A DNA stretch of 64,000 nucleotides from Candidatus Margulisiibacteriota bacterium (GTDB lineage: Bacteria > Margulisbacteria > Marinamargulisbacteria > JBFWNS01). The stretch is from contig JBFWNS010000003.1 of the NCBI GenBank assembly GCA_050250935.1, positions 1-64,000 of the forward strand. The letters run 5' to 3'. Position 1 is the stretch's first letter; the number at the start of each line of letters is the position of its first letter. Shown here one piece after another: positions 1 to 64,000 of the stretch. A program made the translations under genes and the position numbers. Below the pieces are notes generated by a model. The model ran no database searches, was not told where the DNA came from, and worked only from the letters and a program-made list of their open reading frames with translations.

Positions 1-1246
1 CTGTTGTCACCACATGTTCGTAGCTCAGCTGTCGGCATAATTCGACCAAAGCACCAGGGTGTCCGTTGGCTTGGCTATTCAGATGGGTTTCTAAAAAAGC
101 AGGATCGGTTACCGACAAAGTTTGGGTTAAGTGATGGATCAGTTTAAGGCTGGCGTCGTGGCCAAGTGGGTCCAGTTCCACACGCTCGAAGCGTTGTTCC
201 AACGACTTCAGTTTATCCAAGGGTTTGTCTGTGCCCGCCACCAAAACCAAGCCTTTGTCGAGTAATGCCAAGGCCAAATCCTCGTCACTGGTTTTAAGGC
301 TGCTCAGTTCATCCACAAACAAAATGGGCCAGTGCAAAGGATCTCGGGCCAGCAGCCAGTCGGCCAGTTCCGAAGCCGTGGGTCGGCTGCCCAGTTTGTC
401 GGTGTAGTCGGTATCCAAAGCTTTGCACAAGCTTTCCAAAAAGGTTTTGGTTGGCGCTGGGCTGTCCACATAAAGGACATTGGGATACTGACGGGCAACG
501 TGTTTCAAAATCTGGGTTTTGCCAATTCCCAAGGGACCGGTCAGTAAAATGGGTCGGGCACGGTGGATGGCAGAGCGTACTTTTTCCACCACCTTGTCCC
601 GGCCAAACAGAACCTCGTCGCCCACAAGCAAAGGTCCGTTTTGGGATTGCAGCACCTGGCCTTTTTCGGGGACGGGTTCTTTAAACTGGCGCAGTAGTTT
701 TTGAGTCAGGGGCCTTGTGTCTAAGCTGGGTTCAACCGGGTTCTGAGGTGTCAGGTTTTGGTACCGTTTCAACCCTTCTTTGTCGCTAACCCCCAGCAAT
801 TTAGCGGCTTGTTTGAGGCTTATGTTGGGGTCTTTAAGCAATTGAATGGCATAGGTGTTGCGCAAGGTTTGGGCGCTGACCGGCTGGGAAATCTCGGCTT
901 TTTGGCCGTACTTTCTCAGCATTTGGTCGATGCCACGTTCAGACAAAGCACCCACCTTGCCTTTGGTGGTGATGAACAGTTTGTCTGTTTGGCAGTTCAC
1001 CCGTTCTTTGGACCAGGACACCAGGGCATCATAGGTTGGTTCGGTTAATGGCAAAACGCGGTCCCGTTTGCCAGGAATGTGGAGTTCTTTTGTCTCCCAA
1101 TGCACGTCGGTGAGACTCAGTTCGGTGGCTTCTTGAAGTTGCAGACCACAGCTTAAAAACAACAGCACGATGGCTTTGTCTCGGGGCTCTTCAATTTGTT
1201 GAAGAACGCTTCTGGCTTCGTAAAGGTTTAAAAAATCTATGCTCAA
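1..1246 (-). CDS. Degenerate tyrosine-recombinase catalytic domain fused to a P-loop (AAA+/STAND-like) ATPase; 3' end runs off the window
   Basis: Manual translation, absent from the ORF track. TTG at 1246 follows AAAGGGGG; frame open for 415 codons to base 1. Recombinase motifs RDKAIVLLFLSCGLQLQE, SAQTLRNTYA, AKLLGVSD, KRY; then LFGRD, Walker A GPLGIGKT (515-538), Walker B ILFVDE (308-325), and ANGHPGAL. Confidence 0.8.
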   Translation of the reverse strand, partial: MSIDFLNLYEARSVLQQIEEPRDKAIVLLFLSCGLQLQEATELSLTDVHWETKELHIPGKRDRVLPLTEPTYDALVSWSKERVNCQTDKLFITTKGKVGALSERGIDQMLRKYGQKAEISQPVSAQTLRNTYAIQLLKDPNISLKQAAKLLGVSDKEGLKRYQNLTPQNPVEPSLDTRPLTQKLLRQFKEPVPEKGQVLQSQNGPLLVGDEVLFGRDKVVEKVRSAIHRARPILLTGPLGIGKTQILKHVARQYPNVLYVDSPAPTKTFLESLCKALDTDYTDKLGSRPTASELADWLLARDPLHWPILFVDELSSLKTSDEDLALALLDKGLVLVAGTDKPLDKLKSLEQRFERVELDPLGHDASLKLIHHLTQTLSVTDPAFLETHLNSQANGHPGALVELCRQLSYEHVVTT

Positions 1247-1287
1247 AAAGACCCCCTTTTTTTGCCGTTCTGTTGAATTAAAAAGAC

Positions 1288-1454
1288 ACCGGATGTAGTG
1301 AGAAAGTATACCGGTTGTAGTGATTCTTAAGCAAATGTTAGTGACATTTATATCCACTTTCGGTGGGCTTTTCCTGAGTGTCGAAGCTGGGATTCATCGC
1401 CTTTGAGTGTTATGCCTCTACGTGTCTACCTAGCTCCTAGAGGGTTGTAGTGAT
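1288..1454. repeat. Four copies of a (GG)WTGTAGTGA-like motif upstream of the recombinase-ATPase gene
   Basis: ACCGGATGTAGTGA 1288-1301, ACCGGTTGTAGTGA 1310-1323, ATGTTAGTGA ending 1344, GGTTGTAGTGAT 1443-1454. Confidence 0.6.
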
Positions 1455-1533
1455 CTTTCAATAATTCAAACAAGCGGTTCGAAGTAAATACCGACCGGGC
1501 TACCACTCTTCTTCTTTCTTCGAAACTTTTTTT

Positions 1534-1564
1534 ACCTCGCTTTTGGCGGGGTTTTTGCTTTTTT
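1534..1564 (+). terminator. Intrinsic terminator oriented on the + strand
   Basis: Hairpin ACCTCGC-TTTTG-GCGGGGT, with a G-U pair valid only on +, followed by a T-rich tract. Confidence 0.55.
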
Positions 1565-1593
1565 AGGCCAAAACGGATGGTTGTCCTCTAAAA

Positions 1594-1935
1594 TTAATCC
1601 GGTCTTTTCGAACTGCGTTTGGGCTTGGGTTCTGGTAGTTCGGGTAGGGTGCAAGCGAATAAGCCACAGAGCCATTCTGGATCTTCCCAGCGGTCTTCAT
1701 CAATCAAAAAAGAAGGTTTGGCGCCGGAGTAGGCCGGGGCTTCGCAGACGTCTTCTTCCAAATACTGTCGGCCAGCGGGCGTGATTTTGACATAGAGTTG
1801 GTCATCGCAGACCAGGGCAATCACTTTGCCTTCCAGATAGAGGGCATATTCGCCAAACATTTTTTTGGCCATGATGCCGCCCAATTGGGCGAGTTGATCC
1901 AGCAAATAATCGATGGTTTCTTTGCGTGTCGACAT
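1594..1935 (-). CDS. TfoX/Sxy N-terminal domain protein
   Basis: KKMFGEYALYLEGKVIALVCDDQLYVK signature; 113 aa. Confidence 0.85.
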   Translation of the reverse strand: MSTRKETIDYLLDQLAQLGGIMAKKMFGEYALYLEGKVIALVCDDQLYVKITPAGRQYLEEDVCEAPAYSGAKPSFLIDEDRWEDPEWLCGLFACTLPELPEPKPKRSSKRPD

Positions 1936-1940
1936 GGTTT

Positions 1941-3518
1941 TTAGGCTTCTTTTTCTGGCAAGGTTGTGGCATTGCCGTCGCGGTGGGCTCTGTAGTGGGG
2001 GGACATGATCTCGATGCCATACTGGGCACAGGCATCTTGAATGTTTTGGTGAAGGGTGGAGTAGATTTCGGGTTGTTTATTGGCCTCTTGGGTATAGGCA
2101 TTGAGCTGATAGGATACATAAAAGTCGTTTAGGGCTGTTTGCAAAACAAAGGGTTCTGGGCTCGTGAGGATGTGCGGTGTTTTTGTGGCGGCGAAAATCA
2201 GGGCCTCGTGAACGGTTCTCCAGGGTGTGTCATAGCCGATGGTGACGGTGGTGTGAACAACCAAGCCCCGGTCTTTGGCATTGCTGCTGTAATTGATGGT
2301 GTGGCTGGTCATGATGGTCGAGTTGGGGACAGACACAATTTCGTTTTTGGGGGTTCGAATGCGGGTGACCAGCAAGGATTTTTCGATGATATCGCCTTCT
2401 GTTTCGCCAATTTTAACCCGGTCTCCAATCCGAAAAAGTCTCATGTAGGTTAATATCAACCCCGAGACGATGTTCGACAGCGAACTTGCAGATCCAAAAG
2501 TAAATAAAAAGCCCAAAAAAACAGACACGCCTTGAAACACCGGCGAGTTACTGCCCGGTAAATAGGGGAAAATCAGAACCAGCATAAACGCTGTTACCAA
2601 GATTCGGACAATTTGGTAGGTTGGGTTTGCCCAGTCTGCATAAAAATTAGGCAGTACCAAGGCCCCGGTTTCCAGCTCTGTTTTAAGGTAGTGAAGCCCC
2701 CTAAAAATGTACTTAAAAACCGTCACAATAATCAGAATGGTGATGACGTTTGGCAAATAGTGCCACACCGAAAACACAATATTCGACAAAGGGGTTAAGA
2801 CATAGCCCAACAAGGTGTCCGAAAAGCGGCGCGTCCAGGGTAAAACCCGAAACAACAACGGAAGCCCAAGATAGCTGATCAAGGCGATACAGCCCCATTT
2901 TAGAAGGGTAAGACCCGATTGTAACAACCGAATAATCTGCTCGATTTTGAGCAAGGTGTAGCCATTCACGGTTAAGGGCCGAATGCGTTTGCCTTGTTCG
3001 GCCAAGAGGGCCCGGTTTAAAAACCCAAAGAACCGCCAGATGACCCCAATCAAGGCAAAAATGCCCATGAGAACCCCACTGGCAACGGCGGATACCGCAA
3101 GCAGGTTTTTTTTGCTTGTTCCGGTTTGATAGTCGAGGACGGATTGGGTAATCCGTTTGGCATAGGTTTCGGCCAATTCCCGTTGGTCTTTTTGGCTTAG
3201 CAGGGCATCGTTTTTGGAAATACTGATGATGGTGAGAGTGCCAAGATTAATATCGATAAGCCCGTCTTCTTCCACCAGTTGAAGGGATTGTTGAGAGAAG
3301 GGTTTGGCATTTCCAAGATCGTGAATGCGTTTTGATATGGCCGCAGCCCGAGCGTCTGGCCCAAAGCTTCCAGACTTGGCATAAATATCGAAGAGTTTTT
3401 CGTGATAAAACCCATAAACAGGATAACCCGTTGGCTGGATTTCTTCTTTTGCAAACAGGGCGCTGCCCAAGCAAAGGGACAGAACAATGGCCATGACGAG
3501 GCTAAATCGTTTTTTCAC
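1941..3518 (-). CDS. MscS-family mechanosensitive channel with N-terminal periplasmic domain
   Basis: Several TM segments; SNIVSGLIL..RLFRIGDRVKIG..GDI..VPNS core; IEIMSPHY. Confidence 0.9.
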   Translation of the reverse strand: MKKRFSLVMAIVLSLCLGSALFAKEEIQPTGYPVYGFYHEKLFDIYAKSGSFGPDARAAAISKRIHDLGNAKPFSQQSLQLVEEDGLIDINLGTLTIISISKNDALLSQKDQRELAETYAKRITQSVLDYQTGTSKKNLLAVSAVASGVLMGIFALIGVIWRFFGFLNRALLAEQGKRIRPLTVNGYTLLKIEQIIRLLQSGLTLLKWGCIALISYLGLPLLFRVLPWTRRFSDTLLGYVLTPLSNIVFSVWHYLPNVITILIIVTVFKYIFRGLHYLKTELETGALVLPNFYADWANPTYQIVRILVTAFMLVLIFPYLPGSNSPVFQGVSVFLGFLFTFGSASSLSNIVSGLILTYMRLFRIGDRVKIGETEGDIIEKSLLVTRIRTPKNEIVSVPNSTIMTSHTINYSSNAKDRGLVVHTTVTIGYDTPWRTVHEALIFAATKTPHILTSPEPFVLQTALNDFYVSYQLNAYTQEANKQPEIYSTLHQNIQDACAQYGIEIMSPHYRAHRDGNATTLPEKEA

Positions 3519-3604
3519 AGAAAACAGGTACTCCTTTGCGAGGTTGTTTTGAGAGGGGGTGACGATAGTATAGCCTAAGATGTTCTAGATTCGTATATTG
3601 GAGC

Positions 3605-4228
3605 TTAAGCAGTTGCCAGATAGGCTATAAGCGGACCATGGGTAGGTTTGTTCAATAGTGGTTCAGCTTCTTCGATGGTTAAGACCCTATAAACCAGGGC
3701 AACCAGTAGTTTTTGTTCGGATGGGTGTTTCTGAAATTGGGCTAAAATACTTTCTTTAAGTTGGGTCTTGAGGGTTTGAAATTCTGGGTTGTTTGGAAAA
3801 CGAATGGCATCACAGGAAACTTGTATGAGGGTTATATCTGGAAGATTTATTGCCTGAGTGAAAGCTTGATCGCATGTCGCTTGCCAAGCTTTTAAGTCGG
3901 CACCTGTTAGGGCTTCTGTTGAAATAGGGAATTCTGCATTGGTAGAAGCTAGGGTGAGGATGTCCTCGTTGCTTAAAGCCCTTAGATTTCTTGCAAGAAC
4001 AGGGACTAGGTCCGAGGTTAGGCTGATTGGGTCTTGGGTTGTTTTTAAGGCAGACTGTTGTTTTTTGGGGGTAGTGGTTTCTTGGGTAGTGGGTTTTGTA
4101 GCCCGGTCTTCGATAAATTGGCGGACCATTGGCCCCAGTATACGCCATTCTTTTTGATCAAAAAGCGTTTGGAGGGTCTGTTGTTCGGCTGTGAGTAGGC
4201 TGGTATGGGCAAGGTGTTTTTTCTGCAT
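3605..4228 (-). CDS. Hypothetical protein (orphan-like)
   Basis: 207-aa ORF filling the gap; no recognised motif. Confidence 0.6.
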   Translation of the reverse strand: MQKKHLAHTSLLTAEQQTLQTLFDQKEWRILGPMVRQFIEDRATKPTTQETTTPKKQQSALKTTQDPISLTSDLVPVLARNLRALSNEDILTLASTNAEFPISTEALTGADLKAWQATCDQAFTQAINLPDITLIQVSCDAIRFPNNPEFQTLKTQLKESILAQFQKHPSEQKLLVALVYRVLTIEEAEPLLNKPTHGPLIAYLATA

Positions 4229-4265
4229 GGGTTCTGGACTTTCTATTGTAGCGTTTCTGCTATAG

Positions 4266-4292
4266 TTTTCGGCTAAAATCTGGAAAAATTGC
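4266..4292 (-). promoter_or_regulatory. Putative sigma28 (FliA)-like promoter
   Basis: GCAATTTT-N11-GCCGAAAA, compared with the enteric consensus TAAAGTTT-N11-GCCGATAA. Confidence 0.45.
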
Positions 4293-4318
4293 AGAATTTT
4301 TCCAAGTATTTTTGAAGT

Positions 4319-5173
4319 TTATATCAGTAAGGAAACCCCGATCAGGGCCATTAGACCCCCCACGGCGGTGGGCCAAGCCAGGGTTTCGCCCAAAAGCAGC
4401 CAGGCCAAAAAGGCGGTGCAGGTGGGAATCATCAGCATAAAAGCGGTGCTGGTTTTGGGTCCCAATTGTTGGGTTCCCAAGAAAAAAACAGAGGTGGCAA
4501 ACAAGGTGCCGAAAAGGGCCATAAAACCCATATTGCCCCAAAAAAATGGCCCCAAATGGACCGCTGCCAGCATGGACTCTGTCGGGGTTCCCAGCGCAAA
4601 CAAGGGTATCACCAAGGCCATCATGTAGAACGTGTGGACGATAGGGTTGAGACGCACTTTTTGGCTGGCAATCGACAGCACAGCCCAGGCAAACGCGGCG
4701 AGCACAAAAAAGCCGGTTCCCGAATTTAAAAATTCTGTCCAATTGAACCGCCAGACCCGAAGCATTAGGCCTGCCGAAAGCACCCCCAATCCCAGTCCCA
4801 GGAGTTCTCTTTTTCGAAGCGATTTTTGGTGGATTAGGGCGACTAAGCCAAAGGTGATGATGGGATTTAAGGTCGTGACCAAAACCCCGCCGGTTCCCGC
4901 CAATCCCAGGTGAATGCCCTTGAAAAATGCCCATTGGTAGAGACCCATTAATAAACTGGTAATCCCCACCATGATCCATTGGGAAGGGGGGATTTTAAAG
5001 GAGATTTTTTGCCAGAGCAAAAACACAACAAACACCAGTGCCGAAACCAAAAACCGATAAAACACCAGGGTTTGGCTCGGCAACAGGGGGGCAACCCATT
5101 TGGCTGCAATCCAGTTGCCGCTCCAACAGATCATGGCCAGCGCTAGCAGGACGTGGCTGGTTTGTTTAGTCAA
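4319..5173 (-). CDS. EamA/DMT family transporter
   Basis: About 10 TM helices in two repeats; ICWSGNWIAAK; LAWLLLGE. Confidence 0.9.
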   Translation of the reverse strand: MTKQTSHVLLALAMICWSGNWIAAKWVAPLLPSQTLVFYRFLVSALVFVVFLLWQKISFKIPPSQWIMVGITSLLMGLYQWAFFKGIHLGLAGTGGVLVTTLNPIITFGLVALIHQKSLRKRELLGLGLGVLSAGLMLRVWRFNWTEFLNSGTGFFVLAAFAWAVLSIASQKVRLNPIVHTFYMMALVIPLFALGTPTESMLAAVHLGPFFWGNMGFMALFGTLFATSVFFLGTQQLGPKTSTAFMLMIPTCTAFLAWLLLGETLAWPTAVGGLMALIGVSLLI

Positions 5174-6452
5174 ATTTCCAGCTTAGGGCCAAAGAGGTGA
5201 AGAGGGCAGAAGAGCGTGTGCTGTAGCTGACATCGGTGTTATCAGGAGCGCCAAAGGATGTTTTGCCGGATTGGGTGATGGTGTTACTCAAAACATAGGC
5301 CACAGAGGCATCCAGACTCAGCCGTTTGTTAAAGCTCATCCCCAAACCGGTGGTTAGAATGTGTTCGCCAATCACAGCGCCCATTCCGGCGGTGTTAAAA
5401 AAGGCGATGTTAGAATCCAAAAACTGAGCACCCCCAAACGAATAGCCTCCGTTGGTCGCGCTCAGGTTGCTTTTGTTGGGTATTACCGAAGGGGCATAGT
5501 TATAGCCGAAGCGCAACGCCAGGCTGTTGCTGACATCGTATTGTGCACCCAAGGCCAAAGCAGTTTGGTCTCGCCACAACAGGTTTTTGAACCCTTTGGC
5601 TTGGGACCAGAAAATTTGTTTAATATCAGACGTTAAACGCCATTTGCCCAGGGTGGCCGAGACGCCAATGCCAACCTCTGCTGGCAGTTCGAGTTCCAAA
5701 TTGTCGTAGGTGCCGTTGCGGTCGAAATCGAAAATCTGTTTAAAATTAAGGGCGACTGGCGACAAATAGCTAGCCCCCAGAATAACCGCGTCGTTGAGTT
5801 GGTAGCTGCCCCCAATCTGATAGCCAACAGACAAACTGTCCGACAAGCCTCCACTGCGTTGTTGGGTGGTTTCTGGAGCTCCGGTTTGATCGGGCATTTG
5901 GGCTGCAAAGTTCAGCAATCCGTAGGTGATGTGGGTCGAAAGTCCGAATCCCCAAGGGCCGGTTTGAACCCCAATGGCGGGAACCAGTTTTAAGGCCATC
6001 ACATGGGATCGGATATCGGCAAAATAGGGACGACCACGCTGATCCAACCCAAATCCAGAAGTCGCAAAAAGTCCCAATCCGAATCCAACCGTTTCGTTCA
6101 ACGGCGTAATAATGGCCACATCGGGAATGGCGAAGGCCGTGATGTTGCTTTTGACATAGCCCGTGTCTGCAGTTAGAGCGCCGCCAGTATAGTTGACCCT
6201 GGCTTCGGGGCTGAGTACGGCATAGGTGCCGCCGAACACCACCGTCGTGGTTTGGTAGCGTGGCAAAAGGGCAGGGTTTTTAACAATGGATTCCGTACCG
6301 TTTGGGTTGGCAATCCCAGTGCCGCCCATGGCAATCGATTGCGGGGTAAGGCCAATTAAATTCGCGCCATTGGCCAACAAAGCAGTACTCAAACTCAAAA
6401 AAATCCCAACCACAACAAGGGTCAAAACTGTGGTTCGTTGCAACTGTGCCAT
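5166..6452 (-). CDS. OmpP1/FadL-family outer-membrane transporter for hydrophobic compounds
   Basis: Signal peptide; AMGGTGIA and KNPA hatch motifs; LRFGYNY; aromatic C-terminal strand. Confidence 0.85.
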   Translation of the reverse strand: MAQLQRTTVLTLVVVGIFLSLSTALLANGANLIGLTPQSIAMGGTGIANPNGTESIVKNPALLPRYQTTTVVFGGTYAVLSPEARVNYTGGALTADTGYVKSNITAFAIPDVAIITPLNETVGFGLGLFATSGFGLDQRGRPYFADIRSHVMALKLVPAIGVQTGPWGFGLSTHITYGLLNFAAQMPDQTGAPETTQQRSGGLSDSLSVGYQIGGSYQLNDAVILGASYLSPVALNFKQIFDFDRNGTYDNLELELPAEVGIGVSATLGKWRLTSDIKQIFWSQAKGFKNLLWRDQTALALGAQYDVSNSLALRFGYNYAPSVIPNKSNLSATNGGYSFGGAQFLDSNIAFFNTAGMGAVIGEHILTTGLGMSFNKRLSLDASVAYVLSNTITQSGKTSFGAPDNTDVSYSTRSSALFTSLALSWKFD

Positions 6453-6510
6453 GCGCTATCCTTTTACAAGAGGTGAATTTTTGTAAATTGTAGCATGCTC
6501 TAGCCTCGGG

Positions 6511-7428
6511 TCAAAGAAAAGGTTGGCTTTGATTATTTTTGAGGAGCACAGCAATCTGTTTTCGGACTTGGAAATCGGTTCTGCTAGACCCAAAAGCTCT
6601 TGCCATTTTTGCCCATGCATTGCTTTTTCCTTGAGCGTAAAACGCCTTATAGATTTTTAAAAGATGTTTATTTTCCTCTTGTGTCCAAGAACCCCCTTTT
6701 AATTCTGGATCTAGTTTATTAGCCCACCTTTCCAAGCATTGCGCGGCAGATCGGGGGAGTTGTGTAAGCTTTCTTTGGGCCAATTGATGGGCAATTTCTG
6801 ACCACTTTAATGTAGGTTGGTTACGAATTTCTCGAAGGGAATCGTCTTCTGCTTTGCTCCATTTTTCGTGGCAACGTGGCTCTAGGGCCCTGATTCGGTG
6901 AAGGCATTGAGAGGGTTTTCGGGTTCCTACAGCTTGGCTGATTAGGTGCCATTGGGTTCCATATTGTTGGTGGGCGACCTGAAGTCGTTGGGTTTCGTCT
7001 TCTGTCCAAGGTCCTGAATTGTTGCCATCCTTGTGGGGTGCTGGCTGTGGGGCGCTGGCATGATGTTGCTTTGCTGCTCTTGTGGATGGTGCTGTTTTTG
7101 TTCGTTTGCGTGAAGCAGTTTCTTTGGTTGTTTCGGAATCAGAACTGGAAGCTGAATCGAATGTTTCAGAAGCTGCTAGTGCAGAGAGTAATTCGTTGGC
7201 TTGTAGGGCTGCTTTTCGTTGGGGTCTTGGTGTTGGTTGTTGATTCTTTAGGTCAGAGGCTGAGGGTTGCTCGGTTTGGTCTTTGTGAGGGGAGGAAGTT
7301 TCGGTGCCGGCATTCAGAATTGCAAAGATTGCCCTGATTCCGCTGTCGTCAGGCAATATTGGAAGGTCCAATAAATCTGGAAGGTCAAATTCAAAATTGG
7401 GTGTTGAAATGTGTTTGGTTAAGCTCAT
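6511..7428 (-). CDS. Eukaryote-like three-repeat Myb (R1R2R3-type) DNA-binding protein
   Basis: Three Trp-spaced repeats: GPWTEDET..YGTQWHLIS..RKPSQC; KWSKAEDD..KWSEIA..RSAAQCLERWANKLDP; GSWTQEEN..AWAKMA..RTD. Start taken at ATG 7428 (305 aa). Confidence 0.85.
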   Translation of the reverse strand: MSLTKHISTPNFEFDLPDLLDLPILPDDSGIRAIFAILNAGTETSSPHKDQTEQPSASDLKNQQPTPRPQRKAALQANELLSALAASETFDSASSSDSETTKETASRKRTKTAPSTRAAKQHHASAPQPAPHKDGNNSGPWTEDETQRLQVAHQQYGTQWHLISQAVGTRKPSQCLHRIRALEPRCHEKWSKAEDDSLREIRNQPTLKWSEIAHQLAQRKLTQLPRSAAQCLERWANKLDPELKGGSWTQEENKHLLKIYKAFYAQGKSNAWAKMARAFGSSRTDFQVRKQIAVLLKNNQSQPFL

Positions 7429-7433
7429 ACAAA

Positions 7434-7460
7434 TTATCGGATGGGTTAGGGTAAAATTGC
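7434..7460 (-). promoter_or_regulatory. Putative sigma28-like promoter of the Myb gene
   Basis: GCAATTTT-N11-TCCGATAA, 5 nt upstream of ATG 7428, which would give a leaderless mRNA. Confidence 0.45.
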
Positions 7461-7489
7461 AGGGTTTGAAGTTTTTTCTTCTAGTCCAT

Positions 7490-9736
7490 TCAAACTTCCA
7501 CCGGTATTTGCAACGCAGAGGCAGCACTGTGTGGTGTAGGCTGCGTATTCAAAGCGGATGCGGGTAGGGTTGGGGTGGGGTGCTGAGCGGATTTTTTTCG
7601 CGAACACAAAATAGCGGCTGCAATGATAGCTGCCAGTGTTACCCCACCTAAAATTACAGGAAGGGCAATCACAAAAAACGAATTGTCTTCACAGCCAAAC
7701 GACAAAAGCCGATTGCCATCGACGGGGGTAAACAAGTCGTCGGCTTGATCAAAAGGCGTGTTGGGCAGTTCGATGGTTCGCGGGCCTTGGCCTTCAGTCC
7801 AGAACTGTAGGCGGGTTCCCTGGGGTGTGGCCCAACCGGCAACGTCGACTGGGCTTCCTTCCATCGACGTGATTTGCCAACGCTTGTCGGGTTGTTCGGC
7901 GCTACGCCAGGTCCAACCGCCCGTTGTAAATTGCAAATGCAAGGGGCCGTTGTGAAAAATTGTGGCTGTGGTGTTGGCATAGTTGGCACCCAATCCCAAT
8001 CGAACCAAGGTTGGACAACGGCCAAATTGAAGGGTTTGGTTGACAGGGGCATCGTATAACAGGGTGGCGGATTCTGGGCCTTGAAATGTTCGGACGGGGT
8101 TGTCGGGCATGCCGGAAAAGATGTGTTGGGTTCTACGCTCCAATAGAGAGATTGCATAGACTATGGAAGGCTTACTGTTTTGCCAATCGTTTTGGGTGTG
8201 AAAAATGGTGGGGCTGTTGCTTAGTGCCCTCATATCGATATCGGAGCTGTCGATTAAACGATTTGAAGGTCGGTCTGTGGCCAAGATAGCGACCGGTTCA
8301 TTACGGTCAAAATTGGGGTTAATACCATAGGTAAGTCGTAGAAGTTGAAGATCTAGCGGACGAGGCGTTTCGGGATAGATACGAAGATTCGTGTTGGGAT
8401 CATACTGGGTGGGTCGTGATGAATCATCATAATAGGACATCATGGTTTGGTCGGTGAGTCCGTATAACGGAATTGGGTGATTAAAGCCTAGTGCATGTTC
8501 TATTTCATGCGCAGCCGCCAGCGCATTGTATGTTCCGGGTGCAAAAGAGGTGGCATCGTCAATTAGGGCTCTGTTGAAAAAGACCCGGTTTAATCGTTGA
8601 GATACAAAAGTGTTTGCCAAAGCAGGGTAATCGACCGTGTTGGAAAGTCCAAAGCACAAACTTTCGCGTGTGGGTGTTTCAGCCGGCTGAAAAGAAAGGG
8701 CAATGTGCTCTGAAAACCAACCCAGGACGCCTGAAATTTGTCTTTGCTGTTCGGCAGAAAAGGAAGTTGCACTGGGGTCGTAGATTCTGCAAGCCGAGTC
8801 CATATGGGAGACGTCGAAAGTATAGGTGTAATTTGTTGTGGGAAATGCTGGGTTTCCGCCTACGCGGGTGGCTGTTAACATGCCCAGGCTTTCCATATAT
8901 TCGAGGGTTCTTGGGTCTGGAAAATCGATGCCATCGCGGGGAAAGGCTGCCCAGAGTTTTGGTGCTGTCGACCAAGGACGCAGATCGCCCACTTGAAAAC
9001 CCGTTTCAAAAAGGTGGGTGTTGTCGGCCCCTTTTTCTATCATTTTTTGAACCACTTCGGGGGTCATTTCGGTGGTTTGAAGGGCTTGTTTTAACGGGGT
9101 GGTATCTGCGGGATAGCCGTTGTTTAAATCGGGGTTAAAGTCCAAAATCGTCTGCGCCACTTCGCGGCTGGATTGGCCAATGGCTAGGGTTACCATAGCG
9201 GGTGTTAGGAGGTCTTGGTCTTGGGTTAAAATGTCCCTGACAGCCGTGGCATTGCGATTTCGAATGGCTGTTTCCAGTTCCGAAGAAGAGACAGTTTCCA
9301 CTGTTTTAGGCGGCATTGGTTCAGGAATGGGGGCGTGGTGGGATGCTACAGCGCTGTGATCAGCTGGTGGAGAGTATCCTTCGATCGGAAATCCGTGGGG
9401 CATCGGTGGCGTGGTTACAAGCGATGGCGTCTCTATGTGGCCGTTCTGAAACGGAATAGTCAAAGGTCCACCGGGGGTGTTGGCCAGTAGCCCGCCTTTT
9501 CCCAAAGACGTGCCCACCGCCGATAGCGACGCATAAATTAAATAAGCCGTCGCCGCGGCTGCAGACCCACCCAATAAAGCAAGCGCTGCTGTTGAAGCGG
9601 TGGGGTTGACCCTGTTTCTGCCTGTTGCTCTGGCAGAATGGTTTGGGGTTTTAGGTGGCCTTGATGGCCGGATTGTTTGGGCTTCTTCGCCAATCCTTTT
9701 GTGGTGATTTGCAGCAAGTTGGTTTACGAGTCTCAT
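7490..9736 (-). CDS. Ankyrin-like repeat plus M10/serralysin-like metzincin protease with C-terminal TM (paralog A)
   Basis: TPLKQAL..EVVQKMIEKGAD ankyrin-like segment; HEIEHALGFNHP zinc motif; Met-turn TMMSY; PLDLQLLRLTYG; TM followed by CSRKK. Confidence 0.8.
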   Translation of the reverse strand: MRLVNQLAANHHKRIGEEAQTIRPSRPPKTPNHSARATGRNRVNPTASTAALALLGGSAAAATAYLIYASLSAVGTSLGKGGLLANTPGGPLTIPFQNGHIETPSLVTTPPMPHGFPIEGYSPPADHSAVASHHAPIPEPMPPKTVETVSSSELETAIRNRNATAVRDILTQDQDLLTPAMVTLAIGQSSREVAQTILDFNPDLNNGYPADTTPLKQALQTTEMTPEVVQKMIEKGADNTHLFETGFQVGDLRPWSTAPKLWAAFPRDGIDFPDPRTLEYMESLGMLTATRVGGNPAFPTTNYTYTFDVSHMDSACRIYDPSATSFSAEQQRQISGVLGWFSEHIALSFQPAETPTRESLCFGLSNTVDYPALANTFVSQRLNRVFFNRALIDDATSFAPGTYNALAAAHEIEHALGFNHPIPLYGLTDQTMMSYYDDSSRPTQYDPNTNLRIYPETPRPLDLQLLRLTYGINPNFDRNEPVAILATDRPSNRLIDSSDIDMRALSNSPTIFHTQNDWQNSKPSIVYAISLLERRTQHIFSGMPDNPVRTFQGPESATLLYDAPVNQTLQFGRCPTLVRLGLGANYANTTATIFHNGPLHLQFTTGGWTWRSAEQPDKRWQITSMEGSPVDVAGWATPQGTRLQFWTEGQGPRTIELPNTPFDQADDLFTPVDGNRLLSFGCEDNSFFVIALPVILGGVTLAAIIAAAILCSRKKSAQHPTPTLPASALNTQPTPHSAASALQIPVEV
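9446..9736 (-). repeat. 291-bp 5' module, copy 1 of 2
   Basis: Near-identical to 11942-12232 and of equal length. Confidence 0.9.
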
Positions 9737-9742
9737 GATGTT

Positions 9743-12232
9743 TTATACTTGGCTTGATCCTTGTTCTGGGATTGTATCGTCTTCGGTTCTATCGGTTAGG
9801 GATCCATCGGATAAGGCAGTAGGTTTTGTGATTATTGTTCCATCGTTGCCACTGTTTGTAGGGCTCTCGGCTTGTGTTTTAGTTGCTTCGTTTTCATTGT
9901 CGTTATCCGAAGCAGAGGTAAGGGTTCTTAGGGCAATATCTACCGGCGCATATGCAGTTTTGGGTTTGCAAGCGCGACATACGATGATGGTAATCACGAT
10001 TCCCAAAAGGGCCACGCCAGACAGTGCAAGGGGTAGGGCAATGTTTAGTATATCGGTGTCTATATCAGTGTCTGATGGATTCGATGGTTCTGAAGGCGTG
10101 CAAGGGAGTTGATAAAAATCCAGGGTATTTCCGATGCCCCTAAATAATGAATCGGCATTTTCGAAAGAAATGTTTGGCAATGCAATCGAACGGAAGCCAG
10201 AGGGACTAACTTGAATTTGAAGGGTTGTTCCGGGGTGGCCTGGCCATCCTGCAATTTCGACTGAAAAGCCTTCTGTTGAATTGATGGTCCACAGTTTTAC
10301 GGGTGTGCTGCCTTCCCAAGGGTGGGCAGCTCCCAAAACTTCCAAGTGCAGTTGAGACCCATAGAGGGTATCGAGAGTTTGGTTGTGTTCTGGACCGATT
10401 CCCAGTCTGACCAGTGCGGGACACCCAAATGAAAAGGTTTGGTTTACTGGGGCATCGTGAACAATGGCTGGTGCAGAAGGCCCTATCAAGTTCGTTACGG
10501 GGTTGTCTGGCATTCCCGAAACACTTTGACGCGTGTATGCGTAAGGATCCACCCCGCGAGTTACTCCGATCACGTTGGAGGCCTTGCTATTTTCCCAGTT
10601 GTTTTGTGTATGCCAGAGGACGGGGTCAGTGAGTCCGCTTAAATTTAGTCTAGAGCTGTCTATTAATTCATCGGATCCATAGTTGTCTATCACGTTGACC
10701 TCGCGGTTTCGATCGATTGGTCCAAGCCCAAACCATTGCCTAAAAATCAAAAGATCAGCAGGTCGAAGGGTTGATGGAAAATAAAATTGAGGGATATTGT
10801 AGTAGCCCATGACGGTTGCCCGGTTTTCGTTGTAAAGATCTCTAGGGTGTGTTAATGCTGGAAATTGGTGCCCCATTTCATGGAAGCAGGCCAAGTAGTT
10901 GAACTCTCCTGGCCTAAAAGTGCTGTTTAAATCGATTTTTTCAGGATTAAAAAAAATTCTGCTTCTGCCACTCTGGGTTGTGTAGTCAATCGGGAATTGG
11001 GCCTCTGCTAGGGCATAGGATGGTGTTTTTCCAATTCCCCAGCATAGGCGGGCGTCGCTTGCTGTGTCGGTCTCAAGGAAAGATAATCCAGTATGGTTTC
11101 CAATCCATTGCATGGTTAATCTTATGCCAGCTTGTTGATCGGGACTGAATGATTGGGCGTTGGTGTCGTATTCTTGACAGGGAGAGCCATCGCTTGTTGC
11201 ATCAAAGGTATAAGGGACGATGGTTTGGTCCGACCGAATTGGAACACCAAGGTTTGAAAGCGTTCCCAACGTTCTTAAATAGTTCAAGGTTTCTGCATCT
11301 GGAAAAGGTACGCCTGTCCTTGGAAAAACAGTCCAAAGGCCCAGTGTATCGACGCGCAATTGCAGGCCATTTTCAAAAATATCGCTCTTATCGGCCCCAA
11401 GTTCAATCATACGGCGTATAATCTCGGTTGGTAAATTAAAGTAGAGGGCCGTTTCCAGCGGTGGGGGGTCTAGGCTTTCATGATCGTTAACATTTAAGTT
11501 TAAGTCTAGCAGGGTTGAAACAATCTCTGGGTTCGAAACCCAAAGGGCAAAATTCAAGGTGTTTTTTTCTACAAGTTCAGGATGCTCGGTTACAAGCGTT
11601 CTAACCCCTTGTGCATCTTTAACTAGTATAGCCATTTTTAGAGGTGACTCGCTAATCTCTGGCAGTGAAAATCCAGATCGAGGCGAAGGATTGTGGGGAT
11701 GAAAAACATCGTCGATGGGACCCGTTTCTTCCCAACTTCGGCCTGGAGGAATCGTTTTTGTGTTTAATTCGGTGGTTGGTCGATCCACTGGAAGCGTTAA
11801 AGCGGCTCTTGTGGGTTTTGGGGTTCTTGTTGGTGGTGGGGGGACTTTTGCGTGGCCCCTAGGGTTTGTTGCTAATCTGGTTGCATTTTGATCGAACAGA
11901 TCTAAGGGATTGGGTTGATGGGTTAATAACGCGGCGGGATCCTGAAACGGAATAGCCAAAGGTCCACCGGGAGTGTTGGCCACTAGCTCCCCTTTTCCCA
12001 AAGACGTGCCCACCGCCGATAGCGACGCATAAATCAAATAAACTGTTGCCGCGGCCGCAGATCCGCCCAATAAAGCAAGCGCTGCTGTTGAAGCGGTGGG
12101 GTGGACCCTGTTTCCACCTGTTGCTCTGCCAGGATGGGTTGGGGCTTTGGGTGGCTTTGATGGCCGGATTGTTTGGGCTTCTTCGCCAATCCTTCTGTGG
12201 TGATTCGCAGCAAGTTGGTTTTCGAGTCTCAA
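9743..12232 (-). CDS. Ankyrin-like repeat plus metzincin protease with C-terminal TM (paralog B)
   Basis: TTG start after AAGGGGA; PPLETAL..EIIRRMIELGAD; HEMGHQFPALTHP; Met-turn TVMGY; TM followed by CRACKPK. Confidence 0.8.
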   Translation of the reverse strand: MRLENQLAANHHRRIGEEAQTIRPSKPPKAPTHPGRATGGNRVHPTASTAALALLGGSAAAATVYLIYASLSAVGTSLGKGELVANTPGGPLAIPFQDPAALLTHQPNPLDLFDQNATRLATNPRGHAKVPPPPTRTPKPTRAALTLPVDRPTTELNTKTIPPGRSWEETGPIDDVFHPHNPSPRSGFSLPEISESPLKMAILVKDAQGVRTLVTEHPELVEKNTLNFALWVSNPEIVSTLLDLNLNVNDHESLDPPPLETALYFNLPTEIIRRMIELGADKSDIFENGLQLRVDTLGLWTVFPRTGVPFPDAETLNYLRTLGTLSNLGVPIRSDQTIVPYTFDATSDGSPCQEYDTNAQSFSPDQQAGIRLTMQWIGNHTGLSFLETDTASDARLCWGIGKTPSYALAEAQFPIDYTTQSGRSRIFFNPEKIDLNSTFRPGEFNYLACFHEMGHQFPALTHPRDLYNENRATVMGYYNIPQFYFPSTLRPADLLIFRQWFGLGPIDRNREVNVIDNYGSDELIDSSRLNLSGLTDPVLWHTQNNWENSKASNVIGVTRGVDPYAYTRQSVSGMPDNPVTNLIGPSAPAIVHDAPVNQTFSFGCPALVRLGIGPEHNQTLDTLYGSQLHLEVLGAAHPWEGSTPVKLWTINSTEGFSVEIAGWPGHPGTTLQIQVSPSGFRSIALPNISFENADSLFRGIGNTLDFYQLPCTPSEPSNPSDTDIDTDILNIALPLALSGVALLGIVITIIVCRACKPKTAYAPVDIALRTLTSASDNDNENEATKTQAESPTNSGNDGTIITKPTALSDGSLTDRTEDDTIPEQGSSQV
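11942..12232 (-). repeat. 291-bp 5' module, copy 2 of 2
   Basis: Near-identical to 9446-9736. Confidence 0.9.
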
Positions 12233-12273
12233 GTGGGTCCCCTTGGTTTTGGTTGATTAAAGGCTCTTTTATT

Positions 12274-12300
12274 TTTTCGAGTGATCTTGGAAAAAATTTC
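12274..12300 (-). promoter_or_regulatory. Putative sigma28-like promoter of the protease pair
   Basis: GAAATTTT-N11-CTCGAAAA, same spacing as the 4266 and 7434 motifs. Confidence 0.35.
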
Positions 12301-12396
12301 ATTTATTTGTTTTTTTGAAAAAGAAAATTTTTAATCCCATTTCAAAATAATTAACTTCTTGTTTTTTTTGGTTCCCACCTTGTACTATTTTGAGCC

Positions 12397-12978
12397 ATGA
12401 AAAAACTTGTTTCTGTTTCTAGTTCGCATCGTACTTTGCTTAGATTTCCAAGTTCAGTCAGCGAACTTAAACAGGCCGGACAAGCCGTTCATGACGAATT
12501 AAACGGCTTTTCTGCTAAGGCGCTTTTTTACCCGCTTTTTTTGCTTTATGTGGTGAAGGTTCAAAAACAACCCTTTAAAGAAGCACTAAAGGCGATGTTA
12601 TTGCCTGTTGTGGGCGAACAGATTGCGCGGTTTATTTTGGGACATATCTTGATCGCCTTAAAGGGCGGGAATACAACCCAAGAAATCGAAGATCAAAACG
12701 CGAAAAAGATTTATTGGGGGATTAAAACGGGTTGGAAATTGTGGCGTCACACCACGTCGGTCATGTCTTCGATTGCGGTGGGGATGGGCGTTTCGAGACT
12801 GGCCGAAAAATGGGGTCTTTCGGAAAAACTCCGAAAATTGGTTTCGGGTTTTGTTTATCATGTTTTGAACCGGATTTTCGAGCCTTTGTTGGAAAAATGG
12901 TCGTTGGGGATGTTGCTTAAAATACTCGTTATGGGGCCTAAGAAAGCGATTGGTCTTCATCGTTCTAAGCAGGGTTAA
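12397..12978 (+). CDS. Hypothetical basic, partly hydrophobic protein
   Basis: 193-aa ORF; no recognised family. Confidence 0.6.
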   Translation: MKKLVSVSSSHRTLLRFPSSVSELKQAGQAVHDELNGFSAKALFYPLFLLYVVKVQKQPFKEALKAMLLPVVGEQIARFILGHILIALKGGNTTQEIEDQNAKKIYWGIKTGWKLWRHTTSVMSSIAVGMGVSRLAEKWGLSEKLRKLVSGFVYHVLNRIFEPLLEKWSLGMLLKILVMGPKKAIGLHRSKQG

Positions 12979-13003
12979 GGGGGTATTTCGGCATCAAATC
13001 GCC

Positions 13004-13031
13004 TTGCAAAGTTCCAGAAGATCCGTATAAT
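13004..13031 (+). promoter_or_regulatory. Sigma70-type promoter of the leuA leader
   Basis: TTGCAA-N16-TATAAT. Confidence 0.6.
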
Positions 13032-13041
13032 CAAAAACAAG

Positions 13042-13110
13042 ATGTGTTCTTTTACTTCGTTTTTACCTCTCTTTTCTTCTCTTTTCCTTCTCCTCCCCAC
13101 CGGGGAGTAA
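13042..13110 (+). CDS. Leu-rich leader peptide upstream of leuA
   Basis: MCSFTSFLPLFSSLFLLLPTGE*, with 6 Leu in 22 aa including LLL. Confidence 0.7.
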   Translation: MCSFTSFLPLFSSLFLLLPTGE

Positions 13111-13240
13111 TACTGTTATTTAATTTCTTATGTTAAAAATATGTTTGTAAAAGCCCCTGCGGGAGAGGAATTTGAATTCATTTCAAATTTCGACCCACAA
13201 AACTTATGGTTTTGTGATTACAAAAAAGAAGGAATTTTGT

Positions 13241-14782
13241 ATGTCTGACATCATTAAAATTTTTGATACGACTTTGCGTGACGGCGAACAATCGCCGGGT
13301 TGTTCGATGAACAAAGAAGAAAAATTGGAAATCGCCTACCAATTGGAACGCTTGAATGTGGATGTGATCGAGGCTGGTTTTGCCATCAGCTCCAAAGGCG
13401 ACTTTGATTCGATTGCCTTGATTGCCGAAAAAATCAAAACCCCCATCATTTGCAGTTTGGCTCGGGCCATTCCCAAAGACATTGAAGCGGCTGCTGCGGC
13501 CATTGAAAAGGCCAAAAACAAGCGCATCCACACCTTTATTGCCACGTCTCCCATTCACATGGAGCATAAATTGAAAATGCATCCGGATGCCGTGTTGGAC
13601 ATGGCGGTTTCGGCGGTGAAATTGGCCAAAAGCTTTGTGAACGATGTTGAGTTTTCTTGCGAAGATGCGGGTCGTTCGGACCGGGACTTTTTGGTGCGGG
13701 TCTTAACCGAAGTCATCAAAGCTGGGGCTACGGTGGTGAATATTCCCGATACTGTGGGTTACCAGACCCCCGAGCAATTTGGGGCCTTGATTCGGTTTTT
13801 AAAAGAAACAGTGCCGGGCATCGATAAAACCGATATTTCGGTTCATTGTCACAACGATTTGGGCTTGGCCACGGCCAATGCCTTGGCAGGGGTTTTAAAC
13901 GGGGCCACGCAAATAGAATGTACCATTAATGGCATCGGCGAACGGGCAGGTAACACGGCTTTGGAAGAGGTTGTGATGGCCTTAAAAACCCGTCACGAGG
14001 CTTATGGTCAGGCCAAAACCAACATCATTACCCCCGAAATTATGAAAACTTCGCGTTTGGTGACCAGCATTACTGGCTCTACGGTTCAGGCCAACAAGGC
14101 CATTGTGGGGGCGAATGCCTTTGCCCACGAGTCTGGGATTCACCAAGACGGGATGTTAAAACACCGTCGCACCTACGAAATTATGGACGCCGAAATGATT
14201 GGCTTACGCGACACGAATTTGGTGTTGGGCAAACATTCTGGCCGCCATGCGTTTACCGATAAATTAAAAGAATTGGGCTTTGAATTGAGTAAACCCGAAA
14301 TCGACAAAGCCTTTGAACGCTTTAAAGCCTTGGCCGACCAGAAAAAAGACGTCTCGGATAAAGACTTGCATTCGATTGTCTCGGACGAGGTGTTCCATGC
14401 CCCCGAAATTTACAAATTGCACTATTTGCAAATTATCGCCGGCAACACCACACGCCCAACGGCTGTGATTCAGTTGGACAAGGGCGGCGAGATTATCGAA
14501 GGGGCTTACACCGGGGCTGGTCCCGTGGATGCCTTGTATAAGGGCATTGAAACCATGATTGGGGAACCGATTAATTTGGTGGATTTTTCGATTCATTCGG
14601 TGACCGGTGGGACCGATGCCTTGGGGGAGGTCACGGTTCGCATTCGGGATGGGGAGTCGATTTTTACAGGTCGTGGCTCGGCGTTGGATGTGTTGGTGGC
14701 TTCGGCCAAAGCCTATGTGGCGGCGGTGAATAAGATGTTGGGAGCACGGGGGACTACTCGGATTAATCCTCAGGGGGTTTAA
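13241..14782 (+). CDS. leuA: 2-isopropylmalate synthase
   Basis: FDTTLRDGEQSPG, HCHNDLG, GERAGN, HESGIHQDG and C-terminal regulatory domain; SD AGAAGGA before ATG 13241. Confidence 0.97.
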   Translation: MSDIIKIFDTTLRDGEQSPGCSMNKEEKLEIAYQLERLNVDVIEAGFAISSKGDFDSIALIAEKIKTPIICSLARAIPKDIEAAAAAIEKAKNKRIHTFIATSPIHMEHKLKMHPDAVLDMAVSAVKLAKSFVNDVEFSCEDAGRSDRDFLVRVLTEVIKAGATVVNIPDTVGYQTPEQFGALIRFLKETVPGIDKTDISVHCHNDLGLATANALAGVLNGATQIECTINGIGERAGNTALEEVVMALKTRHEAYGQAKTNIITPEIMKTSRLVTSITGSTVQANKAIVGANAFAHESGIHQDGMLKHRRTYEIMDAEMIGLRDTNLVLGKHSGRHAFTDKLKELGFELSKPEIDKAFERFKALADQKKDVSDKDLHSIVSDEVFHAPEIYKLHYLQIIAGNTTRPTAVIQLDKGGEIIEGAYTGAGPVDALYKGIETMIGEPINLVDFSIHSVTGGTDALGEVTVRIRDGESIFTGRGSALDVLVASAKAYVAAVNKMLGARGTTRINPQGV

Positions 14783-14787
14783 CACTT

Positions 14788-14963
14788 TTTAACACTGAAC
14801 GCCCAAAGGGGAACCACGCTCAAGGCCGCGAGGTCCCCCCTTGGATCCCCCTCCTATGGCTTGACGCTCAAAACTCGCCCGCTCAGCCTCTGGCTGAGAC
14901 GGTGCTTCGGACATTTCGCTGATAAGGATCCCCACCCCCGGCCCCTCCCGGTGGGAGGGGGGA
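14788..14963 (+). repeat. Structured dispersed repeat (REP/MITE-like or ncRNA), copy 1
   Basis: Collinear with 30845-31014; three GC-rich hairpins. Confidence 0.85.
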
Positions 14964-14980
14964 GGATGTATACTGAGCCC

Positions 14981-16102
14981 ATGCTAAAAAAACAACTTTT
15001 AGGGCTTTTGATTTTGGGGGCTTTGATTGCGGGGTTGTGGGTTTGGAAGGGGGATGGGGATTCGAAATGGGTGGTGCCCAAGGTGACGGTTATTCGCATT
15101 GAAGATGCCCGCTTGCAAGGGCCTGTTGTTTTGGTTCGTCATCAAGGCGAATGGCGTTTGACGGGCAGGGGCTTTTCGGAGCGCGGGGTTACTTTGAATC
15201 AAACAGCTGTAAGTCAGTGGATTAACCAGTTGGGATACGCCAAGCCCTTAAGTGTTTTTAAAGCACCTTCAAGCACAGGGTTTGGGTTGGAGCATCCGGT
15301 TCGAATCATCACCTTTGAGGGGAAAAAGAAGGGATTTCGGGTTTTGGTCGGCGCCAAGACCCTGGATGGTGGGGCCCGCTATATTGGGTTTGGCAATCGG
15401 GTGGGGACTGTGGATCCGTTTTTGGAAGAGGATTTGTTGAAGAATCCCCTGGTGTTGCGAGAAGACCGGTTGGTGACTGCGTCTGCCGAGTCGGTTCAAC
15501 GAATTGAGATTGTAACCCAGGGTCGTACAGTTGCTTTGGAACGGTGGGGCGGTGGCTGGTTGATTTGTCGCTCGGGTCGGGTGACAGGGGTTGCCGAACC
15601 CCAAACCGTGACCGACTTTTTAACCGTGGTTCAGGCCCAGCGTCTGCAAACCTTCGAGGGCCCTGTGGTTTCCCCAGCGGTGACGGTTCGGTTGTTGGGT
15701 TCTGCGGCGTCTATAACCATCACCTATGCGGTGTCCGGCAAAACGGTGTTTGCTGGAACACAACATGCTGGATGGGGGATTGTGCCCGATGGTGTGCTTC
15801 GGTTTTTGAGCCTACCCCAAGAAGCTTGGCAAGCCGCCAATCCCATGGCCATTCTAGACCGATTTGCCCTGACCGAGGTGACGATTGGTGTGCCAGGTCA
15901 GACTCAAAAAAGCCAACACTATCACAAACAAACCAATGGAAAATGGGTGGACGATACGGGCCGAGATGTGACGATTTTAATGCACAATTGGAGCAGCCGA
16001 TTGGCCGAAGGGGTTCCCCTTCAATTCCAAACCATCACCGCCAAATCTCGGGGTAAGACCCTTCGGTTCGAAAACCGGGGTGGGGTTGTGGGGGTGTATT
16101 AA
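14981..16102 (+). CDS. DUF4340-like membrane-anchored protein
   Basis: N-terminal TM; FGLEHP..VLVGAKT..GARY; LREDRL; internal duplication. The longer ORF start lies inside the repeat. Confidence 0.65.
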   Translation: MLKKQLLGLLILGALIAGLWVWKGDGDSKWVVPKVTVIRIEDARLQGPVVLVRHQGEWRLTGRGFSERGVTLNQTAVSQWINQLGYAKPLSVFKAPSSTGFGLEHPVRIITFEGKKKGFRVLVGAKTLDGGARYIGFGNRVGTVDPFLEEDLLKNPLVLREDRLVTASAESVQRIEIVTQGRTVALERWGGGWLICRSGRVTGVAEPQTVTDFLTVVQAQRLQTFEGPVVSPAVTVRLLGSAASITITYAVSGKTVFAGTQHAGWGIVPDGVLRFLSLPQEAWQAANPMAILDRFALTEVTIGVPGQTQKSQHYHKQTNGKWVDDTGRDVTILMHNWSSRLAEGVPLQFQTITAKSRGKTLRFENRGGVVGVY

Positions 16103-16113
16103 GGGCTTGGTTT

Positions 16114-16935
16114 CTATCCTACCTGAAGCACTGCAGGAGACCAAGTTATTGGGTGTTTAATCGATGGGGTATCTGGATGTTCTATTAAGGTAAGTCTTCT
16201 TTTAGCATCGGCTACGAGTGTTTGTATATCGGTTGATTTATTTGATCGGAGACTGTCGGCAAGTTCTTGAATCAGTGCTGAGGTGCGCATCTCTGTTATT
16301 TCAGCAAAGAGTTGACGAAATGAGCTGCTGTTGTTGATATGATGAAAGATTGTAATGATGTTGGTACGTGTGAGGTTCGAATCTTCTGGGCGTATTTGTT
16401 TAGACAATACTTTGGGCAGTGCCGAAATTTCTGTTAATGCTAGAGTGCTTATGGCTTCGATCACCAAATGCCGATCTTCTACGGGAGCCTCTTTTAGGGC
16501 GGTTTCGGCTGCCTTGCAAACGCCTACTCGGCGTTTATCACTTAGGCTAAGGACTGTATCTAAAAGCTTGGTGCTTAGATGGGTTTCTGGTTTGTGCACG
16601 TTTCGCAGTGCATTTCTAAGATCATCAGCCATTTGAATATCTATTATTGGCGATCTATCCCTAAAAACTTTTAAGAAGGCTATGACAGGTGCAAAGGCAT
16701 AGGGTTGAGGAAAAAATTCGCTAAGAATGGTTCGGATAAGGTTAAGGGAAGTTTCAGGGATTGATGAGATGACTTCTCGGATCGCTTCTCGCTGATCGTC
16801 GGGAATAACGTTGGTGTAAATTCCATTAAAAAACTGATTTAGGTCTGGGGCTTTTGAAACTTGGGTGTCGTATCCGAGATCGGGAGGTGTTTGTGGTGCG
16901 TTTGCTGGGCTTGAAATCCATTTTTTTGAAATCAT
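16114..16935 (-). CDS. Hypothetical helical protein (orphan-like, S/P-rich N-terminus)
   Basis: 273-aa ORF with SD GAAGGAG; AT-richer than its neighbours. Confidence 0.65.
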   Translation of the reverse strand: MISKKWISSPANAPQTPPDLGYDTQVSKAPDLNQFFNGIYTNVIPDDQREAIREVISSIPETSLNLIRTILSEFFPQPYAFAPVIAFLKVFRDRSPIIDIQMADDLRNALRNVHKPETHLSTKLLDTVLSLSDKRRVGVCKAAETALKEAPVEDRHLVIEAISTLALTEISALPKVLSKQIRPEDSNLTRTNIITIFHHINNSSSFRQLFAEITEMRTSALIQELADSLRSNKSTDIQTLVADAKRRLTLIEHPDTPSIKHPITWSPAVLQVG

Positions 16936-16992
16936 AGTGGCTCCTTCACGGTGTCATTTTGAGAGGGACTTACAAAATCTTAAAAGAGGACT

Positions 16993-18915
16993 TTAGCGTT
17001 TGGACGTGAGAGAAAGCTTTGTTAGCGCTGTTTGAACAATCCCTTGAGAGGTCAGGTTGTAGGCGTTTCGCAAGGTGCCTAGTTTGCCGTGGTCTACAAA
17101 TTCGTCGGGGATGGCGATGCTGTGGAAGTGGGAGAGGGGTTTGTCGGTGGGAATGGATTGCAGAATGTGGGTGAAGACCCCGCCAATTTCCATGCCTTCT
17201 TCGACCACAATCACGGTTGAACTGCGACCAATCCAGGCGGAAAGGGTTTCGGTGTCCAAGGGTTTTACAAAACGCAGGTTGATGGCTGCGGTTTTAAGCC
17301 CATTGTCGGTTTCCAGGGTTTGCGCAGCTTCGCAAGCCGGCCAGGCCATGGAGCCCACCCCAATAATGAGTACATCGAGAGGTCCTGTTTCTGAACCATG
17401 AAGCACTTCTGCCTTTTGGGTATGCATGGGGGTTTGAATGCTGCCATTTTGTGCTGGGGGTTCGCCTTTGCCGTAGCGAACAGAAACGGCTTCGGGTTGG
17501 GTGACGGCCCAGTCGAGCATGGCTTTGAGCTCTTCCCCGTCTTTGGGGGCCAAAATGGTCAGGTGGGGAATGGGGAGCATGTAGTTGTAGTCAAAAACGC
17601 CGTGATGGGTGGGGCCATCTTCGCCAACCAATCCTGCGCGGTCCAAAGCAAAGATAACCGGTAGTTTTTGTAAACACACGTCGTGTACCATTTGGTCGTA
17701 GCCGCGTTGTAGAAAAGTCGAGTAAATGGCCAGCACGGGTTTTACCCCAGCTCGGGCCAGGCCGGCTGCAAAGGTTACGGCGTGTTCTTCGGCAATGCCC
17801 ACATCAAAAAACCGTTCGGGATAGGCCGCGGCATAGCCGTTTAGGCCGCTTCCGCCTTGCATGGCTGGGGTAATCACCACCATATCGGAGTGAACACCTG
17901 CCAAACGAACCATTTCTTCCCCAAAAATCTGGGTGTAAGTCTTGGCTTTGGGGGCTGGTGTTTTTTCCAGAGGCAGGGTTTCCAGGTTCTTTTTTTTCGG
18001 GGCCACACCGTGGTAGGTCACGGGATCGGCTTCGGCTTCTTGCAGCCCTTTTCCCTTGGTGGTGATGATGTGCACCATGATGGGGCCAGGGTAGTCCTTG
18101 GCAAAGTTGATGGCGGCCATCAGCATGGGCAAATCGTGGCCATCGATGGGGCCAATGTATTTGAATCCGAATTCTTCAAACAAAACCCCAACTTTGACAT
18201 CGATGATCAAATCACGGAAACGCTCCACAATTTTTTCGATCTTTTTATTTAAAGGCACCCCAATTCTGGGAATACGATTTAGAATACGTTGAAATTTGTT
18301 TTTCGCTCGGTTGTAAATGTCCGAGGTTCGCACGCGGGTGATGTAGTCCGACATGCTGCCTACTGGCGGCGAAATCGACATGTCGTTGTCATTTAAAATG
18401 CAAATGAAGTTGGAATTTTGGAAATCTTTGATGTTGTTTAAGGCTTCATAAGACATGCCACCAGAAAGTGAAGCATCGCCGATAATCGAAACCACGGTGT
18501 AGTCTTGTTTTAAAACGTCACGGGCTTTTGCAACGCCCAATCCTGCCGAAAGGGCTGTTGAGGCATGGCCTGCGCCAAAGGTGTCGTGTTCGCTTTCGTC
18601 GATTTTGGCAAACCCAGAGAGGCCGCCATCTTGGCGAATGGTGTACATGCGGTCCAAACGGCCGGTGAGCATTTTATGAACATAGGTTTGGTGCGAGGTG
18701 TCCCACAACAATCGGTCTTTGGGACTGTCCAGTAGAACATGTAGGGCTAGAGTGAGCTCTACAACGCCTAAATTCGAGGCCAAATGGCCGCCGCAAACGT
18801 TGCCAATGTCGACGAGTCGTTCGCGAATTTCGCCGGCCAACTGCTCCAGCTCGTTCAACGAAAGGCGTTTTAAATCTTGTGGAAACTGCAGTGTGTCGAG
18901 TAAGGACTGTGTCAT
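16993..18915 (-). CDS. dxs: 1-deoxy-D-xylulose-5-phosphate synthase
   Basis: GGHLASNLGVVEL, GDASLSGGM..EALNN, DVGIAEEHA, DRAGLVGEDGPTHHG. Confidence 0.97.
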   Translation of the reverse strand: MTQSLLDTLQFPQDLKRLSLNELEQLAGEIRERLVDIGNVCGGHLASNLGVVELTLALHVLLDSPKDRLLWDTSHQTYVHKMLTGRLDRMYTIRQDGGLSGFAKIDESEHDTFGAGHASTALSAGLGVAKARDVLKQDYTVVSIIGDASLSGGMSYEALNNIKDFQNSNFICILNDNDMSISPPVGSMSDYITRVRTSDIYNRAKNKFQRILNRIPRIGVPLNKKIEKIVERFRDLIIDVKVGVLFEEFGFKYIGPIDGHDLPMLMAAINFAKDYPGPIMVHIITTKGKGLQEAEADPVTYHGVAPKKKNLETLPLEKTPAPKAKTYTQIFGEEMVRLAGVHSDMVVITPAMQGGSGLNGYAAAYPERFFDVGIAEEHAVTFAAGLARAGVKPVLAIYSTFLQRGYDQMVHDVCLQKLPVIFALDRAGLVGEDGPTHHGVFDYNYMLPIPHLTILAPKDGEELKAMLDWAVTQPEAVSVRYGKGEPPAQNGSIQTPMHTQKAEVLHGSETGPLDVLIIGVGSMAWPACEAAQTLETDNGLKTAAINLRFVKPLDTETLSAWIGRSSTVIVVEEGMEIGGVFTHILQSIPTDKPLSHFHSIAIPDEFVDHGKLGTLRNAYNLTSQGIVQTALTKLSLTSKR

Positions 18916-18927
18916 GGTTTGGGTTCT

Positions 18928-19380
18928 CTAGTAAAACAAGGTAAACGCAACCCCGATACCCAACAAGGAACCGGCTGCAACTTCGAGGGGAGTGTGGCCA
19001 AGCAGTTCTGTTAAATGAACCGCTTTAAATTCGCCTTTTTGAACGTAGTCATCCATCATTTGGTTGAGGATTTCGGCTTGCTTTCCTACCGCCTGTCGGA
19101 TGCCTGCCGCATCATATAACACGACCAGTGAAAAGACAACGCACATGCACAGTAAACTCGAGGTCCACCCTTCCTTTAAGCCGACCCCTGTGGTCAGACC
19201 CATAACCATGGCCGAATGCGAAGAGGGCATACCGCCTGCAGTGAACATCAATTTGAGGTTGATTTTGCCTTCTTTGATATAAAAATAGATCAGTTTAATC
19301 AGCTGGGCCGTAAGCATGGCCAGCAAAGCGCTGGTGAGGGGATAAAGTTCAAAAAAAAGTTCCGTCACTTGAAGGTGCAT
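18928..19380 (-). CDS. Divergent PAP2 family protein (DUF212)
   Basis: GGMPSSHS, YDAAGIR, ELLGHTP.EV. Confidence 0.9.
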   Translation of the reverse strand: MHLQVTELFFELYPLTSALLAMLTAQLIKLIYFYIKEGKINLKLMFTAGGMPSSHSAMVMGLTTGVGLKEGWTSSLLCMCVVFSLVVLYDAAGIRQAVGKQAEILNQMMDDYVQKGEFKAVHLTELLGHTPLEVAAGSLLGIGVAFTLFY

Positions 19381-20276
19381 CAGCTGTTTCTTTCTTCCAG
19401 GTAGGCAATCATACTGTCTAGGACGGCGGTGTTAAAGTTGTTTTTGATTAAGGACAAGGCTGCCTTGGCCAAGGTTGCTTGTTCGGTCGCCTGTTGTTTG
19501 GCCCCTTCTAGTCCACACAAAGACACATAGGTCAGTTTGTTTTGTTCCAGATCTTTGCCCACGGATTTGCCAATGGTTTCTTTGTCGCCGGTCACATCTA
19601 AAATATCATCAATAATTTGGAACAAGAGCCCCAAATGATGCCCATAGGTTTCGAGGGCCACCAAGGTGTCGAAACCAGCGCCTGCCAAAATCGCCGGCGT
19701 GGTGATGGAGGTTTGAATTAGGGCCCCGGTTTTAAGCTCGTGGGTTTGTTTTAAATAGGTGATATCTTGTTTGCCATTGGCCCCTTTTAAATCTAAAACT
19801 TGGCCACCAGACATGCCGTCTAGACCAAAGGATTGGGCCAAAATGCCCATGGTTTTTAGAACCGCTTCGGCTGCAAAAGGGGGATGCAATTGGGTGGCTA
19901 GAATTTCGAAAGCCAAGGTGTGCATGGTGTCGCCTGCTAAAATGGCCATATCCTCGCCAAATTTTTTGTGGCAGGTCAGTTGGCCGCGGCGATAGTCGTC
20001 GTTGTCCATGGCCGGCAAATCGTCGTGGATCAGCGAATAGGTATGGACCATTTCGATGGCACAGGCTAGGGGCAGGATTTTTGTGTAGTCGGCATCAAAG
20101 AGTTGAAAGGTGGCCAAGGCTAAAATGGGGCGAACCCGCTTGGCTTTGGTGCTAAGGCTGTATTGCATGGCCTCGACCAATTCTTGTCTGGGGTCTGTTA
20201 AGGACACCTTCAGCTGGTCTTGAAGCGCGGTTTCGATGATGGGGCGAAAGGTCGCGCTAAAGTGTTCGAAGCTCAT
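19380..20276 (-). CDS. ispA: Farnesyl/geranylgeranyl diphosphate synthase
   Basis: [18 protein letters not shown] and FQIIDDILD motifs. Confidence 0.92.
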
Positions 20277-20506
20277 GCGTCTAGCGCTGCCAGTTGGGTT
20301 AGAATTTTGTCCCCGTCTTGCTTAAGCACCGTAATCGTGTTTTGGGCTTGTTCCAGGGCTTTTTGGGTTTCTCCAGCCAGCTGAATGGCTTTGGCATAGT
20401 GGGAAACCGCTTGGTCCAGATCCAGGTCGGGATCTTCCAGATTCCCCAATAAATCTTCAAGTGCGGCCAGGTTTGATTTGATGTTTTGTTTAGGTTGTTT
20501 TGTCAT
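20273..20506 (-). CDS. xseB: Exodeoxyribonuclease VII small subunit
   Basis: LEDLLGNLE..LDQAVSHY..L..AQ pattern; lies between xseA and ispA. Confidence 0.8.
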   Translation of the reverse strand: MTKQPKQNIKSNLAALEDLLGNLEDPDLDLDQAVSHYAKAIQLAGETQKALEQAQNTITVLKQDGDKILTQLAALDA

Positions 20507-21644
20507 GGGAGGTGATGTTGGTGATGGTCGAAACCACGGTTCCATCGGCAAATTCTGTTGAAATGGCGTCGCCCATTTGGGCTTGATGCACTGATTTTAA
20601 AACCCGATTTTGGATTCGGGTAATACTAAAACCTTGCCTGAGTTTGTGCAAGGGATTGGCTTGCTCGAGCCTGTGCAGGTGATGATCGAGGCGGGTGCTG
20701 GTTTGATCTGCTTTTTGGAAGAGCCGAACCTGAATGAGCTGAAGAAGCGATGTCAGTTTGGCGGATTCTGTGCTTACCCGATGATCCAGGACTTGAGCAG
20801 CCCGTTCCAGGTTGTGGGCCAAGGTGATTTTGGCTTGAACAAAGGGTTCGCAAAGGGTTTTGGCGGCAGCTGTTGGGGTGGGGCAGCGTAAATCGGCTGC
20901 AAAATCGGCCAGGGTATAGTCCACTTCGTGCCCAATGGCCGTCAGGGTGGGGATGGGGCAGTGCGCCAAGGTTCGGACCAAGGCTTCGTCGTTAAAACTG
21001 GCCAAATCTTCAGCGGCGCCCCCACCTCGAAGTAAGACCAGGGCATCGAGTGGGTGGGTTTTATGATAGGTTTCGGCCATCTGAAACGCTTCGATGACAC
21101 TGGTTGCAGACTGTGCCCCTTGCATGGTGGCGGGGATCAGGTGCAAGTGAATGGGCACTTTGGCAGCCGAAACGATGCTGACAAAATCCCACATTGCAGC
21201 CGAATTGGGGGCCGTAATGCAGGCCACCGTTTTGGGATAAGGGGGAATGGCTTTTTTTCGAGCTTCGTCGAACAACCCTTCGGCCAGCAGTTTTTGTTTA
21301 AGGGCTTCAAAGGTTTTGGCGCCCAGCCCCTTGTCGCCTTCTTGCATGTAGACGGCTTGGAACATCAGGGTTCCCCGTTTGTGGTGATAAATCAGTTTGC
21401 CTTTGACCACAACCTCTGTGCCATTTTGGGGCTCAAACCGAAGCTTGTCGGCGTAAGATTTGTACATCACCCCATTAATCTGGGACTCGGCATCGCAGAG
21501 GGTAAAATAGAGCTGCCCCCCAGCTGCGTACCATTTAACGTTAGACAACTCGCCTTTTAAATCAAAAGACGCCCAAACATCGGGGTTTTCGATAATGGCT
21601 TTGATCAGCTGATTCAGCTCGGTAACGGAGAGTACAACTGTCAT
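20490..21644 (-). CDS. xseA: Exodeoxyribonuclease VII large subunit
   Basis: LSVTELN, GELSN, RGGGAAEDL..FNDE, AIGHEVD, PTPTAAA. Confidence 0.95.
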   Translation of the reverse strand: MTVVLSVTELNQLIKAIIENPDVWASFDLKGELSNVKWYAAGGQLYFTLCDAESQINGVMYKSYADKLRFEPQNGTEVVVKGKLIYHHKRGTLMFQAVYMQEGDKGLGAKTFEALKQKLLAEGLFDEARKKAIPPYPKTVACITAPNSAAMWDFVSIVSAAKVPIHLHLIPATMQGAQSATSVIEAFQMAETYHKTHPLDALVLLRGGGAAEDLASFNDEALVRTLAHCPIPTLTAIGHEVDYTLADFAADLRCPTPTAAAKTLCEPFVQAKITLAHNLERAAQVLDHRVSTESAKLTSLLQLIQVRLFQKADQTSTRLDHHLHRLEQANPLHKLRQGFSITRIQNRVLKSVHQAQMGDAISTEFADGTVVSTITNITSHDKTT

Positions 21645-23080
21645 GCAGACAGGCATTGCCCCACAGCCGACAGCCAATCAGAATAGCGTCGGGTGCGCAG
21701 GTCTTCGCTCCATTTGGGAGAGAACGTGGTTTTAATAGCATTGCCTTGAGCTCGAAAATCGGGTTTGCCCAAAGCTTGTGCGGCCAGTGCAGCAACCCCA
21801 AAAGCCGTGGCTTCGGCGCAGGTGGTGGTTTGAACCGGAATGCCCAAAATGTCGGCTTGAAGTTGCATTAGTAAGGTGTTCTGACTGGCGCCACCATCGG
21901 CCCTTAAAAGCGACACCTTGACCCCCTCGTGCCCCATTTGCTCAATCACGTCTCGGGTTTGATAGGCCAAAGCTTCCAAGGCCGCTCTGGCGATGTGGGC
22001 TTTTGTGGTGCCACGGGTTAGCCCGGTGATGAGACCTTTGGCATCGGGCATCCAATAGGGGGCGCCAAGGCCAGTTAACGCAGGGATAATGACCACCCCG
22101 TCGCTGTCGTCTACGGTTCGGGCCAGGGTTTCGATCTCGGCAGCGTTGTGAATCAGGCCTAAGCCATCCCGCAGCCATTGCACCAAAGATCCCCCCACAA
22201 ATACGCTGCCTTCCAGGGCATATCGGGTTTCGGTGGCGGTTTTCCAGGCTATGGTTGAAATCAGCCGGTCCGAGACCTGTGGGGTTTCGGTGGCTGTTAC
22301 CACAAAGAGCCCTGTGCCATAGGTGTTTTTAACAATGCCGGTTCCGCTGTGGTTTTGGGCAAATAAAGCTGCTTGTTGGTCTCCCAAAACCGCGCGAATG
22401 GGCAGGGGTTTTTCAAAGACCGTTGCGTCTCCAAAGTCGGCATCCGAATTTAAGAGGGTGGGGAGCATGGCTTTGGGAATGCCAAAGAGGCGAAGGAGTT
22501 CGTCGTCGTAGGCTTGGGTTTTTAGATTCACCAGCATGGTTCGCGAGGCATTGGTGGCGTCGGTGGCATGGGTTTTGCCTTGGGTTAGGTTCCAGATCAG
22601 CCAAGAATCAATGGTGCCAAACAGGGCAATGCCGGCCTCTGCGTCTTGCCGAAGCCCAGGGACATTGTCCAGCAACCACCGCAGTTTGGAGGCCGAAAAA
22701 TAGGGGTCTAAAAACAAGCCGGTTTTGTCTTTGATTAGTCCGCGATGTGGGGCCCATTGGGCACAGATCTCTGTTGTTCTGCGGCATTGCCAGACAATGG
22801 CATTGTAATAGGGTTTGCCGGTGTGTTTGTTCCAGACCACGGTGGTCTCGCGTTGGTTGGTAATGGCAATGGCGTGTAGGGCCTCGATGCCAACGGTTGC
22901 AATGGCGGTTTTGGCTACGGACAGGGCGGTTTCTAGAATCTCGGTGGGATTGTGTTCGACCCAGCCTGGATTGGGAAAATATTGAGGGAATTCTGAATAG
23001 GCTTGGGCCAGGGTTTTTCCTGTTTCGTCGAGCACAAGGGCTCGGTTGCCGGTGGTTCCTAAGTCGAAGGTAAGGATCAT
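21641..23080 (-). CDS. glpK: Glycerol kinase
   Basis: DLGTTG, ITNQRETT, DPYFSASK, GDQQAALF, KNTYGTG, ADGGAS. Confidence 0.95.
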   Translation of the reverse strand: MILTFDLGTTGNRALVLDETGKTLAQAYSEFPQYFPNPGWVEHNPTEILETALSVAKTAIATVGIEALHAIAITNQRETTVVWNKHTGKPYYNAIVWQCRRTTEICAQWAPHRGLIKDKTGLFLDPYFSASKLRWLLDNVPGLRQDAEAGIALFGTIDSWLIWNLTQGKTHATDATNASRTMLVNLKTQAYDDELLRLFGIPKAMLPTLLNSDADFGDATVFEKPLPIRAVLGDQQAALFAQNHSGTGIVKNTYGTGLFVVTATETPQVSDRLISTIAWKTATETRYALEGSVFVGGSLVQWLRDGLGLIHNAAEIETLARTVDDSDGVVIIPALTGLGAPYWMPDAKGLITGLTRGTTKAHIARAALEALAYQTRDVIEQMGHEGVKVSLLRADGGASQNTLLMQLQADILGIPVQTTTCAEATAFGVAALAAQALGKPDFRAQGNAIKTTFSPKWSEDLRTRRYSDWLSAVGQCLSA

Positions 23081-23278
23081 GGGGTGCTTTCGTTTGGGGT
23101 AAAGTTTGGAGTTATTGTATCATTTTTTCGTCTATTGCATCTATCCTTTTGGGTTTTTTGTGATCGTCTTTATGTCGACTCGGTTTATTTTCTATAGATA
23201 ATCACGTTGGTGATGAGATGGCGGTGTGGTAGACTACGAAGAAATGCCCTCCGAACCGTGCGCACAAGGATTTTTTGA

Positions 23279-24178
23279 ATGAAAAAAACAAACCTTCATC
23301 TGGTTATTCGAGTGTTGCTGTTGGCTTTGGTAGCCCTAGGGCTATCGGGCTGCGGCACCACCGAAAACGTGACAGCGTATTACCACTTCCCAGCCTGGCT
23401 GTCGGACGGCCGCATTATAGCTGTTAAAGAAGAGCGAAAGACGATCAAAACGCTTGGTGGGCTCAGCAACAGCACGGCGGTCGAGCAAACCTACAAAGTG
23501 GTGGTGATGAACGGCGATGGCGGCAACGAGCATGTGGTGGTGGACACAAGGGATTTTGTGTACAGCAGCTTCAATGGGTCTCCCTCGGGCAATTATGTGG
23601 CGATGGATGCCGGTTCTCGGGTGGACATTTACAACGCGTCGTTTCAGAAGGTTAGTACGATTGTGGTGGGTGGAGAGGGGACTTCGATTCAGTCGTATGA
23701 TTGGAGTCCGGATGAGGAAAATCTAGTGATTCAAACCCAAGGAGGCCCAGTTTCTATTTACAGTCGGCTGGGAGAAAAGATTCGGGATATGTCGAGTATC
23801 GACTATGTCTATGCATGGAAGTACAACGAGCTGATTTTTGGGGATTCGGGAACCTATCCTAACCGTGTTCAGAAGTTTGTTACGATTCAAGATCAAGTTA
23901 TTAGATCAACTTCCGAGGCTGGTCTTGCAAATCAGTACTTTGTTGGTGGGGTATCCTACTTCAATAAAATTTCAAAAATTAGCGTAACGGATTTTTCTAT
24001 TGAACAATCCTACCCAACCCTAAACGCAGTCCTCAGTGGAGGGCCGTATGATGGGTATTACAGACTGGCGCTGAATCCCATAAACCCGGCGAATAGCGAA
24101 GAGGTGTTGTATGCGGATGGAAACGGTATTTATGTTGTAAAGTTGGATGGAACTGGGCAAAGGACAGTGCGAGAATGA
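23279..24178 (+). CDS. Lipoprotein with TolB-like beta-propeller
   Basis: Lipobox LSGC; FPAWLSDGRI, SPSG, DWSPDE, IYVVKLDGTG repeats. Confidence 0.75.
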   Translation: MKKTNLHLVIRVLLLALVALGLSGCGTTENVTAYYHFPAWLSDGRIIAVKEERKTIKTLGGLSNSTAVEQTYKVVVMNGDGGNEHVVVDTRDFVYSSFNGSPSGNYVAMDAGSRVDIYNASFQKVSTIVVGGEGTSIQSYDWSPDEENLVIQTQGGPVSIYSRLGEKIRDMSSIDYVYAWKYNELIFGDSGTYPNRVQKFVTIQDQVIRSTSEAGLANQYFVGGVSYFNKISKISVTDFSIEQSYPTLNAVLSGGPYDGYYRLALNPINPANSEEVLYADGNGIYVVKLDGTGQRTVRE

Positions 24179-26952
24179 AAAAAAAGGTTTGGGGGGTTGT
24201 TTTGGGGGTATTGATGTTGGCCCACACGCTGTGTTTTGGCGAGCAAAAGCTGAATCCCTATCAGGACTATATTTTTGTGGTGGTTCATGGGTTAAACGAC
24301 TACCGCGGTTCTTTTATTGGAAAAAGTGAAGAGTTTGATAGCCAAAAGAATTCGGTCCGGAATTTTATTCAAATTCTAAACAGGTGGGGTATTCCGAAAG
24401 AACAGGTGTTTGCCTATTCGTTTACCCGAAACCGCAGTTCCAATTTGCAAAACGCGATGGAATTGGGGTTGAGGGGGTATAAGCCGCCCTTGGGTGGGCC
24501 AGAGTTGGACCATCAGCGGCGCATTAATGCCGGGGAAGCCCCGCCGTATTTGGATTACAACAATGTTTTTGATTTAGAAAACAACGATCTTCACAAACGG
24601 CGAGAGCTGTATAGCTATATGCCGTCTTTGGACAAGTATTTTGCAACGGGGGTCGAATATGGGAATTGTTGGTTGGAGCAGGCGGTTAAGGACTGGAAGG
24701 TTTCTTTTTTTAATAGTGCCAGAAATATTGTGGTCAAAAATGGCAGAAGCGAATTTATATATGATTCAATTGATAAAATCCCCGCCTCCATCGTCCCCAA
24801 AAAATACATTTTAATCACCCACAGCATGGGGAATTTGAGTACTCGGTTGTACATTTATTCCAACGAATTGGCGAAAAAGGGAGAGCAGTTTCGGGAGGGG
24901 TTTTATCAAAACGACATCGCAAAAGTGGTGTTTGTGGCGCCGCCACTTGAAGGCAGCAACGTGGCGGCCTTGGCGGCGATTTCTCCGGAAGTGGATGTGC
25001 TGTTTAAAAGTTTGGATGTGGGTGGGCAAGCCCTGTGGCTCTATGATTTTTTAACCCAAAAAGCCAAATTTAGCCCGATGTGGCCCTATGAAGCAGCGAT
25101 ATGGTTTTTGAATAAATTTCCAGAAAACGATCAGACCTTTAAAAGTGCTTTTGGGTTTAAGGATCCCAAGCGATGGAATTTGGCGGCCCAAGAACTGATG
25201 CAAAACAGTGGGGTCGTGAATTCCCTTCGGTCTGTAGAAATGACCGACAAACAAAAAGAGCCAAGCTATGCCATTGTTTATGGCAAGGGCATGGTCATGC
25301 CCAATACGGACAACAGTGTGGGAATGTTTCGGGCGGCCACGATGGTCACGGACCCGACGCTGTATCAAAACAAGGCGTCGGGTGTTCCGGTTGTGGGGGA
25401 GAGTATGGCTTCTGCTGCTGGGGCTGTTTTGTCGCTGCCGGTGCTTAGCAATGTGTCGTCTGCAGTTGCCCAATACAATCAAGCGGTGTCTGGGTTAACG
25501 GGGTCCGAACTCATGAAGAATGTAATGTATTTGAGCTTGGATAAAGATTTTTGGGGATTATCGACGAATACGGCCCGGTTTCTGGCCTTTATGAAAACCT
25601 ATGGCACGGGTGGATTTGTGCATTGGACCAAAGATGGGGATGGGGCGGTTCCCGTAGAAAGTGGGGCTGGCTATGGTGTTAAACACTTGGCCAAAGCGCA
25701 ACGCTATGAACGAACCCTTAAAGACGACAGCATGGAGGCCTTGTTGGGAGAAGATTTACCCAAAATGGTGGTGGGTGCCGAACTGGCACGGTCGGTGATG
25801 CTGACTTATGGATTGCCGGATGTGTTTGCCACCTATGTGACCCGATTGGGGGTGAGTGGGTGGTTGGTGTGTAAGGTCTTGGAAAACAGAAAAGGATTGG
25901 ACAAGGTTTTGGATGCACATAGTGTGATGCTCGAACAACAAGATTTGATCCTTAAAGGCCTCTTTGACACCCCCCTAATCACCTTTAAAGACAGCCAATA
26001 CCTGGCCAGCCAAAATAGCCTGTGGGGCGGGGTTTTCGAGGTGACGAAAAATGCCCAGCCTAGCGCCAGTGCTGGGGAATTGTACCAACCCATCACGGTG
26101 ACCCAAGGTGGCGAGACGTTTCAAATATTGCGGATCGCGACGTTGAATCAAGAAACCACATCGTTGGATGATCCCGAACGGATTTTGTTCAATGCAGACC
26201 CGAGGGGTCAGGGGCCAGATGGGACGGTGGGCGACCAAAAGTTGTCGGTGATCGCAACAGATAAAGAACGACTTTATTTGCGGGGTTTGATCCAAGACCT
26301 GGTGCCCAAAAAAGTGGTGGCCCAATACAGCATGAACTTTGGGGGATGGACAGATTTACAGTCCAGGATTCAAGAAGATGGACGGTTTGAACTGGGCCCG
26401 ATTCCGCTGTCGGAAGGTCAGAATATTGTGGCGTTTAAGCTGCGAAACCAGGCCGGATACAGCAGTAACCAATACCTTAAGATCCTCAAAACCGGCATCA
26501 CCCTACAACCGGTGTTGGACGAACTGAGCCCGCAACCGGATTCGATTACAAACAACAAAACCATCCAAGTGAAGTTGGTGTACCAAAACATGAAGTACAG
26601 CGACACAGCGGCGAATAAAATAGCCATCGACGAGTTGTATGTGCAAGTGGACCCGATTCAAAACCCAGGGGTGCCGACGCCAAGCATCCCGTTTAGCCCG
26701 ACCACGAACATCATCAAGGCCTTCCCGGACCAGGTGCGCAAAAGCCAGCCAACGGTGAACAACTTGAACCGGTTGGAGTTGGCGTACACCTTACCCAGCT
26801 TGCCCGATGGCCGGTACACCATCATTGCCAAGGCCCACGATGCGTACAACACGGAAAGCTATTTGCGGTATGGGTTTTCGGTGGACAGGACACCGCCGCG
26901 GATTAAGATTTTTAAAATTGGGGTTTATAACCCGCATAAGGGGCAGCGGTGA
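24175..26952 (+). CDS. Secreted alpha/beta hydrolase (lipase/PGAP1-like) with Ig-like C-terminal domains, possibly truncated
   Basis: Signal peptide; VVVHGL; THSMG nucleophile elbow; APPLEGS; DGAVP; LPDGRYTIIAKAHD..VDRTPP. Confidence 0.7.
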   Translation: MKKKVWGVVLGVLMLAHTLCFGEQKLNPYQDYIFVVVHGLNDYRGSFIGKSEEFDSQKNSVRNFIQILNRWGIPKEQVFAYSFTRNRSSNLQNAMELGLRGYKPPLGGPELDHQRRINAGEAPPYLDYNNVFDLENNDLHKRRELYSYMPSLDKYFATGVEYGNCWLEQAVKDWKVSFFNSARNIVVKNGRSEFIYDSIDKIPASIVPKKYILITHSMGNLSTRLYIYSNELAKKGEQFREGFYQNDIAKVVFVAPPLEGSNVAALAAISPEVDVLFKSLDVGGQALWLYDFLTQKAKFSPMWPYEAAIWFLNKFPENDQTFKSAFGFKDPKRWNLAAQELMQNSGVVNSLRSVEMTDKQKEPSYAIVYGKGMVMPNTDNSVGMFRAATMVTDPTLYQNKASGVPVVGESMASAAGAVLSLPVLSNVSSAVAQYNQAVSGLTGSELMKNVMYLSLDKDFWGLSTNTARFLAFMKTYGTGGFVHWTKDGDGAVPVESGAGYGVKHLAKAQRYERTLKDDSMEALLGEDLPKMVVGAELARSVMLTYGLPDVFATYVTRLGVSGWLVCKVLENRKGLDKVLDAHSVMLEQQDLILKGLFDTPLITFKDSQYLASQNSLWGGVFEVTKNAQPSASAGELYQPITVTQGGETFQILRIATLNQETTSLDDPERILFNADPRGQGPDGTVGDQKLSVIATDKERLYLRGLIQDLVPKKVVAQYSMNFGGWTDLQSRIQEDGRFELGPIPLSEGQNIVAFKLRNQAGYSSNQYLKILKTGITLQPVLDELSPQPDSITNNKTIQVKLVYQNMKYSDTAANKIAIDELYVQVDPIQNPGVPTPSIPFSPTTNIIKAFPDQVRKSQPTVNNLNRLELAYTLPSLPDGRYTIIAKAHDAYNTESYLRYGFSVDRTPPRIKIFKIGVYNPHKGQR

Positions 26953-26954
26953 TT

Positions 26955-27491
26955 TTATTTCAGAACCATGGGTAAACGCAGGGGTTGGCCGGTATAGCCT
27001 TCGAAGGCCCGTTTAAAGTCGTGGTCTGACACCCAACGTTCTGGGGTTTCAAGAAGTCCTTCTATCCACAAAAATTCGCCGTGAAAAGCGGCCTTAATGT
27101 GATCGAGTTCTCGTTCGGTGTTCAGGGCTGCGAGGGTTCGAATTAATAAGGCAAACAAGTCTTCGTTGTGTTGATCAAACACCGTGGCTTTGCGAATGAT
27201 GTCAAAAAAATAGCCCATTAAACTGATTTTATTAAAATCGGCCCGAATGGCTGTAAACAAACTTTTGGGCGTGGCGTCGCTTAAATATAAAAACGAACGG
27301 CCTTGGGTGCAGGTTAAAGCAATGTGTGCCCCGGGTTCCAAACGCCCCCCAAATTGCAGGGATTTTTTCTGGGCCGATTTGGCCAAAACCTTGACCTTGC
27401 CCAGGGTTGGCGAAAAAATTTCAACCAAGCGATCGTGGTCGAACAAGGGCTTTGCCGTAAACACAACCCCCTCGAATTGCACGGATTTCAT
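26955..27491 (-). CDS. recO: DNA repair protein RecO (compact form)
   Basis: EGVVF..DHDRLVEIFS..LGKVKVLAKSA..FGGRLEP N-terminal OB fold. Confidence 0.85.
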   Translation of the reverse strand: MKSVQFEGVVFTAKPLFDHDRLVEIFSPTLGKVKVLAKSAQKKSLQFGGRLEPGAHIALTCTQGRSFLYLSDATPKSLFTAIRADFNKISLMGYFFDIIRKATVFDQHNEDLFALLIRTLAALNTERELDHIKAAFHGEFLWIEGLLETPERWVSDHDFKRAFEGYTGQPLRLPMVLK

Positions 27492-27591
27492 GGCGATAGC
27501 ATACACCAAAATTTGACAGTGGGGGTGATTTTTTTTAGACTCTTAAAGCAGAAGACAGGAAGCCACACAAAACCTGTCGAAAACTAACCCC

Positions 27592-27681
27592 CTAGTGGAT
27601 CAGACTTGAGGTTAGGAGTAGTAAAATCGCTGTGGTCGCTAGGATCATGGCGATTTTTTTTGTCCATCTGTAATGGTTCAA
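27592..27681 (-). CDS. Small hydrophobic peptide, candidate type I toxin (29 aa)
   Basis: AGGAGGTGA SD, then TTG: MNHYRWTKKIAMILATTAILLLLTSSLIH*; below the ORF-track length cutoff. Confidence 0.65.
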   Translation of the reverse strand: MNHYRWTKKIAMILATTAILLLLTSSLIH

Positions 27682-27821
27682 CCTCTCTCACCTCCTCTCT
27701 GTCGGCCATAAACCGTGTGGGTTTGAACCGCAAGAGAAGGCATTGCCCTTGTGTGGCTTTTGTAAAAGCTTATCAGCCTTTGTTAGATTTTAAAATAATT
27801 TTTATATAAAGCACCTAAATA

Positions 27822-29375
27822 ATGAAAAACTATGATGTTGCGGTGATTGGTGGGGGAATTAATGGCGCTGGGATTGCCCGAGAATTGGCCTATCGGGGGC
27901 TTTCGGTGGCCTTGTTTGAACAAGATGATTTTGCGGCCCATACCAGCTCGGCGTCTTCCAAGATGTTGCATGGCGGCCTGCGCTATTTGGAACAAGCCCA
28001 GTTTAAATTGGTTTTCGAGGCTTTGCATGAGCGGCTTCAACTGCTGAAAATGGCCCCACACTTGGTAAAACCGTTGGCTTTTGTGTTGCCCATTTATAAA
28101 AAAGGAAGGCGCCCCGCTTGGTTGTATCGGTTTGGGGTTTGGCTTTACGATCGTTTGGCCGGTAAAGCCAATTTTGAAGAACATGTGTGGTTGTCCAAAG
28201 AAGCGGTTCTGGCCCAGTTTCCGGGCCTAAAAGCCGAGGGGTTGATGGGGGCCATTCGCTATTGGGATGCCCAAATGGACGATGCCCGTTTGTGTTTGGA
28301 AAATGTATTGCAGGCCCGCCAGTTTGGAGCCGATGTGTTTAATTACACCTCTGTAACCCAGGTTTTGCCCTGCGAAGGTGGGGTGTCCCTGACCCTGTCC
28401 CCCCGTTCTGGGGAAGGGTGGTGTGTGGTGGCCAAAGAAGTGGTGCTTGCTACGGGGGCTTGGGCAGATCAAATTTTGGTGGGCAAGCACCACCCCGTTC
28501 GCCCCAGTAAAGGCATCCATGTGGTGGTGAATCGACCGGCACCGGTGGATGCCTTGGTTCTGGAATCGCCTACCGACGCCCGTATTTTCTTTATTCTACC
28601 CTGGCAGGGCTTAACCTTGATCGGTACCACCGACGCCGATTACGCGGGAGATTTAAGCCGGGTTCAGGTCAGCCAAGACGAGATTCTGAGCTTGCTTGCC
28701 GAGGCCAATGCCCATTTGGACGATAGCCTGTCCCTTTCGGATGTGATCAGTGCTTTTGCCGGTCTAAGGCCCTTGTTGTCTTCGGTTGGAAAATCTACGG
28801 CGGGTTTAAGCCGAGAACACCGGTTCAGCAAACTGTCGCCCCATCTCTGGATGGTTTCGGGTGGCAAATACACCACCTATCGTTTGCTGGCCGAAACTGT
28901 GGCCCAGAAACTGTGGTCGGTGCTTGGAAAAACCGAGCCCTTTGCCGATGCAAAATCTCTGCCCCTCTATGGCGGCGAAATGGTGTCGGTTCGGGATCAT
29001 TTAACCCGATTTTCATCCGACGACTTGGATTTGTATTCGGTGTCAAAAGAAGTCTATGGCCGCATTTTGCGTCGCTATGGCAGCGCCTATCCCCAAGTGT
29101 TGGAACGGGTTGTCGGAGCACCAGATGGGCAGATGCCCCTGGGGACCACCGAGTATGTGGTGGGCGAGGTGATCTATATGGTTCAAGTCGAGATGGCCCA
29201 AACCTTGTTGGATGTTTTTAGACGTCGAACCGTTTTGCTGCTTTTACCCGATCATGGACGCTCTGCGCTGGAAAGTGTTTTAAAAATCATGGCCCATCAG
29301 CTAAACTGGTCCGACCAACGGCAAGCCGAAGAGCGGGCCGCCTACGAGGAAGCCATCCATGATTTTATCCGATAA
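27822..29375 (+). CDS. glpD: FAD-dependent glycerol-3-phosphate dehydrogenase
   Basis: VIGGGINGAG, TSSASSKMLHGGLRYL, DDARL, GLRPL, GGKYTTYR. Confidence 0.93.
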   Translation: MKNYDVAVIGGGINGAGIARELAYRGLSVALFEQDDFAAHTSSASSKMLHGGLRYLEQAQFKLVFEALHERLQLLKMAPHLVKPLAFVLPIYKKGRRPAWLYRFGVWLYDRLAGKANFEEHVWLSKEAVLAQFPGLKAEGLMGAIRYWDAQMDDARLCLENVLQARQFGADVFNYTSVTQVLPCEGGVSLTLSPRSGEGWCVVAKEVVLATGAWADQILVGKHHPVRPSKGIHVVVNRPAPVDALVLESPTDARIFFILPWQGLTLIGTTDADYAGDLSRVQVSQDEILSLLAEANAHLDDSLSLSDVISAFAGLRPLLSSVGKSTAGLSREHRFSKLSPHLWMVSGGKYTTYRLLAETVAQKLWSVLGKTEPFADAKSLPLYGGEMVSVRDHLTRFSSDDLDLYSVSKEVYGRILRRYGSAYPQVLERVVGAPDGQMPLGTTEYVVGEVIYMVQVEMAQTLLDVFRRRTVLLLLPDHGRSALESVLKIMAHQLNWSDQRQAEERAAYEEAIHDFIR

Positions 29376-29889
29376 TACCCTAAAAACCATGATCGCTGCT
29401 GGAGAGCTGGTGGTTGATCCACTGGCGCCGAATGGCATTCAGCCCGCTTCGATTGATTGTCGATTGGGTAATCATTTCTTGTTGGTGGAAGAAACCAAAA
29501 CCGACGTTTTGTCTTTTGATAAAGAGATTCACTACCGCGATATTTACGATGATAGCATCATTTTGCCACCGCATTCGTTTTTGTTGGCCACCACCATGGA
29601 ATACATTAAATTGCCCCACGATTTATCGGCCTTTGTCGAAGGTCGAAGCTCGGTTGGACGCATGGGCTTGTTTATTCAAAATGCAGGTTGGGTGGATGCC
29701 GGTTTTGAAGGATGTATTACCCTCGAACTCTACAATGCCAATGCCTTGCCCATTCGCTTGGAGAAAGGCAAACGCATTTGTCAGTTGGTGTTTTGTCGTA
29801 TGGATTCGGCGGCTTCGGTACCGTATCAAGGCAAATACCAAGGGCAAAGCAAATCGGTGGGCAGTCGGATTTTCCAGGATATCGACTAG
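29359..29889 (+). CDS. dcd: dCTP deaminase
   Basis: MILSD, IQPASID, EGRSSVGR, AGWVDAGF.G.ITLE, YQGKYQGQ. Confidence 0.95.
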   Translation: MILSDNTLKTMIAAGELVVDPLAPNGIQPASIDCRLGNHFLLVEETKTDVLSFDKEIHYRDIYDDSIILPPHSFLLATTMEYIKLPHDLSAFVEGRSSVGRMGLFIQNAGWVDAGFEGCITLELYNANALPIRLEKGKRICQLVFCRMDSAASVPYQGKYQGQSKSVGSRIFQDID

Positions 29890-29891
29890 AG

Positions 29892-30833
29892 ATGACGGTG
29901 TCCTTCCCCCTACGACGGTCCTGTCCGACTTGCCGACAACTGGGTACCGTTTCGGTTCATGCGGAGGGTCTTTCGTGTTCGGCTTGCGATTTCGAAGCCT
30001 CGTTTTTATGCCCCATTTGTGACCACGATGTTCAGGTTCTGGGTGATGTGGCCCAGTGTACCGACTGTCGGTCTAAAACCCCCCTCAAAAAAATCGCGTA
30101 TTTAATCGACAATGGGTTGATTGTGGACCACGACCTGAGGTGTACCACCTGTAATGGTCCGACCATTCATCGCCCGCAAATGAATTTGGCGTCTCGGTGT
30201 TATTTTTATCCCAATTGTTCGGGACAGACCGATTTGTTTAGTCAAAAGCGAGAGTCCTTTGTGTTTTTGGACTTTGAAACCACGGGGCTCGAGGCCGCTC
30301 GGGATGATATCATCGAAATTGGGGCCGTGAAGTTGGATGAAGAAGGGTATGAGCATACCTTTCAAACCTTTGTGAAGCCCAGTCAGGATATCGATGCCCG
30401 CATTACCGGCATCACCGGGATTACCAACGAGATGGTGGCAGGTGCGCCATCGCTTAAAGATAGCATGGCCCAACTGATGGATTTTGTGGGGGCCAGTAGC
30501 TTGGTGGCTCATAATGCTGATTTTGACATGATGTGGTTGGTGAGTTCGTTGTTGCAGCTTCAAATGCCTTTGCCTAAAGTGGAGGTGATTTGTACCTTTA
30601 AGTGGGCTAAAAAGCTTGGGGAGCCGCATTGTAGTTTGGGGGCTTTGTCTAAGAAATATAAGATTTCGCATCAGAATGCGCATCGGGCTTTGGCGGATGC
30701 TGCGGCGACTAAAGAGGTGTTTTTTATTTTTGAGAATTACCGGCGGGTGGCTCGGCCGGTGGTGCCGATTGGGGGGTATTTGGAGGCTTCTTTGAAGATG
30801 GTTAAGCGGTATGAGGCTTTTGCGCAAGCCTAA
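29892..30833 (+). CDS. DEDDh 3'-5' exonuclease (DnaQ-like) with N-terminal multi-zinc-ribbon
   Basis: CPTC/CSAC/CPIC/CTDC/CTTC/CYFYPNC, then FLDFETTG, AHNADFD, HRALADA. Confidence 0.85.
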   Translation: MTVSFPLRRSCPTCRQLGTVSVHAEGLSCSACDFEASFLCPICDHDVQVLGDVAQCTDCRSKTPLKKIAYLIDNGLIVDHDLRCTTCNGPTIHRPQMNLASRCYFYPNCSGQTDLFSQKRESFVFLDFETTGLEAARDDIIEIGAVKLDEEGYEHTFQTFVKPSQDIDARITGITGITNEMVAGAPSLKDSMAQLMDFVGASSLVAHNADFDMMWLVSSLLQLQMPLPKVEVICTFKWAKKLGEPHCSLGALSKKYKISHQNAHRALADAAATKEVFFIFENYRRVARPVVPIGGYLEASLKMVKRYEAFAQA

Positions 30834-30844
30834 AACGCTAAATC

Positions 30845-31014
30845 TTTAACGCTGAACGCCTAGGTGGGAACCACGCTGCGCGAGGTGCCCCCCTAGGACC
30901 CCCCACCTATGCTATACGCTCAAAACTCACCCACGCAGCCTTCGGCTGGATGGGGTTTCGGACATTTCGCTAATAAGGTTCCCCACCCCCTGCCCCCTCC
31001 CGATTGGAGGGGGA
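30845..31014 (+). repeat. Structured dispersed repeat, copy 2
   Basis: Collinear with 14788-14963, with compensatory stem changes. Confidence 0.85.
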
Positions 31015-31246
31015 ACGCAAGCGCTGAAGATTAACGCTTAGCGCGTTTTGGGATTGCTTCGTTTCACTTGCAATCGATTTTTGATCCATTTTTTAGCCAC
31101 CTTATCTCTGGAACGGAGTAACCGTTTCGCTGGAAAAAGCTGGAACAGGGCCGCGCAGCGGGAGGAAGATTGAACTTGCTTCAATGTTCCGACCCACAAA
31201 CGCTGTGCGTTTGTGATTCTAATCCTCCAAATTTGCTTTGCAAATT

Positions 31247-31322
31247 TGGAGCGGGAAAAGGGGTTCGAACCCTCGACCCTCAGCTTGGGAAGCTGATGCT
31301 CTACCAACTGAGCTATTCCCGC
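31247..31322 (-). tRNA. tRNA-Gly (CCC)
   Basis: GCGGGAATAGCTCAGTTGGTAGAGCATCAGCTTCCCAAGCTGAGGGTCGAGGGTTCGAACCCCTTTTCCCGCTCCA; 76 nt with encoded CCA. Confidence 0.97.
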
Positions 31323-31365
31323 TTAATTTTGGTGGAAAAAGTATAGCATCGGGCGACAATTCGGC

Positions 31366-33837
31366 TCAAGTGCCGGATGGGTGGTTGGTGGTGCCGGATG
31401 GGGTAATGTTTAAAGAGTGGGTAGAGGAATGGTGGTTTAGGCATTGGTGGCCAGGGATTGGGGCGGAGGCGCAGTGGGTTAGGGAGAGTAGTCTTATTTC
31501 GGGGCAGAGGCGTCGGAATTGGCGTAGGACGTTTTCGACTGGTGGGGTTTTGAGTTGGGTTTTGATGGCTTGGGTTTCTGTCATTTGGATCAAGAGGGGT
31601 TGTAGGGCTTCGTTGGGTTGGATGTGGGGAAGAAAGTCTTTTAGTAAGTTTAGGACCAGGGTGGTGTGGGTTTCTAGGGCGTTGGCGAGCCATTGGATTA
31701 TTTGGGTGGCTAACATTGGGTTTTTGTTAAGCGTTTTTGGGGAAAGTCTTAAGGCTATAAAAGTTTGTTCGTTTAGGAATGGGGTAGCGGCTATAGAAAG
31801 TGTTGCATAGTCGGCTTTGGCTTGGGTGTTGAGGCTCTCTAGAAGGGTTTGGGCTACCTGATTGAAGTCTGCGGCCCATTGTTTAATAATCGTTTCGGGT
31901 TCGCTGCCGGCGGATATGCGGATAAAATTGAGCCAGCGAATAAAGGTTAGGGTGGTCCAAGGAAAGCCGAATCCTGCTCGAAACGAGTGGCTCCATAGGT
32001 TGCGCATGTCTAGGGTCAGTAAATCGCTGGGTCGAACGCTGACATAGTTCAATGATTCGTCGTCCGAGGGAAGTACGCTTAATACCTCGTTGGTTTGAAG
32101 TGTTTCTCTTAAGAGCAGGGCGTTTTCAGACAGGCGGTGGTGATACTCGTCCAATGCTTTGGGGCAATGGGTTAGCAAGTGGGTAAAAAATTGAAAGGAG
32201 GGGTCGCAGACGTTTTCTGGGGCTTTTAACTTCCCAATTACGGTTGCAAAAACGCCGGGGTCTCCTGTCCAACTGCAATAGCCGCCGGCCACGGAATCCC
32301 AGCCAAATTCAAAAAATTTTTGGGCACTGCCGTAGGTGATTAAGAGCAATTGCCCCGCGTTGAGGCGTTGTTGAATGTCGGGATGTCGAAACAGGGCTTG
32401 AACCAGCGGATCGTTGAGTCGGTTAAAGGTGGTGTCGATGGCGACCATCAGCGGTTTTTTTCGGTCGGGGGGGCAGTGGTCCAGAATCAGTTTAATCAGA
32501 TCTGCGGGTGGGGGGTAGTGGGTGTCGGTGTCAGAGACTGGGGAATGAAAATAAGCGAATAAAAGATCTAGGGCGTGGGATGGGGGTTGAGAAGGAATAT
32601 TGAATACGGTTGCCGCTTCCGAATGCAAAGTACTGGCATACAACCCACTTTCATAATACATGTTGTCTTGATAGCCAACTTGAAGGGGCCGGTCTGGGGC
32701 CAAGGCTTTGGCCGCCAATAAAATGCCCGATTCTGCAGCCATGCCCGAGGCAAAAACCGTGGCTTCTGTGGGCATCTGGGCCGATAATCCTGTGGCGTGG
32801 CAGTAGGCAGCCGTAAAGTCGTTGTTAACGCGATATCTGGGTTGTAATAAGAGCAGTCCGTAAACTTCGCCTAGCAATCTGTGGCAGGGTTGTATCAGTT
32901 CTTGGAACGTGGTTCTTGTGGGGTTTTCTTTGAAACGGTCGATGCGATTTTCGAGTTCTTCACAAGTTCGATCGATTCGGGCCAGGGTGTCGTTGGCTGC
33001 TAAATCGAGTAATGGGCCGAGGCTGTTGCGAAGTGCAACCAAAAGATAGTCGATGCTTGGACAGGTTAGGCTCTGGAGCTTGGCGTGTATCAAAGGAGTC
33101 AGATCTGGTTTTACGGGTACTGGGCTGGGCTGAACGTCAGGATGAAGCAGAGCAAGACTTCCCCGCAGGGTTTTGCCATGCGCAAAGACAAAATCGGCCA
33201 ATTCAATGGGCATGGCTACTAGCCCTCGGTGCGATAGGATGTCGAAGAGGGTGTTTTTGCATCCTTCTGGGTCTTGCGGATGGGGGTGGGCAATCAAGAG
33301 GGTTCTCTTTTCGATAGGGAGGAGGGTGATCATCAAATGGTTTCGGTGTAATGCAACACTGTCGGCAGTTCCAGCGTCCTTTTCGGGTAAAATCCAAAGG
33401 ATTTTGCGAGGTTCAAGGTCGGGATCTAGGGTATCAACGGGGGCAGAGAGAGGGCAAATTTCGAAATGTTGGGCCAGCACAGCGCTTGGATCTTGACGCA
33501 GAAAAAGGGCATAGGGTCCACAGTTGTAGGCTTCTTCTAAACGGTGAACCAACGGCAACTGTCTTTGAGCCGTTCTGGCATAGATTGGGCGTAGCGCAGC
33601 ATTGGCGATTCTGGGCACCCAAGGCGAAAGGGCCTCGTTATCCACCAAGCCCCGATCCAGGGCCACCGAGTTTCTGTAGCCATAGGTTACAAAAAATTGA
33701 ACCCACTTCTGTTGCAAAGCCGGGTCCAGCGTTTCGGGGTAGCTGGCCAATTGTGCAACGATTTCAAAATAATGCCTCAGATGGGGATCTGGTTCCTTGG
33801 AAGGTCCCAGGGCAATGATTTTGGTTTGAAAGAACAC
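31366..33837 (-). CDS. Large protein with a central fold-type-I PLP-enzyme-like domain (Cys/Met metabolism-like)
   Basis: VFASGMAA, YYES, VAIDTT, SAQKF..G.D..AGG, RAGFGF, IRISAG; long unknown flanks; GTG after AAGGGGG. Confidence 0.6.
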   Translation of the reverse strand: MFFQTKIIALGPSKEPDPHLRHYFEIVAQLASYPETLDPALQQKWVQFFVTYGYRNSVALDRGLVDNEALSPWVPRIANAALRPIYARTAQRQLPLVHRLEEAYNCGPYALFLRQDPSAVLAQHFEICPLSAPVDTLDPDLEPRKILWILPEKDAGTADSVALHRNHLMITLLPIEKRTLLIAHPHPQDPEGCKNTLFDILSHRGLVAMPIELADFVFAHGKTLRGSLALLHPDVQPSPVPVKPDLTPLIHAKLQSLTCPSIDYLLVALRNSLGPLLDLAANDTLARIDRTCEELENRIDRFKENPTRTTFQELIQPCHRLLGEVYGLLLLQPRYRVNNDFTAAYCHATGLSAQMPTEATVFASGMAAESGILLAAKALAPDRPLQVGYQDNMYYESGLYASTLHSEAATVFNIPSQPPSHALDLLFAYFHSPVSDTDTHYPPPADLIKLILDHCPPDRKKPLMVAIDTTFNRLNDPLVQALFRHPDIQQRLNAGQLLLITYGSAQKFFEFGWDSVAGGYCSWTGDPGVFATVIGKLKAPENVCDPSFQFFTHLLTHCPKALDEYHHRLSENALLLRETLQTNEVLSVLPSDDESLNYVSVRPSDLLTLDMRNLWSHSFRAGFGFPWTTLTFIRWLNFIRISAGSEPETIIKQWAADFNQVAQTLLESLNTQAKADYATLSIAATPFLNEQTFIALRLSPKTLNKNPMLATQIIQWLANALETHTTLVLNLLKDFLPHIQPNEALQPLLIQMTETQAIKTQLKTPPVENVLRQFRRLCPEIRLLSLTHCASAPIPGHQCLNHHSSTHSLNITPSGTTNHPSGT

Positions 33838-33941
33838 AGAACCCCCTTAGCGCCTTGCAATTTAACAAAAAAATTATCAAAAATTATTAATTTAAATGAT
33901 ACCCTTTGGCCGTTCTTTTTTCAAGTTTTTTTAAGCGTTAA

Positions 33942-36785
33942 CTAAAATAGTTTATCAAAATCAATATCCACAATCGGTAGTTTTAAGGCTTCCAATTGAG
34001 GCCGAACCAACATGCGATCGCCAACCACAACGACCACCATGTTCGACAAAGGCAAATTGGTTTTGGCCAAGGCATCGACATCTGCTTTGGTTAAAGATGC
34101 CAACAGGGCGCGTCGTTTCGATAAAAACAGTGGCGACAAATGATAGGTTAAAATCCGATTCAACAATTCGGCTTTTTGATAGTCCGTTTCCAGCTTCAAC
34201 GCTTCACTTTGGGAAATAGCCCGTTTCATAAAAGCCAATTCGGTTTCGGTGATCCCTTGTTTTTTATAGGTGTTCATCACCACAAACAGGTCTTTAATGG
34301 CTTCGCCGGTGGATTCCATTCGAAAGGCTCCCAAGGCTGCAAAAGGTCCTTTCCATACAGAACCTGTAAACCCAGATCCAGCGCCATAGGTCAGTCCTTT
34401 GTCTTCTCGGAGTTGTAAGTTAATTCGACAGCTAAAGGTGCCGCCCAAGGGGTAATTCATCAAGGTGGCTTTGTAAAACGGACCAGTTGCGTCGTAAGGC
34501 ATGGCCAAATAGCCAATGCGAATTTCGCTTTGAACGGCGTGTTTTTTGTCCACAAAGAAAATTTTTGGTTTGGCATAACTTGGGCTTTTGGGTTCTTGGG
34601 GCAGGGCAATCCCAGAAGATTTCCAGTTCCCCAAAAAGGCCAGCTTGGCCATCAGTTGCTCTTGGCTGAGGTTCGATACGGCGCTTAATTGGGCCAAATG
34701 CGGCGAATAGGCCAGGGCATAGTATTGGCGGCAATCGGCCAAGCTGATGTTCTGAATGGATTTAGCAGTCCCTTCCACGGGATAGGCCCAAGGGTGTTGA
34801 GGCCCGTAAAGAACCCGTCGAAAGGTTTGATTGGCCACATAGTCGGCCTTGGTGGCCAGGTGGGCACTTTCTTCGGTTTTTTGATTTTTGATTCGATTAA
34901 AATCCGCTTCTTTAAATCCTGGGTTAAAAAGCCGTTCTTGCAGCAACACCAGGGTTTTGTCGAGGTTGTCTGTCAACGATTCAACCGTAATGACGGTGCT
35001 GTCTTCGTCGGACCCAATCAAGATGCTGCTGCCCAGTTTTTCCAGGCTTTCGGTGATGGCTTCGTTGGTGGTCGATTTGCTGTCTTGCATCAGCATATCG
35101 GCGGTCAGTTGGGCGAGACCTGCTTTTTGTGGCGCTACCAACCGGTGTCCGCCTTGGATGGTGATTTGAAGCAAGGTGGTGGGAAAACGGGTGTCCTGAA
35201 TGCCTGCGAATTTGAGGGTGTTGGGAAGATCTGCAAACCAAATTTTGGGCTCTTTAATCACTGGAGCGGGGCCTGCTGTGGGTTGAATGTTGCGATCGAA
35301 GGTGTCTTGAACCGGGCGAAGTGGCATGGGAATGGAGGGTTTCGTGGTCAGGTTTGAAGAGGGAATAATATAGGAGTCTGGGCCAGCAATCAAAGACCGA
35401 TAACCTTTGGGATACACACTCAAAGCGACAAAAGGTTTGCCTTTGATGTAGGTGTTGTACACCCGCAAGACATCGTCTTTGGACACGGCTAAATATTGGG
35501 CGGTGTCATAGGGAAGGCCATTGGGATTTCCCGCCAAGGTTTGGTAGTTGGCCAGCAAAAAGCCTTTGTCGTCGACGCTTTTAAGTTGGTTGGCTGTGTC
35601 TTTTAGGACCGAGGCTTTAAACCGTTCCAAATCGTCGTTGGAAATGCCATCGGTTTCGATGCTTTTCAGCACAGCTTTGATCTGTGACAAGGTTTCCACC
35701 AACGATTGATTGGGATACCCAATGGCATTGATGGTGAATTCCCCAGCCAATTCAGAGCAAGAATTAAAGGCGTTGGCCTGCAAAGCCAGTTGGGGTTTAA
35801 CCATTTTTTGATTCAACCGGGAGGTCACCCCTTGCCCAATAATCATGGCCAGACAGTCTAGGGGGGCTTCGTCTTTGTGATAGCTGGGCACGGTGGGAAA
35901 AGTCAGCACCAGTTGGGGGAATCTCACCATGGGATCTTCATGAGAGACGAATCGGTTTTGGTCTAAAATAACGGGTTCGGGTTTGGGTTTTTCGACCAAA
36001 GGACCTGCGGGGATGGGGTCAAAATATTTTTCGATCCAGGTTAAGGCTTGGGTTTTGTCGAAATCACCGCAAAGCGTTAAAACGGCGTTGTTGGGGCCAT
36101 ACCAACGCAAAAAGAAATATCGTAAATCGTCGACTGTGGCATTGTTTAAATCGTTGATGTACCCAATGGTCAACCACGAATAGGGGTGGGTTGGGGGATA
36201 CAAAGCCCTCATCGTTTGTTCGCCACTAAGGCCGTAGGGGCGATTGTCGAAGTTTTGGCGTCTTTCGTTTTTGACGGTGTCGCGTTGGGTTTCGAATTTG
36301 GCTTTGTCGACGGCATCCAATAAAAAGCCCATGCGGTCGGCTTCCAACCACAACATGGTTTCGAGTTGGTTGGCTGGAACGGTTTCAAAATAATTGGTTC
36401 TGTCTCGGCTGGTGGTTCCATTCAAACGACCCCCAGCTTCGGTGATGATGCGAAAATGCTCTTTGTTGGCAACATGTTTGGAGCCCTGGAACATCATGTG
36501 CTCAAAAAAATGTGCAAACCCCGATTTGCCCACGGCTTCTCTGGCCGATCCCACGTGGTAGGTCATACTGACATGCACAATAGGGTTGCTGTGGTCTTCG
36601 CTCAAAATCACGATTAACCCATTGGGCAGTTGGTATTTTTCGAAAGGAATGAACCAATTGGAATTGGAAGTACTGACTTTTTCAATCAGCTTTGGAATCG
36701 CAAATAGGGGTTGAGATCCCAAAATCAAAGCGAAAAAAGTGGCAAAAATCAGGTTGAAGCCAAGGGATCGAAGCGAAATTTTCAT
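33942..36785 (-). CDS. M16 (insulinase) zinc peptidase, exported
   Basis: Signal peptide; HFFEH inverted zinc motif; NGTT..DRTNY; LREDKGLTYG. Confidence 0.93.
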   Translation of the reverse strand: MKISLRSLGFNLIFATFFALILGSQPLFAIPKLIEKVSTSNSNWFIPFEKYQLPNGLIVILSEDHSNPIVHVSMTYHVGSAREAVGKSGFAHFFEHMMFQGSKHVANKEHFRIITEAGGRLNGTTSRDRTNYFETVPANQLETMLWLEADRMGFLLDAVDKAKFETQRDTVKNERRQNFDNRPYGLSGEQTMRALYPPTHPYSWLTIGYINDLNNATVDDLRYFFLRWYGPNNAVLTLCGDFDKTQALTWIEKYFDPIPAGPLVEKPKPEPVILDQNRFVSHEDPMVRFPQLVLTFPTVPSYHKDEAPLDCLAMIIGQGVTSRLNQKMVKPQLALQANAFNSCSELAGEFTINAIGYPNQSLVETLSQIKAVLKSIETDGISNDDLERFKASVLKDTANQLKSVDDKGFLLANYQTLAGNPNGLPYDTAQYLAVSKDDVLRVYNTYIKGKPFVALSVYPKGYRSLIAGPDSYIIPSSNLTTKPSIPMPLRPVQDTFDRNIQPTAGPAPVIKEPKIWFADLPNTLKFAGIQDTRFPTTLLQITIQGGHRLVAPQKAGLAQLTADMLMQDSKSTTNEAITESLEKLGSSILIGSDEDSTVITVESLTDNLDKTLVLLQERLFNPGFKEADFNRIKNQKTEESAHLATKADYVANQTFRRVLYGPQHPWAYPVEGTAKSIQNISLADCRQYYALAYSPHLAQLSAVSNLSQEQLMAKLAFLGNWKSSGIALPQEPKSPSYAKPKIFFVDKKHAVQSEIRIGYLAMPYDATGPFYKATLMNYPLGGTFSCRINLQLREDKGLTYGAGSGFTGSVWKGPFAALGAFRMESTGEAIKDLFVVMNTYKKQGITETELAFMKRAISQSEALKLETDYQKAELLNRILTYHLSPLFLSKRRALLASLTKADVDALAKTNLPLSNMVVVVVGDRMLVRPQLEALKLPIVDIDFDKLF

Positions 36786-36887
36786 GGGGTGTCCTTAAGC
36801 GTGGAAATACCTTCATTTTAAGAAAGGTTTAAGAATCACACAACCGGGGCATTACTTTTTTATAGTTCAAAAAAGAGGTGAAATTCA

Positions 36888-37205
36888 ATGTCAGACCAAG
36901 AACAATTGCTGGAAATGGGTCATTTTGTGGCCTCTCAATTAAAACCGCAAGAACAAGGTGTACGTATTCAAGCGACCCTTGCCCCAGGTTTAAAATGGGA
37001 TGCTTGGATTTCGCGAACCGAATTGGTGCTTAAAGAGAAAAGAGATTTAACCGAAACCTCTTATAAGATGGGGTTTAATCCCGCTTCGTTTGAAGTGGAC
37101 GAAGAACCGGTCGAAAAACAAGTGTTGTCGGGGTTGAAAGATAAAATCAAATTGTTACTTGCCATGGTGGGGCAGCATAAGGCCACTGTGGTGTTTGTGG
37201 TGTAG
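36888..37205 (+). CDS. Hypothetical protein
   Basis: 105 aa, SD GAGGTGA. Confidence 0.7.
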   Translation: MSDQEQLLEMGHFVASQLKPQEQGVRIQATLAPGLKWDAWISRTELVLKEKRDLTETSYKMGFNPASFEVDEEPVEKQVLSGLKDKIKLLLAMVGQHKATVVFVV

Positions 37206-37217
37206 GGGGAGGTTTTA

Positions 37218-38340
37218 ATGTCAGCAATTCAAGGTCCTTTTAGGTCCGCTCAGCAGTTAGGGCAAATTGTACAAAATCGTTTCGACCGTGCTAGTGCAAC
37301 TTTAACGCGAGTTGGGCGGACGGCTTTCTGAATTTTTTGATCCGAAAGACTCTCCGAAGCCGGCTCTGACTTCGGCTCAGTCTTTTGTTCGTCGTGTTAG
37401 AGCTGGCGCCTCAGATTTAGATAACGCTAAACGGCTGATTGTCAAAATGGATATAGAAGCGCTTGCTTCTAAGGATTGTACTCAGAATACGCTTGATAAT
37501 TTGCAGCAATTTATTAAAACGACGGGTTTTGATCTTAAATTCCATGAACCGTCTTTGAGACTGGTTTTGACAGCTTTATTTGACAAGTCTTCTGAATTGC
37601 AGCTTGAAGATCGGCTTGTGTTTTTGAAGGCCTGTTCAAAAATGGCTATTGATTATTCTGCTCTATTAAGCGAAATAATAGGGGGCAGCCGTGACGAATC
37701 TGAAATGGGGTTGGCAAAACCTTGGTTTGATCTTATTCGAAAGGTAGATGAGGCGATTTCTAATCTTCAAATCGAATCTTTATCTTCTGTCGTTCCGCCT
37801 CGGGTGCCTGCCCATATTCGAGAAGTTGCTCTGGAAAAAAAGTCAGAGCAGGCTGGTTCTGTGGAACAAATTTTGGCAAAGACCGTCTCGCAATTGTCTG
37901 ATAAATTAAGTTCTCAGTATCGTGATTATGCTGACAATAGGGGTGCTACGGTTGCGTTTCAAACCAGGATAGCAGAGATCTATTTTCAAGGTATAACTAG
38001 GCTTGAAGATGCGCGTTTGACTGCATTTCCTCCTTACACGACTTTGAATTTAGAGTCCTTGGACGCCAAATTGATCCAAATTCGACAGTCCCTTGAAGAA
38101 GCAAAAAAAGATGTTCCAAGGACTATTGCGGAAGATGTGTTTTCAGCGGAAAAAATACAGGCCGAATTGCAGGAAATTAAAAAAAGGGTTCTTGAAAAAG
38201 TGTTGACTTTGTTAAAACCTCTTCCATTAATAGAGCCTGCAGAGAGGGTTCGCGTTAAAGCCCTTTGGGATGCTTATCAAGAATTGCCTGGGGCAAATTC
38301 GGATTTGATTCTGCATAAAAAGTTTTTAGGGCAGCTTTAA
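37218..38340 (+). CDS. Hypothetical helical protein, apparently frameshifted near the 5' end
   Basis: Strong SD plus ATG 37218 closes at TGA 37329-37331; the long 342-aa frame (+1) opens only after TAA 37303-37305. Confidence 0.5.
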
Positions 38341-39142
38341 TTGCCCGAATTTGCTGGATATTTCCGGTTAAGATAAACAGTGCCAAACTAATGAGGTGGT
38401 GACTCCACCGTCGTAGTCCGCGAAGGTTTTGCCAGTGAAACAGCAGTTTGTTTCGTTCATAAATGGCATCGACTTCCGCTTTTGTGTAGTGGCTTCCAAT
38501 GGTGCCTTGGTGGCAATGCAAAAACGTTGCGGCGTTGGTGTAAAGGCTTTTAAGGTTCTGTTGCCAGCCGCGGTAGCCCAGATCCAGATCTTCAAAATAG
38601 AATGGTGAATAGATGGGGTTAAAGCCTTTAAACGCGTCAAAAACACTTTTTTTGATGAAGACACCACCCCCGCAGCCCCAGGCGATGGAGCGGCCTTCGA
38701 TCAGGTCTTCGGGTTTTGCGTCCATCACATCACCATGTAAAAAACCGCCGGCAAACTGGGTGACGGTGATGGATTCAATTTTGCCATAGCGCTGGTTGAT
38801 GATTTTGGGGGTGACTGAAAAGACATCGGGCTGGGACAAATAGGCCAAAATGGGGTCAAAATCCAGGGTTTCGATTTTGATGTCCGAATTCAAAAACAGC
38901 AAAATGGGATACTGGGCTGCTGCAGCACCTGCGTTGGCGGTGATGGAAAATCCCGAATTGACGGGGTTTTGAATTTGGCGAACCTTGGGATGATCGGTGG
39001 TATAGCCGCCATCGGTGCTGGCATCGTCGACCAAGATCACCTCGTAGGGATGGCCAAGGGTATCCAGAATGGCCAAATTGTTTGGCAAGAATTGGTCGAG
39101 CAGGTGTTTACCGTTAAAATTGGGAATGATGACAGAAAGCAT
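38255..39142 (-). CDS. GT2 glycosyltransferase (WbbL-like)
   Basis: SVIIPNFNG, VDDASTDG, NSGFS..N.G, FLNSD, YFEDLDL. Confidence 0.9.
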   Translation of the reverse strand: MLSVIIPNFNGKHLLDQFLPNNLAILDTLGHPYEVILVDDASTDGGYTTDHPKVRQIQNPVNSGFSITANAGAAAAQYPILLFLNSDIKIETLDFDPILAYLSQPDVFSVTPKIINQRYGKIESITVTQFAGGFLHGDVMDAKPEDLIEGRSIAWGCGGGVFIKKSVFDAFKGFNPIYSPFYFEDLDLGYRGWQQNLKSLYTNAATFLHCHQGTIGSHYTKAEVDAIYERNKLLFHWQNLRGLRRWSHHLISLALFILTGNIQQIRAIKAALKTFYAESNPNLPQAILDKHPKGL

Positions 39143-39222
39143 GGTAAATACTAAGGGTTTTCATGGGTGGATTGGATGGGTTACAGTATAGGTCTAAATC
39201 CGTCCCTTAGGAAACCATTAAA

Positions 39223-40245
39223 ATGACACCACATTCTTCCATGCAACCGTCCATTGACCCTGCCGTCATCAACGGTAAAGTGATTTTGATTACCGGCGGC
39301 ACAGGCTCGTTTGGTAAGGCGTTTGTGAAACATATTTTGGCGCATTATTCGCCCAAAAAATTGATTATTTTTTCCCGAGATGAACTGAAACAATTTGAAA
39401 TGCAGCAAGAATTTCCCAACCGTGGCGTGTTGCGCTATTTTCTGGGTGATATTCGCGATCAAGACCGCTTAAAACGGGCCTTTAAAGGCGTGGACATTAT
39501 TGTGCATGCCGCGGCCATGAAACAGGTGGAAGCTTCGGAATACAATCCTTTCGAAGCTGTCAAAACCAATGTGATCGGGGCCGAAAACATCATTTCCGAA
39601 GCCATCGATCAAAAAGTAAAGCGGGTGATTGTGTTAAGCACCGATAAAGCGGCAAGTCCCGTGAATTTGTATGGGGCAACAAAGTTGTGTATGGAAAAGC
39701 TGTTTGTTGCCGCCAACAACTATGCCGATCCCGATTCGCCCACGGTGTTTAGTGTGGTGCGGTATGGCAATGTGGTGGGCAGTCGAGGTTCTGTAGTGCC
39801 GTTTTTCTTGCGAAAAAAATCCGAGGGTGTGTTGCCCATTACCGATCCGCGCATGACCCGATTCTGGATTACCTTGCCCCAGGCTGTGGATTTTGTGTTG
39901 CAGTCCTTGCAAGACATGAAAGGGGCCGAGATTTTTATCCCCAAACTCCCCACCATGAACATTGTCGATTTGGCCAAAGCTTTGGCGCCCGAGTGCAAAC
40001 AGGAAATCATTGGTATTCGTCCTGGCGAAAAAATCCACGAAGCCATGATGACGGAAGACGAATCTTACAACGCCATCGAGCAAGACACCCGATACATCAT
40101 TCAAACCAAAAGTAATTTTAGGGAAATTCACCCGCATACGGGTGGGGCGGTCGAAGAAGGCTTTCGCTATTCCAGCGACACGGCTCCAGACAAGCTGAAC
40201 GTGGATCAGTTATTGGCCATGTTGAAAACCATTACGGTCGAATGA
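39223..40245 (+). CDS. pseB: UDP-GlcNAc 4,6-dehydratase (inverting)
   Basis: ITGGTGSFG, FSRDELKQ, EYNPFE, STDKA, RYGNVVGSRGSVVP, GIRPGEKIHE. Confidence 0.93.
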   Translation: MTPHSSMQPSIDPAVINGKVILITGGTGSFGKAFVKHILAHYSPKKLIIFSRDELKQFEMQQEFPNRGVLRYFLGDIRDQDRLKRAFKGVDIIVHAAAMKQVEASEYNPFEAVKTNVIGAENIISEAIDQKVKRVIVLSTDKAASPVNLYGATKLCMEKLFVAANNYADPDSPTVFSVVRYGNVVGSRGSVVPFFLRKKSEGVLPITDPRMTRFWITLPQAVDFVLQSLQDMKGAEIFIPKLPTMNIVDLAKALAPECKQEIIGIRPGEKIHEAMMTEDESYNAIEQDTRYIIQTKSNFREIHPHTGGAVEEGFRYSSDTAPDKLNVDQLLAMLKTITVE

Positions 40246-41393
40246 CCTCTTTTTTGCCGTATTCCACCCAACATATCGACGAAGACGATATCCAAGCGGT
40301 GGTGTCGGTGTTGCGGTCTTCGCACCTAACCCAAGGGCCTGCCATTGCCCAATTCGAAACGGATATTGCCCAGAAAGTGGGGGCACAATTTGGGGTGGCG
40401 GTGTCGAATGGGACGGCGGCTTTGCACCTGTGTTGTCTGGCGATTGGCCTTTCAGAAGGCGACGAGGTGATTACCACCCCCAATACGTTTGTGGCCTCGG
40501 CCAATGCTGCCCTCTATTGTGGGGCAATCCCTGTTTTTGCCGATATTAATTCCGATACGGGTTTAATTGATGTGGCGCAAATTGAAGCCAAAATAACCCC
40601 AAAAACCAAGGCCATTATTCCGGTTGATTTTTCGGGAACACCCACCGATTTGGAGCCTATTTTTGCCTTGGCCAAACGCCATGGTTTGGTGGTGATTCAG
40701 GATGCCTGCCATTCTCTGGGGGCCACCTACCAGGATCAGGTTGTGGGGAACAATGCTTTTGCCCACATGACGGTGTTTAGCTTTCATCCCGTTAAACCGC
40801 TCACCACAGGGGAAGGGGGCTTGATCACCACCAACGATCCAGCGCTATACGACAAACTGGTGCTTTTGCGCACCCATGGCATTACCAAAGACCCCGAAAA
40901 ATTGTCTCAAAATCCCGGTCCTTGGTACTACGAAATGACGGCCTTGGGCTTCAACTACCGCATGACTGATCTTCAAGCCGCCTTGGGCAGTTCTCAACTT
41001 CGAAAGCTAGATGCTTTTACTCAAAAAAGGCAGGCGCTGGCCGCTGTTTATGATGCTGCCTTTGCCGATTGGACCTGGTTAACGCCCTTGCGCGTGCCCG
41101 CCCATAGAACTTCGGCCCGGCATTTGTACGTTGTCAAAATCAATTTTGAAGCCATTGGCAAAACAAGAGCCGAGGTGATGGCTCATCTTAAAGACCGGGG
41201 CATCGGTTCTCAGGTTCACTATGCGCCGGTTTACGATCAGCCTTACTACCACCGTTTCCTGGCGTGTCGTCCCAACTGCCCCAACATGGATGCGTATTAT
41301 GCCCAAGCCTTAAGTTTGCCTTTGTATCCTGCACTTGAGGCCTCGGATCAACACCGTGTGGTGGAGGCCCTGCATGACCTTACCCGAACTTAA
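40242..41393 (+). CDS. pseC: UDP-4-amino-4,6-dideoxy-AltNAc transaminase
   Basis: LTQGP, SNGTAALH, DACHSLG, FSFHPVK..TTGEGG, LGFNYRMTD. Confidence 0.9.
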   Translation: MTSFLPYSTQHIDEDDIQAVVSVLRSSHLTQGPAIAQFETDIAQKVGAQFGVAVSNGTAALHLCCLAIGLSEGDEVITTPNTFVASANAALYCGAIPVFADINSDTGLIDVAQIEAKITPKTKAIIPVDFSGTPTDLEPIFALAKRHGLVVIQDACHSLGATYQDQVVGNNAFAHMTVFSFHPVKPLTTGEGGLITTNDPALYDKLVLLRTHGITKDPEKLSQNPGPWYYEMTALGFNYRMTDLQAALGSSQLRKLDAFTQKRQALAAVYDAAFADWTWLTPLRVPAHRTSARHLYVVKINFEAIGKTRAEVMAHLKDRGIGSQVHYAPVYDQPYYHRFLACRPNCPNMDAYYAQALSLPLYPALEASDQHRVVEALHDLTRT

Positions 41394-42294
41394 CTGGCAT
41401 GGCATGACCCTGCCCCAGCTGGTGTTGGGGACGGTGCAATTGGGGTTGCCATACGGCGTGGCCAATGTGTCGGGCCAACCCAGCTTCGACGAAGCCCAAA
41501 CCATGATTACCTGCGCGCTGGAATCCGGGCTGACGTGGTTTGATACCGCCCAATCTTATGGCGACAGCGAAGCGGTGTTGGGCGCTTCTTTTTTAAGCTC
41601 CAAGATTCAACCCACTGTGATTACCAAGCTGCATCCCGATTTGGACCCTACCGATTCAAAGGCTGTTTTCGAGTCGATTCGGTTGTCGTGTCAAATTTTA
41701 AACCAGCCCACCATTTTTGCCGTTTTACTGCACCGGGCCGAGGCTTTGGCATTTTGGGACAAAGGGTTGGGCGAGGGTTTGTTAAGGGCCAAGGATGCGG
41801 GCTTGGTTCAGTTGTTGGGGGTTTCGGTGTACGAACCCGACGAATTGAAGGCCGTCACCGAGCATCCCCACATGGCTGTTGCCCAGTTGCCGTTTAATGC
41901 CTGGGACAATCGCTTTTTGACCACTCATGCTTTAACAGAGGCCCAAAACAACGGGGTATTGTGCTTTGCTCGAAGCATTTTTTTACAAGGGCTGTTGTTA
42001 ATGCCCCCTGCTGCCATCGAGTCGAGGGTTCCGGGGTCCTTGCCCATTGCCACGGCCTGGGAGGGCTTATGCGTGTCCTTGAACCTGAACCCCGAACAAG
42101 TGGCGATCCGCTATGCCAAAGCCTTTGGGCTGCCCTTGGTTTTGGGTGTCGAACGATTGGGTCAATTGCAAAACAACCTCAGTCTGATCCTAGAACCGGC
42201 GTTTGATATCCAAACCGTTCAGCACATCGCCAAAACCCTTCATCCTTTTTCCAAAAAAGAAATTGTCAACCCGAGTTTGTGGCCAGTATCATAG
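41374..42294 (+). CDS. Aldo/keto reductase
   Basis: LGTVQLG..YG, FDTAQSYGDSE, ITK, LLH, GVSVY, RSIFLQG. Confidence 0.88.
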   Translation: MTLPELNWHGMTLPQLVLGTVQLGLPYGVANVSGQPSFDEAQTMITCALESGLTWFDTAQSYGDSEAVLGASFLSSKIQPTVITKLHPDLDPTDSKAVFESIRLSCQILNQPTIFAVLLHRAEALAFWDKGLGEGLLRAKDAGLVQLLGVSVYEPDELKAVTEHPHMAVAQLPFNAWDNRFLTTHALTEAQNNGVLCFARSIFLQGLLLMPPAAIESRVPGSLPIATAWEGLCVSLNLNPEQVAIRYAKAFGLPLVLGVERLGQLQNNLSLILEPAFDIQTVQHIAKTLHPFSKKEIVNPSLWPVS

Positions 42295-42299
42295 ATTCC

Positions 42300-43619
42300 A
42301 TGACTATCCCCAAAAGCCTAGAGCTTCAAGACCGCGCAAAAAAACGGATTCCCGGGTGGAATCAACTGTTGTCCAAACGTCCAGATCAATTTTCGGCTGG
42401 GGTATGGCCTGGCTATTTTGACAAAGCTTCGGGTGCCGAGGTTTGGGATTTGGATGGCAATCGCTATATCGATATGAGTATTTCGGGCATTGGTGCCAAT
42501 GTGTTGGGCTATGCAGACCCCGATGTTAATGCCGCAGTGGTCGAGGCCATTTCACGCGGTTCATCAAGTTCGTTAAATTGTTATGAAGAAGTGGAATTGG
42601 CCGAAGCTTTGTGCCGGTTGCACCCTTGGGCCGAACAAGCGCGTTTTACCCGAACTGGCGGGGAATCCATGGCTGTTGCGGTTCGGATTGCCAGAGCTCA
42701 CACCCAACGCAGTGTGGTGGCGTTTTGTGGCTATCACGGTTGGCACGATTGGTATTTGGCCGCGAATTTGAAAGGCTCAGAAGCGCTGAACGATCATTTG
42801 TTAAAAGGGTTGGAGCCCGTTGGGGTTCCCAAAGAGTTGGCCGGAACCGCTTTGCCGTTTCGGTTTAACGATATCGAGGCTCTGGAAGCCATTGCCAGAA
42901 CCCATGGCGATCGTTTGGCGGCCATTGTGTTGGAGCCCATTCGCAACGATAAGCCGACCCCCGAATTCCAGGCCGCACTGACCCGCATCAAAAACCAAAC
43001 GGGTGCTGTGGTGATTATTGATGAAATTTCGGCAGGGTTTCGCCTGACCCCAGGTGGGGCACATTTGGTGTTGGGTTATGATTCTCCAGACATGGCTGTG
43101 TTTTCCAAAGCCCTGGGAAATGGGTTTCCCATTGGCGCCATCATCGGCAAAGCGGCGGTGATGGAATCGGCCAAAGACAGTTTCATCAGCAGCACCAATT
43201 GGACGGAACGCACGGGCTATGTTGCCGCCCTGGCTGTGATTAAAAAATACACCGAAAACAAGGTCCACGAGCATTTGGTTGCCACGGGAACGGACATCCA
43301 GACGGGTTGGAAACAAGCGGCCGAAAAAACGGGGCTTTCCATTACTGTCAGTGGGATTCCGCCCCTAAGCCATTTTGGATTTGTCTCTGATTCGCCCTTG
43401 GTGTTGAAGGCCTATTTTGTGCAATTGATGTTGGAGCAAGGCTTTTTGGCTTCGAATTTATTTTATTCCATGTATGCCCATACCCCAGCGCATGTGGCGG
43501 GCTATTTGGCAGCGGTGGAAAAAGCCTTTGCCCAGATTCAGCAGGCCGTTGATCAAGGTGATGTTTTGTCTCGTTTAAAAGGTAAGCCTGCGAATTCTGG
43601 CTTTTTGAGGCTCAATTAA
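42300..43619 (+). CDS. Class III aminotransferase (GSA-aminomutase-like, glycan-cluster type)
   Basis: WDLDGNRYID, GYHGWHDW, IDEISAGFR, FSKALGNG. Confidence 0.88.
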   Translation: MTIPKSLELQDRAKKRIPGWNQLLSKRPDQFSAGVWPGYFDKASGAEVWDLDGNRYIDMSISGIGANVLGYADPDVNAAVVEAISRGSSSSLNCYEEVELAEALCRLHPWAEQARFTRTGGESMAVAVRIARAHTQRSVVAFCGYHGWHDWYLAANLKGSEALNDHLLKGLEPVGVPKELAGTALPFRFNDIEALEAIARTHGDRLAAIVLEPIRNDKPTPEFQAALTRIKNQTGAVVIIDEISAGFRLTPGGAHLVLGYDSPDMAVFSKALGNGFPIGAIIGKAAVMESAKDSFISSTNWTERTGYVAALAVIKKYTENKVHEHLVATGTDIQTGWKQAAEKTGLSITVSGIPPLSHFGFVSDSPLVLKAYFVQLMLEQGFLASNLFYSMYAHTPAHVAGYLAAVEKAFAQIQQAVDQGDVLSRLKGKPANSGFLRLN

Positions 43620-43621
43620 TC

Positions 43622-44671
43622 ATGAAGGTGACGATTCAAGGGCGGGAGATTGGTCCTGGAAAACCGACCTACATCATTGCCGAAATGTCGGGGAATCACA
43701 AAGGCGATCTGCAAAAGGCGCTGGCCATTGTGGGACAGGCCAAGGCAGCAGGTGCTGATGCCATCAAGCTTCAGACCTATCGGGCCGATACCATTACCCT
43801 CGATTCTCAAAAACCCGATTTTTTGATTCCCGAAAACGATCCCTGGCACTACAAAGGAAATTTGTTTGCGCTGTATGAGGAAGCGTTTACGCCATGGGAA
43901 TGGCATGCGGCCTTGTTCGAAGAAGCCAAGCGGGTGGGGATTGCCATTTTTTCCTCGCCATTCGACTTAACGGCTGTCGACTTTTTGGAAACCTTGGGAT
44001 GCCCGGCCTATAAAATTGCGTCTCCAGAAATCACTGATATTCCGTTGTTGCGCCGCGTTGCCCAAACTAGAAAACCTGTGATTATGTCCACCGGATTGGC
44101 CGAATTGCCCGATATCGCGTTGGCCGTAGAAACCCTCAAGCAAAACGGCTGTACCGAATATATTTTGCTAAAATGCACAGCCAGCTATCCGGCGCCACCC
44201 GAACGCATGAATTTGCTCACCATCCCCGACATGATTCGACGGTTTGGGTGTTTGGCTGGATTGTCCGACCATACCTTGGGCATTGGCGTACCTGTGGCTT
44301 CGGTGGCACTGGGTGCGACAGTAATCGAAAAACATTTCATGAGCGATAAAGACGACCAAACAGTGGATAGCTTTTTTTCGTTGGATCCAGTCACTTTTAA
44401 ACAAATGGTCGACGAAGTTCGTAAGGTTGAATTGGCCTTGGGAGGGGTGGTTTACGACGTTTTTGGAGATCCGGGAACAAAATTCAAAGCCCGGCGGTCT
44501 TTGTATATCAGTACCCCCATTAAAGCTGGTGAACCTTTAACTGCGTCGCATGTAAAATCGGTTCGCCCCAGTTGGGGTCTACATCCGAAACACTACGATG
44601 CCGTTTTGGGGCGTGTGGTGAATCGGGATCTTGATAAAGGAGACCGATTGAACCTTGAAGACCTTACCTAG
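43622..44671 (+). CDS. pseI: Pseudaminic acid synthase
   Basis: IAEMSGNH, KLQTY..DTIT, TPWEWH, KIASPE, GLSDHT, IEKH; SAF tail. Confidence 0.92.
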   Translation: MKVTIQGREIGPGKPTYIIAEMSGNHKGDLQKALAIVGQAKAAGADAIKLQTYRADTITLDSQKPDFLIPENDPWHYKGNLFALYEEAFTPWEWHAALFEEAKRVGIAIFSSPFDLTAVDFLETLGCPAYKIASPEITDIPLLRRVAQTRKPVIMSTGLAELPDIALAVETLKQNGCTEYILLKCTASYPAPPERMNLLTIPDMIRRFGCLAGLSDHTLGIGVPVASVALGATVIEKHFMSDKDDQTVDSFFSLDPVTFKQMVDEVRKVELALGGVVYDVFGDPGTKFKARRSLYISTPIKAGEPLTASHVKSVRPSWGLHPKHYDAVLGRVVNRDLDKGDRLNLEDLT

Positions 44672-45437
44672 ACACGTTGTTGCCATTATCCAAGCCCGCC
44701 AAGGGTCCTCGCGTTTGCCAGGGAAAACCCTAACCCCACTTTGGGGCTCCAAAACCGTTCTCGAGGTGATGTTGGACCGCGTTCGTCCCGCAAAAACCCT
44801 AAACCAAATTGTCGTGGCCACCACCACCGAATCCAGAGACGATGCTGTTGAAACCTTGTGTAAAACCTTGGGTGTCGGCTGTTTTCGGGGCAGCGAAGAT
44901 GATGTTTTAGACCGGTTTTATCAAGCCGCGACACATTTTAAGGCTACCCATGTGCTGCGTTTAACCGCAGACTGCCCCCTCCACGACTACGAAGTAATCG
45001 ACCGTTTGGTGTCGACATTTTTCGAAGCCAGTGCCGATTATGCAGCCAATGCTTTGGAACACACCTATCCCGATGGCTTTGATGCTGAAGTGTTTACCTA
45101 TGAGGCTTTAAAACGGGCCCATACCGAGGCCAAAAAACCTTCGGAACGCGAGCACGTCACCCCCTATATTAATCAACACCGGGACCTGTTTAAAATCGTT
45201 AATGTTGCCCACCACCGCGATGCTTCCAACATGAGACTGACCCTGGACGAGCCCAGCGATTTTAAACTGATCGCCACCGTGGTCAACGCATTGTTTACCC
45301 CAGACCGTTTTGTCCATTTGGATGAGATTATCGATTATTTGGAGGCCAACCCAGACCTATTGGCCATTAATGGATCCATCCCCCGAAACGAGGGGTATCT
45401 TAAATCCCTTAAAAAGGATCTAGAGCAGCTCAGTTAG
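44655..45437 (+). CDS. SpsF-type cytidylyltransferase (likely PseF role)
   Basis: IIQARQGSSRLPGK, RGSEDDVLDRF, RLTADCP, YPDG, REHVT, RLTLD. Confidence 0.88.
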   Translation: MKTLPRHVVAIIQARQGSSRLPGKTLTPLWGSKTVLEVMLDRVRPAKTLNQIVVATTTESRDDAVETLCKTLGVGCFRGSEDDVLDRFYQAATHFKATHVLRLTADCPLHDYEVIDRLVSTFFEASADYAANALEHTYPDGFDAEVFTYEALKRAHTEAKKPSEREHVTPYINQHRDLFKIVNVAHHRDASNMRLTLDEPSDFKLIATVVNALFTPDRFVHLDEIIDYLEANPDLLAINGSIPRNEGYLKSLKKDLEQLS

Positions 45438-46006
45438 CTCGGCTCAGATTTGACCTGTTTTGTGGAAATCAGTGCCAAATACGTTTCTAAGGTTATTCCC
45501 ATGATCAAAACGTTTTCCCATTGTCCTTGATAGCGTGCAAAGTTCTTTAATGTGCCTTCGATCTTGAAGCCCATGCGTTTGTGAATCTCAATAACTGACA
45601 CATTTTGCTCAAATATTTCTAATTTGAGAGTTTTATAATTGAGGAGTTCAAAACAGATGCTTTGAGCAATTTTGTCAAATTTAAACCCCAAGCCAAGTTG
45701 ATTCTCGTGTGGGTTGGCATACATTCCAAAGTATGCTGATTGATTGTTTGGGAGTAATTTAAAAGATAAAACCCCAAGTTTTGCATTTTGTTGGTCTTTG
45801 ACTAAATAATAGTGGTTATTAGTCCCTTTAAGACCTTGAACAAATTCCAAATGATCTGAAAGGGTAATGGGTTGGCTGTTATACATCCAGTCCCTAACGC
45901 TGTCTGTATTGCGCCAGATCAAAATTTCTTCGAGCTGACTTGTTGTGAGTTGAGTAAACGATTCTAAACAGAACGTTTCGATTTGTAATACGCTAGCCAA
46001 AGACAT
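45434..46006 (-). CDS. pseH: PseH-like GNAT N-acyltransferase
   Basis: ILIWRN..VR.WM, IT..DHLEF, LKLEIFEQN..VIEIHKRMGF..EG. Confidence 0.78.
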   Translation of the reverse strand: MSLASVLQIETFCLESFTQLTTSQLEEILIWRNTDSVRDWMYNSQPITLSDHLEFVQGLKGTNNHYYLVKDQQNAKLGVLSFKLLPNNQSAYFGMYANPHENQLGLGFKFDKIAQSICFELLNYKTLKLEIFEQNVSVIEIHKRMGFKIEGTLKNFARYQGQWENVLIMGITLETYLALISTKQVKSEPS

Positions 46007-47069
46007 TGAGTATCTCCTGAATCACGCGATTTGTTCCATTGCCATCAACAAGATTATATCCTTTTTTGCTTGTGGAATAGTGTAATTTGGGTTTGGTTAA
46101 GAGTTTGTTAAGTAAGTTTCTTAGTTCTGATTTATAGGATTGGTCTGGACACAAAAAAATTAGCCCCGAATCGGATAATGTTTTAACGGATTCTATTTGG
46201 TTTTCTGCGACTGCTGTTACAATTGCAGGTAGACCAAGGCAAAACCGTTCCCAATTGGTGCTTCCGCCAGCTCCAATGGCTAAGTCAGATTGGCTCATCA
46301 GTTTTGCAAACTGGGTTACGTGCATATGGTGCTGAAAACCCTGTTGCTTGCAGAGGGTTTGTACATGTTGAAAGTGAGGGGCGTTATTTCCTAGGATAAC
46401 GGTCACTCCAAAATTTTTATATTCTTGTATTATTTCCAGGGCGGGCAGCGTGAGTTGAAGTGGGTCAGTGGCCCCAAAATAGACCATAAGATTCTGAATT
46501 CGTGTTTTCATTTTAAGCTTGGAAGGTCGATAGTCTTTAAACTCATCTCGAACTAAGGCATAATTGGGCCCGATGAGTTGGTTTGTGTTTTCTTCAACCA
46601 AAGATATGTATCGAGAATGCATGTCTAAGTAATAATTTTGATCCAATAAAAGTTCACAAGTGTGGGGCCGATTCGCTAGATCATCAATAACCATAATGGC
46701 ACGCGTGTACTTTTTGACGGCCTTTTCCCATTTATGATCGAGGCCATAATGGTCCACGATAACCCAATCACAGCCTGCTTTTGGCAAATGTTCTATAAAT
46801 TCTTTTGCATCGTTTTCTTGGGATGCGCCAACCCAATCGCCGTAGTTCGCATAAGACAAGGGGGTGATAGGTTTTTTTAGAGTATGAATTTTAAAACCAA
46901 GAGACTCAATATAGGCTAAATGATTTCCAGGATGTGGCCTTGAAACAAAATGACAGTCAATTCCTATTGCTTTGAGCCCTAGTGCAAGTGTTAAACAACG
47001 CATAACGTGACCAGATCCAATTTGATTGGAAGAATCTGCACGAAAAAAGACTGATTTGATCGATGTCAT
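45993..47069 (-). CDS. pseG: UDP-2,4-diacetamido-trideoxy-altropyranose hydrolase
   Basis: FRADSSNQIGSGHVMRCL, IVDHY, VIDDLA, AGGSTNWER, AENQ, VDGNG..RV. Confidence 0.9.
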   Translation of the reverse strand: MTSIKSVFFRADSSNQIGSGHVMRCLTLALGLKAIGIDCHFVSRPHPGNHLAYIESLGFKIHTLKKPITPLSYANYGDWVGASQENDAKEFIEHLPKAGCDWVIVDHYGLDHKWEKAVKKYTRAIMVIDDLANRPHTCELLLDQNYYLDMHSRYISLVEENTNQLIGPNYALVRDEFKDYRPSKLKMKTRIQNLMVYFGATDPLQLTLPALEIIQEYKNFGVTVILGNNAPHFQHVQTLCKQQGFQHHMHVTQFAKLMSQSDLAIGAGGSTNWERFCLGLPAIVTAVAENQIESVKTLSDSGLIFLCPDQSYKSELRNLLNKLLTKPKLHYSTSKKGYNLVDGNGTNRVIQEILNVFG

Positions 47070-47080
47070 AACGGAGACAT

Positions 47081-48301
47081 TTACGGATCAGACTTTTTAA
47101 AAAATTGAGGGTTTAGTACGATTTCTCTAGAGAACTCACGTAGTAAGTTATAGCCATCCCAATGAATATGGAAGTCTAAGGCTGTGCCTATAGGAACAAA
47201 TCTAGAGAATCCTCTGGGAGGATGGTTTTTGATGGTGTTTAGGATGTCTTCTTTTGAAAATCCAAATAGTGTCAATGTTTGGTCTTTAGGGGTTGAATGG
47301 ATAAATAAGTCCGCTAAAGATGGACTTTCAACCTCATAAAATAACCCTTCTCCACAGTGTCGTTCTCGATCAATATCTGAAATGGAGTTGAATGCAAGCC
47401 TAACAACCGTGTTGGTTTGTTCAACAACTTTAAATGTTGGATTATTAATGGCTAATGTATGGGTTGTTGCTAGCTTTGAAAGAACGCCAGAGGATGAAAT
47501 ATCTCGATTTTGTGTTGTTAGTTTTGAATGAAGGGCTTTCCAAAACTTGGTTTTGGCTTCAGTGCAGTCACTAGGAGTTCCTACCCAATAAACAAGTTTT
47601 GGGGAAGAACAGCCCAGTTGATCAAAAAAATAGGTGTCTGCAATAAATTTGGAGATAAGATCTTCTGTGTTTTTTTCGATACAATAATTTTTTGCCTGTA
47701 TTGCGCAAGCTGAAAATTTGTCTGAAAAAACGATTTCTTTAGCATGGGCTGGGAGCTTGCAAGATCTAATTGTTGAAATCGTTTGGTCACCGCCCCAAAT
47801 GGCTCGCATATCACAGATTGCGCTGAGGGCTTCCGTTGTTTGGGTGTCATGAGGATAAGAAATAATCATATAGCGTTTGCAAAAAGCTGTGAATTTGGGA
47901 TCCTTTTCCAAGTGGTTAAGCGCATTGATTAAAAGATCCATTTGGGTACTTTTTTTACTGGAAACTCTTAAGATATTTTTATTGCCCACTAAGGCAGAAA
48001 TAACCCAAGAGTAGATAAAAATAGTATCTACATTGGACGGAGCAATATGGAAAACGATCCCTCTGGCAAGAAAAAAGGTGTCTTGTGTAGGTTCAAGATT
48101 ACGTTGAAGTTTTTGGAGGTTGCCTTTTCTTAACCAAAAGGCCAAAGCAATCAATTCGGGAAAAGCTTGAAACTTTTGTTCTGTGAAAAGATGATCAGAA
48201 AGATTGGAGAAAAAGTCGATGGTTGTAGGATCGAATGGCCTTGTTACAGGACTTTCTTGGATCATCGTAATGGATATATTGGGCGGGGATAAAATGTTCA
48301 T
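47081..48301 (-). CDS. LuxC-like acyl-CoA reductase
   Basis: RGIVFHIAPSNV, IWGGD.TI, FDQLGCSSP catalytic Cys, WDG. Confidence 0.85.
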   Translation of the reverse strand: MNILSPPNISITMIQESPVTRPFDPTTIDFFSNLSDHLFTEQKFQAFPELIALAFWLRKGNLQKLQRNLEPTQDTFFLARGIVFHIAPSNVDTIFIYSWVISALVGNKNILRVSSKKSTQMDLLINALNHLEKDPKFTAFCKRYMIISYPHDTQTTEALSAICDMRAIWGGDQTISTIRSCKLPAHAKEIVFSDKFSACAIQAKNYCIEKNTEDLISKFIADTYFFDQLGCSSPKLVYWVGTPSDCTEAKTKFWKALHSKLTTQNRDISSSGVLSKLATTHTLAINNPTFKVVEQTNTVVRLAFNSISDIDRERHCGEGLFYEVESPSLADLFIHSTPKDQTLTLFGFSKEDILNTIKNHPPRGFSRFVPIGTALDFHIHWDGYNLLREFSREIVLNPQFFKKSDP

Positions 48302-49366
48302 TTATGGGGTATTTCCGTTGATAAAGGTATCGCTGCATCCTCGGACTTCAGCTTTTGGCAACCGTCCTTGCACATGAAAATAGGTGCCCATACGCCCGCA
48401 AGGGCAGGAGTCTACTCCATATTTAACGCCAATATCTTCTGTTAAAATGGCGTGGCCCGGATAGCTTGTTGGTAGTACAGAAAGGGTTTCTAATAAGCCA
48501 CTTTCACCATTGGGTTGAACGGCTAATGTTTGGGGATGTCTTACCAAAACATCGGCAAAGATGGGGGCATGTAAATAACCATGACTACATTCCGTAAAAA
48601 TTGATCCTACCTGTTCGGCCATTCCGTAGAAATTAATGCAGTTTTCTAGACCAAATTTGTACTTTAATTTTTCTTTAAAGGTATCGTTGCTGACGGCTAG
48701 TTCGATTAATTTTTTCCAGCCGCCACTATGAAATAAAATAGCTTTGCTGAGATCAACTTTTGTTTCTAAACCGAGGTATAAATATTGCCAAATCATAAAC
48801 GTAAATCCGAAAATCAGCAAAGGTTGATTAGGATGTTCTTTTAAGAACTCAATGAGTCCATTTTTATCAACCTGCATATCCTCTGTTAAAAGAAAAAAAT
48901 GATGATGCCCAAAGTTTGAAAAACCAGAAATACCTGCGGCTCTTGCTGAAAATTTTTTTTGACTGAAAACACTTTTGGAATCGACAATAATCATGGGGAG
49001 ACGCTGTTTCCCAGTGTAACTTTGAACAATACTGGTTAGAGCTTTAACCTGGCTAAGCGAAGTTTCTTTGTCTAAGAAAATTTTAGAAGATGTTCCAGTA
49101 GTTCCAGAAGATTCTAAAATTCTTACAATGGCTGAATCGGGAATGCTTTTGAGAAGATGCTGTTTAAAAAGTGAAACCGGAAGATAGGGAACCTCTGCAA
49201 TTGTGGCTGGTGAGGCATTAAAATGGTCGTACACGGTTGATATTCGTTGATAGGAAAGGCAGTTTTGTTGGTGTAATTGGATAAGGTGTGAAAGGGCGTT
49301 CAGTAAAAAGGGCTGTTTTTTTTCGCTTTTTAGGCCAAATGGGTCTTGATCAAAAGAGAAAGTCAT
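48302..49366 (-). CDS. LuxE-like acyl-protein synthetase
   Basis: PYLPVSLFK, SSGTTG, HSGGWKK, FYGMAEQ, SYPGH.ILTED, RGCSD. Confidence 0.88.
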   Translation of the reverse strand: MTFSFDQDPFGLKSEKKQPFLLNALSHLIQLHQQNCLSYQRISTVYDHFNASPATIAEVPYLPVSLFKQHLLKSIPDSAIVRILESSGTTGTSSKIFLDKETSLSQVKALTSIVQSYTGKQRLPMIIVDSKSVFSQKKFSARAAGISGFSNFGHHHFFLLTEDMQVDKNGLIEFLKEHPNQPLLIFGFTFMIWQYLYLGLETKVDLSKAILFHSGGWKKLIELAVSNDTFKEKLKYKFGLENCINFYGMAEQVGSIFTECSHGYLHAPIFADVLVRHPQTLAVQPNGESGLLETLSVLPTSYPGHAILTEDIGVKYGVDSCPCGRMGTYFHVQGRLPKAEVRGCSDTFINGNTP

Positions 49367-50784
49367 TATTGTGCCAAAAAAGAGTGGAAGAGTTGATCAT
49401 AGTTGATTTTACCATAATCGTTTCTTGGGTAGGAATGGACATATTCCAGTGTGTAAGAAACAGGACTAATTTTAAGAACAGAGCTTAGTAACTGTTGGAG
49501 TTTAGGTTTATCGTCTGGGTCAGTAAAGGTAACAATCAAAAGATCATCTTTTCCACCACAAGCAGCGTCTATTTTAAGTGACGTTTGAATCCGTTTTTCA
49601 AGTTCATCAAGACCGATTCTTACCCCAGAGACTTTAATAAATCTGGATTTTCGGCCAACAATGTATAAAAGACCTTCTTCATCAAATTGTCCGATATCGC
49701 CAGTATAGAGGGTTCCATTGAGCTCATCTTTTAAACTTAAACTGTGAGCATTCGTTGCATAGCCCATCATAACATTGGGGCCAGAATAAACAATTTCGCC
49801 AGGCTCGTTTGGTGCTAAAATTGTTTGCTTTTTATCGTCGATTAGATGGATAGTTCCTCCTGGAATCGTAATACCGACGCTCGTAGGATGCTCCAAGATT
49901 AATTGGGGTGGAACGTAGGATATTCGAGCGGTGGCCTCGGTTTGTCCGTACATTACAAAGAAGCGGCAATTTTTTTCTTTTGCTTTTGTTGCAAGTTCCT
50001 GTACTAGCGATTTGTTCATTTTTCCACCGGCCTGTGTCCAGGTTTTAATACTGGGGTAATCTTTTTCAAAAAAACCAATCTTATGGAGAATGCTATAGGT
50101 ATAAGGAACCCCTGAAATAGAGCTACAGTTGTGTTCTTCTGCAAAGGACCATAAATTTCTGGATAATACAGAGTCATTGCTAAGCAACAGGGTTGCCCCT
50201 ACCAAAAGGTGGCTGTTTATAATCGAGAGGCCGTAAGAATAGTGCATGGGGAGCAACGTTATCGGTCTTTCGGTGCTTGTCAGGGATAGATAACTTGCAA
50301 TAGAGACTGCATTTTCGGCTAAGTTTTTATAGCTCAGGCGAACCATTTTTATGCTTCCGGTACTGCCAGAGGTTGGTAAAATAAGGGCTAAATCTGGGTT
50401 TATGTTATAGGGAGTTGATGCTGGAAGCTTATAAAGCGTAAAGCTGTTAAGTCGTGTAAGAGGGGTGAATCGGTTATCAAAATTTTGTGATGTCCAAATA
50501 AACTGGGGCAAAAATTGAGTTAATAAGGTTTCAAAATAGTCATTTTCCACTTGTTGAGGGAGCAACATAAGGGCTGTTTTGCTTTGAAGTGCTGCCAAAT
50601 AACCGACTATAGCGGAGGTCGAATTGTTGGCCATAATCAGCATTAAGCTTTTTTCTTGTGGTAACAGCTTTGCTAAATTTGTGACATGGGTATTGAGCTC
50701 TTCATAGGTTGTGGATTGCCGGTCTTGATCAATAAGTGCAGTTTGGTTCGGGATAGCGTCTTTGAATTGCCAAAAGGAGGTCAT
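49366..50784 (-). CDS. AMP-binding acyl-CoA/acyl-ACP ligase
   Basis: PTSGSTG..K, MYGQTEATAR, LYTGD, GRKSRFIK. Confidence 0.9.
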   Translation of the reverse strand: MTSFWQFKDAIPNQTALIDQDRQSTTYEELNTHVTNLAKLLPQEKSLMLIMANNSTSAIVGYLAALQSKTALMLLPQQVENDYFETLLTQFLPQFIWTSQNFDNRFTPLTRLNSFTLYKLPASTPYNINPDLALILPTSGSTGSIKMVRLSYKNLAENAVSIASYLSLTSTERPITLLPMHYSYGLSIINSHLLVGATLLLSNDSVLSRNLWSFAEEHNCSSISGVPYTYSILHKIGFFEKDYPSIKTWTQAGGKMNKSLVQELATKAKEKNCRFFVMYGQTEATARISYVPPQLILEHPTSVGITIPGGTIHLIDDKKQTILAPNEPGEIVYSGPNVMMGYATNAHSLSLKDELNGTLYTGDIGQFDEEGLLYIVGRKSRFIKVSGVRIGLDELEKRIQTSLKIDAACGGKDDLLIVTFTDPDDKPKLQQLLSSVLKISPVSYTLEYVHSYPRNDYGKINYDQLFHSFLAQ

Positions 50785-50788
50785 CTTT

Positions 50789-51541
50789 TTAAACAATCAT
50801 GCCGCCATCAACCCCAATCACTTGTCCAGTAACGTAGGTTGATAGATCGGACAATAAAAATAAAGCACAGTTTGCAACCTCTTGGGGTGTTCCAATGCGC
50901 TGCATCTTGATAGAGGCTAACCGTTCTTGATATATGGAGTCTGGTAGTGTTTGGGTCATATCTGTGTCAATAAAGCCTGGTGAAATGGCATTGACACGGA
51001 TACCCGATGACGCGAGCTCTTTGGATAAGCTTAGAGCGAACCCAATAATTGCTGCTTTGCTAGCACTGTATCCAGATAATCCTTCTTTGCCGTTTTGCCC
51101 CATAATTGAGCTAATCATTACAATGGAACCATGTTTGTTTCGTTGCATTAGCTTTGCGCTATATTGTGTGCAATAAAAAGTACCATAGACATTGGTTTTG
51201 AACATGTCTTCTAGACTTTGTGAGGTTTGCATTTGTAAAAGCGCTGGGGTAAGGATTCCTGCACAATTTACTAGGCCATCCAGTTTTCCTGAAGAAGTAG
51301 TCATGAGTGTAGAAAACGCATCCCGTACAGCTTGGGGGTCAGAAATATCAAATGTTAGGGGGAAGAGACGTTTGTCTTCAACTGATTTTGAGCATGTTGA
51401 TAAAAGGTTTTCTAAAGAGTTTTCGTAATGCGCGGCAGCAAAAACAGTCGCTCCTTGTGCTAAAAGCAGTTTTGCTGTAGCAAATCCAATTCCCCTGCTT
51501 GCACCTGTTACAAAAATGACTTTGTTCTTTAGGCTAGTCAA
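50789..51541 (-). CDS. SDR oxidoreductase (FabG-like)
   Basis: TGASRGIG, NCAG, YSASK, PGFIDTDM, VDGG. Confidence 0.9.
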   Translation of the reverse strand: MTSLKNKVIFVTGASRGIGFATAKLLLAQGATVFAAAHYENSLENLLSTCSKSVEDKRLFPLTFDISDPQAVRDAFSTLMTTSSGKLDGLVNCAGILTPALLQMQTSQSLEDMFKTNVYGTFYCTQYSAKLMQRNKHGSIVMISSIMGQNGKEGLSGYSASKAAIIGFALSLSKELASSGIRVNAISPGFIDTDMTQTLPDSIYQERLASIKMQRIGTPQEVANCALFLLSDLSTYVTGQVIGVDGGMIV

Positions 51542-51791
51542 AAGATATCCCGTATTTTGTTAAAATTTCTTGTGCTTTTAAAAAGGAACTCATGTCGATA
51601 ATATCTTCTGTTTCTAGAAGAATATTGTATTGTTTTTCAATGGATGCAACCAGTGTCATGTGGCTTAAGGAGTCCCATTGAATTCCTTGCTCTGGTGTGT
51701 TGTAACTTAAACTATCTTTAATCAGTGAAACATCTACTTTTAGTGTGTCTGCAAATATCTGTCTGAGTGTTTCCGCATTTTTTGATTTCAT
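51534..51791 (-). CDS. Acyl carrier protein
   Basis: 85 aa, acidic; WDSLSH phosphopantetheine site. Confidence 0.88.
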   Translation of the reverse strand: MKSKNAETLRQIFADTLKVDVSLIKDSLSYNTPEQGIQWDSLSHMTLVASIEKQYNILLETEDIIDMSSFLKAQEILTKYGISFD

Positions 51792-51830
51792 AAATTGGGC
51801 TCCAATAGTGGTATATTTAGAGGCAGGATT

Positions 51831-51880
51831 CTAGCACACCGCCGTGATTCGTTCTACAATTTGGCAGGTGCCTTGGCCGT
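51831..51880 (-). pseudogene. Relic 3' end of a PseG/SpsG-like gene (direct repeat of 53024-53073)
   Basis: 44/50 nt identical; encodes GQGTCQIVERITAVC* versus GQGTSRIVERIAALC*. Confidence 0.85.
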
Positions 51881-51909
51881 ATATGAGTCAATTTTTGACT
51901 TATTTTGGT

Positions 51910-52977
51910 TTATAAGTGTACAGGGGCTCCCCCACGTCCGTTGGGTTTGTAAGTGGGGCTAATGAGTGCTGCCTTTATTTTGTGGTGGTATCGGGGATGC
52001 GCTGTTTTGAAGAGCTGATTAAGGTCTCTTTTGGCGAGTTCTTTGTGATCAGTATAGGCAAGCATGGCTGCACAGTGTAGGCGAGTAAAGACTTGAGCAT
52101 AGTTGTCTTGACGTTGTATGGCACTATGATAAAGGTGGTTAAACGTCTCTTGAATCTCATCGATTGAAATACTGTAGGGCTCATCTGGAAAGTGAGATTC
52201 TATTTGGTCTTGGCTCAATGGTTTTATATATCGAAAGGTATAGGTATCATCCACAAATGAGAGCAGTTGAAAATGATCTGAAAAAACCGCCATGAAAAAG
52301 GAGATCCAAAAACAGGTATAACAGCCATAATCCTGAAAAATAAAATAGCCACCTAAAACGGTGCTTTCTATCACTTCTTTCATAAAAAATTTGGTAGAAT
52401 ACCAAGATTTACAGCCATCTACAAAAACAGCATCAAACAAAACCCCTTGTGGAGCTCTAAAAATGGCAGTTCCATTGGCTTCAGAAATAGATTCTGGCAA
52501 ACTTTTATCTTGAATTTCAAGTAAATGGTAATAATTCATTTTCTCATGAAATTTATTGAAGATCTGTAGGAATCCATCTGAAGATAGAGATTGAAGAAAT
52601 TGAGAATCCAACCTGCCCTGAAGAAATCCCTTTAGTTGGTCAGTGCTGTAATAATTTCTAAACCGATCAAAGGTGATGAGTTTGGCTTCAGAATTTGCCA
52701 TCGGATTCGCCATCATGCCCATTGCAATTGCACGGGTGGTTCCCCCTAGAAATGGGCCCACCTCCAACACGGCATGGCGACCCGCCCACAAGTTTTTAAA
52801 AAAGAAATATAAGAAAGCTCTTTCAGACAGGGTGGTCTCAGTGGGAATACCCTCTAGCGCATCTAGAACGGGTTGAGAAATGGAAAGATCTAACCGAAAA
52901 TTATTGGGCTTGATGAGAAAAGGAGTTCTTTTTTTAGAGTTAATAGCGGAAAAGTAATACTTCACCAAATGCTTCAT
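51910..52977 (-). CDS. Class I SAM-dependent methyltransferase-like protein
   Basis: VLEVGPFLGGTT motif I, TFD, VFVDGCKS, GGYFIFQDY. Confidence 0.75.
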   Translation of the reverse strand: MKHLVKYYFSAINSKKRTPFLIKPNNFRLDLSISQPVLDALEGIPTETTLSERAFLYFFFKNLWAGRHAVLEVGPFLGGTTRAIAMGMMANPMANSEAKLITFDRFRNYYSTDQLKGFLQGRLDSQFLQSLSSDGFLQIFNKFHEKMNYYHLLEIQDKSLPESISEANGTAIFRAPQGVLFDAVFVDGCKSWYSTKFFMKEVIESTVLGGYFIFQDYGCYTCFWISFFMAVFSDHFQLLSFVDDTYTFRYIKPLSQDQIESHFPDEPYSISIDEIQETFNHLYHSAIQRQDNYAQVFTRLHCAAMLAYTDHKELAKRDLNQLFKTAHPRYHHKIKAALISPTYKPNGRGGAPVHL

Positions 52978-53023
52978 GTTCTTTCCTTGAGAAGTTTAGA
53001 GTGGGGGATATGCGAACCAAACT

Positions 53024-54004
53024 CTAGCACAAAGCCGCGATTCGTTCCACAATTCGGCTGGTGCCTTGGCCGTCGATCAGGTTGCCGATGGCTTTGGATT
53101 CTTCTTGGGAACCCACGGTTAGGAGTTCGGATTTGATGGCCAATCGGAATTGTGTTTCGGTTAGGTTTTCGTGGTACCCCAGGGTGGTGATGCCCGGTAG
53201 CTTGGCCAATCGTTTTTCGTCGGGTTCATCGGATTTAAAATTGCTGATGACCACCACAGGGACTTTCATGACGGCGGCTTCATAAATCGAGGTGCCAAGT
53301 GTTGTAATAAACAGAGAAGCCAATCGCAAATATTGACTTAAATCCGAGCAGTTTTCGTGAAAAATAATGCCGGTTTCTTTGGTTTTTTTAAGGGCCCGAA
53401 CATTTTGAAACCCGGGGCCAATTATCACATCGACTTTGATGCCCAAATCGTAGAGCCAAGGGACAAGTTTTAGGGTGAGGTTGTTGGGGTCGGTGGCGCC
53501 CATGGAAACCATAAGTCGGCTTCTGTAGTTGTGGTGGGCAAGCTTGTTTCTGGCTTCGATGAATTTCGGGTGAATGATGGTGTATGGGGCGCCACCCAAT
53601 ACTTCGCCATCAAACCCTGTCCAATCCAAGGCCTTAAAATCAAAATGAGCGTTGGGATAGATGACCAAATCGGCCAAAAATCGAGACTCGTTTAAGCAAT
53701 CAATTAAAACCAGTTTGATGCCCAAGGATTTGGCATAGCGCAATTCGTCGGATAGTGGGGCTTTGGTGTCGATAATCAGAACTTGGGGTTGGGTGGCATC
53801 GATAAAGCTTTTGAAACCCTCGAAATCGAACATAGGGGTGTGTAGAACGTTTCTGTCGCGCAAGGCACCCAAGACAACAGGATCTGGGTTGACGAGGCAA
53901 TGGCAGGCCATGTTGTTTTCTTTGAGGGTGTCCATCAAGGCCAAGGTTCGAGACAAGTGTCCCAACCCCGTTTCTTGGGAACCGGTCGTGTAGAATAAAA
54001 TCAT
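53024..54004 (-). CDS. Second PseG/SpsG-like GT-B protein
   Basis: GLGHLSRTLAL, SMGATDPNNLT, IIGPGF, GTSIYE, IDGQG..RI. Confidence 0.8.
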   Translation of the reverse strand: MILFYTTGSQETGLGHLSRTLALMDTLKENNMACHCLVNPDPVVLGALRDRNVLHTPMFDFEGFKSFIDATQPQVLIIDTKAPLSDELRYAKSLGIKLVLIDCLNESRFLADLVIYPNAHFDFKALDWTGFDGEVLGGAPYTIIHPKFIEARNKLAHHNYRSRLMVSMGATDPNNLTLKLVPWLYDLGIKVDVIIGPGFQNVRALKKTKETGIIFHENCSDLSQYLRLASLFITTLGTSIYEAAVMKVPVVVISNFKSDEPDEKRLAKLPGITTLGYHENLTETQFRLAIKSELLTVGSQEESKAIGNLIDGQGTSRIVERIAALC

Positions 54005-54567
54005 GATGATCCTTTTTTTGGGGGCGTGGTAATCCCGCCCGAGACGATAAATGTAATGGCTTTGGAGCGGTCAATATGTACCTGGGTTACGGCGTTTGCG
54101 GGGACCAGAATGGTGTTGCCCGCAAAGTTATAGGATTGGGGTAAATACACCGCAACGTGGTTGTTTAGCCCCAGAAAGTTAAGATCTCGGTTTGTAATAA
54201 ACCCCATCACTTGGATGTTGTCGACCTGGTTGAGGGTGACCAAGACCGGGGTATCAAAACCTTTGTTCTCCCCAAAAAAAGCGTTCAACATGTCTTTGAT
54301 AGAGGTATATAAAATTTTAATTAAAGGCAAACGGCTGAACTGTTTCTCAATAAAATCGAAAGCCGTTTTGGTTAAAAAATTGGACCCCAAAAGCCCAATT
54401 AAGGTAATGGAGCTGACGGTTAAGAGAAACCCAAGGCCTGGAATGGGAAGTGGGAATAAATCATCAAGCTTTGTAAAAACGGTGTACACAATAAACAAAG
54501 AACCGCCGATGGGGGCAGAAATCAGCAGGCCTTTGAAAAAATATTCCAGGATTTTTTTCATTTCCAC
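54001..54567 (-). CDS. DUF502 membrane protein
   Basis: YFFKGLL, RLPLIK.LY.SIKD, AVYLPQS.NFAG, FIVSGG. Confidence 0.9.
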   Translation of the reverse strand: MEMKKILEYFFKGLLISAPIGGSLFIVYTVFTKLDDLFPLPIPGLGFLLTVSSITLIGLLGSNFLTKTAFDFIEKQFSRLPLIKILYTSIKDMLNAFFGENKGFDTPVLVTLNQVDNIQVMGFITNRDLNFLGLNNHVAVYLPQSYNFAGNTILVPANAVTQVHIDRSKAITFIVSGGITTPPKKGSS

Positions 54568-54585
54568 TTCAGCTTACCTGGTCAG

Positions 54586-55608
54586 ATGGCCCTGTTCAAG
54601 ATTATGATGGGGCCTATGTCCGAATTTGCTGTGGTTTTAAGCGATAAAGTCGGGGATGCCTTAAACGAACAGGGGTATACCCTGATCCATTTTTTAAAGG
54701 TTTTTTTTAAATCGTCCGATGTTCAAGTGGTCTCGACCCAGGATGTTCGGCAGCTGCGTCCGACAACCTGGCTATTTTTATTTTTACCATCTTCGCTGGT
54801 GCCAGACAATTTGGCTGGGCTTCGGTTTAAACATCTGGTGTTATGTGATTATTTGGACAGCATTATTTTGTCGGGCTATACCACAGACAATTTGTCCAAT
54901 TTCCGGAAGTTGGCTTGTGGCTATTTACGAACGGCTTACCGCAGGGATATCAACTATGGTATTCCCATGGGAACCCTGCCACTTCGCATGCCAACGGTGC
55001 TTCAGCACCAGTGGGGGATTCCTGTAAAATCGCTTGCAAGGCGACAGTTTGATGCTATTTTTTTAGGGGTTCCAACCTACAATTCAGAGTCTGGAGTGGC
55101 GTATCATCAACGGGTGGAGTGGTTGCTAGAACTGGTCGGAAAATGCCGATTTTTTGGGGGGCTTTTGGATTCGCCAACCTATCCCAGAGCCGATCTCGAA
55201 GCCATTTTTGGTGATTTAAGTGCGATTTATTTTAAGGGCAAGCCGTTGAGCCCTTTTTTGTTTAGTCATTATTTGCGTCAATCGAAGGTGGCTTTGTTAC
55301 CCACGGGCCATTCCCGGTGGACCTATCGCCATTACGAGGCCGTGTATGCAGGTTGTGTGCCGGTGTCTACGGATGTTGCTGGTATCCAAACCTTTGTTCC
55401 TTTGCCCACTGCTGCCGTGATGGTGCCAGATCATGCCCCCTTGCTTCCGACACTAAGGGCTATTTTGGCGGATTTGGCGGGGTATCAAGACTTCGTGAAT
55501 CAACACCTGACTGAAATGTCGAGGTGGTTACATCGTGGGCAATTTAGCCAAAAGCAGCCAGAAGCTCTACACCGATTTATGGCACAGTTGGACGGTTTTT
55601 TAGCTTAA
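54586..55608 (+). CDS. Putative glycosyltransferase (GT-B-like)
   Basis: YLRQSKVALLPTG..WTYRHYEA..AGCVPV pattern; start uncertain. Confidence 0.5.
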   Translation: MALFKIMMGPMSEFAVVLSDKVGDALNEQGYTLIHFLKVFFKSSDVQVVSTQDVRQLRPTTWLFLFLPSSLVPDNLAGLRFKHLVLCDYLDSIILSGYTTDNLSNFRKLACGYLRTAYRRDINYGIPMGTLPLRMPTVLQHQWGIPVKSLARRQFDAIFLGVPTYNSESGVAYHQRVEWLLELVGKCRFFGGLLDSPTYPRADLEAIFGDLSAIYFKGKPLSPFLFSHYLRQSKVALLPTGHSRWTYRHYEAVYAGCVPVSTDVAGIQTFVPLPTAAVMVPDHAPLLPTLRAILADLAGYQDFVNQHLTEMSRWLHRGQFSQKQPEALHRFMAQLDGFLA

Positions 55609-57399
55609 ATCAACAGCAACCTGAAGGTGGATGTCTTTGAGCTGTTTGGCGGTTACCTTGTCTGGAGCTTGGGTGAGGGGGCAAAAGGCCACCCTGTTTT
55701 TGGGAAAGGCAATGACTTCGCGAATAGATTCGGTTCCCAAAACCATGCTAACCAACCGGTCCACACCCAAAGCAAGACCGCCGTGTGGTGGGGCACCATA
55801 GCGCAAGGCTTTGACAAAAAAGCCAAATTTTTCTTCGATTTCGCTGGGGCTTAGCTTCAGCAATTTGAATAAAATATTTTGAGTAGTCGCATCGTGGATT
55901 CGAATGCTGCCACCGCCCAATTCTTCGCCGTTGACGACCACATCATAGGCGCGGGCTTTCAGGGCCAATAGTTCGTCTTGGCTCATCCCTTCTCGAAGCG
56001 GGGTTTGGGCTTGGGTAAAAGGGTGATGCACGGCTGTGAGTCGGCCTTCGTGCAGTTCGAATAAGGGAAAATCAACAACCCAACAGGCAGCGAAGGTGTC
56101 TGGAATCATGTTCAGTCTATGGGCAATATAACTTCGAAAACGACCCAACACTTCGTTGACGGTTCTGGGGTTGCTGTCGGCCACAAAAACCAAAACGTCC
56201 CCGTCTTCGCCACCCAAGGCATCGGCCATGGCTTTGAGTTCTTCAGGAGAGAAAAATTGAACAATATTGGATTCGAGTTGACCGTTTTCGACACGCATCC
56301 AGGTTAAGCCTTTGCCACCCAGTTTTTGAATGACGGATTTGGCCAGGTCTTCTTGGAGCACGTTTTTGCTGAGTTCTTTGCTTTTGCCTTTAATGTTAAG
56401 GCCTTTAACGGTGCCGCCGTTTTCCAAAATGGTTTTGAAAATTTTATAGCTGGTGTTTTGAACCAAATGGGTCACATTGACCAGTTTGAGATCGAAGCGT
56501 AGATCCGGTCTGTCGGTGCCATAGTGTTCCATGGCGTCTTGATAGGTGATGTGTTCAAAGGTATCGGGGAGGGTGATGTTGCCGTGTTTGAAGGCCGCTT
56601 TAAGCATGCCTTCGACCAAAGGAAAAATAAAGGTTTCATCAATAAAGGACGCTTCCAAATCGATTTGGGTAAACTCGGGTTGTCGGTTGGGGCGCAAATC
56701 TTCGTCTCGGAAACATTTGGCCACTTGGAAATAACGGTCCAGGCCGCTGATCATGAGCAGCTGTTTAAACAGTTGTGGGGATTGGGGCAAGGCATAGAAA
56801 TGCTCGGGATGAACGCGGCTGGGCACCAAATAGTCTCGGGCCCCTTCTGGGGTGCTTTTGGTGAGGGTTGGGGTTTCCACTTCGGTGAAGTGGTGTTCGT
56901 CCAAATAGTCGCGAATGGTCTTTAGAATTTTGTATCGGGTTTTAAGGGCCTGTTGCATGGGTGCGCGACGCAGGTCGATGTAGCGGTATTTAAGCCGCAG
57001 GTCTTCGTCGACGCCAAAATGGGTTTCGCCGTCGCTGTCGAGTTTTTCGGCAATTTCGAAAGGCGGTGTGTCGCTGGTGTTCAAAATCTCGAGGTCTTGA
57101 ACCACCACTTCGAGTTGACCCGTGCTCAGGTTGGGGTTAACGGTGTCTTCGCTTCGTTGACGCACCAAACCGGTGATGCGAACCACAAATTCGTGGCGTA
57201 GGGTTTCGGCTTTGGCATAAAGTTCTGGGGTTTGGGTCCTGTCAAATACAATCTGAATCAGGCCGGAGGTGTCTCTTAAATGGATAAACAGGACATGGCC
57301 ATGGTCTCGGACAGTATCAATCCAGCCACACAGTGACAGGGTTTTGCCGACGTGGGTGTTGGAAACGTGGGTACAATAGGTTCTGGAAAGGGTAGTCAT
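55600..57399 (-). CDS. aspS: Aspartyl-tRNA synthetase
   Basis: RDHG, LRLKYRY.DLR, TPEGARDY, LPQSPQLFKQ, FRDEDLR, GGGSIRIH, YGAPPHGG. Confidence 0.97.
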   Translation of the reverse strand: MTTLSRTYCTHVSNTHVGKTLSLCGWIDTVRDHGHVLFIHLRDTSGLIQIVFDRTQTPELYAKAETLRHEFVVRITGLVRQRSEDTVNPNLSTGQLEVVVQDLEILNTSDTPPFEIAEKLDSDGETHFGVDEDLRLKYRYIDLRRAPMQQALKTRYKILKTIRDYLDEHHFTEVETPTLTKSTPEGARDYLVPSRVHPEHFYALPQSPQLFKQLLMISGLDRYFQVAKCFRDEDLRPNRQPEFTQIDLEASFIDETFIFPLVEGMLKAAFKHGNITLPDTFEHITYQDAMEHYGTDRPDLRFDLKLVNVTHLVQNTSYKIFKTILENGGTVKGLNIKGKSKELSKNVLQEDLAKSVIQKLGGKGLTWMRVENGQLESNIVQFFSPEELKAMADALGGEDGDVLVFVADSNPRTVNEVLGRFRSYIAHRLNMIPDTFAACWVVDFPLFELHEGRLTAVHHPFTQAQTPLREGMSQDELLALKARAYDVVVNGEELGGGSIRIHDATTQNILFKLLKLSPSEIEEKFGFFVKALRYGAPPHGGLALGVDRLVSMVLGTESIREVIAFPKNRVAFCPLTQAPDKVTAKQLKDIHLQVAVDLS

Positions 57400-57413
57400 A
57401 AGAACAAAAAAGT

Positions 57414-58316
57414 CTACTGGAACCGGGCTAAAAAAGCAATCAAGTCTGCATAGACCTGTTCGCGGTTTGTTTCGTTGATGCATTCGTGGCGTGCGCCGTC
57501 GTACAGGGTAAAGACAAGGTTTGAGAGGCCGGCTTTAAGATACCGATCGGCCAAGGCTCTAGAGGCTTTTCCATAGCCCCCAACGGGGTCTTGGCTTCCC
57601 CCAAAAAGATACAAGGGCAAGGTTTTGGGCAGGGTTTCGAAGGTTTGTGCCGGGCTAAAGAGCTTGGATAGGCCTTTAAAAAAACCGGCAAAAAACCCAA
57701 AAGAACACCCAAATCCACAGGCCGGGTCCGCCAGATAGCGATCGACTTCCCCCTTGTCGCGACTGATCCAATCGCAGGAGGTTCGGGTTGGAAAAAAATG
57801 CAGGTTATAAGGCCCAAAAACCAGTTTTTGGAGCAGACGGGCTTGGGACAATGGGCCCCAAAGGGCAGTTCCCCATCGGGCAACGCTTTCGCCAAGTTTA
57901 ATTCCACTGTCTTGCCAACCACTGCCAGAGAGCACCAAGGCTGCAGGTTCGGTGGGGTGTTCTAGGGTATAGGCCTGGGCCAAAAACGAGCCCATACTGT
58001 GCCCAAACAGCACCAGGGGAATGCCTGGATACTGGGCTTTGGTTTTCAAAATCTGGGTGTGGGTGTCGGCCAAAAATTGGTCCCAGCAGCTGTTGTCCAA
58101 TTGGCCATAATGGTCTGGAGAACAGGTTTTGCCATGACCTTGGTGGTCGTGGGCGGTGACGGCGAATCCTGCTTGGTTTAGGGTGTGGGCCAGGTGGGCG
58201 TAACGGCCAGCATGTTCCATCATACCGTGCAAAATATGAACCACAGCTTTCGGGTTTGGGCTGGGCCACTCGTAGCGATATACAGGAAGGCTAGCCAAGC
58301 GTTGGGGCCTCGGCAT
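57414..58316 (-). CDS. Alpha/beta hydrolase (lysophospholipase-like)
   Basis: HGMMEH..RY, DHQGHG, GHSMG, DPVG, RHE..NE. Confidence 0.9.
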   Translation of the reverse strand: MPRPQRLASLPVYRYEWPSPNPKAVVHILHGMMEHAGRYAHLAHTLNQAGFAVTAHDHQGHGKTCSPDHYGQLDNSCWDQFLADTHTQILKTKAQYPGIPLVLFGHSMGSFLAQAYTLEHPTEPAALVLSGSGWQDSGIKLGESVARWGTALWGPLSQARLLQKLVFGPYNLHFFPTRTSCDWISRDKGEVDRYLADPACGFGCSFGFFAGFFKGLSKLFSPAQTFETLPKTLPLYLFGGSQDPVGGYGKASRALADRYLKAGLSNLVFTLYDGARHECINETNREQVYADLIAFLARFQ

Positions 58317-58821
58317 CTTTTTTCGAGATCAAGGGAGCTTGGTTGTCGATTAGGGGCCATTTAACCCCAATGCTAGAGTCGTTCCAGGCAATGGCCCTGT
58401 CCAGCTCGGCGGCATAATAGTCGCTGCATTTATACAGCACTTCGGCGGTTTCGGAGAGCACATAAAACCCATGGGCAAAGCCTGTGGGCACAAAAAGCAT
58501 GTGGTTGTTTTCCGACGTTAAATAGGTCCCATACCACTGCTTGAAGGTGGGCGAATCGGGTCGAATATCGACGGCCACATCGAAAATGGTGCCTTTAAGC
58601 ACCCGAACCAATTTGGCTTGGGGTTGTGGCTCGGCTTGAAAATGAAGGCCTCGCAAGGTGCCTTGAATGGATAAACTTTGGTTGTCTTGGACAAAGTGCG
58701 GTAGACCCAGTTCGGAAAATTGATTTTCCCGATATGCTTCGAAAAAAGAACCTCGGTGGTCACCAATCAGTTTGGGTTCGATGACGATTACCCCAGGTAG
58801 TGGGGTTAGGTGATGTTTCAT
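58291..58821 (-). CDS. rfbC: dTDP-4-dehydrorhamnose 3,5-epimerase
   Basis: D.RG.F.E, QDNQS.S..GTLRGLHFQ, GFAHGF, S.KD. Confidence 0.95.
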   Translation of the reverse strand: MKHHLTPLPGVIVIEPKLIGDHRGSFFEAYRENQFSELGLPHFVQDNQSLSIQGTLRGLHFQAEPQPQAKLVRVLKGTIFDVAVDIRPDSPTFKQWYGTYLTSENNHMLFVPTGFAHGFYVLSETAEVLYKCSDYYAAELDRAIAWNDSSIGVKWPLIDNQAPLISKKDAEAPTLG

Positions 58822-61364
58822 AAGGCCTCCTGGGTTGGACTAAACCAATAGACTTGTGGGTTTTGCAAATAGCGATTGGCCGATTCGCGACCTTTTTCTG
58901 GATTTAAGGTTAAAAACTGCTTGGGCTGAGACACATAGCGATCGAAGCCGAGTCCATACAATTCGTCGGTAATACAGGTCAGCGACAGGCTTTCCAGAGA
59001 CGAGAGTTTTTCTCGGTAATAATAGTCCATTTCGGCCTGAACTTTTTCAAATTCATCAGCCCCAATGAGGGTGGTTTGAACCTTTTGAATTTCCTCGAAA
59101 ATAATATCGGTTACGGTTTGAAGCCGGTCGGGGTGGGTTAGGGCATAGATCAGGAAATGGCCGGCTTCCAGGCCGGGGTAGTGGGTGGCGTGGACCATAT
59201 AGACCAAGCCTTCTCCCCGAAGCCGTTCATGTAACCGGCCGCTGGGGTAATACAGACCCGATAAAATACTGTCCAATAGGTCAAATTGCAGACACCCTTC
59301 GGTGTCGGTAAAGGTGGTGCCATCAAAGGCTACCAAAACGGCCCCAACGTCTTGCTTGATGGGAAAATGACTTTTACTCGCCTGGTTGTGGCGTTGTCGG
59401 TTTAGGGGGGCAAGTCCGTCTCTGGTTTTCAGATGGGGTTCAAACGCGCCTATTTTTTGTTCGATCAGGGATTGAATTTTGTGTTGATCAATGTCGCCAA
59501 ATACGGTTAAAACGAGTTGGGTTGGGTTCAATAGGCTTGCAAAATAGGCGTCGATATCGGCTTTGGTAATGCTGTCTACCGAGGTTAGTTCCCCTATGCT
59601 GGACAGGCCATAGGGATGGGCTTTGAAAAACTGTTTTCGGGCTTGATAAAAGGCCAGGGTTTGCCAATCGTCTTCGCGTTGCTCGATCACTTGCTGGAGT
59701 CGGCGTTTGCTATCTGCCAGATCTGTGTCGGAAAAAACGGGGTAAAACCCAGCATCTAAAAAAGCCGGTAAAAGGGTTTCGAAATCGTCACTCAGGCAGT
59801 CCATGGCCAACATCAGGGTATTGTTTCCCATGCTGCCACCCAATTGAGCGCCGTTGTTTTCAATCAGGGTTTGAAGGGCTATTTTTTCGTAGGCTGCAGA
59901 GCCTTTGCCCAAAAGATCGGCGGTTAGGCTGCCGATGCCGTTGTTGTGGGCGGTTTCTGCCCGAAGGCCACCCAAGAAGGCCAGTTTACAATGGACCTTG
60001 GGTTGGGTTTTGTTGGGATACAACAATACCCGAATGCCGTTTTGAAGGGTGATTTTTTGAGGGGTTTTGGTGGCCTCTGTTTCTGTGTTTTGGTAAGGGT
60101 GGTCCAAACTGGGTTTTTCGTCTTCGGGGCGAAGTACGGTTACAATCATTTTGGCTGGGTCCAAATAGGTTTTGGCCACTGCCGCAACTTGGTCTTTGGT
60201 GACGTGTTTAAAGGCCTCGACATAGATTTCGAAAAACTCGGGGCTTCGGCCGTACAGCAGGGCTTCTCCCAATTTCGAGGCCCGGTCTTCGAGGGTGGAA
60301 ATGGCAAAAATATTTTCGGCCAACTTTTGTTTTTTTGCGCGTTGGGTTCGATCTGCATCAAATTTCCCGGCTTTGATATCGTCTAGAATGGCCAGCGTGG
60401 CTTGGACGAACTCGATTTCTTTGTCGCTGTCGATTTCGGCGCTTATTTCGAAATACCCAGTGGTTAGGGTTGGGGTATACGAGGCGCAGTGGATGGTGTA
60501 GGCCAATGCTTTTTCTTCGATCAATTGTCGGTTCAACAACGAATCGTGGCCGTTGTCGAGGATAAATTCCAATAAATCCAGGGGATACAAATCCCCAGAA
60601 AACAGAGAAATGGTGGCAAAGCGCAGGCTAATCAGGGTGGTGTTGGTGGGGCCAAAACTTTCTTTTCTTCGGGCACAGAAGGGTTGGGGTTCCTCAAAAA
60701 CAGGCACCAGGGGCAAGGCTTTGGGTTTTGCGGCGCCAAAGGTTTGAATGGCGGTGTCCAAGAGAACCTCGGATTTAAACTGACCGGCGATCACCACAAT
60801 CATGTTGTTGGGCACATACCATTGGCGATAATAAGCCATCAGGTCGTCTCGGGTAATGGTTAAAAATTGGTCCAAATAGCCAATAACGGGCAGTTGAATG
60901 GGGTGGTATTGATACAGATTGTGTTGGCAAGCATGGTAAAACCGAACATCGATATTGGCGGTATTTTTTTCGATTTCTCGGGTAATGACTTCCCGTTCGC
61001 GGTTAAATTCCTTGGGCTCAAAGGCACAGGAAAACACCCATTCGGACAACACCCGAACCGCGTCTTGAACATGGTCAGGGGTGGTGTTGATGTAGTAGCA
61101 GGTGTGGTCGTTGGTGGTGTGGGCATTAAAGGCACCACCCATTTTGCCAATGGCTTTTTTATAGGCCTCTTCGGTTTGGATGGTGGTGCTTCCCCCAGCC
61201 ACCATGTGTTCTAAAAAATGCGATAAACCAGCCCCCAAATGAGGTCCTTCCATCATCGAGCCGGCTTTCACATAGACGCGAACCGAGCACAAACTGGCTT
61301 GGTCGTCTTGCAACAAAACAATGCGGGCTCCGTTATCGAGGGTTTGGTCATGAACGACGGACAT
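58818..61364 (-). CDS. M16 zinc peptidase (cytoplasmic)
   Basis: HFLEH, NAHT..DHTCY, EREVI..E, LRGEGLVY. Confidence 0.9.
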   Translation of the reverse strand: MSVVHDQTLDNGARIVLLQDDQASLCSVRVYVKAGSMMEGPHLGAGLSHFLEHMVAGGSTTIQTEEAYKKAIGKMGGAFNAHTTNDHTCYYINTTPDHVQDAVRVLSEWVFSCAFEPKEFNREREVITREIEKNTANIDVRFYHACQHNLYQYHPIQLPVIGYLDQFLTITRDDLMAYYRQWYVPNNMIVVIAGQFKSEVLLDTAIQTFGAAKPKALPLVPVFEEPQPFCARRKESFGPTNTTLISLRFATISLFSGDLYPLDLLEFILDNGHDSLLNRQLIEEKALAYTIHCASYTPTLTTGYFEISAEIDSDKEIEFVQATLAILDDIKAGKFDADRTQRAKKQKLAENIFAISTLEDRASKLGEALLYGRSPEFFEIYVEAFKHVTKDQVAAVAKTYLDPAKMIVTVLRPEDEKPSLDHPYQNTETEATKTPQKITLQNGIRVLLYPNKTQPKVHCKLAFLGGLRAETAHNNGIGSLTADLLGKGSAAYEKIALQTLIENNGAQLGGSMGNNTLMLAMDCLSDDFETLLPAFLDAGFYPVFSDTDLADSKRRLQQVIEQREDDWQTLAFYQARKQFFKAHPYGLSSIGELTSVDSITKADIDAYFASLLNPTQLVLTVFGDIDQHKIQSLIEQKIGAFEPHLKTRDGLAPLNRQRHNQASKSHFPIKQDVGAVLVAFDGTTFTDTEGCLQFDLLDSILSGLYYPSGRLHERLRGEGLVYMVHATHYPGLEAGHFLIYALTHPDRLQTVTDIIFEEIQKVQTTLIGADEFEKVQAEMDYYYREKLSSLESLSLTCITDELYGLGFDRYVSQPKQFLTLNPEKGRESANRYLQNPQVYWFSPTQEAL

Positions 61365-61893
61365 GGGGATCTCCTAGGTAGTGTTGGTACTGTTTCCAAA
61401 TATAGTTGGCAATTGTTGTGACTGATTTTCCGGTGGTATCGACATAGAAATGCGCTGTTTGGCGATAGAGGGGTTCTCGTTGTGCTTTGAGTTCTTTAAT
61501 CTTGGTTTCGCGATCTTCTACTTGAAGCAAAGGCCGAACCTTGTCGTTGGCCATGCGTTTTAAAATTTCGGCCAGACTGGTGTCCAAATAGACCACCCAA
61601 CCCGCTTTTTGAAGCAAGGCCCGATTTTCGGCCCTTAAAATTGTGCCCCCACCGGTTGAGATGATGGTATTGGTTCGGTGTTGAAGGTGTTTGCAATGGG
61701 TGGTTTCGCGGTCTCGAAATGCCTCTTCGCCTTCGGTTTCAAAAAGGGTACTGATGGTTTTTTGGGTTTCTTGGATGATGGCTTTATCGGTGTCCAAAAG
61801 GTCGAATCCCGACACTTTTTTTAGCTTTTTTGCAATCGAGGTTTTTCCGCTTCCCATGAACCCAATGAGGATGATGTTGGTGGGTTTGGACAT
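61348..61893 (-). CDS. aroK: Shikimate kinase
   Basis: LIGFMGSGKT, DTD, GEEAFR..E, STGGG, RPLL. Confidence 0.95.
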   Translation of the reverse strand: MSKPTNIILIGFMGSGKTSIAKKLKKVSGFDLLDTDKAIIQETQKTISTLFETEGEEAFRDRETTHCKHLQHRTNTIISTGGGTILRAENRALLQKAGWVVYLDTSLAEILKRMANDKVRPLLQVEDRETKIKELKAQREPLYRQTAHFYVDTTGKSVTTIANYIWKQYQHYLGDPHVRRS

Positions 61894-61896
61894 TCC

Positions 61897-63726
61897 CTAT
61901 TCAACCGTCACACTTTTGGCCAGGTTTCGGGGTTGGTCGACATCGCAACTTAATAAAACGGCAATGTCGTAAGCCAGCAATTGCAACACAATGGCCACCA
62001 AAACAGGGGTTAAATCTTCAGAGGTTTTGGGGATGAAGACAATGTCGTCGGCATAGGCTGGCAAGGCTTCGTCGCCTTGGGTGGCAATGATGATGGTTTT
62101 GCCTTTTCTGGCTTTTACTTCTTGGATGTTGCTGATCATTTTGTCGTAGGTTTCGGATTCGGGACAAATGCAAACCACGGGCAATTTGGGGTCGATCAAG
62201 GCGATAGGCCCGTGCTTGAGTTCCCCGGCTGGATAGCCCGTTGCGTGGATGTAAGAGATTTCTTTTAACTTCAATGCGCCTTCCAAAGCAGAGGCATAGT
62301 TTAGCCCCCGGCCAATAAAGAGAAACTCGTTGGACAAATAGTATTTTTCGGCAATGTGTTTGATTTTATCGGCTTGGTTCAAGATGCTTTCGATGTATTC
62401 GGGAAGGCGTTTGACATCTTGAATCATGGCGGTGCGTTGCTCTTGGGTTAAGGTGTTGCGAACTTCTGCCATGTACAGCCCAAAAAAGTACACTGTCACC
62501 AACTGGGCGACGAAGTTTTTGGTCGATGCAACCCCCACTTCTTGACCGGCGTGGGTGTAAATGACGGCATCAGATTCGCGGTCCATGGTGCTGTTTTTGG
62601 CGTTTACAAAGGACAAGACCTTAAAAAATTTGCTCTTGGCCTCGCGAATGCAGGCCATGGTGTCGGCGGTTTCCCCAGATTGGGACAAGGCAATGACGAT
62701 TTCGTTGTTGCCATCCGACAGCACAGGCCGATAGCGAAATTCCGACGAGATATCAACTTCGGTTAATACCCGGGCGTAGCGTTCCAAATAGTTTTTGGCG
62801 ATCAGCCCGGCATGCCAAGACGTGCCACAAGCTTGAATGATGAATCGATTGACCTTTTCCAAGACCTTGTCGCTCCAGCGCAGGTGTTTGAATTCGATAG
62901 TGTTGTCCGGGGTGACCACTTTTGAAATGATGTTGCGCACAACCGTGGGTTGCTCGAAAATTTCTTTGAGCATGAAATGGGGATAGCCGCCTTTTTCGGC
63001 TGCGATGGGGTCCCAGGCCACGTGGGTTGATTTTTTTTCGATGGCAGCGCCACCCACGATTTTGAATTGGACGTTGTTTTGCTCGATAATGGCCAATTCG
63101 TTGTCGTCCATATACACCACATCTTTGGTGTGAGTGATGATGGCGTTGATGTCCGAAGACACAAAGTTTTCGTTTTTGCCCAGCCCTACAATTAAGGGGC
63201 TACCTTTACGAACCACCACGATTTTTTCGGGTTCGGCTTCGGCGATAACCGCAATGGCATAAGTGCCGGTTAGGTGAGCCACCGCCTTTTCGACGGCTTC
63301 GGCCAGGTCTTTTTCCAAATACCGTTCAATCAAATGAACAATGACTTCCGAATCGGTTTGGGATCTAAAAATATGCCCTTCGCGTGTCAGTTCGGATTTT
63401 AAAACAGAGAAATTTTCGATGATGCCATTGTGAACCAAGGCAATTTTTTTGCGATGACTAACCTGGGGATGGGCATTGACCTCGTCGGGTTGTCCGTGGG
63501 TGGCCCAACGGGTGTGGCCGATGCCAATGTGGCCGCGGATTTTAAAGTTTTTGAGGGTGTTTTCCAGCTCGTGAAGCTTCCCTGCTTTTTTCCAATAGCT
63601 CAGTTCGCCATCGGTAATGGCGGCGATGCCAGACGAATCATAGCCCCGATAGCTTAAGCGTTCCAATCCGACCAAAAGAACCGACGTAATGTCGCGATTT
63701 CCGACGTATCCCACAATTCCGCACAT
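61897..63726 (-). CDS. glmS: Glutamine-fructose-6-phosphate transaminase
   Basis: MCGIVG, YRGYDS, GHTRWATHG, SQSGETAD, PRNLAKSVTVE. Confidence 0.98.
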   Translation of the reverse strand: MCGIVGYVGNRDITSVLLVGLERLSYRGYDSSGIAAITDGELSYWKKAGKLHELENTLKNFKIRGHIGIGHTRWATHGQPDEVNAHPQVSHRKKIALVHNGIIENFSVLKSELTREGHIFRSQTDSEVIVHLIERYLEKDLAEAVEKAVAHLTGTYAIAVIAEAEPEKIVVVRKGSPLIVGLGKNENFVSSDINAIITHTKDVVYMDDNELAIIEQNNVQFKIVGGAAIEKKSTHVAWDPIAAEKGGYPHFMLKEIFEQPTVVRNIISKVVTPDNTIEFKHLRWSDKVLEKVNRFIIQACGTSWHAGLIAKNYLERYARVLTEVDISSEFRYRPVLSDGNNEIVIALSQSGETADTMACIREAKSKFFKVLSFVNAKNSTMDRESDAVIYTHAGQEVGVASTKNFVAQLVTVYFFGLYMAEVRNTLTQEQRTAMIQDVKRLPEYIESILNQADKIKHIAEKYYLSNEFLFIGRGLNYASALEGALKLKEISYIHATGYPAGELKHGPIALIDPKLPVVCICPESETYDKMISNIQEVKARKGKTIIIATQGDEALPAYADDIVFIPKTSEDLTPVLVAIVLQLLAYDIAVLLSCDVDQPRNLAKSVTVE

Positions 63727-63759
63727 GGCAGGTCTCCTGTCTTTCGTTTGAGGGGTTTA

Positions 63760-64000
63760 TTATACGGGCGATATCAAGATTTCAGCAATCGCTTTTCCAC
63801 CGATCATGCGCTCCAGCTCTTGGCGCTTTTGGTTGGGGTTTAGGGTTTGTAGGGTGGTGATGGTTTTTTCGCCACTGACTTTCTTTTGAACCACAATGTG
63901 GTGGTCAGCGACAGTGGCAATTTGGGCAAGGTGGGTAATGGCCACCAGTTGGGTGTTGGGGGCTTGCTGGGAAATGGCCCGCAGTTTTTCGCCGATGCGG
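63760..64000 (-). CDS. recN: DNA repair ATPase RecN, C-terminal fragment
   Basis: RIGEKLRAIS..QLVAITHLAQIA..ADHHI.V.K..R.QELERMIGG; 5' part lies outside the window. Confidence 0.88.
   Translation of the reverse strand, partial: RIGEKLRAISQQAPNTQLVAITHLAQIATVADHHIVVQKKVSGEKTITTLQTLNPNQKRQELERMIGGKAIAEILISPV

Follow-up and report, generated by a model that had tools for sequence, protein, structure and literature searches.

A catalytically degenerate tyrosine-recombinase domain joined to an AAA+ ATPase and a predicted membrane anchor at the end of a Margulisbacteria island

Described relatives of the fusion protein

Recombinase folds that have lost catalysis and serve as DNA binders are already known from MrpR, Ndc10, DUF3504 and YnbA. 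MrpR, a recombinase-fold repressor of SPbeta, is described as having lost Arg and His residues of the active site while retaining the Tyr, which serves folding and DNA binding, recombination being absent, and as binding a repeated element in a prophage that is excised by a serine recombinase (PMC10516654). In eukaryotes, the Crypton-derived Ndc10/Cbf2, Gcr1 and DUF3504 proteins carry a recombinase domain without a catalytic site in a DNA-associated context (PMC3212892); they have neither ATPase nor membrane anchor. The streptococcal XerD-like protein YnbA is portrayed as a conserved recombinase that lacks the catalytic residues and is inactive on dif (PMC1914069); it is encoded by a chromosomal core gene and is not fused to another domain. 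The MOB-M relaxases TcpM, MobK and MpsA consist of an orphan catalytic domain with a target region upstream of the gene (PMC8152469; bioRxiv 10.64898/2026.01.13.699239), but they keep their catalytic set, are unfused and rely on a type IV system.

The protein described here resembles MrpR in its recombinase fold, in the replacement of Arg and His and in the retention of Tyr, a combination reported for MrpR in PMC10516654. Both MrpR and SroF were among its fold matches (Z 13.5 and 14.8, respectively); the likeness to SroF (phi3T), which is known here by its structure title, rests on this structure match. The core-binding domain, stand-alone architecture and SPbeta-like phage setting of these proteins are, however, missing: whereas MrpR has a core-binding domain, is soluble and stands alone, the present family has no core-binding domain and possesses the second catalytic Arg, an ATPase and an anchor. 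What is new, in that we found no description of it in the open-access literature, is the fusion to a membrane AAA+ protein, the pairing of degenerate and intact clades, phased repeats linked to a residue-base rule, and a backbone of ATPase and YdjM.

The fusion gene and the island that it opens

The window, a stretch of 64,000 nucleotides, opens contig C3 of a 1.95 Mb genome. On its minus strand, a frame at 2-1246 with a TTG start at 1246 continues for 415 codons without a stop and runs off the start of the contig, where the 3' end of the gene is lost; because it runs off the contig, the ORF track missed it. The preliminary description had proposed a single open frame that joins a degenerate recombinase domain to a P-loop ATPase. 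This proved correct (415 aa, stop-free), and each of the motifs that it listed was found in the frame, i.e., CGLQLQE, QTLR, LLGV and KRY, together with, on the minus strand, the GR motif LFGRD (596-610), Walker A GPLGIGKT (515-538), Walker B ILFVDE (308-325) and the GxP motif NGHPG (53-67).

By Pfam, Phage_integrase (PF00589) covered residues 12-167 (E 2.8e-17; 63.5 bits against a cut-off of 27.1) and AAA_22 residues 229-325 (E 3.7e-9). Combined with motif alignment and fold matches, these results placed a tyrosine-recombinase catalytic domain at residues 12-167 (746-1213, minus strand) and an AAA+ ATPase domain at residues 213-415 (2-610, minus strand). In an AlphaFold model of the fusion protein (pLDDT 80.7, pTM 0.49), residues 1-171 matched XerA (Z 21.7, rmsd 1.9, 168 aligned), while residues ~200-415 matched Cdc6/Orc1 (Z 17.3, rmsd 3.1, 208 aligned) and TnsC (Z 16.5, rmsd 3.2, 213 aligned), with MuB (Z 15.7) and the NLR ZAR1 (Z 14.1) lower down. 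The Pfam and XerA matches bear out the XerC/D catalytic fold that had been suggested for the ~165 N-terminal residues, and the core-binding domain is absent as claimed, since only 35 residues precede the first-Arg site at residue 36. The best NCBIfam matches were of the XerC/XerD/XerA type, all far below their cut-offs (for XerA, 85 versus 220 bits); the YnbA family was a weak match. Thus, although the catalytic-domain fold is shared with XerC, XerD and XerA, the protein differs from them in lacking a core-binding domain, in the replacement of three of the five catalytic residues, and in having candidate sites that are direct and not inverted.

Protein searches yielded nine matches, namely the genome's own second copy and eight full-length proteins of 485-499 aa with 38-49% identity. 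The homologs extend ~70-80 residues beyond the part held in the window, into one or two predicted membrane helices, and the full-length relatives are predicted to carry a C-terminal two-helix membrane anchor. The lost C-terminal tail was sought in the rest of the genome, where nothing was found. On contig C15, the second copy shows 97% identity, is broken off at the same base, and differs from that on C3 by 20 synonymous and 13 non-synonymous codons, with no stop. In a separately assembled public run, possibly of the source sample, one contig spans 1-1354 and extends 1,161 bases past position 1, at a depth of 28.6 compared with ~14 in each of two upstream branches. The named relatives of the protein belong to WOR-1 and Margulisiibacteriota; the search for the same fusion elsewhere, which had been recommended, found it in 29 of 146 genomes from the window's phylum, Margulisbacteria, in many families, with some copies split or stopped. 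No description of a recombinase domain fused to a membrane-anchored AAA+ ATPase was found in the open-access literature.

STAND NTPases carry a winged-helix domain and a sensor or superstructure region after the GxP motif. The ATPase half shares their GR, Walker and GxP motifs, a set that the preliminary description had called typical of STAND and related AAA+ ATPases. In all seven full-length homologs measured, however, the GxP motif lies 34 residues ahead of the motif with which the membrane tail opens, leaving no space for a winged-helix or sensor domain, and the ATPase is therefore not a STAND protein; the nSTAND Pfam scores were also below cut-off, and sensor repeats are lacking. It has the AAA+ fold with a lid in common with Cdc6/Orc1, TnsC and MuB, but in this family a membrane anchor follows the lid. 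Because 36 of 40 loci have DN in Walker B, where the window has DE, ATP turnover is uncertain, and on the evidence of these motifs the ATPase is more likely to be a nucleotide switch than a fast motor.

The gene lies close to an island boundary. At 1497-1531 (plus strand) there is a duplicated 3' end of tRNA-Glu(TTC) with the bases that follow it, matching C4 1854-1773, which is likely to be the core of an attachment site; a terminator-like hairpin comes after it (1534-1552, plus strand). The intact tRNA-Glu on C4 adjoins a large serine recombinase, and reads or contigs of three of four runs connect the tRNA T-arm to position 1497. On C15, the second fusion copy adjoins another serine recombinase, a DUF7222 gene and a DprA-like gene. 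Both recombinases possess Resolvase, Recombinase and Zn-ribbon domains, and the island at locus L007 similarly ends in a serine recombinase and tRNA-Glu. Tycheposon-like islands are tRNA-targeting and carry a large serine recombinase; the island shows both a large serine recombinase and a duplicated tRNA 3' end. At the junction upstream of the C15 copy no tRNA end matched at ≥14 bases, a tRNA occurred within 1.5 kb upstream in four of 28 loci with enough sequence, no empty-site relative was found among 20 searched, and Rfam gave no match on 1200-1700. Inspection of gene neighbourhoods, as had been advised, revealed a mobile-element backbone in which the fusion gene is the first gene of the island and a fixed component of its end, while the cargo varies and often includes restriction-modification genes. 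A prophage reading is not supported, as viral collections gave one weak ATPase-only locus and 50,697 phage records contained no ATPase-anchor match. Outside the island, the flanking chromosome at 1594-3518 encodes a TfoX_N protein and an MscS-family channel. Two more large serine recombinases (C2 260468-261469 and C1 28128-29024), one just downstream of tmRNA and the other near tRNA-Met, represent more islands in this genome.

Catalytic loss, upstream repeats and residue 108

In the window protein, Gln36 replaces the first catalytic Arg, Gln126 the His and Val153 the His/Trp, while Arg129 and Tyr162 are kept; Tyr162 sits nine residues past the His/Trp site, as in intact relatives, and the catalytic-Lys loop is three residues shorter than that of XerA. 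The Arg-Lys-His-Arg-His/Trp and Tyr set of active tyrosine recombinases is thus incomplete, and the substitutions noted at the outset (Arg to Gln, HxxR to QTLR, LLGH to LLGV, with Tyr kept) were all confirmed. The window clade is represented by 68 loci after dereplication (90 before). Of these 68, three keep the first Arg, seven the His of HxxR and none the His/Trp, whereas all 68 keep the second Arg and 64 the Tyr, the other four having Phe. Of 780 pairs from 40 loci, 23 were usable (dS 0.05-1.5), and these gave a dN/dS for the recombinase domain of 0.029-0.185 (median 0.061); in 40 loci this domain was better conserved than the ATPase (mean identity 60% versus 54%). The substitutions are therefore conserved with dN/dS below 1 (0.03-0.19, with losses across the 68 loci), a point that the preliminary description had asked to be checked; catalytic loss is ancient and maintained by purifying selection, not decay. 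At three loci of genome G096 (L106, L120, L123) the first Arg is kept and both His are lost, which may represent intermediates of catalytic loss. At L107, L108, L121 and L122, Phe replaces the nucleophile Tyr, yet the triple repeat described below is kept.

A sister clade, whose few named members are Bacteroidota (Larkinella, Spirosoma, Flavobacterium, Flammeovirga), has the same recombinase-ATPase-anchor fusion and a YdjM neighbour. It differs in that 111 of its 114 members keep Arg-His-Arg-His-Tyr, and in having no triple repeat in the loci tested. A Larkinella protein aligned end to end with the window clade (hhalign probability 99.75, 469 columns). Since this clade combines the same fusion with a full catalytic set, the fusion is independent of catalytic loss. 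The possibility raised earlier, that homologs keep the full set and the window copy is merely decaying, hence fails for the window clade, although the sister clade does keep the set. In a quick ATPase-anchor tree, 22 degenerate rows clustered together (support 92, not starred), separate from the intact rows and from most unfused ones; trees were built by quick and FastTree methods. The sister-clade fusions are annotated merely as integrases, and no study of them was found in the open-access literature. Intact and dead clades within one fusion offer a natural pair showing an enzyme turning into a DNA reader.

Upstream of the gene, three direct repeats (1296-1344, minus strand) form a candidate binding site, with TCACTA cores at 1344-1339, 1323-1318 and 1301-1296 and spacings of 21 and 22 bp. 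Within the genome, the triple pattern occurs on C3 and C15 only; a further exact copy of the 12-base repeat lies at 1443-1454 (plus strand), at 1452, where C3-C15 identity ends. The repeat unit is bipartite. Without any seed, triples were recovered in 22 of 37 dereplicated upstream regions at p≤0.05 against dinucleotide shuffles, nearly always spaced 22 then 21, and a triple score of ≥19 was reached in 16 of the 37 regions compared with two of 150 control upstream regions. None of the six intact-clade or unfused loci tested carried the triple repeat. Using a matrix seeded on a repeat core that was picked by eye after seeing the data, 47 of 68 loci scored ≥10, as against five of 680 shuffles, and 21 of the 68 fell below this threshold; the window's own triple scores only 12.1. 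In a held-out test, distal triples were found in eight of the 21 loci that have no proximal one, but in none of 60 control 6-kb windows, and insertion of genes between the repeats and the fusion gene leaves the repeats in place at the end of the island. Many loci have sigma-70-like -35/-10 boxes next to or overlapping the repeats, with a widely varying distance to the -10 box; no sigma-70-like promoter was found at 1200-1620 of the window.

The predicted recognition helix, which we take to be equivalent to helix J of Cre, comprises residues 102-113 (908-943, minus strand) according to the model, the alignment and co-variation. Within it, residue 108 lies in the helix aligned with the XerA LSPKTVWRLVKKYG stretch, and Arg104 and residue 108 would correspond to residues 259 and 263 of Cre helix J, which are reported to decide the choice between loxP and rox (PMC7438526). 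In leave-one-out analysis over 45 loci, residue 108 predicted the repeats' variable base correctly in 41 and was the best of 404 columns (next best, 33), the variable base being excluded from the site score. His was paired with A in 20 of 21 loci, Lys with C in 15 of 16, and Tyr with G in six of six. Among the held-out distal loci, five of six with Lys show C; the disagreements are L007, the single His locus, with C-A-C, and L037 (Lys), with A-T-C. The window itself has Gln at this position, for which there is no rule (base C in the window, A in L029). On a tree built without the helix that carries residue 108, the His and Lys groups are interspersed and no independent pair runs the wrong way, but the tree-aware test is not significant, with four independent pairs for His-A (median p 0.125), three for Lys-C and one for Tyr-G. 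Another element-encoded or host protein could read the repeats, with residue and base both following descent. At L030 and L037, Asn takes the place of the usual Arg104 and the repeat core changes from C to T in two of three copies; this is a possible second residue-base pair, in one lineage only. The predicted site and the residue-base rule make the idea of DNA reading testable.

Backbone partners and competing readings

A gene for a YdjM-family membrane protein lies downstream on the same strand in 41 of the 44 loci with 4 kb of downstream sequence, and a Wza-like Poly_export gene within 8 kb downstream in 34 of 38. This genome contains two YdjM 3' halves cut at one point (C14 2-829 and C10 15769-16596), with a Poly_export gene also on C14; because the shared stretch between them and the fusion gene is unassembled here, we infer the link from relatives. 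For the ATPase-anchor part of one relative and its YdjM partner, complex prediction scored 0.36 against 0.00 for the best control, which lends weak support, passing scores of ≤0.60 having been given by 18 of 157 solved complexes as well as by each of the two mismatches (of 215) that passed. The runs shared ≥74% of contacts, with a partner pLDDT of ≥74. The YdjM partner's C-terminal portion had no Atlas match and no Foldseek match at E≤0.001, its resemblances being limited to a barrel of the TrmB type (Z 11.5, rmsd 1.7, 81 aligned) and to coiled coils of a generic kind; likeness to a periplasmic adaptor was dismissed, the MacA match (E 0.37) not being evidence.

The ATPase-anchor module also occurs unfused, with matches on 42 plasmids, 41 of which are typed non-mobilizable. 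All seven plasmid regions examined carry a YdjM-type 'metal-dependent hydrolase' gene; pSYSX additionally has a HerA/CedD-like DUF87 ATPase and a thermonuclease, and pL4C a TolC-like gene. In the open-access literature we found no assigned role for the YdjM family or this ATPase family, and no description of the pair. With a backbone of membrane AAA+ ATPase and YdjM on 'non-mobilizable' plasmids, the laboratory plasmids pSYSX (Synechocystis) and pL4C (Thermus) included, the spread and persistence of such elements become testable.

A stand-alone paralogue of the island's Wza-like gene lies at C1 71750-72388, near dnaG-rpoD and without other backbone genes. Rhs-like frames with short downstream genes are present at C2 1-3300, C9 55200-68831, C10 1-3728 and C14 2257-4257 and on C13 and C17; the Rhs-like repeats over these six contigs break the assembly and, on C14, abut the island's Wza-like gene.

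Our preferred reading, to which we would give an even chance, is that the dead recombinase domain, carried on an AAA+ ATPase with a predicted membrane anchor, binds the repeats at its own island end, represses the main promoter and holds the DNA end at a YdjM membrane complex. The recombinase-fold domain would read the three phased repeats directly through helix J, and AAA+ oligomers may set several such domains on repeats two helical turns apart. The bound complex would repress the first and main promoter of the island until released under the control of nucleotide or a partner, and the anchor would tether the island end to a membrane complex in which the YdjM-family partner likely takes part. 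The island's serine recombinase probably carries out both integration and excision; if that enzyme moves the island, the tyrosine recombinase would therefore be freed from catalysis, as in MrpR. The earlier suggestion of a fold repurposed as a DNA-binding or sensing module on an NTP switch accordingly stands in so far as the dead fold is conserved and most likely binds DNA, but its extension to defence is unsupported.

The reading that comes nearest, and which is in part compatible with repression and tethering, makes DNA transfer or segregation the main job: a relaxase-free, type-IV-free machine, built of ATPase-anchor, YdjM-family protein and a Wza- or TolC-like channel, would move the island once excised, with the dead domain as its DNA adaptor and the repeats serving either for loading or as a centromere. 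We consider this rather unlikely. The presence of the ATPase on 42 plasmids, 41 of them typed non-mobilizable, hints at an unknown transfer system, and the YdjM-type gene in seven of seven plasmid regions, the DUF87 ATPase and thermonuclease of pSYSX and the TolC-like gene of pL4C point the same way. So do the best ATPase fold matches, which act on DNA (Cdc6/Orc1, TnsC, MuB), the persistence of the repeats at the island end despite inserted genes, and the occurrence of the fusion in 29 of 146 genomes and many families, with two copies in this genome. The unfused members, however, have no fused DNA-binding domain, and the triple repeat is absent from all six loci tested that are intact or unfused; Pfam does not place the ATPase in the HerA/FtsK/TraD coupling type, and the YdjM partner's C-terminal portion belongs to no clear family. 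A wider proposal, also unlikely in our judgement, is that ATPase-anchor, YdjM and a Wza/TolC-like channel constitute an undescribed relaxase-free, type-IV-free DNA transfer machine of plasmids and islands in at least six phyla, whose ATPase captured the recombinase domain in Margulisbacteria as an adaptor with a one-residue-one-base code, while Bacteroidota keep the domain intact. A replication initiator, combining AAA+ with iteron-like repeats, was rejected, as two carrier plasmids have their own Rep and the unfused ATPases have no DNA domain.

It is decidedly improbable that the protein is an atypical MOB-M relaxase of the TcpM, MobK or MpsA type that nicks beside the repeats with its kept Tyr and carries a membrane coupling ATPase of its own as fusion partner. 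Those proteins are likewise described without a core-binding domain, with the MobK oriT just upstream of the gene (PMC8152469), and here 64 of 68 loci keep the Tyr and all 68 the second Arg; a relaxase would suit the intact sister clade better. For TcpM, only the Tyr is reportedly required. In the alignment, however, TcpM has its Arg, His, Arg, His and Tyr at the catalytic positions, whereas the window clade lacks three of these, and P0001 had no significant BLAST match to it. MpsA is said to keep its catalytic residues (PMC6414798), the conserved catalytic pentad with its nucleophile Tyr is not intact in the window clade, the four of 68 loci with Phe for Tyr still keep the triple repeat, and MrpR offers a precedent for a Tyr that serves folding and DNA binding without recombination (PMC10516654). 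An anti-phage sensor, in which a DNA-sensing domain on an NTPase switch triggers a membrane partner, is very improbable. Restriction-modification, Schlafen and SNF2 genes are common as downstream cargo and NLR resistosomes appear among the fold matches, but PADLOC 2.0 assigned no family to P0001, P0011 or either partner and gave one marginal ATPase match (E 1e-4) for P0003; the gene is a fixed backbone while the cargo changes, winged-helix and sensor domains are missing, and a matched repeat at its own promoter is not expected of a sensor. We assign next to no probability to a decaying integrase remnant or an assembly chimera. The contig end does cut the gene, and certain relatives are split or contain a stop (e.g., L014, L015). 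Against this, the eight full-length homologs at 38-49% identity are fused, the same residue losses recur across 68 loci, dN/dS is <0.2, the two in-genome copies have no stop and differ by 20 synonymous versus 13 non-synonymous changes, and an independent contig crosses the domain junction; homologs known only as two separate genes, which the preliminary description had named as a sign of assembly error, were thus not what was found. The homologs, the clade-wide losses and dN/dS refute a remnant or chimera for the whole family.

Elsewhere in the window, two tandem paralogues of 748 and 829 aa (7490-9736 and 9743-12232, minus strand) carry HExxH-like motifs, with hydrophobic segments close to either end; the former has no Pfam match. 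A 338-aa bacterial ORF at 6511-7527 (minus strand) carries three Myb/SANT repeats (Myb_DNA-bind_6, E 2.6e-23), a eukaryote-like domain.

What the first reader, a model, noticed from the sequence alone, without database searches (positions are those of the whole stretch)
6511..7428. Bacterial gene encoding a eukaryote-type R1R2R3 Myb protein: candidate host-nucleus effector
Seen: an intronless ORF among bacterial genes with three tandem Myb repeats. The segment QCLERWANKLDPELKGGSWTQEEN...AWAKMA...RTD closely follows the c-Myb R2-R3 linker pattern (QCRERWHNHLNP.VKK.SWT.EED...WAEIA...RTD). The N-terminal half is S/T/P/acidic low-complexity with basic clusters (RPQRK, SRKRTK). Established: tandem Myb repeats are eukaryotic transcription-factor modules and are not typical of bacteria. 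Inference: acquired from a protist or algal host and delivered as a nucleomodulin, with SRKRTK as a possible NLS.
Basis: partly seen in the sequence, partly recalled or inferred. Interest (0 to 1): 0.87.

Follow-up and report, generated by a model that had tools for sequence, protein, structure and literature searches.

The report
Bacterial Myb gene in secretion regulon
An uncultured bacterium carries a eukaryote-type three-repeat Myb DNA-binding gene that shares a promoter motif with dozens of other eukaryote-like and orphan genes, and it is likely exported through a flagellum-derived, filament-less secretion machine to act in a host cell's nucleus.

Summary
The ORF is real (minus strand, 305 aa, three Myb repeats, Pfam E 9e-25, best solved match c-Myb) and shows no sign of chimerism: one 8,023-nt contig joins it to bacterial genes on both sides. 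It is the only Myb match in 146 genomes of its phylum (Margulisbacteria per earlier scan notes, untested here).

New evidence for export:
- A sigma-28-like promoter (TGCAAT-N15-CCGATA) sits 6 nt upstream; 41 such sites genome-wide, 0 in the control.
- Genes sharing it or a common N-terminal motif include mitochondrial carriers, an Armadillo-repeat protein, a kinase and an ADP-ribosyltransferase; most are orphans.
- The class keeps flagellar export genes (FlhA 49 of 55) without flagellin (1 of 55) or FlgK (0 of 27).
- Myb-domain genes recur in 13 of 400 Chlamydiota genomes, several with this layout.

Export, nuclear entry, DNA binding and host are untested. The scan earlier noted needle-like hairpins in another Margulisbacteria genome, but no Myb effector.

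The parts
6511..7428 (-). Three-repeat Myb gene, 305 aa (P0001)
   Evidence: single copy in the genome
7435..7461 (-). Sigma-28-like promoter, TGCAAT-N15-CCGATA, ending 6 nt before the ATG (transcript inferred to be leaderless; favours ATG 7428 over GTG 7527)
   Evidence: rank 7 of 1647 ORFs with a matrix trained without this gene
7402..7428 (-). N-terminal MSLTKHIST, matching the motif M-x(0-7)-[KR][HWFY][ILV][SA] shared by many promoter-bearing genes; candidate export signal (inferred)
   Evidence: not found in mitochondrial-carrier genes of 11 relatives
7345..7395 (-). Acidic-hydrophobic patch (residues 12-28) resembling a eukaryotic activation domain (resemblance recalled, untested)
   Evidence: sequence
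7096..7110 (-). RKRTK (residues 107-111), candidate monopartite nuclear localisation signal
   Evidence: fits K[KR]x[KR]; a 4-of-5 basic cluster occurs in 44 of 417 similar-sized ORFs of this genome
6874..7014 (-). Myb repeat R1 (third Trp replaced by Ile179)
6700..6873 (-). Myb repeat R2 (7-residue insertion; Ala229 at the c-Myb K128 position)
6541..6699 (-). Myb repeat R3 (Phe286, Arg289, Lys290 at c-Myb N179, K182, N183; third Trp replaced by Ile292)
   Evidence: Lys290 and Ile292 by ungapped extension of the alignment
7490..9736 (-). Upstream neighbour, 748 aa: serralysin-like metalloprotease stretch with hydrophobic segments near both ends; candidate effector
   Evidence: NF035945 E 2e-4, far below its cut-off; 39% identical to the next gene; no Pfam family
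9743..12232 (-). Paralogue of the previous gene, 829 aa, preceded by a variant of the same promoter
   Evidence: promoter rank 63 of 1647
3605..4228 (-). 207-aa orphan with the same promoter type and N-terminal motif
   Evidence: promoter rank 35 of 1647

Best explanation
This is an intact, eukaryote-type three-repeat Myb gene on a bacterial contig, and it is likely a transcription-factor mimic that the bacterium exports through its flagellum-derived type III apparatus into a eukaryotic (probably protist) host, where it would enter the nucleus and bind DNA at sites other than the classical Myb box. Shown: the gene, its repeats, its bacterial context, the upstream motif and the motif's enrichment, the eukaryote-like genes among those sharing the motif, and a flagellar export and basal-body gene set with no flagellin, FlgK or FliD found. 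Inferred, in order: (1) the FliA-family sigma factor in the basal-body cluster reads the motif and turns on the gene set; (2) the S/T/P-rich N-terminus is an export signal; (3) RKRTK carries the protein into the host nucleus; (4) the basic R2-R3 unit binds DNA with changed specificity, and the acidic patch either recruits host co-activators or lets the protein compete with host Mybs.
For: Promoter: spacing peak of 65 at 15 nt and 36 at 16 nt, against 6-21 at the 16 other spacings. The strict pattern occurs 41 times against 0 for the reversed control, and exceeds its control in 26 of 27 class genomes. The Myb site ranks 7 of 1647 with a held-out matrix; 3 of 4 mitochondrial-carrier genes rank 39-49. 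Company: of 62 hand-picked promoter, motif or low-codon-adaptation genes, 40 have no Pfam family; the 22 others include Mito_carr x3, Armadillo repeats, ART, Pkinase, P450 x2, ABC1+M48 and MORN. The N-terminal motif is in 13 of 41 promoter genes against 26 of 1606 others. Apparatus: FlhA, FlhB, FliP, FliR, FliM, FliN; FliF, FliG, FliE, FlgA/B/G/H/I, FliK; FliI; FliA-family sigma, best match TIGR02479 E 7e-36. Class counts: FlhA 49 of 55, FliI 26 of 27, flagellin/FlgL 1 of 55 (0 of 18 high-quality), FlgK 0 of 27; FliD not found in G000; the controls rang. Mito_carr in 14 of 27 class genomes. Parallel: PF13921 in 13 of 400 Chlamydiota genomes, 81 repeat matches in one; several have a low-complexity N-terminus, basic clusters and C-terminal repeats. 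Precedent: sigma-28-driven non-flagellar proteins and flagellar export of effectors in Campylobacter (PMC9856085, passages). A Margulisbacterium lives inside Trichoplax cells (PMC6784892, passages).
Against: No expression, export, localisation or binding data. The motif's link to FliA rests on a recalled consensus; the sigma factor scores below the TIGR02479 cut-off (124 against 189.6), and the flagellar structural genes tested did not rank high (short FlgE-like 213, needle-like 222, FliK-like 1129). The N-terminal motif was derived from the same genes, so one search is partly circular; it was absent from the carrier genes of all 11 relatives tested (strict 0, loose 1, promoter 0; several starts uncertain). 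Three ankyrin genes ranked only 82, 274 and 570, and one carrier had no site. MotA/MotB-like genes and a FliG C-terminal domain are present. The needle-like subunit is supported only by a language-model search, not by Pfam, a PDB profile or Foldseek; no translocon was identified. No nucleotide translocase was found, but that control did not ring. Amino-acid synthesis genes are kept, so an intracellular life is not shown. No orthologue exists to test purifying selection, and two core tryptophans are lost.
Confidence: 0.6

Rival explanations
1. It is exported into a host, but works as a protein-binding decoy rather than a sequence-specific DNA reader, titrating co-factors of host Myb, SANT or CDC5-type proteins.
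For: The residues named as key for AACNG recognition in c-Myb (K128, K182, N183; PMC3240579, passages) map to A229, R289 and K290. R2 and R3 have insertions. SNAPC4, CDC5/CEF1 and SANT proteins are among the matches.
Against: The repeat region is net basic (27 K+R against 16 D+E). C231, R234 and the WANKLDPE linker are kept, and three tandem repeats match DNA-binding c-Myb best.
Confidence: 0.17
2. It is the bacterium's own transcription regulator inside the sigma-28-like regulon, a domesticated Myb that is never exported.
For: Myb-like domains exist in bacteria: Bacillus subtilis rang in the control, and earlier scan notes describe bacterial and phage Myb-like families (e1-1305816, e1-2258181; unchecked). 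The promoter set is not only effectors: some members have signal-peptide-like starts or look like housekeeping genes.
Against: No NCBIfam or PHROG family match. It is absent from 145 other genomes of the phylum although the motif is class-wide. It has a 135-residue low-complexity N-terminus with the shared motif, and all Atlas neighbours with recorded taxa are eukaryotic.
Confidence: 0.11
3. It is a recently captured eukaryotic fragment that is decaying without function.
For: Single genome, no orthologue. GC3 0.345 (3rd percentile) and low codon adaptation (5th percentile) among 614 ORFs. Two tryptophans and the base-reading residues are changed.
Against: The frame is intact and intronless, identity to every Myb found is only about 25-41%, and it has a top-ranking native promoter and the native N-terminal motif. 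Low GC3 is shared by many of the promoter-bearing orphans.
Confidence: 0.1
4. It is an assembly chimera or eukaryotic contamination.
For: Only one study holds the stretch, and the spanning contig may come from the source sample.
Against: One unbranched 8,023-nt contig at a single depth joins the gene to bacterial genes on both sides. A second run holds part of the gene at the depth of its neighbours. The gene carries this genome's own promoter motif. Bin contamination is 0.16%.
Confidence: 0.02

Closest known systems
c-Myb / 3R-MYB DNA-binding domain (Pfam PF00249, PF13921; PDB 1h88)
   Same: Three tandem repeats, Trp spacing, QC.ERW.N.L.PE.K..SWT.EE linker; best solved match.
   Different: Repeats are C-terminal, behind a low-complexity region; K128/K182/N183 positions are A/R/K; 2 of 9 Trp replaced; insertions in R2 and R3; encoded by a bacterium.
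Myb-domain proteins of uncultured Chlamydiota (e.g. G146, G334, G522; no paper found in my searches)
   Same: Bacterial, intronless; several have a low-complexity N-terminus, basic clusters and C-terminal repeats; the one at L110 lies beside a leucine-rich-repeat gene and a PPR-like repeat gene (read by eye).
   Different: About 25-34% identity, no supported clade with P0001; expanded to arrays in G146, single copy here; Chlamydiae use a true injectisome.
Campylobacter jejuni flagellar-secreted Cia, Fed and FspA proteins
   Same: Non-flagellar proteins under sigma-28 promoters, and export of effectors through the flagellar apparatus (PMC9856085, passages).
   Different: Campylobacter keeps a motile filament. 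Here flagellin, FlgK and FliD were not found, and the gene set is rich in eukaryote-like domains.
Non-flagellar type III secretion system (injectisome)
   Same: Export core, ATPase, a FliK-like ruler and a candidate needle-like hairpin subunit.
   Different: Keeps FlgB/C/G rod, FlgH/FlgI rings, FliE/G/M and MotAB, which PMC3459982 (passages) lists as flagellar parts. The one secretin was not shown to belong to it. No translocon was identified.
Nucleomodulins that act on host transcription (TAL effectors, Ehrlichia TRP120, Anaplasma AnkA; recalled, apart from the listing of PMC8112483)
   Same: Proposed logic: export signal, nuclear localisation signal, DNA-binding repeats.
   Different: Those use bacterial repeat folds; this one uses a captured eukaryotic transcription-factor fold.
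Bacterial and phage Myb/SANT-like proteins (RsfA type, recalled; PHROG 323 per note e1-1305816)
   Same: Myb-like helix-turn-helix in a prokaryote.
   Different: No NCBIfam or PHROG match; nearest neighbours are eukaryotic.

Membership tests
Myb repeat superfamily | Pfam Myb models above their cut-off | tested here: met
   PF13921 87.1 against 22.9 bits; PF00249 79.3 against 24.4
3R-MYB (c-Myb type) | Three tandem repeats of about 52 residues | tested here: met
   (R2 alone is just under the PF00249 cut-off)
3R-MYB (c-Myb type) | Three regularly spaced tryptophans per repeat | tested here: inconclusive
   7 of 9 kept; the third of R1 and R3 is Ile
3R-MYB (c-Myb type) | K128, K182, N183 for AACNG recognition | tested here: not met
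   A229, R289, K290 (residues named in PMC3240579)
3R-MYB (c-Myb type) | Phylogenetic placement among eukaryotic 3R-MYBs | tested here: inconclusive
   21-row tree with one eukaryotic row, 1 of 18 branches supported
Prokaryotic or phage Myb-like regulators | Match to NCBIfam or PHROG families | tested here: not met
   0 families
Type III effector | A type III export apparatus in the genome | tested here: met
   FlhA/B, FliP/R, FliI, FliF, FliG/M/N; FliQ read by eye
Type III effector | N-terminal non-cleaved export signal | tested here: inconclusive
   S/T/P-rich, shared motif, no hydrophobic leader by inspection; motif not conserved in relatives' carriers
Type III effector | Apparatus-dependent export or translocation | not testable with these tools
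   needs an experiment
Nucleomodulin | Enters the host nucleus and alters transcription | not testable with these tools
   only an NLS-like RKRTK, a pattern that about 1 in 10 ORFs of this genome also has
Sigma-28 (FliA) regulon | -35/-10 boxes about 15 nt apart, and a FliA-family sigma in the genome | tested here: inconclusive
   motif real; sigma best match FliA/WhiG but under its cut-off; the consensus is recalled and the pairing is not shown
Motile flagellum (the apparatus) | Flagellin, FlgK/FlgL, FliD | tested here: not met
Injectisome (the apparatus) | SctF needle subunit | tested here: inconclusive
   Atlas features 0.93, 22 of 30 hits PF09392; Pfam, PDB profile and Foldseek not significant
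Injectisome (the apparatus) | Secretin with the core genes, and no flagellum-specific genes | tested here: not met
   FlgB/C/G/H/I and MotAB present; one secretin, not assigned

The most novel reading that the evidence does not exclude
A whole class of uncultured bacteria has turned the flagellar basal body into a filament-less injection machine with its own needle-like subunit, either an independent origin of an injectisome or a living intermediate, and has re-used the late flagellar sigma factor to run an effector regulon. This Myb protein would be one of its cargoes and, with the Chlamydiota proteins, the first of a recurrent class of bacterial effectors that are captured eukaryotic transcription factors with rewired DNA specificity.
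Probability: 0.4. Interest if true: 0.93.

Novelty: new variant of a known kind. Interest (0 to 1): 0.82.

Why it matters
Known bacterial proteins that reprogram host transcription mostly use bacterial repeat folds or chromatin enzymes (recalled). A captured eukaryotic transcription-factor domain with changed base-reading residues would be a different route, and it appears in two unrelated phyla. The promoter gives a ready list of candidate effectors for a lineage with no cultured member, and the class-wide genome pattern suggests that these bacteria generally live on or in eukaryotic cells. The apparatus bears on how injectisomes arose from flagella: it keeps rod, rings and stator, lacks the filament, and may have a needle, close to the intermediate proposed in PMC3459982.

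Tried and rejected
Searches for close relatives of the Myb protein found none: three word-index searches returned nothing but itself; nothing in phages, plasmids or viral contigs, 40 related genomes or the first genome scan. These searches need exact words, so they do not show absence. The metagenome scan gave one apparently eukaryotic, intron-split Myb locus (L080), picked by a shared 8-mer and so biased towards similarity. The sensitive HMMER search of 1.84 billion representatives could not be run, so the donor question stays open.

A single-sequence AlphaFold model of the repeats was unusable (pLDDT 42.8) and was not searched. The tree was unresolved, with long-branch warnings.

Rejected: the GTG 7527 start (the promoter lies inside that extension); a phage Myb-like family; loss of the FliG torque domain (a FliG_C domain lies elsewhere); loss of the ATPase (my first motif search missed it; some searches found it); the N-terminal motif as a class-wide signal.

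No RNA holder was listed, which says nothing about expression. A scan of viral contigs with LeuA for taxonomy was uninformative. No sigma-70 promoter-like site for the gene and no minus-strand terminator-like site were found in 6300-7700. Window ORFs beyond position 29375 were not scanned against Pfam.

Paper searches for a Myb-domain bacterial effector gave 0, 3, 0, 0 and 1 listings, none on this subject by title or abstract. 'Marinamargulisbacteria' gave 9 listings. The main texts of PMC6784892 and PMC6349859 have no occurrence of 'flagell'. Their supplements were not seen, and the first paper screened for secretion systems, so its supplement may bear on the novelty of the apparatus.

Full report
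**1. The observation.** Window 6511-7428 is an open frame on the minus strand encoding 305 residues. It scores far above the cut-offs of PF13921 (E 9e-25) and PF00249 (E 2.3e-22), each with three stretches. Its best match among solved structures is c-Myb R1R2R3 (1h88, E 8e-15), followed by v-Myb, B-Myb, SNAPC4 and CDC5/CEF1. All Atlas neighbours with recorded taxa are eukaryotic Myb clusters, with model-to-model TM about 0.7. Residues 1-135 are low-complexity; the repeats occupy about 139-296.

**2. No sign of a chimera.** The window is the start of a 250-kb contig in a 1.95-Mb bin, 95.85% complete and 0.16% contaminated. The flanks are bacterial genes. One 8,023-nt contig of run X1 covers 3000-9524 at depth 18.3 with no difference or gap. 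X1 may be the source sample, so this tests the assembly, not independent occurrence. Run X2 of the same study holds a 231-nt piece of the gene at depth 2.4, like its other pieces. Codon use is atypical: GC3 0.345 (3rd percentile) and low adaptation (5th percentile) among 614 ORFs. Earlier scan notes call this genome Margulisbacteria (e1-356629, e1-356631); I did not test that, and equating its class with Marinamargulisbacteria is my inference.

**3. Distribution.** The gene is single-copy, and G000 is the only one of 146 genomes of the phylum with a PF13921 or PF00249 match. It has no PHROG or NCBIfam family, so it is not one of the prokaryotic Myb-like families held there; B. subtilis rang in the 14-genome control. 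Word-based searches found no relative. One apparently eukaryotic locus (L080) seeded a two-row alignment (41% identity), which found a Myb gene on a 3.1-Mb contig titled uncultured Chlamydiae. That genome has 81 repeat matches, and 13 of 400 genomes of its phylum match at E up to 1e-6, one more being unscored. Several of these proteins have the layout of P0001: low-complexity N-terminus, basic clusters, C-terminal repeats. A 4-of-5 basic cluster is in 27 of 37 of them against 44 of 417 ORFs of G000; these genomes differ in composition and some rows are near-duplicates, so this is weak. Tandem Myb genes are therefore rare in the bacteria searched and recur in an intracellular phylum. A tree of 21 rows with one eukaryote was unresolved; the donor is unknown.

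**4. The gene belongs to a regulon.** Low-adaptation orphans of this genome often begin alike (MSLTKHIS, MFTKKHLA, MHHKWLSV, MPNYKFIS), and their upstream regions share TG[CA]AAT-N15/16-[CT]CGATA. The loose pattern peaks at spacers of 15 (65) and 16 (36), against 6-21 elsewhere. The strict one occurs 41 times against 0 reversed, and exceeds its control in 26 of 27 class genomes at least 85% complete. The Myb gene has TGCAAT-N15-CCGATA at 7461-7435, six bases before the ATG, which favours that start and suggests a leaderless transcript. With a matrix trained on 32 sites that excluded the test genes, it ranks 7 of 1647. Three of four mitochondrial-carrier genes rank 39-49 (two of these had already turned up in my promoter lists), one has no site, and three ankyrin genes rank 82, 274 and 570. 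The -10 box resembles the sigma-28 consensus as I recall it. A FliA/WhiG-family sigma lies in the basal-body cluster (E 7e-36, under the cut-off) and a second sigma follows flhA; which one reads the motif is not shown, and the flagellar structural genes tested did not rank high. Of 62 hand-picked genes, 40 have no Pfam family; the rest include three mitochondrial carriers, Armadillo repeats, an ADP-ribosyltransferase, a kinase, two P450s, ABC1+M48 and MORN, plus some ordinary enzymes. The N-terminal motif is in 13 of 41 promoter genes against 26 of 1606 others, a partly circular test, and it failed in the carrier genes of 11 relatives.

**5. The export route.** G000 encodes FlhA, FlhB, FliP, FliR, FliM, FliN; FliF, FliG, FliE, FlgA/B/G/H/I and FliK; FliI; a short FlgE-like protein; and MotA/MotB-like genes. 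Flagellin/FlgL, FlgK and FliD were not found, while the controls rang. Across the class: FlhA 49 of 55 (18 of 18 high-quality), FliI 26 of 27, flagellin 1 of 55 (0 of 18; the one hit is in a 500-contig bin), FlgK 0 of 27. An 87-aa protein found in 27 of 55 genomes folds as a helical hairpin (pLDDT 69.5) and resembles needle subunits by language-model features (0.93; 22 of 30 hits PF09392). Pfam on 23 members, a PDB profile search and Foldseek gave nothing significant (MxiH rank 10, E 2.0). Mitochondrial-carrier matches occur in 14 of 27 class genomes. A conserved export apparatus without a filament, beside a large co-regulated set of eukaryote-like genes, is best read as a protein-delivery machine. 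Campylobacter gives the precedent for sigma-28-driven non-flagellar proteins and flagellar export (PMC9856085, passages); PMC3459982 (passages) proposes a secretin-less, SctF-bearing flagellar derivative as the injectisome ancestor; PMC6784892 (passages) shows a Margulisbacterium inside animal cells. Against a strictly intracellular life: amino-acid synthesis is kept, and no nucleotide translocase was found, with a control that did not ring. A surface-attached or predatory life is not excluded.

**6. What the protein would do.** From N- to C-terminus: shared motif, acidic-hydrophobic patch (12-28), S/T/P-rich linker, RKRTK (107-111), three repeats. The repeats are net basic (27 against 16) and keep C231, R234 and the R2-R3 linker. 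The residues named as key for AACNG recognition in c-Myb, K128, K182 and N183 (PMC3240579, passages), map to A229, R289 and K290 (the last by ungapped extension), and N179 maps to F286. It works like a Myb-fold DNA-binding unit but fails the test for c-Myb specificity, so an assay on YAACKG alone would mislead. I put an exported nuclear DNA binder at 0.60, an exported decoy at 0.17, an internal regulator at 0.11, a relic at 0.10 and an artefact at 0.02.

**7. Novelty and verdict.** Five searches for Myb-domain bacterial effectors gave no relevant listing, and the two main Margulisbacteria papers do not mention flagella in their main text. The library lacks most subscription papers, and supplements were not seen. 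Nucleomodulins, eukaryote-like effectors and flagellar export are known kinds, so I class this as a new variant of a known kind. Interest 0.82.

Noticed in passing
G000:C1:313602-325032, C1:412511-413776, C5:117578-128544: Flagellar export and basal-body genes with no flagellin, FlgL, FlgK or FliD found; the same pattern across the class.
   Followed up: yes
G000:C5:133123-133386 (L008:3124-3387) and the following genes: 87-aa helical hairpin found in 27 of 55 class genomes, needle-like by language-model features only. In most of the nine relatives' loci I looked at, it is followed by one or two ~110-aa genes and a large conserved gene; three tandem copies in G023.
   Followed up: partly
G000:C1:315238-316913 and 321263-322083: FlgB, FlgC and two FlgF/G-like rod proteins begin with what look like Sec signal peptides, unusual for rod subunits (read by eye).
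   Followed up: no
G000 genome-wide: About 70 sites of a TG[CA]AAT-N15/16-[CT]CGATA-like motif above background, mostly in front of orphan or eukaryote-like genes; enriched in 26 of 27 class genomes.
   Followed up: yes
G000:C3:137792-138946, C4:48809, C4:43189, C4:1989, C8:18709; L068-L079: At least five mitochondrial-carrier-family genes in this bacterium, and matches in 14 of 27 class genomes.
   Followed up: partly
G000:C4:158966-160021: Armadillo-repeat protein whose N-terminus looks like an F-box (F-box read by eye; only the top five Pfam rows were shown), under the same promoter.
   Followed up: partly
G000:C2:9740-11089, C8:14721-16277, C2:212181-213830, C5:157850-159454, C1:468292-471609, C7:35312-37081: ADP-ribosyltransferase-like, kinase, two P450, PEP-carboxylase-like and terpene-synthase-like genes with the promoter or the N-terminal motif.
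   Followed up: partly
G146:C1:1210500-1229500 (L146), L147-L149: An uncultured chlamydia with an array of Myb-repeat genes of up to 825 aa and near-identical scaffolds whose recognition-helix letters vary; 81 repeat matches in the genome.
   Followed up: partly
L110:5141-6340 and 7395-8306: Leucine-rich-repeat gene with an F-box-like start, and a PPR-like repeat gene, beside the chlamydial Myb gene (read by eye).
   Followed up: no
window 7490-12232: Two paralogous serralysin-like proteins with nearly identical first 98 residues, ankyrin-like helices by eye, and hydrophobic segments near both ends.
   Followed up: partly
window 16114-16935: 273-aa orphan with the N-terminal motif but no high-scoring promoter.
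   Followed up: partly
G000:C5:127897-128544: A second, divergent sigma factor directly after flhA, another candidate reader of the motif.
   Followed up: no
window 7051: G>A in one low-depth contig of run X2; synonymous (Ala codon 126); may be an error.
   Followed up: yes
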